This document shows positions 1-64,000 of a DNA stretch of 64,000 nt, piece by piece. Under the pieces are notes generated by a model, which searched no databases, was not told the DNA's origin, and worked only from the letters and a program-made list of their open reading frames with translations. The translations under genes were made by a program, and so were the position numbers. Source of the DNA: Octopus vulgaris (lineage: Eukaryota); NCBI GenBank assembly GCA_951406725.2, contig OX597814.1, positions 170,500,001-170,564,000 on the forward strand, given 5' to 3'. Position 1 is the stretch's first letter; each line of letters starts with the position of its first letter.

Positions 1-838
1 TCTTAGTTAACTTTTGCCCCTGCCACCGCCTCGTATCCTTTGATAGCGTCCTCTACACAAGGTAGCTGAACTTCATTGGACACGGTGATGGTGACGTCAT
101 CCGCATAAGTAGAAACCGACTTACCGCATCCGATTTCAATGGGGGTGCACCCCAAATTCTCCAACTTCCGCAGTAATAGCTCAAGAGCCAACACATACAG
201 AAGCGGAGACAGGGGCACTCTTGACGAACTGAGCACTTGATCGAAAACGGCTCTGACAGGTAGACGTTTATCTGAACGGTGTATTTGATGCCGCTATACA
301 TTGCGGATATCCACCTACAGAAGTCCGGGCCCAGCCCAGCCACTTCGAGGTCCGCCGCCAGGTACTGGTGGTCTACCCTAACAAACGCTTTACTTTGGTC
401 TAAATGGACCAGCGCCCCACTTTTGCCGGTTAATTTACCCAACGTGTCTAAGGTGTAGCGTATAAGGTAAAGATTATCCTGGATGGACCCGCCTGGAATG
501 GCGCATGTCTGCGCCTTCCCAACAAGCTTCTCCACGACACGCGTAATTTTCTTTTCCTTGGTGTTGTAAATTTTGTTCACCACCGTTCGTGCATTGACCG
601 CTTGCCCCGTCTCTGGAGGAGGTAGCAGTTTGGTATCGCTACCACTTTTTCTAATTAAGTTACGGAAACCAAATAGTTGTTCTATTTCTACCTCCATTTC
701 CGTTACATTGTCGCGTACAGCGGCCGAAAAACTGGGTCTTTCCTCTTCCTGTGCTTTCGTTTCACCCCCATTTTCACTGGTATTACCCTTTCCCATCGCG
801 GTAAAATCGTTTTTTGATGCAATATCAAATTCCATCAT
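1..838 (-). mobile_element. Tx1/L1-like non-LTR retrotransposon, internally deleted (ORF1 N-terminus fused to an RT fragment; frameshifted near 215)
   Basis: RT motifs QTCAIPGGSIQDNL, LDQSKAF.RVDH, SVRQ/PLSPLLY and YADDVT. The N-terminal ~98 aa (SFSAAV, ARTVVNKIYNT) resemble ORF1 rather than RT. Confidence 0.85.
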
Positions 839-985
839 ATACTTTTTCTTTAAATTGCAAAAAAATGACTAAAAACGACAAAACAAATTCGCCACCCAGC
901 AACGGGTGAAAAAACAGTTCAGCAATAAATTTTTTTCTACAATAATTTCAAAACAGAATCTTCCGCCCCGCAGGACGAAAATTAC

Positions 986-1223
986 GGATCTTTGACAAAC
1001 AACAGCAGTAATTGTATTCACCTCGATAGACGTCATTGCTTGGTTGAAATTGCCGAAATACGAGAAATAAAACAAGAAATAGCTTACAAACTACACAATT
1101 TTCTCAAGAACGCCAAGAGAAAAAGATGTTTTATGTGACACATTCTACCAGTATACGAAGTTTAAAAGTGTTTAGTTACAAAGAAATTATTTTTAAAATC
1201 TGCCGGTCAAAGTGAAAAGATCC
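986..1223. mobile_element. GGATC-terminated MITE with truncated left TIR and 8-bp TSD
   Basis: GGATCTTT...AAAAGATCC ends. AAAATTAC lies on both sides (978-985 and 1224-1231). The interior matches the copies at 3540, 37810 and 39697. Confidence 0.8.
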
Positions 1224-1367
1224 AAAATTACTGTTCCACGAAGGGCAACAATTCAGTTCAAAGCAAAATACACAAAATATCACAATACCAGACAAAAACA
1301 CACGGAACGAACTCACATAACTTTGGTAACAGCAAATTACGACGCAAAAAATCCGAGTCTGATAGAG

Positions 1368-3150
1368 GTTAATTCTTTATTACAAGCACAAGGCCTAATT
1401 ACAGAGGGGACATACAAAGGACATGCGGGAACATAAAACATATGAAGGATGAATGTGAAATGAATATATTCACAATGCAAATGAGTCGGCCATCTCGCTC
1501 TCGCTGCGAGATGGAATTGTGTATTCCTTTAACACAACCTTTAGCCTCGCTCCGAGGCGAAACCGCGACTTCTCTTTTTGATTTTGCCCTACCATTATAA
1601 ACCTTTTAAACCAATGTTCATACAGTCCTTACTTATTTCTTTTCCTCTGTTTTTTTTTTAAACTAAAAGAAAACAAAATGTTTAACACAGTGTTAAAAAA
1701 AAATTTAGGAAACCTGTTCATTTAACAGTTTCAAGTTTTACATTATTTTTTCCTTTTTTTCCCCTAAAAAGTTCAAACAATCATTCCTCTCACTTACAGT
1801 CTTTACAAAATTATGATGACTTACCACTTACTCCTTTCAAGTTGGGGTGTCCTATCTCACTATAATTTTTCTTTTCGTTTGTGCTTTTCATGTTGTCTCT
1901 TTTTGCTTCTAATTTCCTGCTGTTTTATGTCTTCTTGTATTTCCGTCTCTAAGTCTGTGTGTTCTTGTATTTGTGTGTCTGTGTGTTCGTTTGACTGCAA
2001 CTCTACGTGTTTCGTCTGTGTGTCCATATCTTTAAGTTTTCCGTAATTCTGGGTTGTCTCGTTTCTGGTCTGACTGACTCTGTACTTTAATTCCTTTGCT
2101 GGTACTTCCACTGGTAAATTTTCTCCGTTTCTCGTCGTGGGTTGAGTTTCTTCTCCCATTCCTTTGCACTTCTTCACTTCCACTGTCGTCAGTGACTTTA
2201 TTCTCTCTCTTTTCCTGGGTTTTACCTCCGCCAAATTCCCGTCATATTCTGTTCTCTGCTTCTGCTTTTTTCCCAACACTATATCTTCCTGTACACTTTC
2301 TTCCACCATTTCTACTACTGCTGTAGGACATTTCCTTCTCAGGTGCCTTCTTTCATCGCATCCGTAACATTTTGGGGGTCTCCCTTCCAACATTACTTCC
2401 AGTTTTTCACCGTTTGGCAGTTCCACAGTTTCCGCCATTTCATCGTAATATTCTGGGCTTACCGCGCAAATTACTTCAATACCATAATCCCACGAATTCA
2501 ATTGTTGAGTTCTGCTTACTATGCTTACTATGTTCAGGTTTTCACTTCCCTTCGTCAGCTCTGAATTAAAAATTGCGACTACCACCCATTCTCTGTCTAT
2601 CAACGGTGGGATTCTTCTCGCCCTGACCCTGACGTGTCTTTTGCCCAAACAGTTCGGCACCAACGTCCATTTCTCTCCCAGTATCAGTGTGTTATCGTTC
2701 ATTTTCGCCTCCTCTTCTGATGCAAAGGTGACTATTATAGTTGCGTAATTCCTTCCTCTTGTAAAGAAAGTTATTCCTTCACCCATTCGTTCCTTCAATA
2801 TTTCCTCTATATCTTCCTGTGGCGCGTGCTCTGTTCTCCTATTTTCATTCGAAAATGTTCTGTATATCACCGTCTTCCTTTCCAATTTTCTTTTTTCTTC
2901 TTCTGACAGGGTCATTTTTTTGTTGGACCCTTCTTTTTCTATCATGCCATGATATTTGGCTATCTTCTCTTCATTTCACTTCATCCTCTTCGGCTTCAGC
3001 ACACGTGTGTCTATGGTATCTCGACCTTCAGTAGCTTCCGCGTAACTTTGCTTTTCTTCCATTATTCACTTTCACCCAACGATGGTGGCTTCGCACAAAC
3101 ATTCCTCATACACTTCTTCAAAAAAACAACAAAAACCGAGTCTGGTAGAG
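1368..3150 (-). mobile_element. ORF1-only (HAL1-like) Tx1/L1-derived element
   Basis: Short leader, intact ORF1, then a ~490-nt 3' UTR ending GTCCCCTCTGTAATTAGGCCTTGTGCTTGTAATAAAGAA. No EN/RT sequence between ORF1 and the tail. Confidence 0.75.
1860..2945 (-). CDS. Tx1/L1-type ORF1 (gag-like RNA-binding protein with CCHC zinc knuckle), 361 aa
   Basis: Uninterrupted ORF. GRPPKCYGCDERRHLRRKCP is a CX2CX4HX4C knuckle. It has an RRM-like N-terminal half and a charged low-complexity C-terminus. Confidence 0.85.
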   Translation of the reverse strand: MIEKEGSNKKMTLSEEEKRKLERKTVIYRTFSNENRRTEHAPQEDIEEILKERMGEGITFFTRGRNYATIIVTFASEEEAKMNDNTLILGEKWTLVPNCLGKRHVRVRARRIPPLIDREWVVVAIFNSELTKGSENLNIVSIVSRTQQLNSWDYGIEVICAVSPEYYDEMAETVELPNGEKLEVMLEGRPPKCYGCDERRHLRRKCPTAVVEMVEESVQEDIVLGKKQKQRTEYDGNLAEVKPRKRERIKSLTTVEVKKCKGMGEETQPTTRNGENLPVEVPAKELKYRVSQTRNETTQNYGKLKDMDTQTKHVELQSNEHTDTQIQEHTDLETEIQEDIKQQEIRSKKRQHEKHKRKEKL

Positions 3151-3539
3151 ATACTTTCTTTATTACAGGCACAAGGCCTAATTACAGAGGGGACATACAA
3201 AGACATGCGGGAACATGAAACATATGAAGGATGAATGGGAAATGAATAAATTAGAATGCAAATGAGACGGCCATCTCGCACTCACTGCGAGATGAAACCG
3301 TGGATTCCTTTTCCTTAAACTTTTACACAACCTCTAGCTGCGCTCCGAGGCGAAACCGCGACTTCTCTTTTCGCTTTTGCCTTACAATTATACACCTTTT
3401 AAACAATTGTTCCTGTAGTATTTACTTCTTATTTTTAACTTTTTTTTTAAAAACTAAAGTCAACGAAATGTGTATTACAATATTTTAAAAAACATTTTGG
3501 TAACTTGTTCATTCATCAATTACAAAATTTACTTATTTT
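3151..3539 (-). mobile_element. 3' UTR fragment of the same Tx1-like family
   Basis: Aligns to 1371-1750 (ACAAGGCCTAATTACAGAGGGGACATAC; GCTCCGAGGCGAAACCGCGACTTCTC). Confidence 0.85.
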
Positions 3540-3953
3540 GGATCTTTTCGGTTTGACCGGCAGTTTTTTAAAATAATTTCCACTTTTAAACTTCGTATAC
3601 TGGTAGAATGTGTTTATAAAACATCTTTTTCTTTTGGCTTTATTGAGAAAATTCTATAGTTTGTAAGATATATATTGTTTTTTTCTTCAATTTCTGCAAT
3701 TTCAACCAATCAATGACGTCTATTGAGGTGAAAACATTCTGTGCCGTATGAATTTGTCCCACGTTTAAGAAACAGATTGGGTTTATTTACATTTCTGAAG
3801 AAAAAAAGATACCCTTCCCCCCACCCCTAACCCTAACTAATCCTAACCCTAAAACAGATTCAAATGCAATAGATCGATACTAGGGTCATAATTATGGGTG
3901 ACAATTTCATATGACACCGCTAGAAAAAACTGCCGTTCAAACCGAAAAGATCC
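3540..3953. mobile_element. GGATC-terminated MITE with internal CCCTAA repeats
   Basis: ~30-bp TIRs GGATCTTTTCGGTTTGACCGGCAGTTTTTT / AAAAAACTGCCGTTCAAACCGAAAAGATCC. CCCTAA-like run at ~3825-3853. No TSD seen. Confidence 0.85.
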
Positions 3954-5287
3954 CTGGTCTACTGATCCCGTCGCTAGAAGGTGGTAGGCTTTCGTTCCCC
4001 TGTTCCCAATTTATCGGCTGCAGCTCTGCATCGTTAACAAGCAAGAGATGTCCTCTTGGGGTTAAAAAATTGCAGTAGAGTCTGTTCGAACGGACAGCCA
4101 CGCTGAAGTGGCTGCGAATATATTACTTGCTAGTACAACTACTGCGTTGATCTCTTAGAGAGGTTTTAGAACTAGTATATTTGCTTAGACATGTATATAT
4201 GTATGTATGTATGCATGTGTGTATGTATGTGTGTATGTATATATATGCGACTCTATACTGTTTGCTCCTCTAACCTCTCTAATTCATTTTTCCTCCCTGT
4301 CACCATATTCTATTTGTCTCTCTCTCTCGCTCTCCCTCTTCCTATTTTTCTCTCTCACTCTCTCTTCCTCTTTTCTCTCTCTCTCTCTCGTTGCTCACAC
4401 GTGACCATCGTCCATCTTTCTTTTCCTCACGTGACCATCTTTCTTTCCTGCATGGACGTTCGAAGGACTGGACGTTTCCTATCTCTCTCTTCTATCTCTT
4501 CTCTTTTCAAAGAAAATATTTCTCTTAGCGTTCACTATTTTCCCCTCGTTCAGGTCTAACCACCCTCCATATTTGTTTTCGTTCGGCTTCCTTGTATATC
4601 TCCACATCACCTGTTTTTGTTCCTAATTTTGACCCTCCATAAATCCCAAATTTTATTTTGGTATTTATGGGAGTAGCTATCTTCGAAGACTCATATTGTC
4701 GTTGACTTCTCAAAATAGGGAGTAGATAGACAGCCGATAACTGATGAAGGGTCATTCTTTGTATTGTCCTTTTTCTTCTCTCGTTCTTTACGTATTTATC
4801 TTATTTGTTTTCGTATTTCATGTTGTTTACCGCTGGTGAATATATATATATATAAGGTTTGAAGGGAAACAACTCGTGTCAAAATGTTGCTTCCTCTCGA
4901 GTACGTCTACCGAATTTTTTTTTTTACTCCAAGCAGTCATTGTTGACCAATGTTATTTGTCTAGTGTTTGACTAATTAATAAAAAAAAAATTAGTCAGGT
5001 ATATAACTGTATCTTCTATAATAGACTGTGCATACAAGCGCACGCACACACACACACACACACACACACCACCATCACCACCACCACCACCTCACGTACA
5101 TATTTAGTACGTTGTACTGAATGCTCTATTTTTGTTCATGTAATCAACTTTATACATTATATGTTCGTGTGTGTGTGTGTGTGTGTTCGCGCGTGATGCA
5201 TTTGTTCTTGTCGTCTGCGCTGATAATTACTTCGCCGCAGGAAGGTAATGTTTATTTTTCATTCTTTTAACTAATCAAAAATTATCA

Positions 5288-5661
5288 TCTTCTCTCTATA
5301 TATAAACGGCAGTTTGTCTGTGTGTGTTTCTGTGTGTCTGTTAGGTTGTACCCTCACCCTGGCCACGGCTTTCAACCGATTCTGATGAAACTTGACACAC
5401 ACATAGCCCAATGTCATAATTCAAAACTAACGCAGCGAAAATTTTGAAAAGTTCCCCCAGTTCTGAAAAAAATCGATAAATTCGACATGGGGTCGAGAAT
5501 GAGAAACACAAACCACAGACTGTCTAGGGGACGCAACTCGACCTTTTTAACTAAAAAAAAATTTACCATCATTTTTTTTCCATTTTTTGGCTATAACTCT
5601 CTAAAAATGCTTTATAGTTATTTCCCTTACAAACCCGAGCAACGCCGGGCGATACTGCTAG
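5288..5661 (+). mobile_element. Non-autonomous Helitron
   Basis: A|TC start. The 3' hairpin CCCGAGCAACGCCGGG is followed by CTAG|T. Confidence 0.85.
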
Positions 5662-5696
5662 TCTCTGTTAAAAGGGAACAAGGAAACTTTCAAAGA

Positions 5697-5869
5697 ACGA
5701 CAACAACAACAACAACAACATCAATAACAACAGCAAAAAGTATGATAGAAAATATAATTGAACACACCACCACCGACGGCGACAACAAGGACGATGGTGG
5801 CGCTGGTGGTGATTATGATGATCATGATTATGATGACGACGACGATGATGTCTCTGATGATGATGGTGG

Positions 5870-5909
<40 letters not shown>

Positions 5910-5942
5910 CACGACGACGACGACGACGATGATGATGATGAC
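5697..5942. repeat. (ACA)n and (GAT/GAC)n trinucleotide microsatellites
   Basis: Directly visible. Confidence 0.95.
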
Positions 5943-6428
5943 AAACATATGTTGCTAAAAAAAAATTATTTCCTTGTTCAAAAGATGTGTGAACGTATAA
6001 ATGATACAATAAACCTTGCTGGATGACCTAAAAAAAAAGAATGAAAAGAAATTGAAATAAAAAGTTAAAATATATTAAAAAAAATATTAATTGGCTCGTG
6101 AAAAAGAGAGAACCGTTTGTTAAATCTCAACACGTTTTTCTCTTTGCTAAATTGTATCGAGTTTTTGTAGATATGTTGTTGGAATGCCCGCTAAGTGTAA
6201 CGGATGAAAATCTGCGGTTAGAGAACTTCCTACTGACTCTTCAATCAAATTGAGCTTAATGTCCTATTGAGATTCACTGCAGTATGGCTCTCTGTAAATT
6301 AATGCAGGCTCTGCGGTGAATTTGAAACAAATGTTAAGTCTCCTCTGAGTTTCCAGCTACTGCTTGAGATATTCTACTTGGTTATCAGATTATACTTTAT
6401 TAAGCCATTTATGTTTATATTTGTGTGT

Positions 6429-6790
6429 ATACATACATCCATACATACATGCATACATACATACATACATACATACATACATACATACATACATACATAC
6501 ATACATACATACATACAGACATACGTACGTACATAATACATACATACATACGTGTACACACATACATGTATGTATACATGCATACATACATAACAAATAC
6601 ATACATACGTACATACATACATACATACATACATACATACGTGTACTCACATACATGTGTGTATACATGCATACATACATACATACATACATAACAAATA
6701 CATACGTACATACATACATACATACATACATACATACATACATACATACACACATACATATATACATACACACATACACGCACACACATA
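6429..6790. repeat. (TACA)n compound microsatellite
   Basis: Directly visible. Confidence 0.95.
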
Positions 6791-7364
6791 TAAATAGCAA
6801 TCTGTCTGCCTGTCGGACTATCTATCTGTCTGTCTGTTACCATATTAGTGCCTAACCCAGCGAACCAATATTCACGAAACTTTGCATACATGTTACACTA
6901 ACATCCAGTTCAATAACTGGATTCCAAGAAAAATCTATAATGTGCCCCTACCCCAGGGGCGTTGGGCGAATTATATGATAAAATCAGAAGGTTGCAAAAT
7001 GTATTACTCGGAGGGAAAGGTAGTAGCAGAATGAGAATGACTTAAATCACTGAAGGCGAAAACAGCGATAGCAATGGAATATAACGTTCATACAGCTGTC
7101 AAACACGCGTCACTGCATACATACTTTTGTAAATACATAGATACAACGCGCGCGCGCACACACACACACACATACACACACACAAAGAAAGGTGAATGTG
7201 GGGAATACATAGTTTTAAGGAGAGAGAGGGTAGATGGCTTTTCTGCTATCCATCGCAAAGAAACACTCATACACAGACACATATATACGTACATGCACAA
7301 AGGCATATGTCTACTATACACCATTTTAAACTCGTGATTATTTGTGTGTACGTCTGTAAATCCT

Positions 7365-7448
7365 CCCTTGGCTATCGATCGCCGATGTCAACAAAGGGGA
7401 TTGTATCCCTTTGGCTATCGATCGCCGATGACCCTGTTATCCCGTGGG
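7365..7448 (-). mobile_element. Penelope terminal-repeat fragment, inverted relative to 10905-10965
   Basis: 7385-7443 is the near-exact reverse complement of GGGATAACAGGGTCACCGGCGATCGATAGCTAAAGGGATACAATCCCCTATGTTGACAT. Confidence 0.75.
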
Positions 7449-7465
7449 TTCCAATAGGCTAGCAG

Positions 7466-7762
7466 AAAACCGAGTCTGCTAGAGATTAATTCTTTATTAC
7501 AAGGCCTAATTACAGAGGGGACATGCAAAGACATGCGGGAACATAAAACATATGACGGATTATTGTGAAATCAATATATTTATAATGCAAATGAGACGGC
7601 CATCTCGCTCCACTGCTCCCACTTATATTTCCTTTTTTTTTTCCTTAAATGTTCAAATAAATATTTTCCTACGTTACAGTCTTTACAAAATTATATCGAC
7701 CTACCTCTTTTACTTCTCACAATGTTGTTCACTTTTACAATCCTTTACGTTGGGGTGTCCTG
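7466..7762 (-). mobile_element. Deleted Tx1-like 3' UTR copy with the CCGAGTCTG junction motif
   Basis: Matches 1350-1500 and 1740-1853. Confidence 0.8.
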
Positions 7763-8061
7763 AAATGTAAGCACGATCCGAATTTACAGCGACTGGTCCC
7801 ATTAACGTAGGGGCCTGGATTTTCTAGGATTCTCCATGATATTACGTGTTTGTGTGAGTGTGTGTGTGCTCGCGCGTGATGCATTTGTTCTTGTCGTCTA
7901 TACATCAGCTGCCATACATGGCTGGCTAATGACGTGACGAAATTCCTTTCCGGGATCCAGAAGGAGGATCTGTGGTTAGAGAGGCGTTGTTTGAACGAGT
8001 TCCTGGAACAGCCGATGTATTTCCGTGGTCGGATGTTGGCGGTGGTGGTGCTGTTGGTGCT

Positions 8062-8405
8062 TGTTTGTTTGTTTGTTTGTTAAGCGAAGCGGTCTTCGTG
8101 GGAGAAGTCCGAAACGTGGTCCTTTGCTATTCGTAAGACCCGCAGAAGAGAAAGCAGGTTAACCCCCGACACCGAGAGCATCGACGGATGGATGCGCATC
8201 CAGGCTCAGCGGTTGCGTAGGAAGTCGGGGACAAGAAAGAGTGAGAGAAAGTTGGAGCGAAAGAGTACAACAGAGGTTGCCACCACCCCCTGCCGGAGCC
8301 TCGTGGGGCTTTAGGTGTTTTCGCTCAATAAACACACACAACGCCCGGTTTGGGAATCGAAACCGCGAGTCCGCTGCCCTAACCACTGGGCCATTGCGCC
8401 TCCAC
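8062..8405 (-). mobile_element. tRNA-derived SINE (GGAGGCGCAATGGCCCAGTGG head; octopus OR-like)
   Basis: A/B boxes and an (AAAC)n tail. 13-bp TSD TGCTGTTGGTGCT at 8049-8061 and 8406-8418. Confidence 0.9.
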
Positions 8406-8835
8406 TGCTGTTGGTGCTGGCGCTGCTGGTGTTGGCGTCATTGGAGGTGGCGATGGTGTTGGTGCCGCCACTGGCGGTGTTGGTAAAGGTGCCGTTGTTG
8501 TTATTATGGCCATCACCTTTGATGGAGGTGCTATCATTTCTGTTGTGGATGTCATTGGCGATGTCCCTGCTGCTGTTTCCGTTAGGGATACTGCCGTTGT
8601 TGTCGTCGCTGTTATTGTTTTTACTGCTGGGGATGGCACTACCGCTGCTGCTATTGGAACTGTCGAGCCTACTGCTCTAGCCGTAGACGTTAGGGAAGCT
8701 GCCGATTCTGCTACTGTTGTCGTTAGGGATACTGCCATTGTTGTTGTTGATGTTGTTATTGTTGTTATCGCTAGCGATGGTGCTGTTGCTTTTGTTCGCG
8801 TTTCTGCTGCAATTGGTCCTGACGTCCCTGATATT

Positions 8836-9063
8836 TATTTCTTTACTACCCACAAGGGGTTAAACACAGAGGGGACAAACAAGGACAGACAAACGGATTA
8901 AGTCGATTATATCGACTTCAGTGCGTAACTGGTACTTAATTTATCGACTCCGAAAGGATGAAAGGCAAAGTCGACCTCGGCGGAATTTGAACTCAGAACG
9001 TAGCGACAGACAAAATACTGCTAAGCATTTCGCCCGGCGTGCTAACGATTCTACCAGCTCGCC
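8836..9063 (-). mobile_element. tRNA-derived SINE with Tx1-like 3' tail
   Basis: Head GGCGAGCTGGTAGAATCG, B box GAGTTCAAATTCC, tail GTCCCCTCTGTGTTTAACCCCTTGTGGGTAGTAAAGAAA. Multiple copies in the window. Confidence 0.9.
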
Positions 9064-10999
9064 GCTATTGGTACTGACGTCCCTGCTATTGTGGTCGCCG
9101 TTAGGGGAGCTGCTCATGTTGCTGATGCTTCTAGGGTCAACCAGTACCTCGGCTTCATAGACGACTCCTTTGGTTTCGCAGTGGCCCTTCACTGGGCATC
9201 TGTTGCAGTCCCTGCATGAACATCCTGCCTCCACTCGTGGTCTAGTGGTACTAACTAGGATACTCTTAATATTGGGGTCACAGCTAAAAGAGACCCTATG
9301 GTCGTGCCTGTTAAAATGCGTCCATATCTATGTGAATTACTGAAATATCCTACTTGCAGACGCTTTTATTTTAAGAGAGAAGTGGGGCGGACAAACCAAA
9401 TGATATTTCTGTGGCGCTTCCTTCTACGAATATTGGGGTCTGGCATGTAGGAGATGCAGTCCCTAAATCCGCAAGCAGCTAGGGCCTCGTTATAGTAGGA
9501 GGCTGCTGCATCAAAAATCTCTTGGCTGGTGGAAAGGTTCATGATCCTTTTACTAACACCCTTCACCAGGTTTTTGAACACAATGGGTAGGTGACAGGAG
9601 ACTGTGTTGATGTATGTTAGCCTCTCATTTGGCTTGTGGTAGTGCCTGTATGTACCGGAGTTCAAATCGAGTGTGACGTCTAAGAAGTCCGCGGTGGTGA
9701 AGTGTCAATGGTGATTTTTAATCCCATGGAGGCAAGTGTGCGAATTAATCCTTTCCTAAGCTTGTCTAGCGTGTGGTCGTTTGCTCCCCTAGAACTGGCC
9801 AGGGCGTCATCTCTGTAGAGACCAAAGAGGACAAAGGGGAACTTTTTCTTAAGGGGATCAAGGGTATACAACCCAATGAGGTCGCATACATCAGCACTGT
9901 CATAGGCCTCCATCGCTACTTCAAAGGAGCCTGCTGGGTCGGATTGCTTGACCCAGGTCGAACCTTTATTGAACAGCACTGTTTTCCTGGAGTGCATAAT
10001 GACGTCTATATCCCTGTCGCTAACGCCCCTAGCGAAGGAAAGTTACGAGTAACCCTTTTGATATAGACAGGTAAAAATCGACTATGTCAAACTGGGGGAA
10101 CCTTGCTCTGCCTCTCCCCTTGTTGGTGTTAAACCATGCAGTCACCTCGTTGGTGCTAGATTGGTGGCTCTCCTTATGTCGTTATTGATTTTTCTCAATA
10201 TATGCTTGCTCACCAGACCGATCTCTGAACTGGCCGGGTTAATCAGGTGGCATTTAGGATTTGAGGCAAAGTCCGGTTTATGATCTTTGATGGTAATAAA
10301 GGCATTCCTTTTAGCTGGACTCTCTACCCTATCAGCTATATCTAGGTCGTTGGCTAATTTTTTGGCTTCACTGTTGACGCTGTTGTATGTGTGTGGGGAA
10401 ACGCGCCTATAATTTTGTGTGATATTGTTTTCTAGCAGCTTATCGTAATTAAGGGTGTCTATCCTATATAGGCTTTTAGTCTTATCGGAGAAAATTTGGG
10501 ACCTATCTGAGTTTTCTAGCAATATAATGTCGGCACGGAGCCTGCGTTGGAAGGAGCAAGAGGACTTAGAGAATTTTAGCTTGAGAATGATGTCCAGTTG
10601 GTCCGCTTCAAAAGGCTCGAGGTTTTGGGTGGGTATTTCCTAGATTTGATTCCATAGGTGTTGTTGTCTGGGGGTCGCGTGGCTAGGTCGTGGTACAATG
10701 CTTTCCACCTCATTCGCCTTATTACGTCCATTATTTTTTCTAACAGCATTCGAGTGAGTATATCCTTAGTGGAGTAGCCGAGGTCAAAACGTTCCATATT
10801 CATGAGAGACCAAGTAGTTTCTGAAAATATTTAACACAAACTACGTGCTCTTAGTGAAACACTTTGGCCAGGGAGCGCGATGGATCGTCTGAAAATATAA
10901 ATCCATGGGATAACAGGGTCACCGGCGATCGATAGCTAAAGGGATACAATCCCCTATGTTGACATTCCCCCTCTAGAGAGGCCTTTAGCCAACAAGTCT

Positions 11000-11065
11000 T
11001 GGGATCTGATGATACGCCATAAAAAAGCTAAACCCTTTATGGACGTGAAACCTAAGGTAATTCCA
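11000..11065 (+). ncRNA. Type I hammerhead ribozyme in the inverted Penelope terminal repeat
   Basis: TGGGAT-CTGATGA-T-ACGCCATAAA..TTTATGGACGT-GAAA-CCTAAGG-TA-ATTCCA. Core intact, stems I-III form, GUA cleavage triplet. Confidence 0.85.
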
Positions 11066-11088
11066 TAAACCGGCCTTATCTGACTTTA

Positions 11089-11156
<68 letters not shown>

Positions 11157-11158
<2 letters not shown>

Positions 11159-11445
11159 GTCGACGTGACCGATCAGACCATCAGATGCTGTTACACATCG
11201 CTGGTCACAATGCGTTCGCATTATTTTAGCCTTCGAATGACGCCACCCCGCTGGCCAACAGAAGAAAGAGTGAGAGAAAAGAGTGGTGAAATAGTACAGC
11301 AGGGATCACCACCCGCTGCCGGAGCCTCGTGGAGCTTTTAGGTGTTTTCGCTCAATAAACACACACAACGCCCGGTCTGGGAATCGAAACCGCGATCCTG
11401 CGACCGCGAGTCCGCTGACCTAACCACTAGGCCATTGCGCCTCCA
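11157..11445 (-). mobile_element. tRNA-derived SINE (OR-like) between (TA)n tracts
   Basis: Same head as 8062-8405 with a different 3' part. Confidence 0.9.
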
Positions 11446-11469
11446 CATATATATATATATATGCGCCTC

Positions 11470-11531
<62 letters not shown>

Positions 11532-11536
<5 letters not shown>

Positions 11537-12152
11537 AAAGTCAAAATGCGATAAAATAAAATTAATTATTATCGCCGGTGTTCTAGCACAGGCCATATAT
11601 TATTCATATATAAGTACATTAAAAGGCGAAGTATGTACTAGATACACAGAAGCTTGATAAATTTAGTGAAATGAAAATAAAAACTTTTACTAACTCGGTT
11701 CATCTTATACTGCAGTTTCGTCTTTTTCAGCAATAAAAATAATTTATTTACTCAGGAGACTCGTCAGTAAGAGCCCTGTTATTCTGAAATCGCACCTCAA
11801 TAGAAGCATGTGCGTCTACTAATTTGCTCTTTCTAACTAATCAGATCACTGCGCAGACGCAGAACGTACCCGACAAACTAGGGGTTTCTGGTATATAGTC
11901 TAACGCTCAAAATTTATCGAGAAATATGTAAACAAAGTCAAAATGCGATAAAATAAAATTAATTATTATCGCCGGTGTTCTAGCACAGGCCATATATTAT
12001 TCATATATAAGTACATTAAAAGGCGAAGTATGTACTAGATACACAGAAGCTTGATAAATTTAGTGAAATGAAAATAAAAACTTTTACTAACTCGGTTCAT
12101 CTTATACTGCAGTTTCGTCTTTTTCAGCAATAAAAATAATTTATTTACTCAG
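11532..12152 (-). repeat. Partial tandem repeat with 397-bp period (224-bp direct repeats) containing a hammerhead; retrozyme/Penelope-pLTR-like
   Basis: 11532-11755 recurs at 11929-12152, apparently identical. Non-coding. Confidence 0.9.
11703..11772 (-). ncRNA. Type I hammerhead ribozyme
   Basis: Reverse complement: TCTTA-CTGACGA-GTCT..AGAC-GAAAC-TGCA-GTA-TAAGA. Intact core with palindromic stem III ACTGCAGT. Confidence 0.85.
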
Positions 12153-12466
12153 ATGGACTTCATCTCTCTACTACAAGCTTCTCCCTCGGCCAACTCTATG
12201 TTGGTTGCTCGCAAGCTGGAAGCAACAACAATTTATTCATTTGGACACCAATAAAAAATTACAAAATGAATATTGTTTACCCTGAGGTATTTCAAGATTG
12301 ACAGATTTTCACTTCTAAATTCTCTTATCATTACAATTTGTATATTTTAAAAATAAAATATAGATATTTTGAAATTATTATGAGAAAAAATATGTCTTTA
12401 TATTTATTGTTTACTAATCTGAATAAGAACAGCAGTATCCCTGGCAATGCCGGGTACTTCAGCTAG
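12153..12466 (+). mobile_element. 3' end of a coding Helitron (Pif1-like helicase C-terminus)
   Basis: GLHLSTTSFSLGQLYVGCSQAG...NIVYPEVF, then a hairpin CCCTGGCAATGCCGGG and CTAG. Confidence 0.8.
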
Positions 12467-12507
12467 CTATATAATACATATGGTCATGTATTTACATATA
12501 TGTGTAA

Positions 12508-12538
<31 letters not shown>

Positions 12539-12577
12539 TGTATGTATGTATGTATGTATGTATGTATGTATGTATGT

Positions 12578-12656
<79 letters not shown>
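12508..12656. repeat. (TATG)n(GATA)n microsatellite
   Basis: Directly visible. Confidence 0.95.
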
Positions 12657-13195
12657 TGTTTCTTTATTAGCCACACAGGGCTGAACACAAAGAGGACAAA
12701 TTACAAAGTAGAGCTTTTCTTTTTGGGGAGAAAAAAAAGGGGGGGTCGATCAAAAGGTATCGTAAAAAAACGATCAATAGGGATCGTGTATTACAGAAAT
12801 GTCATGATGTAAAGTGTAAAGGGGGAAACAGATAAGGTTTATCCGTGGAAAGAAAAGCCTACGGAAAAAAACCACGGAAACCTCGGTCAATAATGTCACA
12901 TGTTAACACATTTATTTGCAAGTAAGTAACTCTCTGTTATAAATTTTTCCGGGTTCATAGGATTATGCTCAAGGTGGCTTCGTCATTCATACTTGCCATC
13001 CTTAACTACATTCACCCATCTTTTTTTTAAACATTCGCTAGACAAAACTTGCCTCTCTACTCTCACTTTCCTTTTCAAGTGGTACTTGAAGAAGTTGATG
13101 AGAGATTGACCAGAGAGGAAAGTGTTTGTCTCCAATCCTTTCAGACGCGTCCACCAGATACATTCTTTCGCCATAGCCACAAGGATGATGAAAAT
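12657..13195 (-). mobile_element. 5'-truncated Tx1/L1-like element (ORF2 C-terminus + 3' UTR) within (GATA)n
   Basis: AKECIWWTRLKG...LINFFKYHLKRKVRVER...RWV; tail CAGCCCTGTGTGGCTAATAAAGAAA. (GATA)n on both sides. Confidence 0.8.
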
Positions 13196-13197
13196 AG

Positions 13198-13252
<55 letters not shown>

Positions 13253-13336
13253 ATATTTCTTGCACGTGGGCACGTACACACACTTAAATATATACTTGTA
13301 GTTACATTTATATTTATAGCTACATTTATATTTACA

Positions 13337-13396
<60 letters not shown>

Positions 13397-14021
13397 TCTC
13401 TTTCAAATAACATCCTCTTCTCTCTCCTCCTATCTATCCTCCAATGTCCTGATATTCGTGTCAGATTATAGACATTTTGGTTCATTGAACCACAATGAAT
13501 ATACCTATCTATCAATCATTTACGCTCATGGTATTCAAACAGAATCTGAAGCAAACTCATTCTGGAAGACCGATTAAAAAACAAAAAACACATCGTAGAT
13601 AAAAAAAAACAAACAAAAATAAGCGAATGAAACGGGACAAGCTCATAATATATTTTAAAAGCCCAATCATATAATTTCTTCTTGGTTCAATTTGATATGA
13701 ATATAGAGTCTTAATGCTGGATAATATTTTCGTTTTTGTTCTGCTTTTTATTTGATTTTATTTTTCTTTATACAGACATGAAATGTAAAGGAATGTAAAT
13801 GTACAGTTATTATACTTATCTCTCTCTCTATCCGAAAGAATTAGTTTAAGAGAACGGCTCCCAACTGAGAATTGAAACTGGGTCATGGCAAGGTGTTGAT
13901 TAAGGATATTGTTGGTAATGGGGTTTTACTATCGTCTTTTAGTTTTTGAATGATTTATCAGGCTGGATGGTGCAGAGCTTGGCAACCGGTATGCCGTGGC
14001 ACAGTAGTGTCACGGCATACC

Positions 14022-14066
<45 letters not shown>

Positions 14067-14461
14067 CTAGCAGTATCGCCCGGCGTTGCTCGGGTTAGTA
14101 AGGGAAATAACTATAAAGCATTTTTAGAGAGTTATAGCAAAAAAATAGCAAAAAAATGCATTAAAAATGGAAAAAAATTATGGTAATTTTTTTTTTAAAT
14201 CGTTGACTCATCGTAGACATTTTTAGAGAGTTACTTCCCTTATATAATAGCGAAAAATGCATTAAAATGGAAAAAAATTATGGTAAATTATTTTGAAAAT
14301 CGTAGACTCATCGTAGACGCGCGCTAATATCCAGAAGGGCTCGATATGAATCACGACTATAAGATACCCGGTTTTGGTTAAACTGCACCGCAAAATGTGG
14401 GAGTAGTTAGGAATCTAAATCGTAGGAGACAGACACACAACCTTACTTTTATATATAAAGA
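14067..14461 (-). mobile_element. Non-autonomous Helitron
   Basis: TC...hairpin-CTAG ends; the 3' end is nearly identical to that of 5288-5661. Confidence 0.85.
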
Positions 14462-15001
14462 TTAATAATATTAGGGTAATAAAAATTTTGGAAATTTTTA
14501 CTCCCAGTGGCCTAGCGTAAAAAAATTAGTCAATAGACGATATATTATTCATATAAAATACAGTGTACATTAAAACACATTAAGAGGCTTCCATCATAGG
14601 AATCCTTTACGCTAGAAAGAACAGTTAAAGTCCAAACCACTAATTAGGGATAAATCCTCGAAGGGAGCGAAAAATAAAAAACATTTACCATCTAATTCCT
14701 GGATCATGGTTTCTGACTTATTTTAGTAAGTAAAAATTATTATTCACCAGGCGAAGTCATTATCAACAGAGATGCCATGTTGATAACGATAGTGTTCAGT
14801 AGTTGGTTCAGTACGCTGGCCACAGGAATTTCTGTCCAGGAAAGTTGTACATCATTTTCCTCTTTCTCTCATATACCCACTCTTTCTCTCTCGCTTATTA
14901 TTACTCCCACTGCCACCATCAACACTACTACTTTTAATAAAACATCATCAACTCTCCCTAAATTTCTTTGTCTCTCTTTCTCTCCTTTTCTTTTCTCTTT
15001 C

Positions 15002-15053
<52 letters not shown>

Positions 15054-15455
15054 GTCTTTGCCACGCCCTCACCATCTCTATGGCTACTATTACTCTCACC
15101 TCAGCACGAGAAAGCGTCATTGAATAGTGAGAGAGGGAGTCAAAGTGTGACTCACTGACACACAGAAATTAGTTTCCGCATTTGTTATATTAGGTGTGTG
15201 TGCGTTTGTGTCCGTAACCTAGTGTTTCAGCAAAAGACAACAATAGAATAAATGCTAGGCTAGCAAAGAATAAGTCCTGGGGTTGATTTCTTTGACTAAA
15301 AACCATTAAAGGTGGTGCTCCAGCATGACTGCAATCAAATGACTGAAAGTAAAAGAATAAAAGATATATTTATATATATATATATGTATGTATGTATGTA
15401 TGTATCTGTATGCATGTATGTATGCATATATATATATATATATATATACAAGTTT

Positions 15456-15491
<36 letters not shown>

Positions 15492-15496
15492 AAACT

Positions 15497-15568
<72 letters not shown>

Positions 15569-15574
15569 TACGAG

Positions 15575-16219
15575 GCGGGGGTTGAAAAGAGGGACAGAAA
15601 TTCAAGATCAAATCTAATTTTACTTGTGCCTCTGAAAACATAATTTATGTCATAAGATGCTCGGGCTGCCACCAAAACTACGTGGGGTCCACGGGACTAT
15701 CACTCAGACGTAGATGCACACTGCATCGACAACAGATTGCATTCCCAGAATACAGAATGATACCCTTTAGTGAGCACATTGAGAAATGCGCAAAGCAACT
15801 ACTACCACAATTTTTAATCTTTCCATTTTACCAATGTGCTATCGGAACACCAACACAAATTAGACTAAACAAGGAAACATTCTTCATTGAAAAATATAAG
15901 CCCAAACTTAAACATTCCAACATTCTTATACAGAGAAACTCACCCCCCAAAAAAGGCAAGAAATATTAAGCGATTATCTCCCTTACACCGGAAGAAATCA
16001 CTTATTACCTCCCCTTATCTGGAACTCTTCTTTACACATCTCAACGAAAACATAACGATGTAAGAAATTTGAAATGCTGAACGCGAAACCGGTCATTTCT
16101 TCAAAAATTATGTCATTGTATGAAAAAAATTTATAACATTCTTCTGACATAATGACTCAAATATATATTTTTTAACCTTTTAAAACAAGCCTTCTGTAGT
16201 TTTTTCACTTTTTACTATT

Positions 16220-16222
<3 letters not shown>
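15575..16222 (+). mobile_element. Penelope-like 3' fragment (GIY-YIG endonuclease + terminal repeat) between (TA)n tracts
   Basis: [37 protein letters not shown]...SEHIEKC...RLNKETFFIEKYKPKL. Degenerate hammerhead at 16062-16101 (AAGAAAT/ATTTCTT stem, GAAACCGGTC). Confidence 0.85.
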
Positions 16223-16269
<47 letters not shown>

Positions 16270-17147
16270 TTAATATAAAATAGTTTATATTTTTCATTTC
16301 CTTCGAAAATTGCTATTAAATGTGGTTTTGGTCATTTTAGCTGCTGCTTCTAGTGTGTAAAAATTACCCGTTAAAGGGTAGTTTTCTCTTGTGTTTTAAA
16401 TGTACACTATTTTATATTAAGAATATGTTGTCTATTGACTATTTATGCATGCTAGGTCACTGGTGGTGATATTTCTAAGGAATATTCGCTACCCTGTATA
16501 TGTATATGTATATATATATATAAACAGGAATAGAAGTGAAATGGCTTCAGCAAATCTTCCATCTTATGGTCAAACATCCTTTAACCACATTTCTGAGAAA
16601 AGGCCACCAAGAGGCCAATGACATAGGCTGTGTGGAGACACTCGATCTGTTAGAAGTCTGTCTTCCCACCATACCATCTGGAAAAAGCAGAAACACATTA
16701 GATAATCAGAATGAAACGATTGGATGAAGCGGTTCGGACGCTAATGATTTGGTACGGCTGACTGGTCATTAAATCTGTTTTGGCGACAAGACTCTTTTGG
16801 CATGCTCACACACAGAAAGACAGAGAGAGAGAGCGAGAGATCTTTATAGCTATTGTATAATCGAAAATAGATTGAAAATTTTACTAGATAATTTCTAAAA
16901 ATTCCTGTTTGTAATGAGATGACATATATTCAGGGTTAAACTGCGAAAAACTCATATTCTATATAAAATTTAATTGTTTTTTTAACGGGAAGTTTTAGCA
17001 CTAGAAATTGACCATTAACACGCAAAGTTTTTATCTACTAAGGAGCATAACATAGGAAGATGGGCTGAAAAGTTTATAGGCTGATTATGAAGGAGTGACA
17101 CTAGAGCTGTGAAATCTTGCATGCATTGATTACAACTCTATCAATAA

Positions 17148-17541
17148 CTAGCAGCATCGCACGGCGTTGCTCGGGGTTGTTTTGACCCTTTAGAATTGGA
17201 ATTTTTGAAAAGTAAAAATTTTGCATTATGTAGCTTGTTATTCTCTTTAAGTGAACATTTTTCTGGTTGAAATACACAGAAAAATGGTGACACAGCAGTC
17301 AAAAGATCATAAAAAATAGGGATTTTCATAGAAAAAAAAAGCACCTTTTTGATGTATATAATTTTTGGTGTTAACATAGTTCGATTTGAATTTTTTCTTC
17401 TACGGAAGGAAGAGCAAGCCTTCTTCTATCATACTCTCAATTTTGGTCAACTTGTGCTGCAGGGTCTCGGAAGAGATAGTGTTAGTTGAAGGCTACCAAA
17501 CCTGCTATATACAGACAACTTCAGCTTTATATAGAGAGAGA
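17148..17541 (-). mobile_element. Non-autonomous Helitron nested in the mariner
   Basis: CTAG plus hairpin at 17148-17176, TC end at 17541, AT target. Confidence 0.85.
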
Positions 17542-18508
17542 TTGCATTGTTTCTTTGCAGCTAAATTGTTCAAAGACTTCAAAAGTAAGTAGTTGCGACT
17601 TCTCTTGAAAATGGATATGGTTTGGCATTGTGGTGTTATCGAGTACCTGCAGAAAAAGGGTTTAGCCCTCAAGGACATTCATGCTGACATGGGGATGACG
17701 CTCTAGCTTTATCAACAGTGAAAAGGTGAGCAGCTGAATTTAGGAGGGGAAGGGAGAGTCTTGAAGATGACCCAGCAGCTGAACGTCCTGCAACTGCCAC
17801 TGCTGAGGAAAACATTGATCCTCTTCACCACATGGTGATGGCTGACAGACAATTGACTATAAATCACATAGCCAGTGCTATTAGCATATCTTGTGAGAGA
17901 GTTAAGAATATTCTGCTCAATGAACTTGTCACGATGAAGGTTTCTGCTCGGTGGGTGCCACGTCTTCTGACACCTGATCAAAAGCACACTAGGCTGATCA
18001 TGTCATGGCAAAATCTGAAAGTGTTTGAGGCAGATCCAGCTAGCTTCCCTTGAACATTTTCTAAGCCAGGATGAGTGTTGTGTTCATCACTTTGAGCCAG
18101 AGAAAAAAAAACAAGCCACCCAGTGGAAACATCCCTCCTCACCTGCTCTAAAGTAGGCGAAGGTTGTTCTATCTACAGAGAAGGTGATGACCCCAGTCTT
18201 TTGGGATGCAAAAAGCATTGTGATTATTGGCCATCTTCAAAAGAGCCACATCATCAATGGAGAGTACTATAAAAACTTGCAGAGGCAGTTACAAAAGGCT
18301 ATTAAGACCAAACACCTAGGAAAACTGACAAAAGGGGTCTTGTTTCATCAAGCCAATCCTCCAGCACACAAGTCCTTGCTTTTAATGGCTACTGTGCATA
18401 ATTGTGTCTTTGAACTGATTGATCAGCTATTCTCCTAATGTGGCCCCGTCTGACTATCATCTGTTCCCCAACATGAAAAAAGACCCCACTTGGCTGAGAA
18501 CTAGTATC

Positions 18509-18738
18509 TATTTCTTTACTACCCACAAGGGGCTAAACACAGAGGGGACAAACAAGGATAGACAAACGGATTAAGTCGATTATATCAACCCCAGTGCGTA
18601 ACTGGTACTTATTTAATCGACCCCGAAAGTATGAAAGGCAAAGTCGACCTCGGCGGAATTTGAACTCAGAACGTAGTGGCAGACGAAATACTGCTAAGCA
18701 TTTCATCCGGCATGCTGACGATTCTGTCAGCTCGCCAC
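18509..18738 (-). mobile_element. tRNA-derived SINE with Tx1-like tail, nested in the mariner
   Basis: Matches 8836-9063. GAGAACTAGTATC is repeated on both sides. Confidence 0.85.
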
Positions 18739-19044
18739 CTTTACTAGCATGAGAGAACTAGTATCGAAGTGATGATGGCGTCATATCTGCTCTTGATAAC
18801 TTTTTGATCAAAAGAATGAAAGCTTCTTCATTAATGGAATTCAAACACTGATGGAAAAAGTGTATGGACCGCAAGGGGGACTATGTTGAAAAATAAACCT
18901 CATTTGGTCATGTTGCAATGAGAGTATCTTGGTCAGCTTATGAACTTTTCAGCCAAGCCGCATATTCAGGTGGGACTTTTAGAATTATGACTAACACGTG
19001 GTAACATACAAAGACAACCCGTCAAAAAGAGTCATGAGTCTAGT

Positions 19045-19556
19045 GTAGGCATGGCTGTGTGGTAAGAAGCTTGCTTCCCAACAACATGGTTCCGAGTTCA
19101 GTCTCACTACGTGACTCTTTGGGCAAGTGTCTTCTACTATAGCCTCGGACCGACTAAAGCTTTGTGAGTGGATTTGGTAGATGAAAACTGAAAGATGCTC
19201 ATCGTATGTATGTATGTATGTATGTATGTATGTATGTATGTATGTATGTATGTATGTATGTATGTATGTATGTATGTATGTGTGTGTGTGTGTGTGTGTT
19301 TATGCGCGTGCTTATGTCTGTGTATGTGCGTCTGTCTGTCTTTGTGTCTGTGTTTGTCCCATACCACTGTTTGACAACTGGTGCTGTCATGTTTACACGC
19401 CCCATAACTTAGCGGTTTGGCAAAAGAAACTAATAGAATAAGTACCAGACTTTAGAAAAGGTATGTACCGGGATCGATTCACTCAGCTAAAATTCTTCAA
19501 GGCAATGCTACAGCATGGCCGCAGTCTAATGACTGAAACAAGTAAAAGATAAAAGA
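19045..19556 (+). mobile_element. Abundant tRNA-headed SINE with central microsatellite (GGCTGTGTGGTAAG family)
   Basis: Head GGCTGTGTGGTAAG..GGTTCCGAGTTCAGTC, core TTGGGCAAGTGTCTTCTACTATAG, tail TGACTGAAACAAGTAAAAGA. More than 12 copies in the window. Confidence 0.9.
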
Positions 19557-20099
19557 CAAATTATGCAGTGTAGACTAGAGGGTGCCAGTGATGATAAACT
19601 GTACACAGTACAAACTGTAAAATGGTTGATGATAGAAAAGCATTCACCAGAAAAGTAGAGTAAAGACATAACATAGATAACAAAGATTGATAGTTTTCTC
19701 TGTTGTAAGTGCCAGATAACAAGACATTCTGCTGGAACAGAGCTGCTCAACATGCACCAGGATGGAAAAAATGTATTTAAAACGATGAAAAGCAAATGAT
19801 ATATTTCTCATGTGAGTTAAACCAAACGCTCTCATTGACAACTTAAAGGATTTTTTTCAGTTCCTTTTCTTGGTGTAACTTATACAAAATTTGAAGATTG
19901 TTCACTATTGCAAGAGTGTAAAATATGAAATTTTTTCCAAGAATTTATCATAATAAATTGAGTTCTTATGGGTCAAACACATGAGTTCTTGTAGCAGATA
20001 TCCTTCAATTTAACTAAGGCGGTGATCTGGCAGAATCGTTACTGTGCCGGGGAAAATGCCTGGCAGCATTTCGTCCCTCTTCAGATTGGTATTAGAAAA

Positions 20100-20525
20100 C
20101 ATCATCATCATCATCATCATTGTTTAACGTCCGTTTTCCATGCTACATGGGTTGGGCGGTTCGACCGGAATCTAGGAAGCCAGGAGGCTGCGCCAGGCTC
20201 CAGTCTGATCTGGCAGTGTTTCTACAGCTGGATGCCCTTCCTAACACCAACCACTCTGTGAGTGTAGTGGCTGCTTTTTATGTGCCACCGGCACAGGGGC
20301 CAGAGGAGGCTGGCAAACTGCCACGATCGGTTGGTGCTTTTTACGTGTCACCAACACGGACGCCAGTCAGGCGGTGCTGGCATCATCTACGTTCGGACGG
20401 TGCTTTTTATGTGTCACTGGCATGGGTATCTTAACTACAATTTCCATTTGATTTTTATTTTGATGTTGGTGTTGACATACTTGACTCAATAGGTCTCCTC
20501 AAGAACAGCGGGTCACTCTATGATC
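20100..20525 (-). mobile_element. RTE LINE 3' UTR copy with (GAT)n tail
   Basis: Matches the 3' UTR of the RTE at 55000-55590. Other copies at ~25385-25730 (+), 35772-35951 (+), 58248-58582 (+), 61375-61720 (-) and 63200-63375 (-). Confidence 0.85.
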
Positions 20526-20574
20526 TTGAGGAGAGTGGGTGGATCATAAAGTATTAATATTACCTTCAAATAAG

Positions 20575-20992
20575 GCAGCGAGCTGGAAGAATTGTTAGCA
20601 TACCGGACAAAATACTTAACAGAATATCGTCCGTCTTTACATTCCGAATTCAAATTCTGCCATGGTTGACTTTACCTTTCGGGATGGATAAAATAAATAC
20701 TAGTTGAACACTGAAGCCGATGTAATTGACTTAGCCCCCTCCCCCGAAATTGCTGGCCTTGTGCCAAAATTTGAAACCAATGTTACCTTCAAATAAGGCG
20801 GTGAGCTGGAACAATCATTAGCATGCCGGACAAAATGCTTAACGGCATTGCAGCTGTCTTTACATTCCGAGTTCAAATTCTGCCGCGGTCGACTTTGGTA
20901 AAATAAGTACCATCGAACACTGGAGTCCATATAATCGACTTAGCCCCTCCCCCAAAATTGCTGGCTTTGTGTCAAAAAGTAAAACCAATATT
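20575..20992 (+). mobile_element. Tandem dimer of a tRNA-derived SINE (~205-bp period)
   Basis: TTACCTTCAAATAAGGC.G.GAGCTGGAA occurs at 20560 and 20783. Confidence 0.8.
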
Positions 20993-21324
20993 CTTCACTT
21001 AACTGTTCACCTTCATTTTCACTTTATATACGCTTCCAAACCTAGTTTGCAGACGTATCCTACGGTACCTCACATTGCAACAGTGATTATCCGAATGAAG
21101 TGTAGAGTTCTTTCATTGTTTGCTTTTCTTAAGATCCTTATAAACATGATTGAAATACAATAGCTACGGCTTGGAAAACAAACCAAGTTGTAAACTATAT
21201 TTATTAAGGGCGAGACATTTTACAATACTTGTTAAATATTGAGTCGCCAGATATAAATAACTGAGATTTCATAATTGTTAACATCTGGCGTCACGGATAC
21301 GAAACATCATAACAAAATAAGTGT

Positions 21325-23010
21325 TCTCTTTACTCTTTACTCTTTATTCTTTTACTTGTTTCAGTCATTTGACTGCGGGCATGCTGGAGCACCGCCTTTA
21401 GTCGAGCAAATCGACCCCAGGACTTATTCATTGTAAGCCTAGTACTTATTCTATCAGTCTCTTTTGCTGAACCGCTGATTTACGGGGACGTAAGCACACT
21501 ACCATCGGTTGTCAAGCGATGTTGGGGGACAAACAAACATATACACACACATACATATACGAGGGGCGTTCAATAAGTAATGCCCCTGACCCACTTGCAG
21601 TTGTTTGATCTAGCTGAAATTTTGCATGTGCACTTATTTATACCTCTATAGATTAAGTGGCGAATTACAGCTCTGAACTAATTGTGGTTTCTGATTTACA
21701 GGTGTTTGAACCGAGTCAAGTGTGAAATGGAGCCTTTTGAGTGTCGAGCAGTGATCCGGTTTTTGTATTTGAAAGGACGCACACCACGGGAGACTTTTGA
21801 TGAAATGAAAGTAACTTATGATGATGATGCCCCATCATATGACCTTGTAAAACGCTGGCATTGTGAATTCAAACATAGTCGGAACTCTGTGGAAACAGCT
21901 CCCAGATCTGGTCGCCCCCTTCTGCCGTTGATGAGACGTCTGTCCGTCAAGTTGAGGCTGCCATTTTGCAAGGTCAACGCATAACTATTCGCCAAATAGC
22001 CCATGAGGTCAAGATTAGTACCGGGTCTGTGGAAACTATCATTCATGACCATTTGCATATGCAAAAGGTGTCTGCCAGATGGATTTCCAGGTTGCTCACA
22101 CCTTTCCAGAAGCAAGAACGCGTTGAGTGCTCGAGGATGAATTTGGAGATGTGCCAAGAAGATGAGTCAAAATTTTTCAAAAGACTGATCACACAGGATA
22201 AAACCTGGATCCATCACTATGATCCATAGACCAAAGCCCAGTCAATGCAGTGAAAGCACCGTGACTCACCTCCTCCAAAGAAGGCAAAGGTGCAGCCCTC
22301 CGCTGACAAGGTTATGCTCACAGTCTTCTGGGACCAGGATGGAGTAGTGAAGACAGATTTCCTGGCAAAGGGTACCACAATTACAGGAGCCTATTATGCT
22401 TCACTTTTGAGGAAATTAAGAGAAGCTATCAAAATCAAGAGGCGGGGCAAGATCAGCAAAGGCATCCTCCTCCTGCAGGACAACGCTCCGGTCCACAACT
22501 CGCGTGTCGCCAGATCAGAAGCACAGGCGTGCAGCTATGAACTCCTCCCCTTGCACCCTCTGATTTTCAACTCTTCCCAGCCATGAAGTTGATTTTGAAA
22601 GGAAAGCGTTTCCCAGATGATGCAGCCTTGATTTCTGAAGTCACGTCGTGGTTGGAGGACGAAGCTGGGGTCTTCTACAAAAACGGTCTCCAGAGCTGTA
22701 TCAAACGATGGGAGAAATGCATAACTCTGGGTAGTTCCTATGTAGGAAAAGACTAATAACTGTGCCAAGTGTCGTTGCTCTACTGCTATGGGAAGTGGGT
22801 CAGGGGCATTACTTATTGAACGCCCCTCGTATATATACACATATATACGACGGGCTTCTTTCAGTTTCTGTCTACCAAATCCACTCACAAGGCTTTGGTT
22901 GGCCTAAGGCTATAGTAGAAGACACTTGCTTAAAGTACCATGCCATGGGAATGAACCTAGAACCAGGTGGTTGGTAAGCAAGCTACTTACCACACAGCCA
23001 CTCGTGCGCT
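21325..23010 (-). mobile_element. GGCTGTGTGGTAAG-family SINE split by a mariner insertion
   Basis: Tail half at 21325-21559 and head half at 22830-23010. Confidence 0.85.
21560..22829 (+). mobile_element. Full-length mariner transposon (1270 bp) with pseudogenised transposase
   Basis: ~37-bp perfect TIRs CGAGGGGCGTTCAATAAGTAATGCCCCTGACCCACTT and TA TSDs. MEPFECRAVIRFL, KVSARWISRLLT, ITQDKTWIHHYDP, LLLQDNAPVH. Frameshifts and stops. Confidence 0.96.
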
Positions 23011-23084
23011 ATTATTTCCACAGAAAATCTGTGATGATCTAAAGTGATGTAATAGCACTGCTAAATCAGTAGAATATGGTATTA

Positions 23085-23222
23085 CAGTTCTATATTTAAG
23101 AGACAAGGAATTATGTACATTGTTTACATTATTTACATCATTTATATTTGACGGATATTTGTCCTCATCAACAAACAAGATGAGGACAAATATCCATGAC
23201 ATATAAATAATGTAAATAATGA
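23085..23222. repeat. Fold-back remnant of a Penelope terminal repeat (same family as 53870-53945)
   Basis: GGATATTTGTCCTCATC..GATGAGGACAAATATCC inverted pair. Confidence 0.7.
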
Positions 23223-23959
23223 ATACGGTGTTAATTTATAAAAACATTTAAAATACTTTGTAGTATATTATGGTTGCATAACGGAATACCGTGTACCTGC
23301 AGGTCATTAATAACTACCATTCTACAATGCTTTCCGTAACCTAACAGATTAGTAAATACTCCAATTTTTCTTTTCAAACAACAAAAGTAATTTTTTACAT
23401 CATTCGAAGAGCATTTGTTGTTTGAAAAGATGGGATAATTCTAGTATTTATACTTGAATAGGTTGCTAAATATTTGGATAGCGATGCGGGAGAATTGTAT
23501 AGAGAGATATCTAGAGTAGTTCAAGTACTCTGAATGATGAATAACAGCAATTAAAGTATATTCACCGGTATATATATTGCATGTTTTCTGTTCTCTGGGT
23601 TATTTTGCTTCCGTATTTGTGTATGTCGGTTGATGGATAATATAATGTATACTGAGCTCAAGCCTTCCTTTAATCCGTAACAAATTAACAGTGACACATT
23701 TTGGTAAAAAGGCAAATTTACCTATTGCTGCAGTGAGCTTGCCCAAAATTCTACTGAAGATAATCATCCTGAAATGCGGGAGTCTAGAAACATTTTGATC
23801 TGGACCAGAACGACATTTTTGGCTTTTATCTTTTCTTTCCCTTGTTTCAGTAATTGGACTGAACAAAACGACCTCTGTATTAATCTTTTTTTTAAGTATG
23901 GTACTCGTTCCATCATTCTTTCTGGCCGAGCCCCTAGGTTACGGGTTTGTAAACAAACC

Positions 23960-24215
23960 ACACCAATTGTCGAGTAGTTGCACCCAATTGGCGCAAACAC
24001 ACGGGCAGGCAGCAGAAGACCTGAGCAATGACGATAAAGGAGGACCTCTCCGAACTCTCAGGTCCGCAGGTGGTTGGTCTGTGCAGATGGAACCGCGAAT
24101 GGCTCGCTATCTCCAGTGACCTCGCACAGGACTGTCGAGTGTGGGTCGCCATGGTTCGTGATGTCGTCAGGACCGGAGAAGAAGCTGGCTCAAAACGCTG
24201 TCACAAGTACAAGTA
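23960..24215 (+). mobile_element. RTE-like LINE 3' end
   Basis: IKEDLSELSGPQVVGLCRWNREWL..LAQDCRVW.AMVRDVV; tail CACAAGTACAAGTA. Confidence 0.7.
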
Positions 24216-24591
24216 TCGAGTAGTTGAGGATGACAAAACACTAGAAACATAGACAAAGACAACACATACATAGATACTTAGATATCCTTATATGCGACGG
24301 GTTTCCATTCAGTTTTCATCTACTGAATTCACTCACAAGGCATTTACTCAAGGTGCTGCGCAGTGGGACTGAACCTGGAACCATGTGGTTGCAAAACGAG
24401 CTTCTTAACCATACAGCCATATCTATGCCTAACTAAGGGATCTTGCTTCCAGCACGTAGGTTAACTCTGTTCTATTTCATATTTTTCAAGCAAAATTATC
24501 TTGTTATTTTCAATGCTTGCTGTGCATTTCTAGAGTTTTCAAGCGAAAAATTAATCACAGCTGCAAATTCGAAGGACCATACTGTATCTTA

Positions 24592-24594
<3 letters not shown>

Positions 24595-24671
<77 letters not shown>

Positions 24672-24686
24672 TGTGTGTGCGTGTGT
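24595..24686. repeat. (TG)n microsatellite
   Basis: Directly visible. Confidence 0.95.
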
Positions 24687-26068
24687 CTCAAGTCTTGCCT
24701 ATACTCCTGCGATCATTTCTTTCTAACGCAGTTGAGTTCTATCGAAGTAGAATCTTGAAAAATTGATTTACCTTATCCAAAACTGCCACCACAAGGGCCA
24801 GTCCTTTTTACAGTGCTGTGCCTTGTATCCCTAATGACCCTGAGAACTGTACCAGCAGAACACAAGCTCCCAGTCGGGCTCCCATGCTGGACAAATCAAA
24901 ATATAGGCTCTCTTCCCAGAAGTAAAAATAGATTTCTGTAGAGCCAACACCACTACCTAGCAAAAAACAAAAAAAAAGAAATGTTACAGAAGCGTCGATG
25001 ACAATTCAGAACCAGTAAGACTTAGGAGTAGAAGGACTTGCCTCAGGGAAACGTATACCTCCACCCAAATCCTGAAGGAGTGGCTATGATGTCACAGAAT
25101 CGTGAACAGTGGTGAAAAGTCGTCGATGGTTTCTACTCAACAAATAGGAACGACTGGCTTAAGCAAGTAATATCCAAACACAGAACCCCGTCCACCTTCA
25201 TCGATTTAATCCTTGATTAATGTATTACTCATTTTGAAATATCTAACGCCACTTTATACAGCAATAATTCAGCGAGGACTACGGCTACTTTGTCTCCAAA
25301 GCCTACTGAAAACAGACATCATGAAATACTGGGGTCTAGAAACAATATAATTTAAGTCAAAGAAGTAGGTATTTTCTCCATTCAAATGGAAATTGTAGTT
25401 GTGATACCTGTGCTGGTGGCATGTTAAAAGCACCATCCGTACGTGGCTGATGCCAGCGCCACCCTGTCTGGCTTCCGTGCCGGTGGCACGTAAAAGGCAC
25501 CAACCGATCATGGCCGTTGCCAGCCTCCCCTGGCACCTGTGCTGGTGGCACGTAAAAAGCACCCACTGCACTCACGGAGTGGTTGGCGTTAGGAAGGGCA
25601 TCCAGCTGTAGAAACACTGCCAGATCAGACTGGAGCCTGGTGCAGCCTCCTGGGTTCCCAGACCCCGGTCAAACTGTCCAACCCATGCTACCATGGAAAA
25701 CGGACGTTAAACGATAATGATGAAGATGATTTGTGTTGTAAAGCTTTTTGTCTGATGTTTAATTCTGCAGTATATTTTTCATGCAAACTTATGCTGATGC
25801 ACAATTATTTTTCAAATATTTTTCTTTAAACATTTTTATATTTTCCTATCTGTATACATTTGTATTTTAGTCAATCTATTTAGCTTAAATTAATCAAATT
25901 CAGTTTATACTATTCATATTTATTCAGTTTATTTTATAGGTCTATTCGCAAACCTTGTTTTATTGAGGCATCAGATAGACTATTCTGTGCAGAAGACAGG
26001 TCAGATATCATCGGACTTTTGCTATAAACTATGTTGATTAACTATAAGCAATTAAGGCAACAGTAATA

Positions 26069-26473
26069 GGCGTAGGAGTGGCTGTGTGGTAAGTAGCTTG
26101 CTTACCAACCACATAGTTCCAGGTTCAGTCCCACTGTGTGGCACCTTGGGCAAGTATCTTCTACTATAGCTTTGGGCCGACCAAAGAGTGGATTTGGTGG
26201 ACAGAAACTGAAAGAAGCCCGTCGTATATATGTATATATATATGTATGTATATGTGTGTGTATGTTTGTGTGTCAGTGTTTGTCCCTCCAGCATCGCTTG
26301 ACAACCGATGCTGGTGTGTTTACATCCCTGTAACTTGGCGGTTCGGCAAAAGAGACCGATAGAATAAGTACTAGGCTTACAAAGAATAAATCCTGGGATT
26401 GATTTGCTCGACTAAAGGTGGTGTTCCAGCATGGCCACAGTCACATGACTGAAACGAGTAAAAGAGTAAAGAG
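26069..26473 (+). mobile_element. GGCTGTGTGGTAAG-family SINE, full length
   Basis: Matches 19045-19556. Confidence 0.9.
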
Positions 26474-26662
26474 CACCTCCTTTCGTTTGATCAAAGATAC
26501 TTTAATCAAAACGTATGATTGGCTGTTTATATTTTTTAACCACCCCTATTAATTTTGTTACTAAATTGTATATATTTTTCTCTCACCGCACTCAAAATTT
26601 AAGCACAATTGATTTTCATAATTTAAAGTTATGCTCCTGATGTGAAGTAAGTTATCTTTATA

Positions 26663-27037
26663 CTAGCACTATGACCCGGCGTTGCCGGGTCATAGCGCTA
26701 GTGCATGCATATACAGCTGTGTGTGCGCGCACATACACGTGAGTACTGTCCAAATATCCAACCAATCACATACAGCTAGCTGGCGTTCAATTAGCGTATC
26801 AAGTTTCGGGCATTTTGATTGGATTTTGGATAGAAAATTCACAAAAAAGTCAATTCTATTGATTTTTAATGGCTTTGCCGGGTGACTGGGGAAATGTAAA
26901 GATATGCGCGACCACCCTTGGACGGTTTTGAATGACCATAGAAAGTGCGAGCCCTCTAACTGAAAAATTGTGGATTTGTATAAAGGATACACACACACAC
27001 ACACACACAAACATTTTGCCGTTTATATATAGAGAGA
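26663..27037 (-). mobile_element. Non-autonomous Helitron
   Basis: CTAG end with a long hairpin CTAGCACTATGACCCGGC..GCCGGGTCATAGCGCTAG. The 5' end TCTCTCTATATATAAACGGC matches 5288. Confidence 0.85.
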
Positions 27038-27127
27038 TGTATACATATTATGATGTATTGCACATGTACTTTGACAGTGATTTTCTTCTGAGACTTGTCG
27101 TACTGAACTGTAATTGTCCATTCTTTT

Positions 27128-27206
27128 ACACACACACATACACACACACACACATACACACACACACACATACACACACACACACATGTGTATGTGTTTT
27201 GTGTAC

Positions 27207-27288
<82 letters not shown>

Positions 27289-27290
27289 AT
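27128..27290. repeat. (CA)n followed by (TG)n (self-complementary)
   Basis: Directly visible. Confidence 0.95.
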
Positions 27291-28344
27291 GCGCGCAGTT
27301 TAACTTCCTAGATTCTAAACCAGGATTCGAAACTGGAACAACATTTTTTACCTCTTCTGTTGTTCTTAACTTTTGACTTAGAAATTTATGAGAGTCACCT
27401 GTTACAGTTTGGTTCTATTTTTTTAAGTTTACACTCTTGGGTTAAATACAGTTCAAGAGAAATAAACTCATCTCTTCCCATGGTTCTCTGACCTAAATCT
27501 AGCTTTGCAACATATATAAATACAGTACCCAAATTCGGTTCCACCTCTCTTTCGCAAAGCCGACAGTCGAAGAGCATGCCTCTTTCTTCCTTCGCTTATG
27601 AGTTGTCGAGGAAGGATCATACAACTTTCACCCTCTCTACGTATCTAAATTCTTTTGCTCTTTCTCACTCGTTCTTTCATCCGTCCATCTAGCAGCCAAC
27701 AAACGATAAAGTTAACTACCCACAGAATGGATGACAGAACTCTAAATTATCAATGCATTTCAAGAATTCAAAGAAGTTGTATCTTAGACTATAGCGAAAA
27801 AAAAAAAGGGAGGGCCTTTTCAACTAATAATATTTTCTTCCTCTCATTTATTTGCTACGTATAAACCGTCACAATTTTGGTGACGCTGACGAGCAAAAAT
27901 GTACATATATCACTATTACAATTTTGGTGACCTCCCGATTCAAGAACTGCATGTCTTACAAGTCAATTACTACAACAATCATTACATTCTAGTAACGCCG
28001 ATGTGCAAATATATGTACATAAACCATTACAAATTTGCTAACTCCCGACTTAAGAACTACATGCCTTCTCAACCAGATGCTATATATAATCGTTACATAC
28101 ATACACACACACATACACAAACACATATTCGAAAAGTGGAGTAGATGAAACAGGGACAACTGAAGAAGGGGAATATTCTTTATGTTGTATGTCTCATTGG
28201 TCTGTTTTTTTTTCGTTGTTTGAAAAAAAGTTCGTTTCTGTTTTTTTTTTTAATGTTTTCGTTTCTCATTGTGTTCAACGTTTTTTTTTTTTTTTTTTTT
28301 TTTTTTGATGTCCTGTACCCATATATGCATGTATATATACATAT

Positions 28345-29350
28345 TGTTACGAAACCTGCCGTCGCTCAAACTCGAACCCGGGACCCTACTAAGTCGAGCG
28401 ACGACGATTGACCGGCTCAGTCGAACGGAAATTCGCCACAGAGAGAAAAACGGTGGTAGGGGATGGCAGCGAACTCCAACAGCGACCGGAGATAACAACA
28501 ACAACAACAACAACAGCAGGGAGAGATAGAGAGACGGCGGATGGCAATTTGATTACATTTAAGAACAGTTTATAACAATTATTACAACATCAAATACAAT
28601 GTGATACATAGCAGATACATTAAAGAAAATAACATGCAACAAAATCAAAAAGAAAAACAACAAAGGCATGCACGATACAGAACGTCCAAACAATCAAAAC
28701 AGTTCAAATTGATGTAATATAGTTCGAAACAATGTTCTACATTAAAGTCTTTCTCTTTTTTTTCCCTTCCTCTTTAACACAATTCACAATGTTCTTTATA
28801 ATCTCATTTCTGTTCTTCCTCTTTTCCTTCTCTTTTTTTTTGACACAATTCTTTTTTTTTTCTTTACAACAGATTGCAGCTTACGTCACAATCTCGTTTC
28901 TTTTACATTTCACATTAAAACATAAACAAAACATACCGTTACATTTTCTAGTTACAAACACCTACTATACAACAATCCATATCCTCACGCCGCAATCTCC
29001 CTCACCTCCTCAATCCTCTGTGTATGTCTTTCTCAACGTTGTCGTTGCCTCTCGTCATCCCCACCTTCTTGGCTGACCGTCCGTATCACTGCTGTCTTTT
29101 GCCAATTCACTGTCTCAGGCAGAACTGACCTGTTGCCATCTCACTGTCTCAGGCAGAACTGCCAAACAAACCCAGCTGGTCGCATTTTAAAGGGTGGTTT
29201 CTTAAACTCTGCTTGACCGGAAAAGGGTCAGAGGTCTCTTCCAAACCCATTAATTTCTCCAGAAACCGACAGGACAAAGGCTTTATCCGTCTGCCTGGTG
29301 CCAAACCACAAAACCAGGCCACAAGCACTCTGTTTCTCAACTGACCTCCA
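28345..29350. mobile_element. Possible LTR-derived sequence
   Basis: TGTTACG start after a TA-rich tract, GC-richer ends and a local duplication (TCACTGTCTCAGGCAGAACTG x2). No TSD verified. Confidence 0.3.
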
Positions 29351-29882
29351 TATCAATATATATGTAGGTATGTACATATATCTATGTATATATGCATATA
29401 TTTATATATTATTTATATTATTAGATACATATATGCATACATACATGCATGCATATACATACACATACATACATAAATATATGCACACACATACATGCAC
29501 ACACATACATGCACACACATACATGCACACACACACACCTCTTCCAGAACTTAGTTTCATTGACTTGGGCAAGTGGTCTCAAAAATCGTATATCGCAATT
29601 TATCCTGGTTCAAGGTCCTGAGCTCAGTATTCATCACTTCGTCCCATGTCTTCCTAGATCTCCCTCTTCAACAAACTGCATCCACATAAAGTGATTGGTA
29701 CTTCTTTATACGGCTATTCTCATCCACGTGTATCATTTGTCCATACCAGCACAGTTTTCTTTCTTGTATCTACGTATCGTTCCTTTTATACCCAGTTTTT
29801 CTCTCAATACATCTGTTCTATGTCGTTTATGCACACTAAGGTTGTATATCCAACAGAGCATGGTCACTTCATTTCCTATTAG

Positions 29883-31012
29883 TGTAGCGTGGTAGTTTCA
29901 GCCATTTTGAAATATGACTATAGCGATTTCTAATATCTTCACTATTTGAAAGGCAAGGCAGAAATTATCTCGTTTGAGGTTACAGCCATCTTTGGCCAAC
30001 TTGTTCCTGTTGTAAACACTAACCTGATTGGTTGACACGTAACGCGATTTGTCTCCACTTATTTCGCGCCACTGGCCAAAGCCAACCAATCACGGCCTTT
30101 GGTTAAGGTCCCATTTCTTAAGCTCGTTTGAGCCACCTTACTTGTATATAAAGGAGTGTTTTCAGTATACTTGCGTCTTTGGTTTCTAGTCCTTATGAGG
30201 ACTAAACCTCTGACCACAGAGCTACTCAACATGTTCCAGTCACAGCGACAGACGATCAGCCACGACGACGCTAATGTACACTCACCACAGAAAGCCTTCT
30301 ATCTCCGCCGCCGTCGTCACCATCATTGTACCAACATCGTCTCCATCTACGAAGATTCAACTTGTACACGACAAGATAAATACAGATTCAACTCATGCTG
30401 TTAGTGTGAAAATCTCACCACGGAAAAACAGTTGCAGTATATATATCTGAAAGAATATCTATATCAAGAGAAAAATAACCAAGCAAAACATGATATGAAG
30501 ACGCTATAGTAAACCAAGCGGCAGACATAACGTCATTGCCAACATCGTCCCTATCTACGAAGATTTAACTTGTACACAAGATAACTACAGATTCAACCCA
30601 TACTGTTAGTGTGAAAATCTCACCACGGAAAAACAGTTGCAGTATATATATCTGAAAGAATATCTATATCAAGAGAAAGATAAGCACAACAAGTGATTCA
30701 ACTAATCCTAGCTCCGAGACACAACATCTTGATATTGAACGCTTACACTTCGTGTACCTCATGAACAGTAAATCAATTTCCATCATTAACTCTATGCTCT
30801 GTACCTACTATGTCACACGCTTTCACCCTTATTGTATCTGTCACACACACGAACACACAGACACAAACACGTGTTGCATGCACACACACACACACGCACT
30901 TGCTAGCACTCACAACATTCTAACATTAACACCATTGTAAATAAAATAATATCTATCTCTCAGACAGTGGAACGGCTTGTAGTCAATTCATCTATATTCT
31001 GTTGGCACTGCA
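29883..31012 (+). mobile_element. Probable solo LTR with an internal ~150-bp direct repeat
   Basis: TGTAGCG...CACTGCA ends, CCAAT motifs, TATATAAAGG at ~30145, AATAAA near the 3' end. 30325-30475 is repeated at 30535-30680. TSD not evident. Confidence 0.5.
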
Positions 31013-31444
31013 TTGTATTTATGGCTTATAATAATTCGTTAAGAATATGACCACGTGCGATCGTATTCCCTACACAATGCGACCACGTGCGTTCATAGTC
31101 TTCACAAGTCCTCTTGATACAAGTCCCGTGTCTGCAATGCCACATGGTTGCTAAAATATGTGATTATTGTCATTCACTAAAGAATAAATGATTATACTTA
31201 ATTACCAAAATATATGTGGTTTTTCCTCATTGAGCATTGCTAATATCAAGGAACTAATATAATTCAGATATTCTGATTGTCTCCATCCAACTCTTGCTAT
31301 GTATGTCTTAATATTTACTCATTGGCTTCCGTACAAATAATTTGGATAGGTAATAAGGAGGGAGCTTTATAATCGAATTCTGCTGCTTGAGATCCATTTT
31401 TATATCGAAAATTGTACAGAACATAGATGGAAGACGAGAGACAG

Positions 31445-31718
<274 letters not shown>

Positions 31719-32137
31719 TTGGGAGAGAGTGAGAGCGAGAGAAACGTACAGATAGAGAGAGAGAGAGAAAGAGAGAACATTACTAAATGTGGATTTGTTT
31801 GACACACGGCAATATTGTTATTTATTTGTCGCTAGGCATCTACATAGTTGCTTGGACCAGAAGTAATAAAAACGAACGATTCAAAGGCGCTAATAACATA
31901 AGGTGTTGGCAGCTAAGCTTATAACCCAAGTCGTTGCACCAAACTTAACAGAAACTCGCTTTAGTGAGTCGCTGGGAATGTGATGTCCTCTGTAATAAGG
32001 TTGTCGACTGTAACCTATCACGTTTTCAAATATTTGATTGGAAATAAAATAAAATGATTCTGTGAGGGAATTACGTATGTGTACACAACACACATGTATG
32101 TATGTATGCGTGTATATATATATATGTGTGTGTGTGT

Positions 32138-32205
<68 letters not shown>

Positions 32206-32250
32206 ATATATATATGTGTATGTATGTATGTATATATATATATATGTGTG

Positions 32251-32292
<42 letters not shown>

Positions 32293-32610
32293 GATATATG
32301 TATATATGTATGCAAAAACATACACATACAAATACAGGCGCACACATATACATATGTATGTAAATATGTGTATACATAAATACACTTAAACATACACACA
32401 TATATGGAACTTCCACTTGGTTAATCGTCTTGCTAAAAATTGCAGCCAAATCTTCCTCAGATTACACTCTATCGTATCAAAAATAGACACATTGGATAGT
32501 GTATAGTTTTGGTTTCTCCGCACATAGCAAAATTTTCTGATGGTCACCAATGGAATGCCTTGGATCATATGTAAATTAGCTTGATCAGGACTGACTCGGG
32601 ATTAAATAAT

Positions 32611-33013
32611 CCTTTCTACTATAGGCACAAGGCCTGAAATTTTTTTGTTGGGGAGACTAGTCAATTACATCAACTCCAGTGTTTCATTGGTACTTAATTT
32701 ATCAATCCCGAAAGGATGAAAGACAAAGTCGACCTCGGTGGAATTTGAACTCAGAATGTAGGGGCAGGCAAAATACCTATTTCTTTACTACCCACAGGGG
32801 GCTAAACACAGAGGGGACAAACAAGGACAGAAAAACGGATTAAGTCGACTATATCGACCCCAGTGCGTAACTGGTACTTATTTAATCGACCCCGAAAGGA
32901 TGAAAGGCAAAGTCGACCTCGGCGGAATTTGAACTCAGAACGTAGGGACGGGCGAAATACCGCTAAGCATTTTGTTTAGCGTGGTAACAATTCTGCAATC
33001 TCACTGCCTTCTT
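32611..33013 (-). mobile_element. Dimeric tRNA-derived SINE (Tx1-tailed unit + second body)
   Basis: Two bodies. TSD-like GGGA(T/C)TAAATAAT at 32598 and 33014. Confidence 0.85.
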
Positions 33014-33091
33014 GGGACTAAATAATACCAAAAACAACAGTAAGTATGATGTTCGTAAAGTGAAGTCTACCAAAGATTCTTTCCCTTACAT

Positions 33092-33556
33092 CAATGCTTC
33101 TCAACCATTTTTTTTTCTATAGACTCTCCCCACCTCCTTTGATTCTTGTTTGCCCAGATCAGTGCTTTTCAAACTTTTGCTGGAGCGGAACCCCAAGGAA
33201 ACATTCCACTGGCTCGAGGAACCCCTGTGCAATAATTTAATAGTCTTATGCACACATATCTGCACAGGAGAATTAAAAATTACTGCCGATTTTAGCAGTT
33301 TTGTAACTTCTTGCGGAACCCCTGGACTGTACTGGTAGAACCCTAAGGTTCCGAGGAACCCTGGTTGAAAACCACTGGCCCAGATGGATCCTCGTAACCA
33401 TTTGATGTTTAAAAAAACTCCTATTATATTTTTATAATTAAATATTATAAGGAATTGTGTTTTGTTGAAGTATAACCAATTTATTGTACATAAATTTTAA
33501 CAACTAAATCTCATATGGACCCCCAAACGGCCATATTGTCCCCCAAGGAAACACTG
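33092..33556. mobile_element. Older hAT MITE hosting a younger hAT MITE
   Basis: CAATGCTTC...AAACACTG ends with degenerate 8-bp flanks. Related copy at ~43190-43531. Confidence 0.6.
33160..33377. mobile_element. hAT (Charlie-like) MITE
   Basis: CAGTGCTTTTCAA / TTGAAAACCACTG TIRs with perfect 8-bp TSD GCCCAGAT. Confidence 0.92.
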
Positions 33557-33843
33557 CTCTACGTCATACAGCAATGGTCCCTTGTCCTTAAGAACTTCAG
33601 TGAAAGCAGTGTTATTCTCCGCATCGCATAAACGGTGCTGTTGATTATGTTTTGTAAAGTTTTGAGCTTCAACTCTTTTGTTTCTCTCTCACTTGGGCAA
33701 GTGTCTTCTACTATAGCCTTGGGCCGACCAAAGTCTTGTGAGTGGATTTGGTAGACGGAAACTGAAAGAAGCCTGTCATCTGTGTGTGTGTGTGTGTGTA
33801 TGTGTGTGTCCCTTCATCAGCACTTGACAACTGCTGTTAGTGT

Positions 33844-34487
33844 TGTAGCAGAAGTGATTTACACTGTCATTATGTATGAGATGTTTTCGTTGAGTTGTCT
33901 AGGCTTAAATACCCGGGTATCGGCTCCACAAGCCTGTCATTCCAGCAGGTCACACGACCTTGTGATTAGCTGAATTTGTTGTTTGTATAGGTTGGTTTCC
34001 CGCCATCCAATCGTGTTGGCGCAACAGTTCGTTTTTCCTTATGCGGGAAATTAATCACCAGCTCTAGGGTGTCTTCTGAACTCTACAAGAGCAACAGTTC
34101 TCAACTGTTCTACGTCTTTGGCACATGCCAGTGACCACACGCAACTTGTCCCTGACAACAATGTATCTGACACCAGCCAGTCTCCGCTTTCATCTTCTCC
34201 ACCAGACACCTGCCTATGTCGTTGCTGTATGAACATCACATGGCCAACAGACAATTTGCTGCCTCTACACACCACCACCAAACAGTAGGTCAACTATGTC
34301 CACAAGATCAAAAGTTCAGCCTAACCACAAAGTCTCTCACACATTTTGTTGTAACCTGTTACATTTATTTTATTTCATGTATGGCAATCATTGTATTTTA
34401 TAACGGAGAATAAATTGTTGCTTACCAGTTCGTTTCATCTGAAATTGTATATCATTCACAATTTCCTTATTATGCATCTTTATTATA
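33844..34487 (+). mobile_element. Solo LTR (Gypsy-like, 4-bp TSD) inserted in a SINE
   Basis: Interrupts the SINE consensus. GTGT TSD at 33840 and 34488, TGTAG start, AATAAA at 34409. Confidence 0.75.
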
Positions 34488-34645
34488 GTGTGTTTACGTC
34501 TCCATAACTTAGCGGTTCTGCAAAAGAACCGATAGAATAAGTACTAGGCTTAAGGAATAAATCCTGGGGGTCGATTTGCTCGACTAAAAATCCTTCAGGT
34601 CCTTGTGAGTGGATTTAGTAGACGGAAACTGAAAGAAGCTCATCG

Positions 34646-34684
<39 letters not shown>

Positions 34685-34959
34685 AAGTATATGTTTGTGT
34701 GTCTGTGTTTGTCCCCCCAACATCGCTTGACAACCGATGCTGGTGTGTTTACATCCCCGTCTCTTAGCGGTTCACCAAGAAAGACCGATAGAATAAGTAC
34801 TAGGCTTACAAAGAATAAGTCCTGAGGTTGATTTGCTCGACTAAAGGCGGTGTTCCAGCATGGCCGCAGTCATATGACTGAAACAAGTAAAAGAATAAAA
34901 GCATGGAGAAAGCGGGATTTAATAAAATATTGGAATTTCGAAGAGCTCGCAACCAACTA

Positions 34960-35175
34960 AACACAGCTTGTACATCTGGAAAATGCGTGAAAAGCTTTTT
35001 GATGTTCCCATCCACTTATCGTTGGGAAAAAAGGTTTCCAGCAACGTTTATAAGTGAAAACATGTTTCATGCAAAACTGTCAACTGAGATTAATATGTGG
35101 GTGTACCCCTTTGAAACTGTGCCAAGAATGGAGTTGCTTGTTAGAAAGAGACAAGTTAATTCATCTCTCAAAGAT
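34960..35175 (+). mobile_element. hAT Charlie/Buster transposase C-terminal relic
   Basis: FLMFPSTYRWEKRF...PRMELLVRKRQVNSS resembles the LLPFPSTYLCExGFS...PRI..LV..KQ dimerisation domain. Confidence 0.6.
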
Positions 35176-36466
35176 GTTGCATCAAATTAAAAGAAATTAA
35201 TTTCTTATATAGGTGCAGGTGTGGGTGTGGGGTTAAGAAGCTTGCTTTCCAATCATGTAGTTTTGGGTTCAATCTCATTGCTCAGAATCTTGGGCAAGTA
35301 TCTTCCACTATAGCCCAGGGCCGACCAAAACCTTGTGAGGGGGATTTGGTTGATGGAAAGTGAAACCTGCTGTATATCTATGTGCGTGGTGTATGTTACA
35401 TGTGTGTTTGTGCTGTGTTTGACCCTCAGCACTGCTTGACAATCGATGCTGGTTTGTTTACGTCTTAGTAACTTAGCCGGAACTTAAAAGGAGACCGACA
35501 GAATAAGTATTGGAGTCAATTTTTTCAATGAAAACCATGGCTGGAACAAGAAAAAGATAAAAGATAATGCCAGGAATTTTCACAGAGGGAATAATCAATT
35601 ATATCAACTCCCATACTTAACTGGTAATGGGCCATTCGGAAAGTTCTAGATGTTTTTGAAGGTCAGAAATAAAACAAAAAATTATTTGCATTACAATAAT
35701 TTTTATTCATCAAAATACCCTCCAGTTTTGTTAATGATTTTAGTCCATTTATTGAGCAGCTTCAAAATTCCATCTGCCGGTGGCACGTAAAAAGCACCCA
35801 CTACACTCACGGAGTGGTTGGCGTTAGGAAGGGCATCCAGCTGTAGAAACACTGCCAGATCAGACTGGAGCCTGGTGCAGCCTCCTAGCTTCCCAGACCC
35901 CGATCGAACCGTCCAATCCATGGAAAACAGACGTTAAATTATGATGATGATAGAAATGAACTGTCTTGGGGAAAAAAGGAAGTTATTAAAATGGTTTTTG
36001 ATTGCATTGAAATCATTTTCCGTTTTAAAAATTTTGTGAGGACCTAAACAGACAGAAGCCAGATGGTGTAATATCGGAAGAGTATAATGAATGCAGAAAG
36101 AGATCCCACTCAATTTTTATGCAACTTTCTGTGGGTAACCAAAGACACAAGGGGTCTGGCATTGTGTTGTTGGAACACAGCCTCTTACCTATTGGCGAGT
36201 TCTAGCCTCATCTCTTCTTTTATCTTTTACTTCTTTCAGGCATTAGATTGCGGCCATGCTGAGACACTTCCTTGTGGTAATTCTTTAATCAAATGTATCG
36301 ACCCCAGTGCTTACTTTTCCAAAGCCTGGTGCTCATTCTATCGGTCTTCTTTACCGAAGCGCTAAGTCACGGGGATGCAAACACACCAGCACTGGCTGAC
36401 CGCGTGTGTAACGTTGGCGATTTTTTTCCCTCTGTCTTCCCTTCTCTGGATCTTTCCTTCTCCTAT

Positions 36467-36501
36467 GTTTCCGACGAAGAGCTCCGCTCGAAACGTTAAA
36501 C
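36467..36501 (+). ncRNA. Minimal hammerhead motif with core mutation (CCGACGA)
   Basis: GTTT-CCGACGA-A-GAGC-TCC-GCTC-GAAAC-GTT-AAAC. Confidence 0.6.
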
Positions 36502-36610
36502 CCTCCTTCTTTCCTGAGCATCCAATAATACTATATTTGTTCCACGTCCTCGCGTTGTTGTGTTTTTTTTTTGTGCTTTCTTGTTTGGATTAACTATATA
36601 TATATATATA

Positions 36611-36841
36611 TGTAAATGTAATATGTGACAATTATTTAGTAGCCATGATAAAACTCCGAGTTTTGGATGTCATGATGGAAATCTACATCGCCATCTCTTC
36701 AGTTATCCGGCCATTGGAAAAAATGCTCTTTTTTCCGATGGCCAGATAACTGAAGAGATTGTAGTGTGGATTTCCACCCCGACATCGGAAACTCGGAGTT
36801 TTATCATGGCTACCGAATAATTGTCACATATTACATTTACA
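36611..36841. repeat. ~110-bp-arm inverted repeat with a hammerhead in each arm
   Basis: TGTAAATGTAATATGTGACAATTATT... pairs with ...AATAATTGTCACATATTACATTTACA; loop near 36724. Confidence 0.9.
36745..36805 (+). ncRNA. Type I hammerhead ribozyme
   Basis: GATAA-CTGAAGA-G..stem II..GAAAC-TCGGA-GTT-TTATC. Stem II is partly decayed. Confidence 0.7.
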
Positions 36842-37334
36842 GATAATTTCCTCTATTTACATAATATCGATGTCTCTTTCATTCTTTTGTTGTCTTACCA
36901 TTTCTATCAACATATATATATATATATATAGGGAGAGTTTATGAAAAAAACAAAAGACGAAGACAGGTGGTGTACTAAACAAACAGATGTATTAGTATAA
37001 CACTCAGGAATAGAAAAAGTATTTTACATTTTGAGCCTATGCTCTTCTACAGAAAGGGACACAGAAAAAACAAGGAGAGAAAAAATATGTGTAGTGGCTG
37101 ATGGATTTCTTTCAGTTTCTGTATACGAAATCCACTCACAAGGCTTTGGTTGGTCTGAAGCTATAGTAGAAGGCTCTTATCCAAGGTGCCACACACTGAG
37201 ACTGAACACTGAGTCATGTGGCTGGGAAGCAAGCTTCTTACCATGCAGCCAGGCCTGCGCCTGGTGATTTTTTCTTTTTCATTCACTTTCTCCAACTGAT
37301 GGCAGTACACATCAGAACTGATGGTTTGATGTGT

Positions 37335-37660
37335 CAAATTAGCTCATAATAAATAACGTCTTTGAAATCCCACCAGACAACAAAACATAATTTTGTACAA
37401 TGCTTTTTGCAACTTTCAAAATCTTTGCAAGCTTCTTGGTCATGATTTTTGGTTTGACTTCAATGTTTACCTTCAACAGGTCGTCGCCTGAACTGAAATG
37501 CCTGCATTGGCATTTTGCAAACCATCTCTGAACTGTTGGTTTTCTTATAGCACCTTTACCATACATCTCACAAGTGGTTTTACGTGTTTCTGTGGTGTTT
37601 TCAATCTTATTTAAAGAAAGAAAGCATTATGTATCGAATATGCAACTTTTGGTTATTCAG
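37335..37660 (-). mobile_element. Mariner transposase N-terminal (HTH) relic
   Basis: YGKGAIRKPTVQRWFAK...TKKLAKILKVAKSIV. Confidence 0.7.
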
Positions 37661-37809
37661 TTTTTACTTTGATAAGAGATGTCAAAAATAAGAGATATAC
37701 TGGCTTTTTGCGTGAGATATAATCGGTAGGGGCTTAAACAACAATATCAACAACGATGACAACAACAGCTCGTACTGACTTCTGTTTCATTTTCTCTTAT
37801 TTGCAGTAT

Positions 37810-38140
37810 TATAGCTAAAACCCTAACCCTAAAGCCTTAAAACCAGTACAGACACACGAACGATGTCATAAATAACAGTGACAAACAAAAAATACACCGC
37901 TGATAGTTGTTGACAAACAACGGCAATAATTTTATTCAGCTGAATACACGTCATTGATTGGTTGAAATTACCGAAATACGAGAATTTTACGGTGAAATTA
38001 CTTCGTAAGTATAAGTGTTTCTCAAAAATGCTAACAGTAAAACATGTTTTATATGACACATTCTACTAGTGTCCGAAGTTTGAAAGTGTTTAGTTACAAA
38101 AGATTATTTTTTAAATCTGTAGGTCAAAAGGTAAAGATCC
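37810..38140. mobile_element. Half copy of the GGATC MITE family
   Basis: CCCTAACCCTAA at ~37821; ends GGTCAAAAGGTAAAGATCC. Confidence 0.75.
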
Positions 38141-38865
38141 TAAATTTACTATAAAGATACTAATTTAATGCATGGAATTCATTGAATGATTCAGCAAAGG
38201 GCAACTGTTTCGATGTTAGACATGCAGTATCAGCTGTATGTATTAACGCATAACACTGTTAAAAGCACGGGACAAGAGTTCAGCTCCATAAATACATAAA
38301 ATATATCGAAACAGAGGCAGATGTTAAACTGCTTTCTTTAGGTGTCATAATAAAAGGAAAGTGTGCATGTGTGTATTAAGTTGCTTGCTTGTTCGTTTTG
38401 CCTTTAATGATTAGGCTAATTTAAAGAGGTATTTAATTCTATGAGAGTGTATAAAACAGTAATAATTATTTCTTTTATTGACCACAAGGTTATAAAATAC
38501 TAATAATGGATATATATATGATTGTGTGTGTATGTATGTATGTGTTAAAAGGAAGTCTTTGAAAATACAAATATGTACATAGTGTTGTATATATAATACT
38601 GTTTGTATTATTGTTTTCAGGCAGACATAGGTACAGTCCACTGAGGTTCTTTCGCCCTTACAGACGAGTGTGCGTGTGTGATTGCTGGTCTATGTGTTTA
38701 TGTATGTATCTGTATATATACACGTACATATTTAAATTTGTAACCTTCTGTTTCGTTCTTTTAAATTCATATACGTATGTGTTAGGGTACATGTGTGTGA
38801 GTGTGTATAATAATAATGAAATTATTGTATACAGTACTCAGGTGCACCACAAAAAAAAGATACGT

Positions 38866-38937
38866 AGGTTCTACCGAGACTTGAACTCGGATCGCTGGAT
38901 TCAGAGTCCAGAGTGCTAACCATTACACCATAGAACC
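38866..38937 (-). tRNA. trnQ-CTG: tRNA-Gln (anticodon CTG)
   Basis: GGTTCTATGGTGTAATGGTTAGCACTCTGGACTCTGAATCCAGCGATCCGAGTTCAAGTCTCGGTAGAACCT, 72 nt with a complete cloverleaf. T8 Pol III terminator 7 nt downstream. Confidence 0.96.
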
Positions 38938-38944
38938 TCACTTA

Positions 38945-38977
38945 CATATATTATATATTTATATATATGTGTGTGTG

Positions 38978-39028
<51 letters not shown>

Positions 39029-39102
39029 TGTATGTGTATACATACATATGTATATAATCTATTTGTATGTATACACACGTGTGTGTATACATACATACAC
39101 AC

Positions 39103-39143
<41 letters not shown>

Positions 39144-39195
39144 TATATGGATAGATAGATAGATACATAAATGTGTGTGTGTGTGTGTGTATATA
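38945..39195. repeat. (TA)n/(TG)n/(GATA)n compound microsatellite
   Basis: Directly visible. Confidence 0.95.
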
Positions 39196-39696
39196 ATTTC
39201 TGTAATATTTTGCTCCTATACTTTTTTTAAAAATTTAGATGAATGTATACATTATATTTTATCTCTGCTTATATACACACATAACCGCTCACACACGCGC
39301 AGCCCATTTATGGGATAGGAAATATTCTTTAAGATCGTCTCTAAACCTACATTGATTTCATTCTCGCTAAAATCAATTTTGTCAGTGTAACAGACGTATA
39401 TTAGTTGGGGTCGATGAAACTTACGTTTTAAGCCAATATACGTAATATTGGATCGGAAGCTGTAGATTTATAGTCTGGCAGCTTGTAAACAGCCGTTATT
39501 ACATTACAACCACGTTATTTCCATAACCTTAAGGCTGGTGTATAGGCGGAGAGAAAGCTATCGATTTATTTATGGCTAGCGGATAGTTGAATAGCTTAGT
39601 GGGTAGTTTCTATTAAAGACTGGCTTTTGGTTAATCCGTTGTCCAATGTAACACCATCACATGGCCATACGGTGTCTTTGTAGGAGTTAACTTTGT

Positions 39697-40451
39697 GGAT
39701 CTTTTCCTTTTGAACGGCACTTTTCAACACAATTTCTAGTTAACTAAACACTTTAAAACTTCGTATACTGGTAGAATGTGTCAAAATAAAACATTTTTTT
39801 CTCTTGGCTTTCTTGAGTAAATTGTAATTTGCTTGTTTAACGTAGTTTAATTTTTCGAATTTTAACCAATGAATCGCCTCTAGTGAGCTAAAATCATTTG
39901 CTGCGTCTAAAACTGAGACAACATCCTGTCACTAACCCTAACCCTCACCCTCACCCTAATCCTAACCCTAATTTTTTTTTCTTAATTGTTAAATTAATTT
40001 AATTGTTACGCGTGTAAAAAAAAACAAAAGGCTAAAACGAAAGCAATGGAAAATAATTTAAACATTAACAAACAAAATAATTCTATAATTTTATACACAT
40101 GCTTTCGTTTTAGCCTTTCGTTTTTTTCTTAATTGTTATCCTTAAATTAATTTAACAATTAAGCAAAAAAAAACCAAAGGCTAAAATTTAGGGTGAGGGT
40201 GTGGGTTAGGGTTAGTGACAGGATGTTGTCTCAGTTTTAGACGCAGCAAATGATTTTAGCTCAATTAGAGGCAATTGACTGGTTAAAATTCGAAAAATTA
40301 AACTACTTTAAACAAACGAATTACAATTTTATCAAGAAAGCCAAGAGAAAAAAACGTTTTATTTTGACACATTCTACCAGTATACGAAGTTTTAAACTGT
40401 TTAGTTAACTAGAAATTGTGTTGAAAAGTGCCGTTCAAAAGGAAAAGATCC
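39697..40451. mobile_element. Foldback-type non-autonomous DNA transposon with ~270-bp TIRs ending internally in telomere-like repeats
   Basis: GGATCTTTTCCTTTTGAACGGCAC / GTGCCGTTCAAAAGGAAAAGATCC. TTAACTTTGT flanks both sides (39687-39696 and 40453-40462). Confidence 0.92.
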
Positions 40452-41682
40452 ATTAACTTTGTTGCTAGTTATCATGATACGCTGCTTAGTACTGCAGCAT
40501 GCTCCGTCCGAGTCCCTTGTTTCCGTTATCAGTCTTTGAGTCTTTTTACAAGAGGTGATGGATGTCGCCTCTGATATAATCATAACAATAATATTTTAAT
40601 AGTGTTGTGGGTAACCTGCAGCCCACGGGACTTTCTGAATGGCACGTGTTGAATATTTTTTAGTAACGTAGCCTGCCTCATGCGTCAGTATCACAAAAAA
40701 AAAAGTTTTCCCATTCTTGTTTTAATACGACCTTTAAACAAAACCATCTTGAAAGGATAAGATCAGAGAGAGAGAGAGAGAGAGTTAGACATGCATAGAG
40801 ATGTGTGTGTGTGTAAACGAGTAAAAGAGCGATGAGTATGGCACCAAATGGTCAGTCTATCCACTGGTCAGAAACCAGCTAAGATAGGAATTGGAGATAT
40901 AAAATGTTTGGAACGATTCTCAGACTTATCTCTTGGTGATTTATAACACTTTAAATCGGTATCCAACATCTTCAGCTTTCACTTGTCTTTCAAACATTGG
41001 AGGCTCACTAAATGAAAGACCAATCTTGACTTGAAGCGTACGTGAAATGCATTTGTTCTCGAAGTCTGCTTCTAATGTAAAAATAGCTTCCATATCTTTT
41101 TGTCTTTCCTTGGTGAGAAAATCTCAGATCAGACATTTTTGTTTAAATCTTCATTTATTAGGAAAGTTGGATTGTTGATTCTTCTTAACCAATTTGAACG
41201 GCAACATGTCAACAAAATTTCTAGTTAACTAAACACTTTAAAACTTCGTATACTGGTAGAATGTGTCAAAATAAAACATTTTTTTCTCTTGGCTTTCTTG
41301 ATAAAATTGTAATTCGTTTGTTTAACGTAGTTTAATTTTTCGAATTTTAACCAATCAATTGCCTCTAATTGAGCTAAAATCATTCCTTTTATTTACTTAT
41401 TCTGATGATATTCCTGGTGCATGTATTTATGAATTTAAGGGACTTTACTACTGTTACTGCCGGTGCAACTCACTTTCACTTTTTTTTTACAACACTAAAC
41501 TGTACGCTAACCCAAATTGTAACCAGGTTAAAGAAAAGTACAAAAATGATAGAAATTACCAAAGGATGTCGATTATGCAAAGATTTGATAACTATAAACT
41601 CTAAAACACCAAAAATTCAATAATAAACATATGCTCGTCTTTGGAAATTCCACTTTTGAATGGACGCATTAATCTATGACTA

Positions 41683-42138
41683 CTATTTGTTGTTGACATT
41701 GAATTCTGTGTTTGCTTTGATATATATCTTAGGACAATTTTCGTGTGATGTAGTAACAGTCAGACACAAATTTTGAAATGTATAACCTGTACAAGAATTG
41801 TATTGGTTCATTTTGCACAAAAAAAAAAGAATGTTTGACTATTCAGGCCAGCATTTAAAAAAAATAATAATAATTTACCTAGAATATATGTTGAATTTTT
41901 TGAAGAGGATTCAAAAAGTGTGATGTATGTGACATTGCATAAAAGTTTTTCTACCTGAAAATATGAACAGCTAATTCTTCTGAATTTCTCTAGAGCAGCA
42001 TAATAAAGCATCACGGTACTGATTTACATTGATCTCGAAATTTCAGAAAATGCTAATAAGTTTGGTGGACAACAACGTCTGAAGTCAAAAGTTCACATTT
42101 ACCTGATGTGATGTGTGTGACAAAAATGGATGTGACAT
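41683..42138 (-). CDS. Speculative 3-exon small ORF (71 aa, unknown function)
   Basis: Exons 42138-42103, 41954-41879 and 41786-41683. GTAAAT donors, TTTTCAG/TGTACAG acceptors, compatible phases. No recognisable homology. Confidence 0.22.
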
Positions 42139-42394
42139 TTTCAAGAAACAATATTTTCAATATCTTCCAAGTTGCATAGATCTGGAAGAACTTGCCCTAG
42201 TATTGACATCTGGTTGAAAATGAACCATTTCAACATAACTTTAGAGGTATATAATGATTTTTTCGAGCATTCTAAAAATTTTTGAAAATTCATGAGAACA
42301 GCCCCTGAGCATAAAGTTCACTTCCATTTATGTTGCACAATTTCTGAAGCATTCTGTATAACTGGAACTTTCATAGTTTCATACTTTTAATAGA

Positions 42395-42781
42395 GCGGAG
42401 GCGCAATGGCCCAGTGGTTAGGGCAGTGGACTCGCAGTCATAGGATCGTGGTTTCGATTCCCAGACTGGGTGTTGTGAGTGTTTATTGAGCGAAAACACC
42501 TAAAGCTCCACGAGGCTCTGGCAGGGGTTGTGGCGAACCCTGCTGTACTCTTTTACCATAACTTTCTCTCACTCTATCTTCCTGTTTCTGTTGTACCTGT
42601 ATTTCAAAGGGCCAGCCTTGTCACACTCTGTGTCACGCTGAATCTCCCCCGAGGACTACGTTAAGGGTACACATGTCTGTGGAATGCTCAGCCACTTGCA
42701 TGTTAATTTCACGAGCAGGCTGTTCCATTGATCGGATCAACTGGAACCCTCGTCATCGTCGTAACCGACAGAGTGCCAACA
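42395..42781 (+). mobile_element. tRNA-derived SINE (OR-like), full length
   Basis: 12-bp TSD ACTTTTAATAGA at 42383 and 42782. Confidence 0.92.
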
Positions 42782-42875
42782 ACTTTTAATAGAATCTGAC
42801 CCAAGAAATAAGCTGTTCCTTAATACATCCCATCATGCTGATACACAGTTGTAATAAAATGTTCTCTGTCTACAC

Positions 42876-43059
42876 CAGTGCTCTGCAACTGGTATGCTGT
42901 GGCACACTGGTGTGCCACGAGCTGATGCTAGGCATGCTGCAGTGTAACTTGAATATAATTTTTTCCACGATACTTTTAGTTATATTTTTGATTCAGGTGT
43001 ACTGCCGAATTTTGTTAAAAATAGTGTAGCGCAAGGGAAAAAAAGGTTGTGGAGCACTA
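42876..43059. mobile_element. hAT MITE
   Basis: CAGTGCTCTGCAAC / GTTGTGGAGCACTA TIRs with 8-bp TSD GTCTACAC. Confidence 0.9.
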
Positions 43060-44604
43060 GTCTACACGGCATGGATATAGCGACCTGTCACTGTTGAAGC
43101 TCGGTGAGGTAGTGTTTCAAAATACTTAGTAAAATAACTTTTGAGAACAATTATAAATTAATATTCAACGACATGGCACAGTTCTAAGTCAATTGGCTCT
43201 CAACGATATTTTGTCTATGGAGCCCTTTAATTATTATTTTATTCTGGTGAACCCCATAGCTATTCAATGTTTAAAAACTAATTTTATCTATATACTACTT
43301 TCAAAATTCTTATTTTACTTTTCACACATTGTGCAGGTTGAACTATGTAAAATGTCAGAAAAAGAAACTAAGTGGTTTCTTGCAATAAATACATCTAAAG
43401 CAAAGTTTTTTCACGAACTCTTAAAATATTACTGTAAGTCTTCAATTTACTATTTTGTTTGAGGAACCCCACCTCACAAAATCTTATATGGATCACTAAG
43501 GGTCGCATCGACCTCCAGTTGAGAACCACTGCTTTAAGATAAGGTATCATGTCTAAATATACAATGTCTCCTTTCCAATTCTCTATTACTGTTAGCGTTG
43601 ATGTTTAAGTAAAGGAAACAATAACCAATAAACTTTTATAGAAGAGTCGATAAAACTTTCAAGAAAAACCATGAACCACCCAACAGAGATGCACAGAGAC
43701 AGAGTAAGACAGGAAGAAAGAGGAGAAGGAGGGGGATTTAGCTGGCTTACCAAATGTCCCGAAATTAGCCGGAACAGACCTGATTTAGAGTCTTTGCACT
43801 GATCTGTCTATAAGCTCATTCAGGAAAGATATATTAATGTCTAATGTAATGGGGACCTTTTAAAACTTAATGGGATATTAAGAGATTATAGAATTAGTCG
43901 TACGTGTGATTCTGTATGTCCAATAAATACTAAAACAAGAGAGTCAGAAGAATGGAAGAGGAAGTTTGCGAAACTAATGCAGGCGTATAGAGAGGAACTA
44001 AAGCAGATACTGCGTTAGTTAGAAAGCGGGTTACTGTGATATACATACTGAAAATTCTTCTTTCTTTTAAGATACATAATAATATGTATCTCTTTTGAGA
44101 TTAATAACAACAACAACAATAATAATAATAATAATAATCCTTTCTACTATAGGTACAAGGCCAGTAATTTTGGGGGAAGGGAGCTAGTTAATTACATTGA
44201 CTCCAGTGCTTGACTGGTGCTTAATTTATTGACTCCGAAGGATGAAAGACAAAGTCGACTTCGGGGGAATTTGAACGTAGGAACTAAGACTGATGAAATG
44301 CCACTTAGCACTCTATCCGGTGTGCTGAAGATTCTGCCAGCTCGTGAATTTTTGTTTCCTTTTCCCCTTTATTTTCTTTGGTTTCTTATTTTCATTTTTC
44401 CCTTTTTTTTTCTTTCTTCTTTTTTCTCTGTTTTTCTTAACCCTTTTTTTTTTTTCTATCACATAACTTTGTGAATGAACAAGCTGGTGTCTTTATTTTA
44501 ATGGCCTACCAATGTATACAGTGAGTTTCTTTGTTCCAAGTGTCGGGAAGACACTTAGCAAGAAATGGAAACAAAATTGAAAGACGATGATGATGATGAT
44601 GAGG

Positions 44605-44659
<55 letters not shown>

Positions 44660-44660
<1 letters not shown>

Positions 44661-45092
44661 TGACAATAGGTGGTATAAACATGTGCCAAACAAGGTACAA
44701 GACAATGACCAGGCCACAATTATCTGGGATATGCCAGTTCAAACCGACATAGAAATAAAAGCTAATTGCCCAGACATAATAATCGAGGACTGGGGTTGGG
44801 GGAACACTTGCTTACTGATAGACATTGCAGTCTTTTCAAATCAAAATATTGTCCAAAAAGGAGTGGAGAAATTGTCAAAGCACAAAGACCTCAAAATTGA
44901 AGTATTCAAGACTTGAGGCATGAAGGCGAAAACAATACCAGTAATAATTGGAGTACTGGGCATAATAAAAAAAAAAGACATATGAACAAAAACGTAGAAG
45001 CTATACCTGGATCCTCAAGTCTACACACTATCCAAAAAATAGCCCTGCTAGGAACAACCCACATCCTACACAAGACATTATCAATTCAATAA
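44660..45092 (+). mobile_element. R4/Dong-clade non-LTR fragment (restriction-like endonuclease) next to (TAA)n
   Basis: WYKHVP...IIWDMPVQTD..IKANCPDII...CLLIDIAV...EKLSKHKDL...IPVIIGVLG...IQKIALLGTTHIL. Confidence 0.85.
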
Positions 45093-45559
45093 TACAATCT
45101 AAACAAAATAACCCACAAACACAAGACACACTCTATAAAGCAATTATCCAGTGAAATAAACTTCCACTAGCAAACTAGATAACCAATGCATTACACACTC
45201 AACACACAATACAAGCCGTAATACAACAAAAGACTGCACCATACCTCAAGAGAAAAAAAAAGCTAACACAATACAATACTGGGAAGAGTTTGTGCACTCC
45301 CAACAATGGAAAAGAACACACAATATTGTACACACCCCAACAATACAGAAGTATAGCAGATGATGCAGTAGAAATTTGCCTCAAACTACCAAATGTTAAA
45401 CAATTACTATATTTTAACGTAACGTAAAATTTGGAAAAAAAGGTTTTGTAAGGAATTATAATACTATCCATGTATAAGAAACTCACATATTTTAAGCCTA
45501 ATTTTTGACAAAAAAGGGTTCCTTATACACGTTAAAATATGGTATATAATAATGATAAT

Positions 45560-46800
45560 AACGTGGTCACAAAAAAGCCATATTTGCATATGCGGACATC
45601 ACCTTCATGGAGATTGAACACTTAAGGTATAGGGGCGCTCAGCAACATACAGGAAGCACACATGGCATTAACAGAATGACGTATCGACTGAGAAACAAGC
45701 GTGAAGTTGCAATCTGTGGGCTTGCAACTTTGCATCTGGAGAGGCAAGTTCTTGACAGCCGGTAGGTGTTCCTTAGTTTTTAACCCTCGATTATGAGGGT
45801 TAAGAACTGAGAAGTGATCACAAGCTGATGGCCAGTCCCATTAAAAAATTGACCAGAAGAAAGTTATCCCTGAAAGGTCAGGCGGAAGTGTAAACATTTA
45901 CACATCTCGGTGATGTACCAATGCCTGAAGCGGAATGTTTTACAAGAAGAATCTAGTCAAATGTCTGTCAGGAAATTCATCTAATACTAACACACATTCA
46001 CTCCTATCATTGCATGCACCAGAGACTGATGCAACTGGGAAATACCTTGACCACTGCAACAATGACTATCACAACCAAAGCAAATCCGAATTATTGTGGG
46101 TTCCTTTTGTGAAACACGTCTTTCTGCAACACATCTCTTTGACCGAACTACAACTATGGGCCAAGGGTGTGGCTGTGTGGTAAGTAGCTTGCTTACCAAT
46201 CACATGGTTCCAGGTTCAGTCCCACTGTGTGGCACCTTGGGCAAGTGTCTTCTACTATAGCCTCGGGTCGACCAAAGCCTTGTGAGTGGATTTGGTTGAC
46301 GGAAACTGAAAGAAGCCCGTCATATATATGTATATATACGTGTATGTGTGTGTATATGTTTGTGTGTCTGTGTTTGTCCCCTCCAACATCGCCTGACAAC
46401 CGATGCTGGGGTGTTTATGTCCCCGTAACTTAGTGGTTCAGCAAAAGGGACCAATAGAATAAGTACTGGGCTTACAAAGAATAAGTCCTGGGGTAGATTT
46501 GTTCGACTAAAGGCAGTGCTCCAGCATGGCTGCAATCAAATGACTGAAACAAGTAAAAGAGTAAAAGAATTGGGTGTTTGTCATCTACAGTGTTGTCAGG
46601 TACTCACGGTTCTCTATCCACTGGTCAATGCAGTCTGTAGAAAAACCTAGCATTCTATATAATATTAGTGAAGGGTATGTGCGGCGATGGTCTGGAAATG
46701 GCTCTGGGTGTCGCCGAGAACAATTTGCATAGTCCCTTTTGGAGGGCTTTCAAGATGAAGACTATAGCCAACTCCCAAAAGCTTTTGACATAGCAATGAT
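45560..46800 (+). mobile_element. Highly decayed Tx1-like RT relic, split by a SINE at 46163-46570
   Basis: FAYADI and RRKLSLKGQAEV. A related C-terminal piece lies at ~47380-47520. Confidence 0.5.
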
Positions 46801-48167
46801 ACAGGAGGGGTGAGTGGGCATTGGGTGTTACTAAGCTCTACTGGAATGAAGTGCCAACAAGCAAACTTTTATGACTTGCAAGCTGAGCGACGAAACCATT
46901 CTGCACACCATCAGTCAGTCAGTGTCCATGCATAACTGACTTGGGGACTTAGATCGAACAGCTAAAATCTGTAGTGTGATGGAGGAAAAGGACAACAGAT
47001 AAAAGAAGCAAACAGGAGAAAGAAATACAAAAGGCCTTACCTGTTAACCTCGGTGGAATGAGCGATCACTCTCAAGAAATAAATCCGAATCCAAATTCGG
47101 ATTCTCAAGAAATAAACACGTCCTTTCACGCTGCCGTCTCTGCTCGAACTGACCACACGTGCTTCCTGCCCACGCATGCCCCATGCCTGAGCCACCGGCC
47201 CCTGCAGTGCTCACTTCCGTCTACCTCATCTGCAATCCCCTCCACCAACATCACATAGCTCCATCACAGCCCATAACACTACTAACACCACAAAATCAAT
47301 CCTCATCTCTCCTTTGGTTGGGAACAACAACCATTCTTCCTCTACCTAGTGGCTGTGGTGAAAGAAGTAAGGATATTGCATTTGAAAGTTTGAAGGCCAG
47401 AGATTTCCCTTTCAGGCCACGTTCTCATCAACTTCTTCAAGAGGAAACATAAGAGTAGAAAGGGAAAGACTTTAACGAAAGGTGGGTGAAAACAGAAGAT
47501 CTGATGAGGTTGATGGGGCCTTCTCCAAAAAAGCTTTTCTGAATAGAAGATACTAGGAGAAGGCCTTTTAATGTCTTCAATGCACTGAGTAATTCAAGGC
47601 TTTGCATAGGATTTTAACCCAGGTCGGCTTCAAACTAAGAAGCCTACGATGAAAGACGTTCAAGTCATGACTATCAGTCCTTTTTCTTTCTTTTTTTTTT
47701 CCTTTCTCAAACGTATTTTATTTAGAGCTATATTATTGAACTTGTGAGACCTTTCATATGTCACAAGAGATATTTGGTTGTCGTTTCTAGGTGGTCGAAC
47801 GACCTATTAGAGGCGCTTTTATAGACTTGATCTTAGTTTGTTTTCACTGGTTGCAACCAGCTAGTAGTTTTTTCTTTTTTTTTTTTTTTACTTTTAAAGT
47901 TTCATCTATAAATCAGTGCAGTTTTTCAACACTCCTGTTGGAATAATTAATAATCCTTTGAAATTTGGTGGGAGGGGGCCAATCGATTAGATCGACCTCA
48001 AAAGGGTGCAAACAAAGTTGACCTCAGTGCAATTTGAACTCAGGACGTAAAGACGGGTGAAATATCATTATGCATTTCGCCCAGTGTGCTAACGATTCTG
48101 CCAGCTTGCAGATGGAGTATCTACAGATTTAAATATCCAGCTTATACATACATTTGATACGACCATA

Positions 48168-48328
48168 GGCGCAGGCATGGCTGTGTGATAAGAAGTTTCC
48201 TTCTTAACCACATGGTTCCAGGTTCAGTCCGACTGCGACACCTTGGGCAAATGTTTTCTGCTGTAGTCTCATGCCAACCAAAGCACTGTGAGTGGATTTG
48301 GTAGACGGAAACTGATAGAAGCTTGTCG

Positions 48329-48393
<65 letters not shown>

Positions 48394-48438
48394 ATACACA
48401 CATATATACTAAACATAAATGTATACATAATATGTATG

Positions 48439-48475
<37 letters not shown>

Positions 48476-48895
48476 TCTTTACTCTCTTTTACTCTTTTAC
48501 TTGTTTCAGTCATGTGACTGTGACCATGCTGGAGCACCGCCTTTAGTTGAGCAAATGAACCGCAGGACTTATTCTTTGGAAGCCCAGTATTTATTCTATT
48601 GGTTCTTTTGCCGAACTGCTAAGTTACAGGGACGTAAACACACCAGCATTCGTTGTCAAGCGATGTTGGGGGAGAGGGGGACAAACACAGACACAAACAT
48701 ACACACACACATACATTTATATATATGCATATATATGACAGGCTTCTTTCAGTTTCCATCTACCAAATCCACTCACAAGGCTTTGGTTGGCCCAAGGCTA
48801 TAGTTGAAGACACTTGCCCAAGGTGCCACGCAGTGGGACTGAACCCGGAACCATGTGGTTCGTAAGCAAGCTACTACACAACCACTCCTGCGCCT
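48168..48895. mobile_element. Two GGCTGTGTGGTAAG-family SINEs in inverted orientation (48168-48420 +; 48473-48895 -)
   Basis: Family match. Confidence 0.85.
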
Positions 48896-49149
48896 ACATA
48901 TATATATATAAATGGTACCTTTCTAATTTGGTAACAGTTAAAATCTCAGGCAGATATTTTAACAAAATGCAATTTTTCTTACAAGGGAGAATACTCTTAG
49001 CATCAGCTTGTATTATCTCCCTTTTCAACAACCTTAAGTGTAATATTTGTGAGAGTCAAGTTAGACTCCAGTCTTTTTTGTTGCGATATCTATTACACTT
49101 TTGCCACTGCTCTAAGTAAATTACAGGGGAATATTATAATATTTATAAT

Positions 49150-49495
49150 CCAAACTGGTTGAGTGGTTAAGGTGTCCTCCAGCTTGACTCACCAGTCTAC
49201 CGTTCACACCCTGCAATATCTCTGAACCATTCACGTACTTCTAAACGCATCGGTTAACTCCGTTGGGGCAATAAACATTTAATACTATGATGCGACAAGG
49301 GAACCTCTACGCAGTCGCTCGACCTGCTAGAATTAACAGCCAAGTCTAATTCAAATCACATCTTAAAAAGAGGGAAGGACACATTAAATAATGTAATCTG
49401 AGATACTCCTAAAAACGCGGTACGGACGTAGCTTGAAGGCATTTATTTGGTCGCAAGTCTGCTCAATCAAAGTTGATTTGAGGTTAACCGACATC
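49150..49495 (+). mobile_element. Old tRNA-headed SINE (GACCTGCTAGAAATAGCAGCCAA family)
   Basis: The core motif recurs at ~32430, 52485, 56185 (+) and 47775, 60525 (-). A-box-like TGGTTGAGTGG. Confidence 0.55.
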
Positions 49496-49877
49496 ATAAT
49501 ACTCCACAAAGGTTACCGAGGATGGCCTAGAATTTTCTCCGATTGGTCTCATCTACTAAAACAAATGGAAATCAGATTCAAACAACGTTTACTTGGACAA
49601 TGCACAAGCAATGTTTGTTGGGCTGCTCATTGCAAGGTTCTTGTCATCGTTTGTGGTTCGCTTTACCGAGATGTCAGATGATGCCCCGTGAGGGGTGCTT
49701 GGCTTTTCCAACGCCTAAGCCTCGCCATCGCCAGTGGTAATTCCGCGAGCGTGATTGCTTGCTTCAGTACGAGGTGTGCGACCAACTGTGGCACTTGGTA
49801 CTGCCTTGATGCTTTTACTTTCTCCCTTTTTTTTTGTTTGTTTTTGGTCTGTATAGATTATACAACAAAATATTAGC

Positions 49878-49943
<66 letters not shown>

Positions 49944-50399
49944 GTATGTAATGATCAAAAGAAAAAAAGAAGATTCAGGTACCTGAAGTAGTGACTAATT
50001 CGATCGTGGGTTTCATATATCATTGGAAGTTTGACTATTATTTCTCACTCATCGAACAGCCACTTAGAAGCTCCCTTGATGGCTGAAAATGCAGAGGTGA
50101 AGGGAGGAGAAGAATTTAATGAGCTTGAGTTGAAAGGGTATGCAGATAGCTCTTAGGAGTAGAAGCTGTTGTAAAAAAGAGGAAACAACAGGTCTGTGAG
50201 TCTGTAGTTTATAGTGTGTGTACACACATACGTGCATGTGTGAGTGAGGGAATTCATCATTCACACTCAGTCAAATAGTCACCTTTCAGATTTATTCTGG
50301 GATATACAGCTGCTGCATTATCCCATAAATGTGAGCACTATTTTTGTGTGGGTCTTACGTGAGGGTTTGCAACTGATCAGGGCTGACGTATATTTCTTG

Positions 50400-51735
50400 G
50401 TTCTAGAAATTCTCACCATTGTGATACCATTATAAAGATGATATATATGTAGAGCTACCATAAGAGATTGTGAAGTCTAGTATTTGTAACAATTTTGATG
50501 GTTTTAAGTATGTCTTATTTATGACTAACCAGTGTGAGGTACAAAGCAGTTTGCTGTTTAATCATAGAGTGCTATTGAAAAGACAAGAGTATCAAATTCT
50601 TGCTGAAGGATCTTCTCAAAATATCTGCTGAGGGTTCAGTGTATGTTTGGTGTGTGGTGTTTAAAAGCATGTAGATAGCTCCCAGGTGTAGAAGAGTAAG
50701 AAACAATAAATGGTGAGATCAGCTATATAGGTGAAGTGATTATAAGATTATCTGAAGTGATTATAAGGTGTATAGAAGGAACAATGTTGGAAACATAACA
50801 GAACCTTGAGATACACCAGAGATAGTAGAATGTGAAATGGAGAGAGTCTTTTTGGTGCTCTGCGCAAAGTTGCTGTCTAACAGGTAATGTCTAACTTAAG
50901 AAACGAAAGATAGTCAGAGACCATAGGCAGGCAATTTAGCTTGGAAATTTTCATCATTTCATTGCTTATTTGAAGGAAGTATGGGGATCATTTAGCAGTT
51001 TTTCACCTCTCCACACAGCTTTTTGCATTTTCTTCAACAATAGGAAGTATGAAAGAGGTACACCAAAGTTGATAGTAGATGACGTCTTTTGAGCATTTAG
51101 GTTTTAGGTGGCAGAGAGTAGACAAAGCAGTGTTCCACAGTCCGGATTGTTTTTCTTTATTGGCAGGTAGCTGAGCCACAGCTGTAATCCCATCTAAGTG
51201 AAGTAGATTTTGATCATCCCACTCTTGTTCTTAGGTAAATGAGTGTCTTCCAATGAACCCATAGTGCTTCTGAATCAGGAATGAGATCTTTGGCAGGGGT
51301 AGAAAAGGTTTCCATCTTGGAGAAGGATTGTTCTGAAACTCCCCCTGCCAGAAACGTAAAGTCTGGTCTCTTCTCAAAGTATTAGACATGGATGAAGAAG
51401 CTTCTTCATAATTTCTGTCATTAGGCTAGCCTAAATTTGATATCCATGGAGAAAATTATGTTCTTCATTAACAGCTTTGTTATCTTGACTCAACTGGCAA
51501 CTTCTTACCTGATATCAGCAGGACCAATGCCAGCAAGGAAATGCAGGTTGATTTTATTGGTGAGTTTCATGCAACCAGTGATTAGGGAGCTTGTATTGTT
51601 CGAATCCAAGTCAAGATTCTTAACATGGGTTGATCCTCCCCGAACAGGACATGCATATTCTACAGTGGAATAGAGCTAGATGTGAGAGGTATGTTCTGTG
51701 TGATATTATTTTGAGAACTGACATTCAATTTATTT

Positions 51736-51789
<54 letters not shown>

Positions 51790-51950
51790 CCTCTTCCTCC
51801 CTCACTTGCTTTTTTTTCACATGCAATTTAGACAAGAGAGTGTAATCAAAGGATTTACTAATGTCAAGAGCAATAGCATTAATTTCACCAAAGTTCTTAA
51901 GGTTTACAGAGCTCTGTTAAAAGACATAAAGAGAAAGTCTTTGATTAGTC
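50400..51950 (-). mobile_element. Decayed non-LTR RT relic (ALDISKSFD; SGVSQGSV) with a nested Vingi/Ingi-like 3' fragment at ~51000-51715
   Basis: The nested piece reads YSTVEYACPV..STHVKNLD...LITGCMK...LAGIGPADIR. Confidence 0.6.
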
Positions 51951-52977
51951 TTATCTACAGGAGCTATACCAATGACCATTGAGCAGGGAGAGAGAAAGAA
52001 AGAGAGTTGTGGAGGAGAACATATATGTATTGAAATATAAATAACTTAGTGCTTAGGCAAATGTAGTTGTCATTCCTCTCTAGTTAAGAGTTCAAATTTC
52101 ACTGGTACCAGTGAAATAAGTTATAACTGTTCAATTGTACTCCTTCACCTTTTTTGTCTAATGTCAACAGCAGCTGAACTCTCAACTATTCAAACTAAAT
52201 AATTATCACAAAGGTGGGATAACTCTCTGATGTAAGAAGTGATAACAGTGTAAAGTTGAGTGTTTCCTTTAGCTTGTAGTGCTGATTTCAGAGTCTCTTG
52301 TTAACTCTGCTAATAACACAGCTTTGCTTTGACTGTGTATGTGTGTGTGTGTGTGTGTGGCTACACTAGAGAGTCCTCAAAAATGATTTCAATAACTGGG
52401 AGCTTTTTAACCCAAAAGGGTACAGGGAAAAATGTTAATGGATTACATAGGAACTAAAATCAGATCCTTTACCTGGTCATTAGACCAGCTAGAAATAGCA
52501 GCTAAATACTCCTCAAATCATACACTACCATTTTATTTTTAAAAAAAAAAAAAAGGTAAAACACACTGCACAATATAGTCTTCAATACTCAAAAAGATTA
52601 GTATGGATGAAGCTTTTTAATCAAATTACAGTTTGACTATGACTGATCTTGAGATAAATGACGGCATACAAAAATATCTATGAATAAATCTATGAATAAT
52701 CATTCCAGATCTTGCTGTACACAGTGCAAATAATGATTTTTTTATTGGTTGGCAGATATAAATACTGATCAGCAAACAATTTTTTCACAAAGTATAAACA
52801 CACTTTCATCTTAAAAGGGAGGAGGTATTTTCCTCTGATACACACAACAGCAACTCATATTTTGAGTCTAAGCCAGCCTACATAAGTTAAAAATAAATAT
52901 GCGAATAATATCTCTAAGTATATCAATTTCTCAAAATGCATACACCTACACATATGCCTTATATTTATTTGTAAAGT

Positions 52978-53352
52978 CCAACCCCTCCTCAAAGCGGTAG
53001 GGTGGTGTAAACGGGCAGTGTCAGAGCTATGCTGCCGGGAACTTCAGTTCCTGGTAGGGCCACCCAAGGCGGATTGGTCTGGCACCGAGCGGTATTAGGG
53101 CCACAGCCTGGCCAACGGGGCTCTGGTGAAAATTCCAAGAGGCGTCTGATTGGCAACCGGTGGCTTCGAGGTCGTTCTGTCCCTGCATCTGTGGAGACTC
53201 CGCGGCAAACAGGGCATCCTGTCACTTGGGATATACATGCGGAATGTCGGGGACTGCTTGTGAATTCAATATTCCCACGAAACTTCTTCTATGAGAAGAA
53301 GCCGGCTCAACCCGCCCTGGGTGAATGCCATCACATGTACAAGTAAGTAAAG
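52978..53352 (+). mobile_element. Bipartite non-autonomous RTE (5' UTR joined to 3' tail)
   Basis: RTE-type leader GAGCTATGCTG..CCTGGTAGGGCCACCCAAGGC. The 3' end GAGAAGAAGCCGGCTCAA..TACAAGTAAGTA matches 24176-24214. Confidence 0.6.
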
Positions 53353-53869
53353 TATGTATGGGTTGAGGTTTCTTGTTTTTCTCAAGAGTTACTTGTGTTT
53401 TAACTCTAGATTAATGTTTCTCAACTTTTTACCTGTAGAACCGTTTGGTTCCTGTTTTACTCAGATGAATCCACATAATCATTCAATGTTTAGCCATTTA
53501 GCATTTAAATCGGCCATATCTGGCAAAATAAATCTACCTGTTTTATGTTCAAACTGGCAAGATCTGGCTTCTCCCACCAACCCTATAAGGTCATTCTAAA
53601 AATAAACAATTACATCATCAAAATCACGAAACAACAGAATAACGCTTGATTAATTGAAAACAATATGAATTAATACGAATTATTTTTGACAGAATTTTCT
53701 GAATACTAAAGGGATAAAAAACCACATTATAGTTTTATAATAATTAAATATTATTAAGAATTGCATTTTAAAAATTGCTAAAATATTTTGTATATAATAG
53801 AAGTTTAATAAATTTTTATGAATTTGTGTTGCAAGATTCCTGATGTGAAGTTGTGTGTTCAAACAAATA

Positions 53870-54080
53870 TTATACAGTTCTATATTTAAGAGATGAGGAA
53901 TTATGAACATTATTTACATTTGATAGATATTTGTCCTCATCATGGTTGTTGTCAACACAACGTTTCAGCTGATATACCCTCCAGCCTTCATCAGGTCTCT
54001 TGGGGAAATTTCAAACATGGGTTCTCATTCCTAAGGTATTTTTCGTCGTCGTCGCTGCTGTTGTTGTTATTGTTGTTCTA

Positions 54081-54135
<55 letters not shown>

Positions 54136-54999
54136 TCACTGCCTGGAATTGAACTTGGAATCTTGGAGTTAGTAGCCCACGCTCTTGACCACTACGCCAT
54201 ATGCCCGTGGGCATTCTCACCATCCATATAGTGTAAAGAGAGGGATTGCTCAGTGCCTAAAACATTGAGCAAAGAATATAAGTAGCGATCGTAATATACA
54301 CCACGAAGAAATGATCAAGCTCAATAACAATCTATTAAGCAACAACTACACCAAAAACAGACTATCCACTCCAATTATGAAGTGAAGAGAGGATGAAACC
54401 AATAGACTATCCACAGTCTGTCTACCCTATGTGAAAGGCCTCTCCGAAAAGATACAAAAGATATGCGGCCCATATGACATCAGGACAGCATTCAAGAGTA
54501 ATATAACACTTCGCAAGTATCTCCTTCGAGTAAAACCACCAACAGAAGAGAATATGACCAAAGACTGCATGTACTCCATCCCATGCAGCTGTGGTAGGTA
54601 ATACAAAGGTGAAACATGCTGCCCCCTCAAAATAAGCGTAGAGGAAATTCGTTAAGTTATGACATGAGGAGATATTGATAAATCGGGTATAGTTGATCAT
54701 GTATGGAAAAATGGAGATCACCTCCCCCTGTGGGATGAAGTTAAAATAATAGACAGAGAACACCACTGGAAAATACGAAAACTAAAAGAAGCAGCATATG
54801 CTAGGACACAACAACCTCCTAAGCAGACCGAGTGCAGATATGAGCAGCATATGGGAACCGGTATTAAGGAAGGATAGAAAAATATTAGATTTATAAGCCC
54901 TAAAATTCACTCCATAATTGCCCATGGGCATATGTCGTAGTGGTTAAGAGCTTGGGCTACAAACCCCAAGATTCCAAGTTTGATAACAGGCAGTGACCT
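53870..54999 (+). mobile_element. Penelope-like 3' fragment (GIY-YIG) with inverted 5' terminal repeat
   Basis: VCLPYVKGLSEKIQKIC...MYSIPCSCGR*YKGET...DHVWKNGDH..WDEVKIIDREHHWKIRKLKEA. 54133-54213 is inverted at 54919-54999. Confidence 0.88.
53954..53999 (-). ncRNA. Type I hammerhead motif
   Basis: Reverse complement: GAGAC-CTGATGA-A-GGCTG..CAGCT-GAAAC-GTT-GTGTT. One mismatch in stem I. Confidence 0.7.
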
Positions 55000-56085
55000 C
55001 ATCCTCATCATCATCATCATTTAACGTCTGCTTTCCACGCTGGCATGGGTTGGAGGACTGGTGAGCCAGATGGCAGCACCAGGCTCCAATTTGATCTGGC
55101 AGAGTTTCTACAGCTGGATGCCCTTCCTAATGCCAACCACTCTGTGAGTGTCGTGGGTGCTTTTATGTGCCACTAGCATGAGGGCCAGTCAGGCAGTACT
55201 GGCGACGGCCATGCTCAAATGGTGTTTTTTATGTGCCACCTGCACAGGAGCTAGTCCAGTGGCACTGGCAACGACCTCACTCAAATGTTGTTTTTCTCAT
55301 GTGCCAGTAAGGCGATGCTGGTAATTATCACACTCGAATGGTGCTTTTTATGTGTCACCAGCACAGGAACCAGTCAGTAGCCCTGGCAACCATCACACTA
55401 GGATGGTGCTTTAAGTTCCGCTAGCACAGGTGCCAGTCAGGTGATGCTGTCATGGGCCATGTCAGCGAATTTGATTTTGATTGTAATTTCACTTGCCTTA
55501 ACAAGGTATTTGCAAGCAAAGTTTAGTGTCCAGCGAAAGAAAAGTACTCATAAGTAGGCTGGTTACACTGCTGGCATAGGCCACGGGTTATGGTCTCACT
55601 TGGCTTGCTGGGTCTTCTCAAGCACAGCATATTTCCAAAGGCCTCGGTCGCTAGTCATTTCCTCTGTGAGGCCCAATGTTTGAAGGTCATGCTTCACCAC
55701 CTCATCCCAGGTCTTCCTGGGTCTACCTCTTCCACAGATTCCCTCAACTGCTAGGGTGTGACACTTTTTCACACAGCTGTCCGCATCCATACACACCACA
55801 TGACCATACCAGCACAGTCGTCTCTCTTGCACACCACATCTGATGCTTCTTCAGTTGAACTTTTCTCTCAAGGCACTTACATTCTGTTGTGTATGCACAC
55901 TGACATTACACATCCAGCGGAGCATACTGGCTTCATTCCTTGCTAGTTTACGCATGTCTTCAGCAGTCACAGCCCATCTTTCACTGCCATGTAGCATGGC
56001 TGTTTGTACACATGCATCATATAGTCTACCTTTTACTCTGAGTGAGAGATCGTTTGTCACCAGCAGAGGTAGGAGTTTGAGTAAA
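55000..56085 (-). mobile_element. 5'-truncated RTE-clade LINE
   Basis: LSLRVKGRLYDACV..MLHGSE.W...MLRWMC...ERRL.WYGHV...GRGRPRKTW; repetitive 3' UTR and (GAT)n tail. Confidence 0.92.
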
Positions 56086-57452
56086 ACCAGCAAATGAAAC
56101 AGATTCAGCTTTCATTACCTCTAGTTTTACCATTGTTGATGAAATAAGTTATAATAAGAGTGTGTCTCCTTTGGTAACCTTGATCGCTAGAAATAGCAGC
56201 CAAATATCTTTTAAATCACATACTACCACAGATCTTTCTCATATAGTACTCCATGTTACATCAGTATGCCACAGATCTTTCAAAGCTTAATTTAAGATTT
56301 TAGATAATCTTCACTAATGCTTGAGCTTCTAGAAAAATATGTTATTAGATACATTATTAATAGTTTTGTTATACATGAATATGATAAAAAATAAGCAAGC
56401 AATAATTTTCAATATTTTCCTGATTTTGTCTTATGTTCTAATGATTCTGCCAGTTGGTCACTTTACAAGTTCTTTGAATTTGATTGAAAAAATTGAAGTC
56501 CTTCCTTGATAAAAGAATCAGTACAGGAAAAGGATGGGTCAGCAAAAATGGTACAATAGCATTTTGTTTCATTCCTTTACATCTTGAGTTCAAATCCCAT
56601 TAAAACATTTTTTCTCGTCTTCAAGAAATCAATAGAATAATTACCAGTCAAATACCAGGGTTGGTCCATCGAATGTTTCCTCTCCTCAAAACTATGTCCT
56701 TGTTCTTACCTCAGAAGCTGGTACTTAATTCTTGAGTATGGTAAGCATTGATGAGTAATAAGGAAACTCTCAATGCCATTTCCATTCTCATTTGAAACCC
56801 ATTAATTTCCTGTATACTCCTTGTGCCCTCAAGAAAGGTATGATGACCAAACTTTAGATTCCCTAGCTCTCTCAACCTTTAGTACACTGCATTTGCTCTG
56901 GAATTGTTTTTCCTGCCACTGCCCTGTTACTACAGGGGAGAAAACTCATATGGTGACATGATACACCTACAGTGTGCTAAAAATTAAACTTACAAGATTT
57001 GTGCTCAGTCAAAAGAAATAAATATTTTTAATGCTTAAATGAAACAAATCATTCTCGCACTTCCTTAAACTTATGATATTATCCTTTCCTTTTACATAAT
57101 GAGTTTATAGCATTAACTATGATATTCCTTAATATTATGAAATATGACAGGAATAAACAGCTCAGAGATGATTTGTAATTCACTTAATTATACATATGTA
57201 AATTTACATAAATGTCATTTAACTCTATATTACTTCTGTCTTGTCATAATTTAAAAATATGCTGTAGTAGCTGGTACATGATCATGTGACTTGTATCTGA
57301 ACAGTGTGCTCACAGCAAGGGTGGGCAAAGACACGTGAAAAGTATTCATGAATCCTTTGAACCATCAGGTAGTTGTTGAAGCACTGCTGACGACTTTGTC
57401 TTCAAGTAAAATGCCTTGATGTAATTCCTTCTTCAGGTATAATTGAAATCCT

Positions 57453-57692
57453 TTTAGCTTGACAAAGTCCATTTCTCTCCAAGCTGAACTGAACTTCTTT
57501 AAGTTTGGTGGAATCTCTCTCTCCCTCTCTAAACTGAACCAAAATCTATTCAGCTTGGTGGAAGGCATTTCCCTCTAAGCTAACCTAAAGTCCATTGAAT
57601 TTGGTAGAGTTCATCACCCTCCAAGATGAACTGATCTTTATTGAATTTGGTGGGATCCATTTTCTCTAGGCTAAATTTAACTTCATTCAGCT
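57453..57692. repeat. Degenerate ~46-bp minisatellite (about 5 units)
   Basis: Recurring (G/A)(C/T)TTGGTGG/AG..TCCATTT.CTCT/CCAAGCT.AA. Confidence 0.65.
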
Positions 57693-59617
57693 ATGTTCAC
57701 ATAAAAACATTTAATATTGAACTACAAATTAGCATGACACATCAATTTTACAATGATCTCATGACTTTGAGAAGCTGAAATTGCCCAATTCTATGCTACC
57801 TCTTTCTAGTTAACTTCTAGCTGACTTCCTATTCAGTTTTAGTCCATGGCCAATTTCAAATATCTGATAGAAGCATTGTAATTCACATATATTACCAGGA
57901 CACTTAGGTAAAGCTTGAATATCACAATATCTTACTCAACTGTTCTCTTAAAAACGTAGGGGTTTTGTGTCAAATAAAATTCAATATTTATATTTGTTTA
58001 TCTCATGCTGTGTGATCAAGAGGTATAGTACCTGGTGAATTGAATTCATGCTCTTTCAATTCCTGGCTGAATGCTTTTTCAATTCACTTTTGTTGCTAAA
58101 ATATTTGAGGCAAGCATGAAGGACACACAACTCTTCATTGTCCTCCATGTTTTGTTCTTAGTGAGAAATGAAACTGATGTTTACCTTAAGTTAGATTTAT
58201 TCTTCAATTATCCTTGAAAGCAATAAACCCCGTTGATCTCAGGGCCATTGACTGGCTCCTGTGCTGGTGGCGTGTAAGAAGCACCATTCAAGCATGGTCA
58301 TTACCAGCGTCGCCTTACTGGCTCCTGTGCAGGTGGCACATAAAAAACACCATTTGAGCATGGCCGTCACCAGTACCACCTGACTGGCCCTCATACCAGT
58401 GGAACATAAAAGCACCCACTACACTCTCGGAGTGGTTGGCATTAGGAAGGGCATCCAGCTGTAGAAACTCTGCCAGATCAAATTGGAACCTTGTGCAGCC
58501 ATCTAGCTCACCAGTCCTCAGTCAAACCATCCAACCCATGCCAGCATGGAAAGCGTACATTAAACAATGATGATGATGATGAGCACAAATCCAGTAAATT
58601 TAAGAGAGCAAGGTATTCTAAATTTTGGTCAATATACCTTTTTTGAGTGCATAATGAGTGTAAAAGAAATTAATGGGTTTCAAATGAGAATGGAAATGCA
58701 TTGAGAGTTTACCTGTTGTTCTTTGATGCTTGACATACTCAAGAACCATAAAGAATTTAATCGTAACTCTCACAGACATATGTAATTTACTCCTGATATT
58801 ATTGAACACAGCAAATAATTTTACATAATTTTTATTTTCTTCAAATGTTGTTAACAAAAATCTTAAGATGCATTTACACACACACACACACACACACACA
58901 AATGCACAGTCATCAAAAAGAAAGACTACGGAATGTTTCATCAAATTATTGATCTTTGCTATAAATGCACACCTATACATCCATATCTCTTCAAAAAGAG
59001 GATTATTCTCAATCTTTTATGCTTTGACCAGTTTTTCCTCATGTCGCTATCATCATCATTAAACTTCATTCTTGAAATAACTTCAGAAAATCTTAACGTT
59101 GAACAAAGAGAATTTTCAGCCTAAAATACTGGAACCAAACCTTTCTGTAAAATCACAATTCCGTGCGTCAAAGAAAATAAGAACGAAAAAGCAGAAACAA
59201 AAACAGAGGCAAAAATTCACGCCAGAAACATGAAAATGGCATCTATATTTAGATTGGCTTCCATATTTAAAGGCTTCACTTAATTCTTCTGTTTATAGAA
59301 ATTGTAAATTTTGCGAACGAAATAAATTCTTGAAGATTTCGATTAATGTTGAGATTTGTTCAAATCAAGTAGCAACTACTTGACAAGAGACAAAACTAGA
59401 TTTCTGTTGAAGGCTTCCTTCTGTTAGCATATTGTTTAGCACTTCAGATCTTTACATGGTTTGTTTTAACCATCGTGTCTAAGGCCATGCTGGAACACTG
59501 CATAGTGTTATAACAGATGTGGGTTGGAATTGTGAATGGATAGGCAAACAGTACAGGTGTGGCTATATGGTTAAGAAGCTTGTTTCCAGGCTCCTCATTC
59601 CTTAAGAAGTGTTTCAT

Positions 59618-60177
59618 TAATCTTGTCCAGGATATTAATTGTCTGGAAACTGTTCAGTGACGTGCAACCATGTGAATACCCTCCATCAGGCATTTGCCAT
59701 ATTCTGAACACTTTACTTCCCTGGGCATGGATACATTGAAACTCCGACGTCTGGCAGCTGACTTGGCAGACACCCATAAAATTATTAACCATCTTACTAA
59801 CAATAACTCTGAGCACCTTTTCAAACTCCACCTGTCTAACACCTGCGGACATATTTACAAAGTCAGAAAACAGCACAGCTCCCGTGACTGTCGGAAACAT
59901 TTTTTCACGCTAAGAGTTACTGAAGTATGGAACAAACTGCCGGCATCAGTTGTTAGTTTGTCAGAGCACTGCATCCTTCAAAACTTCCATGCTTCCTGAG
60001 ATTCGCCAACACTACACCTGATTTTCTCCCCTCCATACGCACACAAGCATGTATCTGACTCATACACTGTTCACTCTCCAGACATTTGTACATTACTGCA
60101 TATGCTTTATACGCACTTTTGACAAGTTGTGGTGCACCTGAGCACTGTATACAATAATTTCATTATTATTATTATTT
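59618..60177 (+). mobile_element. CR1-clade LINE 3' end
   Basis: DINCLETVQ.RAT...LPYSE...TLKLRRL.ADL...GHIYK...RKHFF.LRV..VWNKLP; (ATT)n tail. Confidence 0.92.
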
Positions 60178-60633
60178 AATTTTTGCACCCTTACTAATGT
60201 ACTATCACATTTCAAAAAAAAGAACGTCAATTTCCCAATTAATTATTATTTTTTGTAATCGAATCACATATAATACTGTGGCACAATATAGTTATTAATG
60301 TGTGGAATAGATTTTAAAGTTATTTTTAGGGTAAGTTAATAATTTTAATTTGCAAAGCAATCTTAATAAAGTATTATCTTTTTCTCTTTGTCACACTCAC
60401 TGAAACACCATCATGCACACACTGAGGCTGAGGGCACCTCAGCTTGGGAACATTTGGTGTTGGACAACATTATGCAATTTGCTTTTTCCATATTGAAGTC
60501 AGCATGATCTGATTTGCAGAAGATTAGGTTGTTATTTCTTGCAGGCTGTGTGACCACATAGATACTATCTTTCTGTGTTCATATGCCAGCTGTTGTAGTT
60601 GTTGTTTAGCTCCCAGGCCACCCTGTAATATTG

Positions 60634-60787
60634 GCATAGCTGTGTGGTAAGAAGTTTGCTTCTCAACCATATGGTTCCAGGTTCAGTCCCACTGTATGGT
60701 ACCCAGGCAAGTTTCTGCTGCTAAAGCCTGGGGCCGACCAAAGCCATGTGCGTGGATTTGGTTGATAGAACTTAAGGCAGCCTGATG

Positions 60788-60829
<42 letters not shown>

Positions 60830-61076
60830 GTGTGTGTGTGTGTCTTTGTGTAAGTGCTTGTTCCTCCCCACCACCACTACCACCATTGCTTGACAACTGG
60901 TGTTGGTTTGTTTACACACCATTAACTTAGTGGTTTGGTAAAAGGGAACAACAGAATAAGTATATCAGGCTTAAAAAATAAGTACAGGGGTCAATTTGTT
61001 AAACTAAATCCTCCAAGGCAGTGCTCCAGCATGGTCACAATCCAATCACTGAAACTAGTGAAAAATAAAAGATAAA
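60634..61076 (+). mobile_element. GGCTGTGTGGTAAG-family SINE
   Basis: Family match. Confidence 0.85.
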
Positions 61077-61159
61077 ATTTATTGAACATCTTTGATCCTT
61101 GACCTTTGGAACAAAATCAAAGCGGCTTGTACAAATAAAAACATGATTCTACATAAGAA

Positions 61160-62120
61160 ACTGCTAAGGTTAATTAAAATGACTTAACGACCATTTTATA
61201 GTATATTCCATTAACATAAAACATTATATTTAAGAATTTTGGTAGACATTCAGGGATTCCAGTATTGTGTACACTTAGTGCATAAACAATTGTTTAGGCG
61301 TCCACAAGGAAGCCTATAATTACTGGTTTTAAATTTTGGCACAAAGCCAGCAATTTCAGGGAGTGGGGCAAGTTCATCATCATCGTTTAACATTCGTTTT
61401 CCATGCTAGCATGGGTTGGACGGTTCAACTGGGGTCTGGGAAGCCAGAAGGCTGCACCAGGCCCATTCTGATCTGGCAGTGTTTCTACAGCTGGATGCCC
61501 TTCCTAATGCCAACCACTCCGAGAGTGTAGTGGGTGCTTTTTATGTGCCACCTGCACAGGTGCCAGACGAGGCTGGCAACGGCCACAATCGGATGGGGCT
61601 TTTTATGTGCCACCGGCATGGAGGCCAGTCGGGGCAGAGCTGGCAACGGCCACATTTGGATGGTTCTCTTACGTGCTACTGGCACTGGTATCTCAGCTAC
61701 AATTTCCATTGATGTTGAACGATTTTAATTTTGATTTCGATTACATTAACCCCAATATTCAACTGGTACTTACTTTATTGACCATAAAGGGGATGAAAGG
61801 CAAAGTTGACCTTGATTGAATTCTAACTCTAAACATAAAGACAGACAAAATGCTGCTAAGCATTTTGTCTAGCAGAATAATGATTCTGCCAGCTTGTTTT
61901 TCTAGAAGCCTGTAATTATTAAGATTAATTAAAATGACTTAATGACCGTTTTATAGCTATTTCATAAGCATTAGAATTTTTATAGATATTTGGGGATTCC
62001 AGTATTGTTTATACATGGCGTATAAACAATACTTTAGGAGCCCAAGAAGAAGCATGTGATTACTAAGATTAATTAAAGTGACTTAATAGCCATTTTATTA
62101 TATGTTATATAAACATAAAA
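61160..62120. repeat. Degenerate ~145-160-bp tandem repeat interrupted by SINE/RTE insertions
   Basis: TAAG(G/A)TTAATTAAA(A/G)TGACTTAA at ~61164, 61920 and 62064. Confidence 0.75.
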
Positions 62121-62332
62121 AGGGTCAACATGCAGTTTAGAGGTTTTAAATAAAACAAAAGTAAATTGACTGGAAGTGATGCCAGTATCATCTCATAATT
62201 CCATAAAAAAGAACGCGAGAACATAAAGAAAATTGCTGAAATCCCTTAATTTTATTTACAGAATTCTTTCATTATGCAGCTTCCACAAGCTCCAACTAAT
62301 ACAGTGTCTTTAATAATGTTTTAAGTATTTCA

Positions 62333-62904
62333 AGGCAGTGAGCACGCCAGGTGAAACGCATAGTGGTATTTCGTCTGCCTTTGCGTTCTGAGTTCAAATT
62401 CTGCTGAGGTTAACTTTGCCTTTCATCCTTTTGGGGGTCGATAAATTAAGTACCAGTTATGCACTGGGGTCGATGTAATCGACTTAATACCTATGTCTGT
62501 CCTTGTTTGTCCCCTCTGTGTTTAGCCCCTTGTGAGTAATAAAGAAATAGGTATTTCGTCTGCCTTTGTGTTCTGAGTTCAAATTCTGCTGAGGTTAACT
62601 TTGCCTTTCATCCTTTTGGGGTCGATAAATTAAGTACCAGTTATGCACTGGGGTCAATGTAATCGACTTAATCTCTTTGCCTGTCCTTGTTTGCCCCTCT
62701 ATGTTTAGCCCCTCGTGGGCAGTAAAGAAATAGGTATTTCGTCTACCTTTGCATTCTGAGTTCAGATTCTGCCGAGGTCAGCTTTGCCTTTTATCCTTTT
62801 GGGGTCGATAAATTAAGTACCAGTTGTGTACTGGAGTCGATCTAATCAACTGGCCCCCTTTCCAAAAGTTTCTGGCCTTGTGCCAAGAGGAGAAAAGAAT
62901 ATTC
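62333..62904 (+). mobile_element. Trimeric tRNA-derived SINE under a single TSD
   Basis: Bodies start GTATTTCGTCT at 62366, 62551 and 62734. TSD TAAGTATTTCA at 62322 and 62905. Confidence 0.9.
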
Positions 62905-63664
62905 TAAGTATTTCAGAAAAAGCTGCCAAGGTACACTATTCCAATGTAATACACTCAGCAATACACACCACAGTGAAAGCAATACATTGGCTTGCATGTC
63001 AATGCATGGAAGTCAATACAGTTACATATAAACAATGCTATAACCCTGCATGACAAATGAGCTGTACAGAGGGAACCAACAGGAAGTAGTGTTGCTGTTC
63101 CGGTTGATTCTCATTCTATACATTGGTTATGCTACTAGATAATTTACATGAAATTATCAGATTTTCATTGTTGTAACCTGTGGTCATTTTACTGTCATAA
63201 TCATCATCATCATTTAATGTCTGTTTTGCATGCTGGCATGGGTTGGATGGTTTGACAGAATTTGACCAGCTGGAGAGCTGCCTGGGTCCTATTTGTCTTT
63301 CAGCATGGTTATGATGCCCTTCCTAATGTAAATCACTTTACAGTAGTGTGGTAGGTGCTTTTATGTGGCACTGACATACTCTTTTACTTGTTTCAGTCAT
63401 TTGACTGTGGCCATGCTGGAGCACTTCCTTTAGTCAAGCACATTGACCCCAGGACTTATTCTTTGTAAGCCTAGTACTTATTCTGTCGGTCTCTTTTGCT
63501 GAACCGCTAAGTTATGGGGATGTAAACACACCAGCATCGGTTGTCAAGCGATGTTGAGGGGACAAACACAGACACACAAACATATACACATACACACATA
63601 TACATACATATACAATTGACAAACTTGTTTATATGACTGGTGTGTCCTGGAACCCCTGCCAATG

Positions 63665-64000
63665 TATTTTGAGTGAGGAATTGCAAATGAAAAGAGTTGC
63701 AGCCAAATTTGTGCTTTGTTTGTTCACAGGAGATCAAAAGTAGTCACACCTCAGTGCATGTTGTGAACAGAAAGAACAGTCAGAAGTTGATCTGGACATT
63801 TTTATGAAGGTCATCACTGGTGATGAAAGCTGCTGCCATGCCTACAACCCGGAAATGAAGCAGCAATCAAGTCAATGGAAACAATTAATGTCACCACGAC
63901 CCCAAAAAGAACGTCAAGTGAAGTCTAATGCCAAGACAATACTAGTTTGTTTCATCAATGTGAAAGGAATTGTCCGCATAGAATTTCTTCCTCTTGGTCA
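63665..64000 (+). mobile_element. Mariner transposase fragment (runs off the window)
   Basis: MKRVAAKFV...KVITGDESCCHAYNPEMKQQSSQWK...SPRPQK.RQVKSNAKTILVCF. Confidence 0.88.

Follow-up and report, generated by a model that had tools for sequence, protein, structure and literature searches.

The element and its state

The window, that is, the whole 64,000-nt stretch of Octopus vulgaris DNA that was analysed, carries on its minus strand a sequence which, judged by its motifs, is a decayed copy of a Hydra-clade Penelope-like retrotransposon (PLE) with a GIY-YIG nuclease (EN) at the C-terminus (table 1). The order of RT followed by GIY-YIG within a single ORF is collinear with P0012 from 10770 to 7786 (tblastn), despite the frameshifts. 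The marks of the Hydra clade include RWK (10702-10710), DKT replacing DKG (10478-10489) and the CxCx5C knuckle of the linker. The CCHH motif is absent, the 175-codon spacer between the two nuclease motifs containing one Cys and no Cys pair. From the CxxC/CxH residues around the conserved Glu and Asn, the first Cys and the CxH remain, and the stretch between them is deleted in this copy. The inverted pseudo-LTR (pLTR) runs up to an AT array, in agreement with a (TA)n insertion site. Placement by tree refers to a linker/knuckle tree among Hydra-like proteins (69 columns), in which P0003 and P0083 cluster with the window (98/97), the branch of P0083 being long. An earlier, sequence-only reading had named a Penelope nuclease whose motifs are normally about 10 residues apart. 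The nuclease is borne out, and the assignment of the element is refined to the Hydra clade, where spacers are of 12-26 residues and not about 10.

The element resembles Hydra-1_Obim, as described by Craig et al. 2021 in the available sections of PMC8557442, in RWK, DKT, the CxCx5C linker, the lack of CCHH, the C-terminal EN, (TA)n and the short linker, and about 73% of one RT block is identical (78/107, by eye). Hydra-1_Obim is listed there as a complete family, whereas the copy in the window is old, dead and unable to encode an active nuclease. This is due to its frameshifts, its stops and the in-frame loss of ~26 codons at 7782/7783, which took the catalytic Glu and the conserved Asn. In detail, the region from the N-terminus to the thumb has at least three frameshifts (frame changes about 10620, 9700 and 9370, tblastn with P0012) and at least three stops. 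The first Tyr, the Tyr-Gly of YIG, the Arg and the His are all present. In the 57 rows of alignment A4, the Tyr of GVVY is kept in every row; where a row has a letter at the position, Glu is kept in 30 out of 33 and Asn in 31 out of 37.

No second copy was found within the 64-kb window (tblastn, blastn), ARAGORN found nothing in it, and no RNA run containing the element was listed among the sequencing runs searched; apart from the top-ranking runs, six contained less than half of its words. Neither EN half matched Pfam, and a sister protein, XP_014768101.1, is named "probable serine/threonine-protein kinase nek3" in RefSeq; the missed annotation is thus explained by the long spacer.

Table 1. 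Features of the element, in positions of the window
Feature	Position	Strand	Remarks
Inverted 5′ pLTR segment	10900..11088	+	Borders (TA)n array from 11089 (AT array 11089-11157); inverted arms 7385-7450 / 10900-10965, 66 nt, 92% complementary
Type I hammerhead-like motif in inverted pLTR	11000..11066	+	From sequence (CUGAUGA...GAAA); stems I and II fold, although at a z of just -1.22; Rfam gave no hammerhead; probably decayed
Decayed Hydra-type N-terminus, RT and thumb	9370..10797	-	tblastn with P0012, and motifs; YRDD 9806-9817, DFLDV 9675-9689 (minus strand)
RT-EN linker with CxCx5C knuckle (9178-9222)	9169..9327	-	Agrees with Hydra linker (PMC8557442 section 11, Fig. S7)
GIY-equivalent GVVY, first hairpin strand	9157..9168	-	Tyr 9157-9159 (TAT)
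Spacer part 1: remainder of strand 1, start of low-complexity loop	9086..9156	-	
SINE2 22-bp target-site duplication, second copy	9064..9085	.	First copy 8809-8830, 2 mismatches
SINE2, high-copy repeat inside spacer	8831..9063	-	Strand inferred from ends; 92% identical copy at 18505-18736, more copies in window; very high contig cover
Spacer part 2: core of Asn/Ser/Thr/Asp-rich loop	8419..8830	-	Internal duplicate 8567-8636 / 8708-8780, 79%
Lone TAG stop in spacer	8677..8679	-	TAC (Tyr) in sister contigs
SINE1 with one copy of its 13-bp duplication	8062..8418	-	SINE1 8062-8405, CAAA-repeat tail; perfect duplication 8406-8418, other copy 8049-8061
Spacer part 3: loop end, approach to strand 2	8020..8061	-	
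EN C-half, ending in stop 7735-7737	7735..8019	-	YIG 8011-8019 (Tyr TAC 8017-8019); Arg/His helix 7972-7986; in-frame CA-repeat insert 7846-7878; compared by eye with Hydra-1_Obim (PMC8557442 Fig. S7)
3′ pLTR remnant	7365..7450	-	23-nt internal repeat

Length, frame and structure of the spacer

The two Tyr codons lie 1137 nt apart, as had been noticed before. The further claim, that removal of 8062-8418 and 8830-9063 leaves 546 nt, or 182 codons in frame, holds in part. The excision of SINE1 with one duplication is verified by the perfect 13-bp repeat. The duplication of SINE2 is of 22 bp with two mismatches, of which 1 nt had been taken out, and therefore the true spacer before the SINEs is of 525 nt, or 175 codons. 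It is still in frame and still has only the one TAG stop.

This spacing is outside the range of known systems. The homing endonucleases I-TevI and I-BthII follow GIY-(X)8-11-YIG in the parts available of PMC2248736 and PMC3045582, whereas X is 175 in the window. By our own count, Fig. S7 of PMC8557442 shows nine Hydra rows with spacers of 12, 12, 26, 12, 12, 13, 14, 15 and 15 residues; ordinary Hydra spacers are of 12-23, and most Hydra elements have 12-15. The 26 residues belong to Hydra-1_Obim, whose spacer is already Asn/Ser/Thr-rich. Among the metagenome loci matched by alignment A5 (80 best matches out of 265, 78 loci, spacer measured in 77), a set biased to short spacers, 76 of the 77 were of 12-21 codons and the remaining one was a partial-match artefact. 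The ENs associated with Terminons are also PLE-related and have large insertions, but these are of ordinary complex sequence and 3′ of YIG, the GIY-YIG spacer being short (PMC8557442 Fig. S2). Section 11, the File S1 sheet and Figs S2 and S7 of PMC8557442 contain no long-spacer Hydra family. Likewise, a long spacer between GIY and YIG in PLEs was not met in the literature, including the available parts of PMC8557442, PMC1564403, PMC2248736, PMC3045582, PMC13282606 and 10.64898/2026.07.22.740005; the family may be present, uncommented, in Repbase, Dfam and the repeat library for O. vulgaris (PMC13282606). A 434-codon "spacer" in locus L038 and one of 48 residues in P0085 were false pattern matches, and P0004 is an unrelated repeat protein.

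The spacer consists of N 23%, S 21%, T 8%, D 7%, I 7% and G 7%. Its DNA is triplet-repeat-like, with RNY codons at 134 of 175 positions as against about a third in the RT, and an open frame is therefore expected. One stop or fewer has P=0.019 against mononucleotide shuffles and P=0.87 against shuffles preserving the composition of each codon position. A single stop interrupts the 174 codons of the alternative sense frame, and one antisense frame is open over all 175. A host triplet array of the same window (5700-5945) shows a like pattern (RNY 56/82, no stops). Openness alone thus says little; what counts is the length (175 vs 12-26) and the fact that sister copies share the spacer.

In the model of P0006, a short-spacer relative (pLDDT 85.8), the best match is the catalytic domain of I-TevI (1ln0_A, Z 9.3, rmsd 2.3 over 90 residues, VIA-align), followed by T4 EndoII and UvrC. 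In Foldseek, nothing reached E<=0.001, and the ESM Atlas gave only unnamed or partly GIY-YIG clusters. P0006 and the homing enzymes appear to share one fold, with GIY and YIG on one beta-hairpin, an Arg helix, a linker strand and a Glu helix. Both tyrosines of the model are on long antiparallel strands (68-79 and 86-98), with a 6-residue turn ~8 residues past the first Tyr. The site of the spacer is thus predicted to be the tip of the GIY-YIG hairpin, a position from which the loop would point away from the active site.

Disorder of the loop, as proposed earlier, is probable: residues 87-212 of the P0003 model have pLDDT <50 and no secondary structure, a weak indication as the alignment is shallow. 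The term "prion-like" is not supported. For yeast-type prion-like domains the yardstick is 30 or more Asn/Gln within 80 residues. The spacer has a maximum of 24 N+Q in any 80, no Gln, and three aromatics in 175.

Relatives and sister copies

The long spacer is a trait of the family, as the sequence-only reading supposed. The O. bimaculoides protein P0013 (XP_014768101.1) is homologous and collinear along the whole spacer (~191 codons) and lacks the SINE2 duplication. It matches the window at 40/68 positions when read in the EN frame and at 59/105 in the shifted one, each score being reached by 0 of 500 shuffles. Its tail matches R-x-Y-I-G-C-S-R-N-S in the EN frame, which gives a spacer of 575 nt; this is not a multiple of 3 and thus out of frame, unless the gene model hides an intron. 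Beyond the first Tyr, P0003 has 147 and P0083 139-140 open residues rich in N/S/T/D (N+S+T+D 52-67%), and both sequences stop short of YIG. Outside this clade, P0104 (34) and P0047 (69+) have the same loop Asn-rich and extended.

Within the spacer, the sequence drifts. Similarity to the P0003 spacer exceeds that of composition shuffles by little (19/1000), and similarity to P0083 does not exceed it (110/1000). In the comparison with P0013, at least 35/153 second codon positions and at least 25/93 third positions differ, a similar variation. The earlier suggestion that the loop acts in RNP condensation or in targeting is unsupported. On the other hand, the knuckle and strand 1 are identical to P0013 at 16/18 and the loop at 33/59 (Fisher p=0.009, equal CpG density), a contrast from one pair of dead copies which slippage-prone DNA could explain. 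It may be a sign of selection on the nuclease and is counted as such for the reading favoured below.

Among sequencing contigs of four runs (organisms A-D), 18, 18, 16 and 23 differ at 8575, within the spacer. At 8677, a non-stop letter giving TAC is read by 5, 9, 6 and 10 contigs (depth shares 264/325, 78.7/78.7, 34/34 and 506/506); the stop is absent from most sister contigs. Two 282-base contig pieces spanning 8447-8728 have 51 and 47 differences with just 3 and 5 gap letters. Within both EN halves, the majority letters restore residues of Hydra-1_Obim (Arg at 7959, Asn-Leu at 9299/9303). Summed contig depth (X2), which is no measure of copy number, is 1247 and 348 in the spacer core, 4131 and 6500 in the EN halves and 984-5961 in RT bins; the drop would be expected both if the core diverges faster and if many copies lack the long loop. 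No joint skipping the spacer was present among the 15 of 1901 joints listed, all 15 being at SINEs. Two contigs (organisms B and C) enter SINE1 by 18-22 bases with few differences, under the 31-base bridging threshold, which hints at an orthologous copy.

Searches for further relatives gave little. A metagenome scan with the window's N-half confirmed 0 of 554 stretches, and a word-index search with the C-half gave no matches among longer proteins. The thumb found two, neither extending to the spacer, and alignment A2 only its own three members among 3473 candidates. No long-spacer nuclease with all catalytic residues was present among 113 representative protein matches or in the word-index protein searches.

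Origin and meaning of the loop

From the observed clade motifs, the length and frame of the spacer, its sharing with relatives and the death of this copy, we hold with moderate confidence that the spacer is a tolerated, disordered loop at the hairpin tip, grown by slippage and inherited from a master element with a nuclease probably still active. Inheritance from the master is likely, as sister copies have the spacer too. A short Asn/Ser/Thr loop, like that of Hydra-1_Obim, would have lengthened by the addition of RNY-type triplet repeats and by short duplications, a growth that keeps the frame and avoids stops automatically. The RT-EN protein with the long loop would still have nicked (TA)n targets, primed reverse transcription and spread the long-loop form widely; after insertion, this copy would have gained two SINEs, the TAG and frameshifts, and lost the Glu/Asn segment. 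Activity of the master is what we infer, and the loop was probably tolerated rather than used by the enzyme. Counting against this are the missing YIG of P0003 and P0083, the 575 nt of P0013 and the lost Glu and Asn of the window copy.

The long loop could instead have crippled the nuclease, or come once it was dispensable, with spread in trans through a short-loop partner EN such as that of Hydra-1_Obim. We consider this unlikely, even though no catalytically complete long-spacer protein was found, P0013 is out of frame, the similar short-loop octopus family exists, and non-autonomous PLE derivatives are proposed in the available part of 10.64898/2026.07.22.740005. The family retains a full RT and the two halves of the EN, sister letters remove the stop at 8677 and restore conserved EN residues, the loop is less conserved than the knuckle and strand 1, and it is in the phase of the ORF in three diverged relatives.

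Less probable still is a loop selected for a function, as a disordered tether, an element of condensates or RNP assembly, or a damper of nuclease activity. At least three diverged relatives maintain its 140-190 residues, expansion of this loop also took place separately in other Hydra lineages, and composition stays alike in P0003 and P0083 despite the turnover of sequence, as is the case in many functional disordered regions. However, RNY triplet DNA accounts for this composition, the Asn/Gln and aromatic contents are those given above, codon positions 2 and 3 vary alike, and 12-15 residues suffice for most Hydra elements.

It is very improbable that the spacer is an intron whose splicing restores a normal hairpin. 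A donor-like GAG|GTACTG stands 12 nt past the start of the first Tyr codon, and PLEs may have introns (PMC8557442 Fig. 1 legend). Nevertheless, three GT donors (first 120 nt) and five AG acceptors (last 120 nt) form no in-frame pair, the acceptors are preceded by 0-3 T in 20 bases, and the RefSeq model XP_014768101.1 retains the spacer as coding. A one-off microsatellite expansion in the dead copy, suggested by the triplet-like DNA, the similar arrays nearby and the CA repeat that did expand in the EN C-half, is largely refuted by the collinearity of P0013 without the SINE2 duplication and by diverged spacer versions on 16-23 contigs per run.

The split of 140-190 residues is the widest found for a GIY-YIG hairpin in this analysis. 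The known copies are old and dead, their activity is judged indirectly, and neutral low-complexity growth is common in surface loops. Short GIY-to-YIG spacing is a signature of this nuclease family; a subfamily spreading with a spacer of 175-190 residues, as under the tolerated-loop reading, would make this spacing no structural requirement and the hairpin tip permissive. It is a doubtful further step that an octopus Hydra lineage long retrotransposed with an active nuclease whose tyrosine motifs were 140-190 residues apart and whose Asn/Ser-rich loop was kept for a job, such as a tether, RNP condensation or damping of nicking. If true, such loops would have arisen repeatedly at the hairpin tip, as a hotspot shared across Hydra elements, and GIY-YIG nickases would have there a natural site for insertions or splits.

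Length, composition and position of the spacer

The GIY-equivalent and YIG tyrosine codons of the Penelope-type endonuclease (EN) lie 1137 nt apart, and the spacer between them contains two SINEs, with orientations read from sequence cues. The SINE1 duplication is 13 bp long and perfect, while that of SINE2 has 22 bp with two mismatches. Cutting out both SINEs as in the sequence-only reading leaves 182 codons with a single TAG. The open frame and the single stop hold but the length does not, since only one base of the SINE2 duplication had been removed; with the full duplication taken into account, the pre-SINE spacer is 525 nt, that is, 175 codons in frame. Its composition is Asn 23%, Ser 21%, Thr 8% and Asp, Ile and Gly 7% each, with no Gln. 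RNY codons make up 134 of the 175, against about a third in RT. This periodicity makes one stop or none an expected outcome (P=0.87; P=0.019 versus plain base shuffles), and the lack of further stops consequently says little about selection. A host triplet array with the same pattern has RNY in 56/82 codons and zero stops.

Homing enzymes have 8-11 residues from GIY to YIG (PMC2248736), and the nine Hydra-clade rows in Fig. S7 of PMC8557442 have 12-26. The longest of these nine, Hydra-1_Obim, has 26 residues, already Asn/Ser/Thr-rich, in contrast to 175 here. Among 113 representative hits of our homology searches, a strict pattern measured 53 spacers, all 12-22, and a looser one 68, with 66 at 12-23 and the relative P0104 at 34; one further long spacer was a false call (1 of 68). 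Of 78 metagenome loci, ranked by E-value and thus favouring short spacers, 77 were measurable and 76 had 12-21 codons. Terminon insertions, unlike the one here, follow YIG in the rows examined of PMC8557442 Fig. S2. In the literature searched, a GIY-to-YIG spacer of such length is not described for Penelope-like elements (PLEs).

The AlphaFold model of a short-spacer relative, P0006 (pLDDT 85.8, alignment of 57 rows), shows two strands, 68-79 with Tyr72 and 86-98 with Tyr91, and a 6-residue turn between them. Structurally the model is closest to the catalytic domain of I-TevI (Z 9.3, rmsd 2.3, 90 residues), followed by T4 EndoII and UvrC; Foldseek alone gave nothing significant. Since the window copy retains the residues that continue strand 1 and those that precede strand 2, its insert would be expected to exit at the hairpin tip. 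In the model of the relative P0003, weak because of its six-row alignment, the insert has pLDDT of about 30 and no secondary structure.

Identity and decay of the element

The element carries RWK, DKT and the CxCx5C linker, no Cys pair within the GIY-YIG core and an inverted pseudo-LTR (pLTR) piece, and it ends at a (TA)n array. These marks are Hydra-clade features in section 11 of PMC8557442, as is a pLTR hammerhead, of which the element has a hammerhead-like motif whose fold is not significant. The nearest published family in File S1 and Fig. S7 of that paper is Hydra-1_Obim, with 78/107 identical residues in one RT block, counted by eye. This similarity and the O. bimaculoides matches point to an octopus as host. 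The window copy is dead: it has frameshifts (three upstream of EN by tblastn with P0012), three stops in the RT block, two SINEs, and has lost a segment of ~26 codons with a conserved Glu (30/33) and Asn (31/37 of the rows having a letter there in the EN alignment A4).

Features of the element and its surroundings in the window
Feature	Position	Strand	Remark
GIY-equivalent Tyr codon	9157-9159	-	
YIG Tyr codon	8017-8019	-	
SINE2 duplication	8809-8830, 9064-9085		
Spacer stop (TAG)	8677-8679		
Spacer position differing in sister contigs	8575		
Part collinear with P0012	10770 to 7786		P0012, full-length relative
Loss of Glu/Asn segment	7782/7783		
In-frame CA microsatellite	7846-7878	-	~13 extra codons in EN C-half vs P0006; resembles 5156-5216 (blastn)
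Other repeats, between EN stop and 3' pLTR remnant	7462-7709		matching 1344-1500, 3132-3288, 1743-1829
Hammerhead-like motif in inverted pLTR	11000-11066	+	fold not significant; stem II longer than in Hydra elements listed in PMC8557442 File S2
~220-base block, twice, just past (TA)n end	11526-11760, 11900-12152		
Host triplet array	5700-5945		
Second, unrelated PLE-type GIY-YIG remnant	15586-15969	+	Cys pair in core, Neptune/Naiad-like; Pfam GIY-YIG E 7.5e-4, short of curated cut-off

Long spacers in relatives

The O. bimaculoides protein P0013 (XP_014768101.1), misnamed in RefSeq "probable serine/threonine-protein kinase nek3", matches the spacer at 40/68 residues in the EN frame and then at 59/105 in a shifted frame, scores matched by 0/500 shuffles in either case. 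Read in the EN frame, the tail of P0013 fits YIG, which gives a spacer of 575 nt (~191 codons) with a net frameshift. P0013 is a decayed copy of this EN and loop, partly read in the shifted frame. P0003 (UniParc) and P0083 (Logan) have 147 and 139-140 open N/S/T/D-rich residues past the first Tyr, and both end without YIG. They form one group with the window copy (support 98/97) in a linker/knuckle tree of 69 columns and 24 rows, from which P0013, P0007 and P0029 were left out.

P0047 (at least 69 residues) and P0104 fall outside this group, suggesting that the loop expanded independently in other lineages. Asn-rich extensions of this hairpin loop, from 21 to at least 69 residues, were seen in P0104, P0047 (ENA), P0009/P0035/P0060/P0084 and the metagenome locus L047. 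It is possible that the loop is a recurrent expansion hotspot across Hydra lineages outside the window's group. In another O. bimaculoides protein, P0001 (UniRef A0A0L8FQN0, "PH domain-containing protein"), the first ~170 residues are Hydra RT/thumb and the remainder belongs to a host protein that matches PF06602, C1 and PH; it is probably a gene-model chimera, possibly an exonisation.

Contigs from four of the 10 sequencing runs listed with matches, under four organism labels, were aligned at 80% likeness. The differing letter in the spacer occurs in 18, 18, 16 and 23 contigs of the four runs, and 5, 9, 6 and 10 contigs read TAC in place of the stop. TAC accounts for the entire depth of three runs, and for 264/325 in the run with the best-matching label; the TAG is thus recent and the open state shared. 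Against a spacer common to all copies, summed contig depth (X2), which is no copy number, was lower in the spacer core (1247 and 348) than in the EN halves (4131 and 6500), although it was 2842 in the bin with the first 30 spacer codons. The joints examined were 15 out of 1901 and the differences 40 out of 1598, and copies without the spacer may thus exist. Listed sister contigs differ from the window copy by ~12-19%, the upper end being set by the threshold, which points to an old family. A Penelope-like expansion in O. vulgaris has been dated to JC distance 0.2 (PMC13282606), and this family may belong to it.

The long spacer is a family trait, and a private expansion in the window copy is hardly credible beside P0013, P0003, P0083 and the contigs of the four runs.

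Selection and interpretation of the loop

The reading that we consider probable is a tolerated loop, grown by slippage, in an autonomous subfamily. The knuckle and strand 1 are identical to P0013 at 16/18 residues and the loop at 33/59 (Fisher p=0.009, equal CpG density), a contrast, from one pair of dead copies, that fits a nuclease under selection at a time when it carried the loop. That EN was dead and the subfamily mobilised in trans is unlikely.

Selection of the loop for a function is less likely still. No sign of sequence selection was found in codon positions against P0013 (minimum counts of 16/60 and 19/93 differences at position 2 and 25/93 at position 3) or in composition shuffles, which reached the similarity to P0003 in 19/1000 cases and to P0083 in 110/1000. 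The loop had been proposed to be prion-like, with a possible role in RNP condensation or targeting. A prion-like domain is gauged at 30 Asn/Gln per 80 residues; the loop reaches at most 24, with no Gln and 3 aromatics, and neither the prion-like label nor the proposed role is supported. Removal of the spacer by splicing is very improbable, as no in-frame GT-AG pair lies within 120 nt of either spacer end.

The tolerated loop is, most likely, neutral. The long spacer is a real, family-level oddity in the signature motif of the nuclease, seen only in dead copies.
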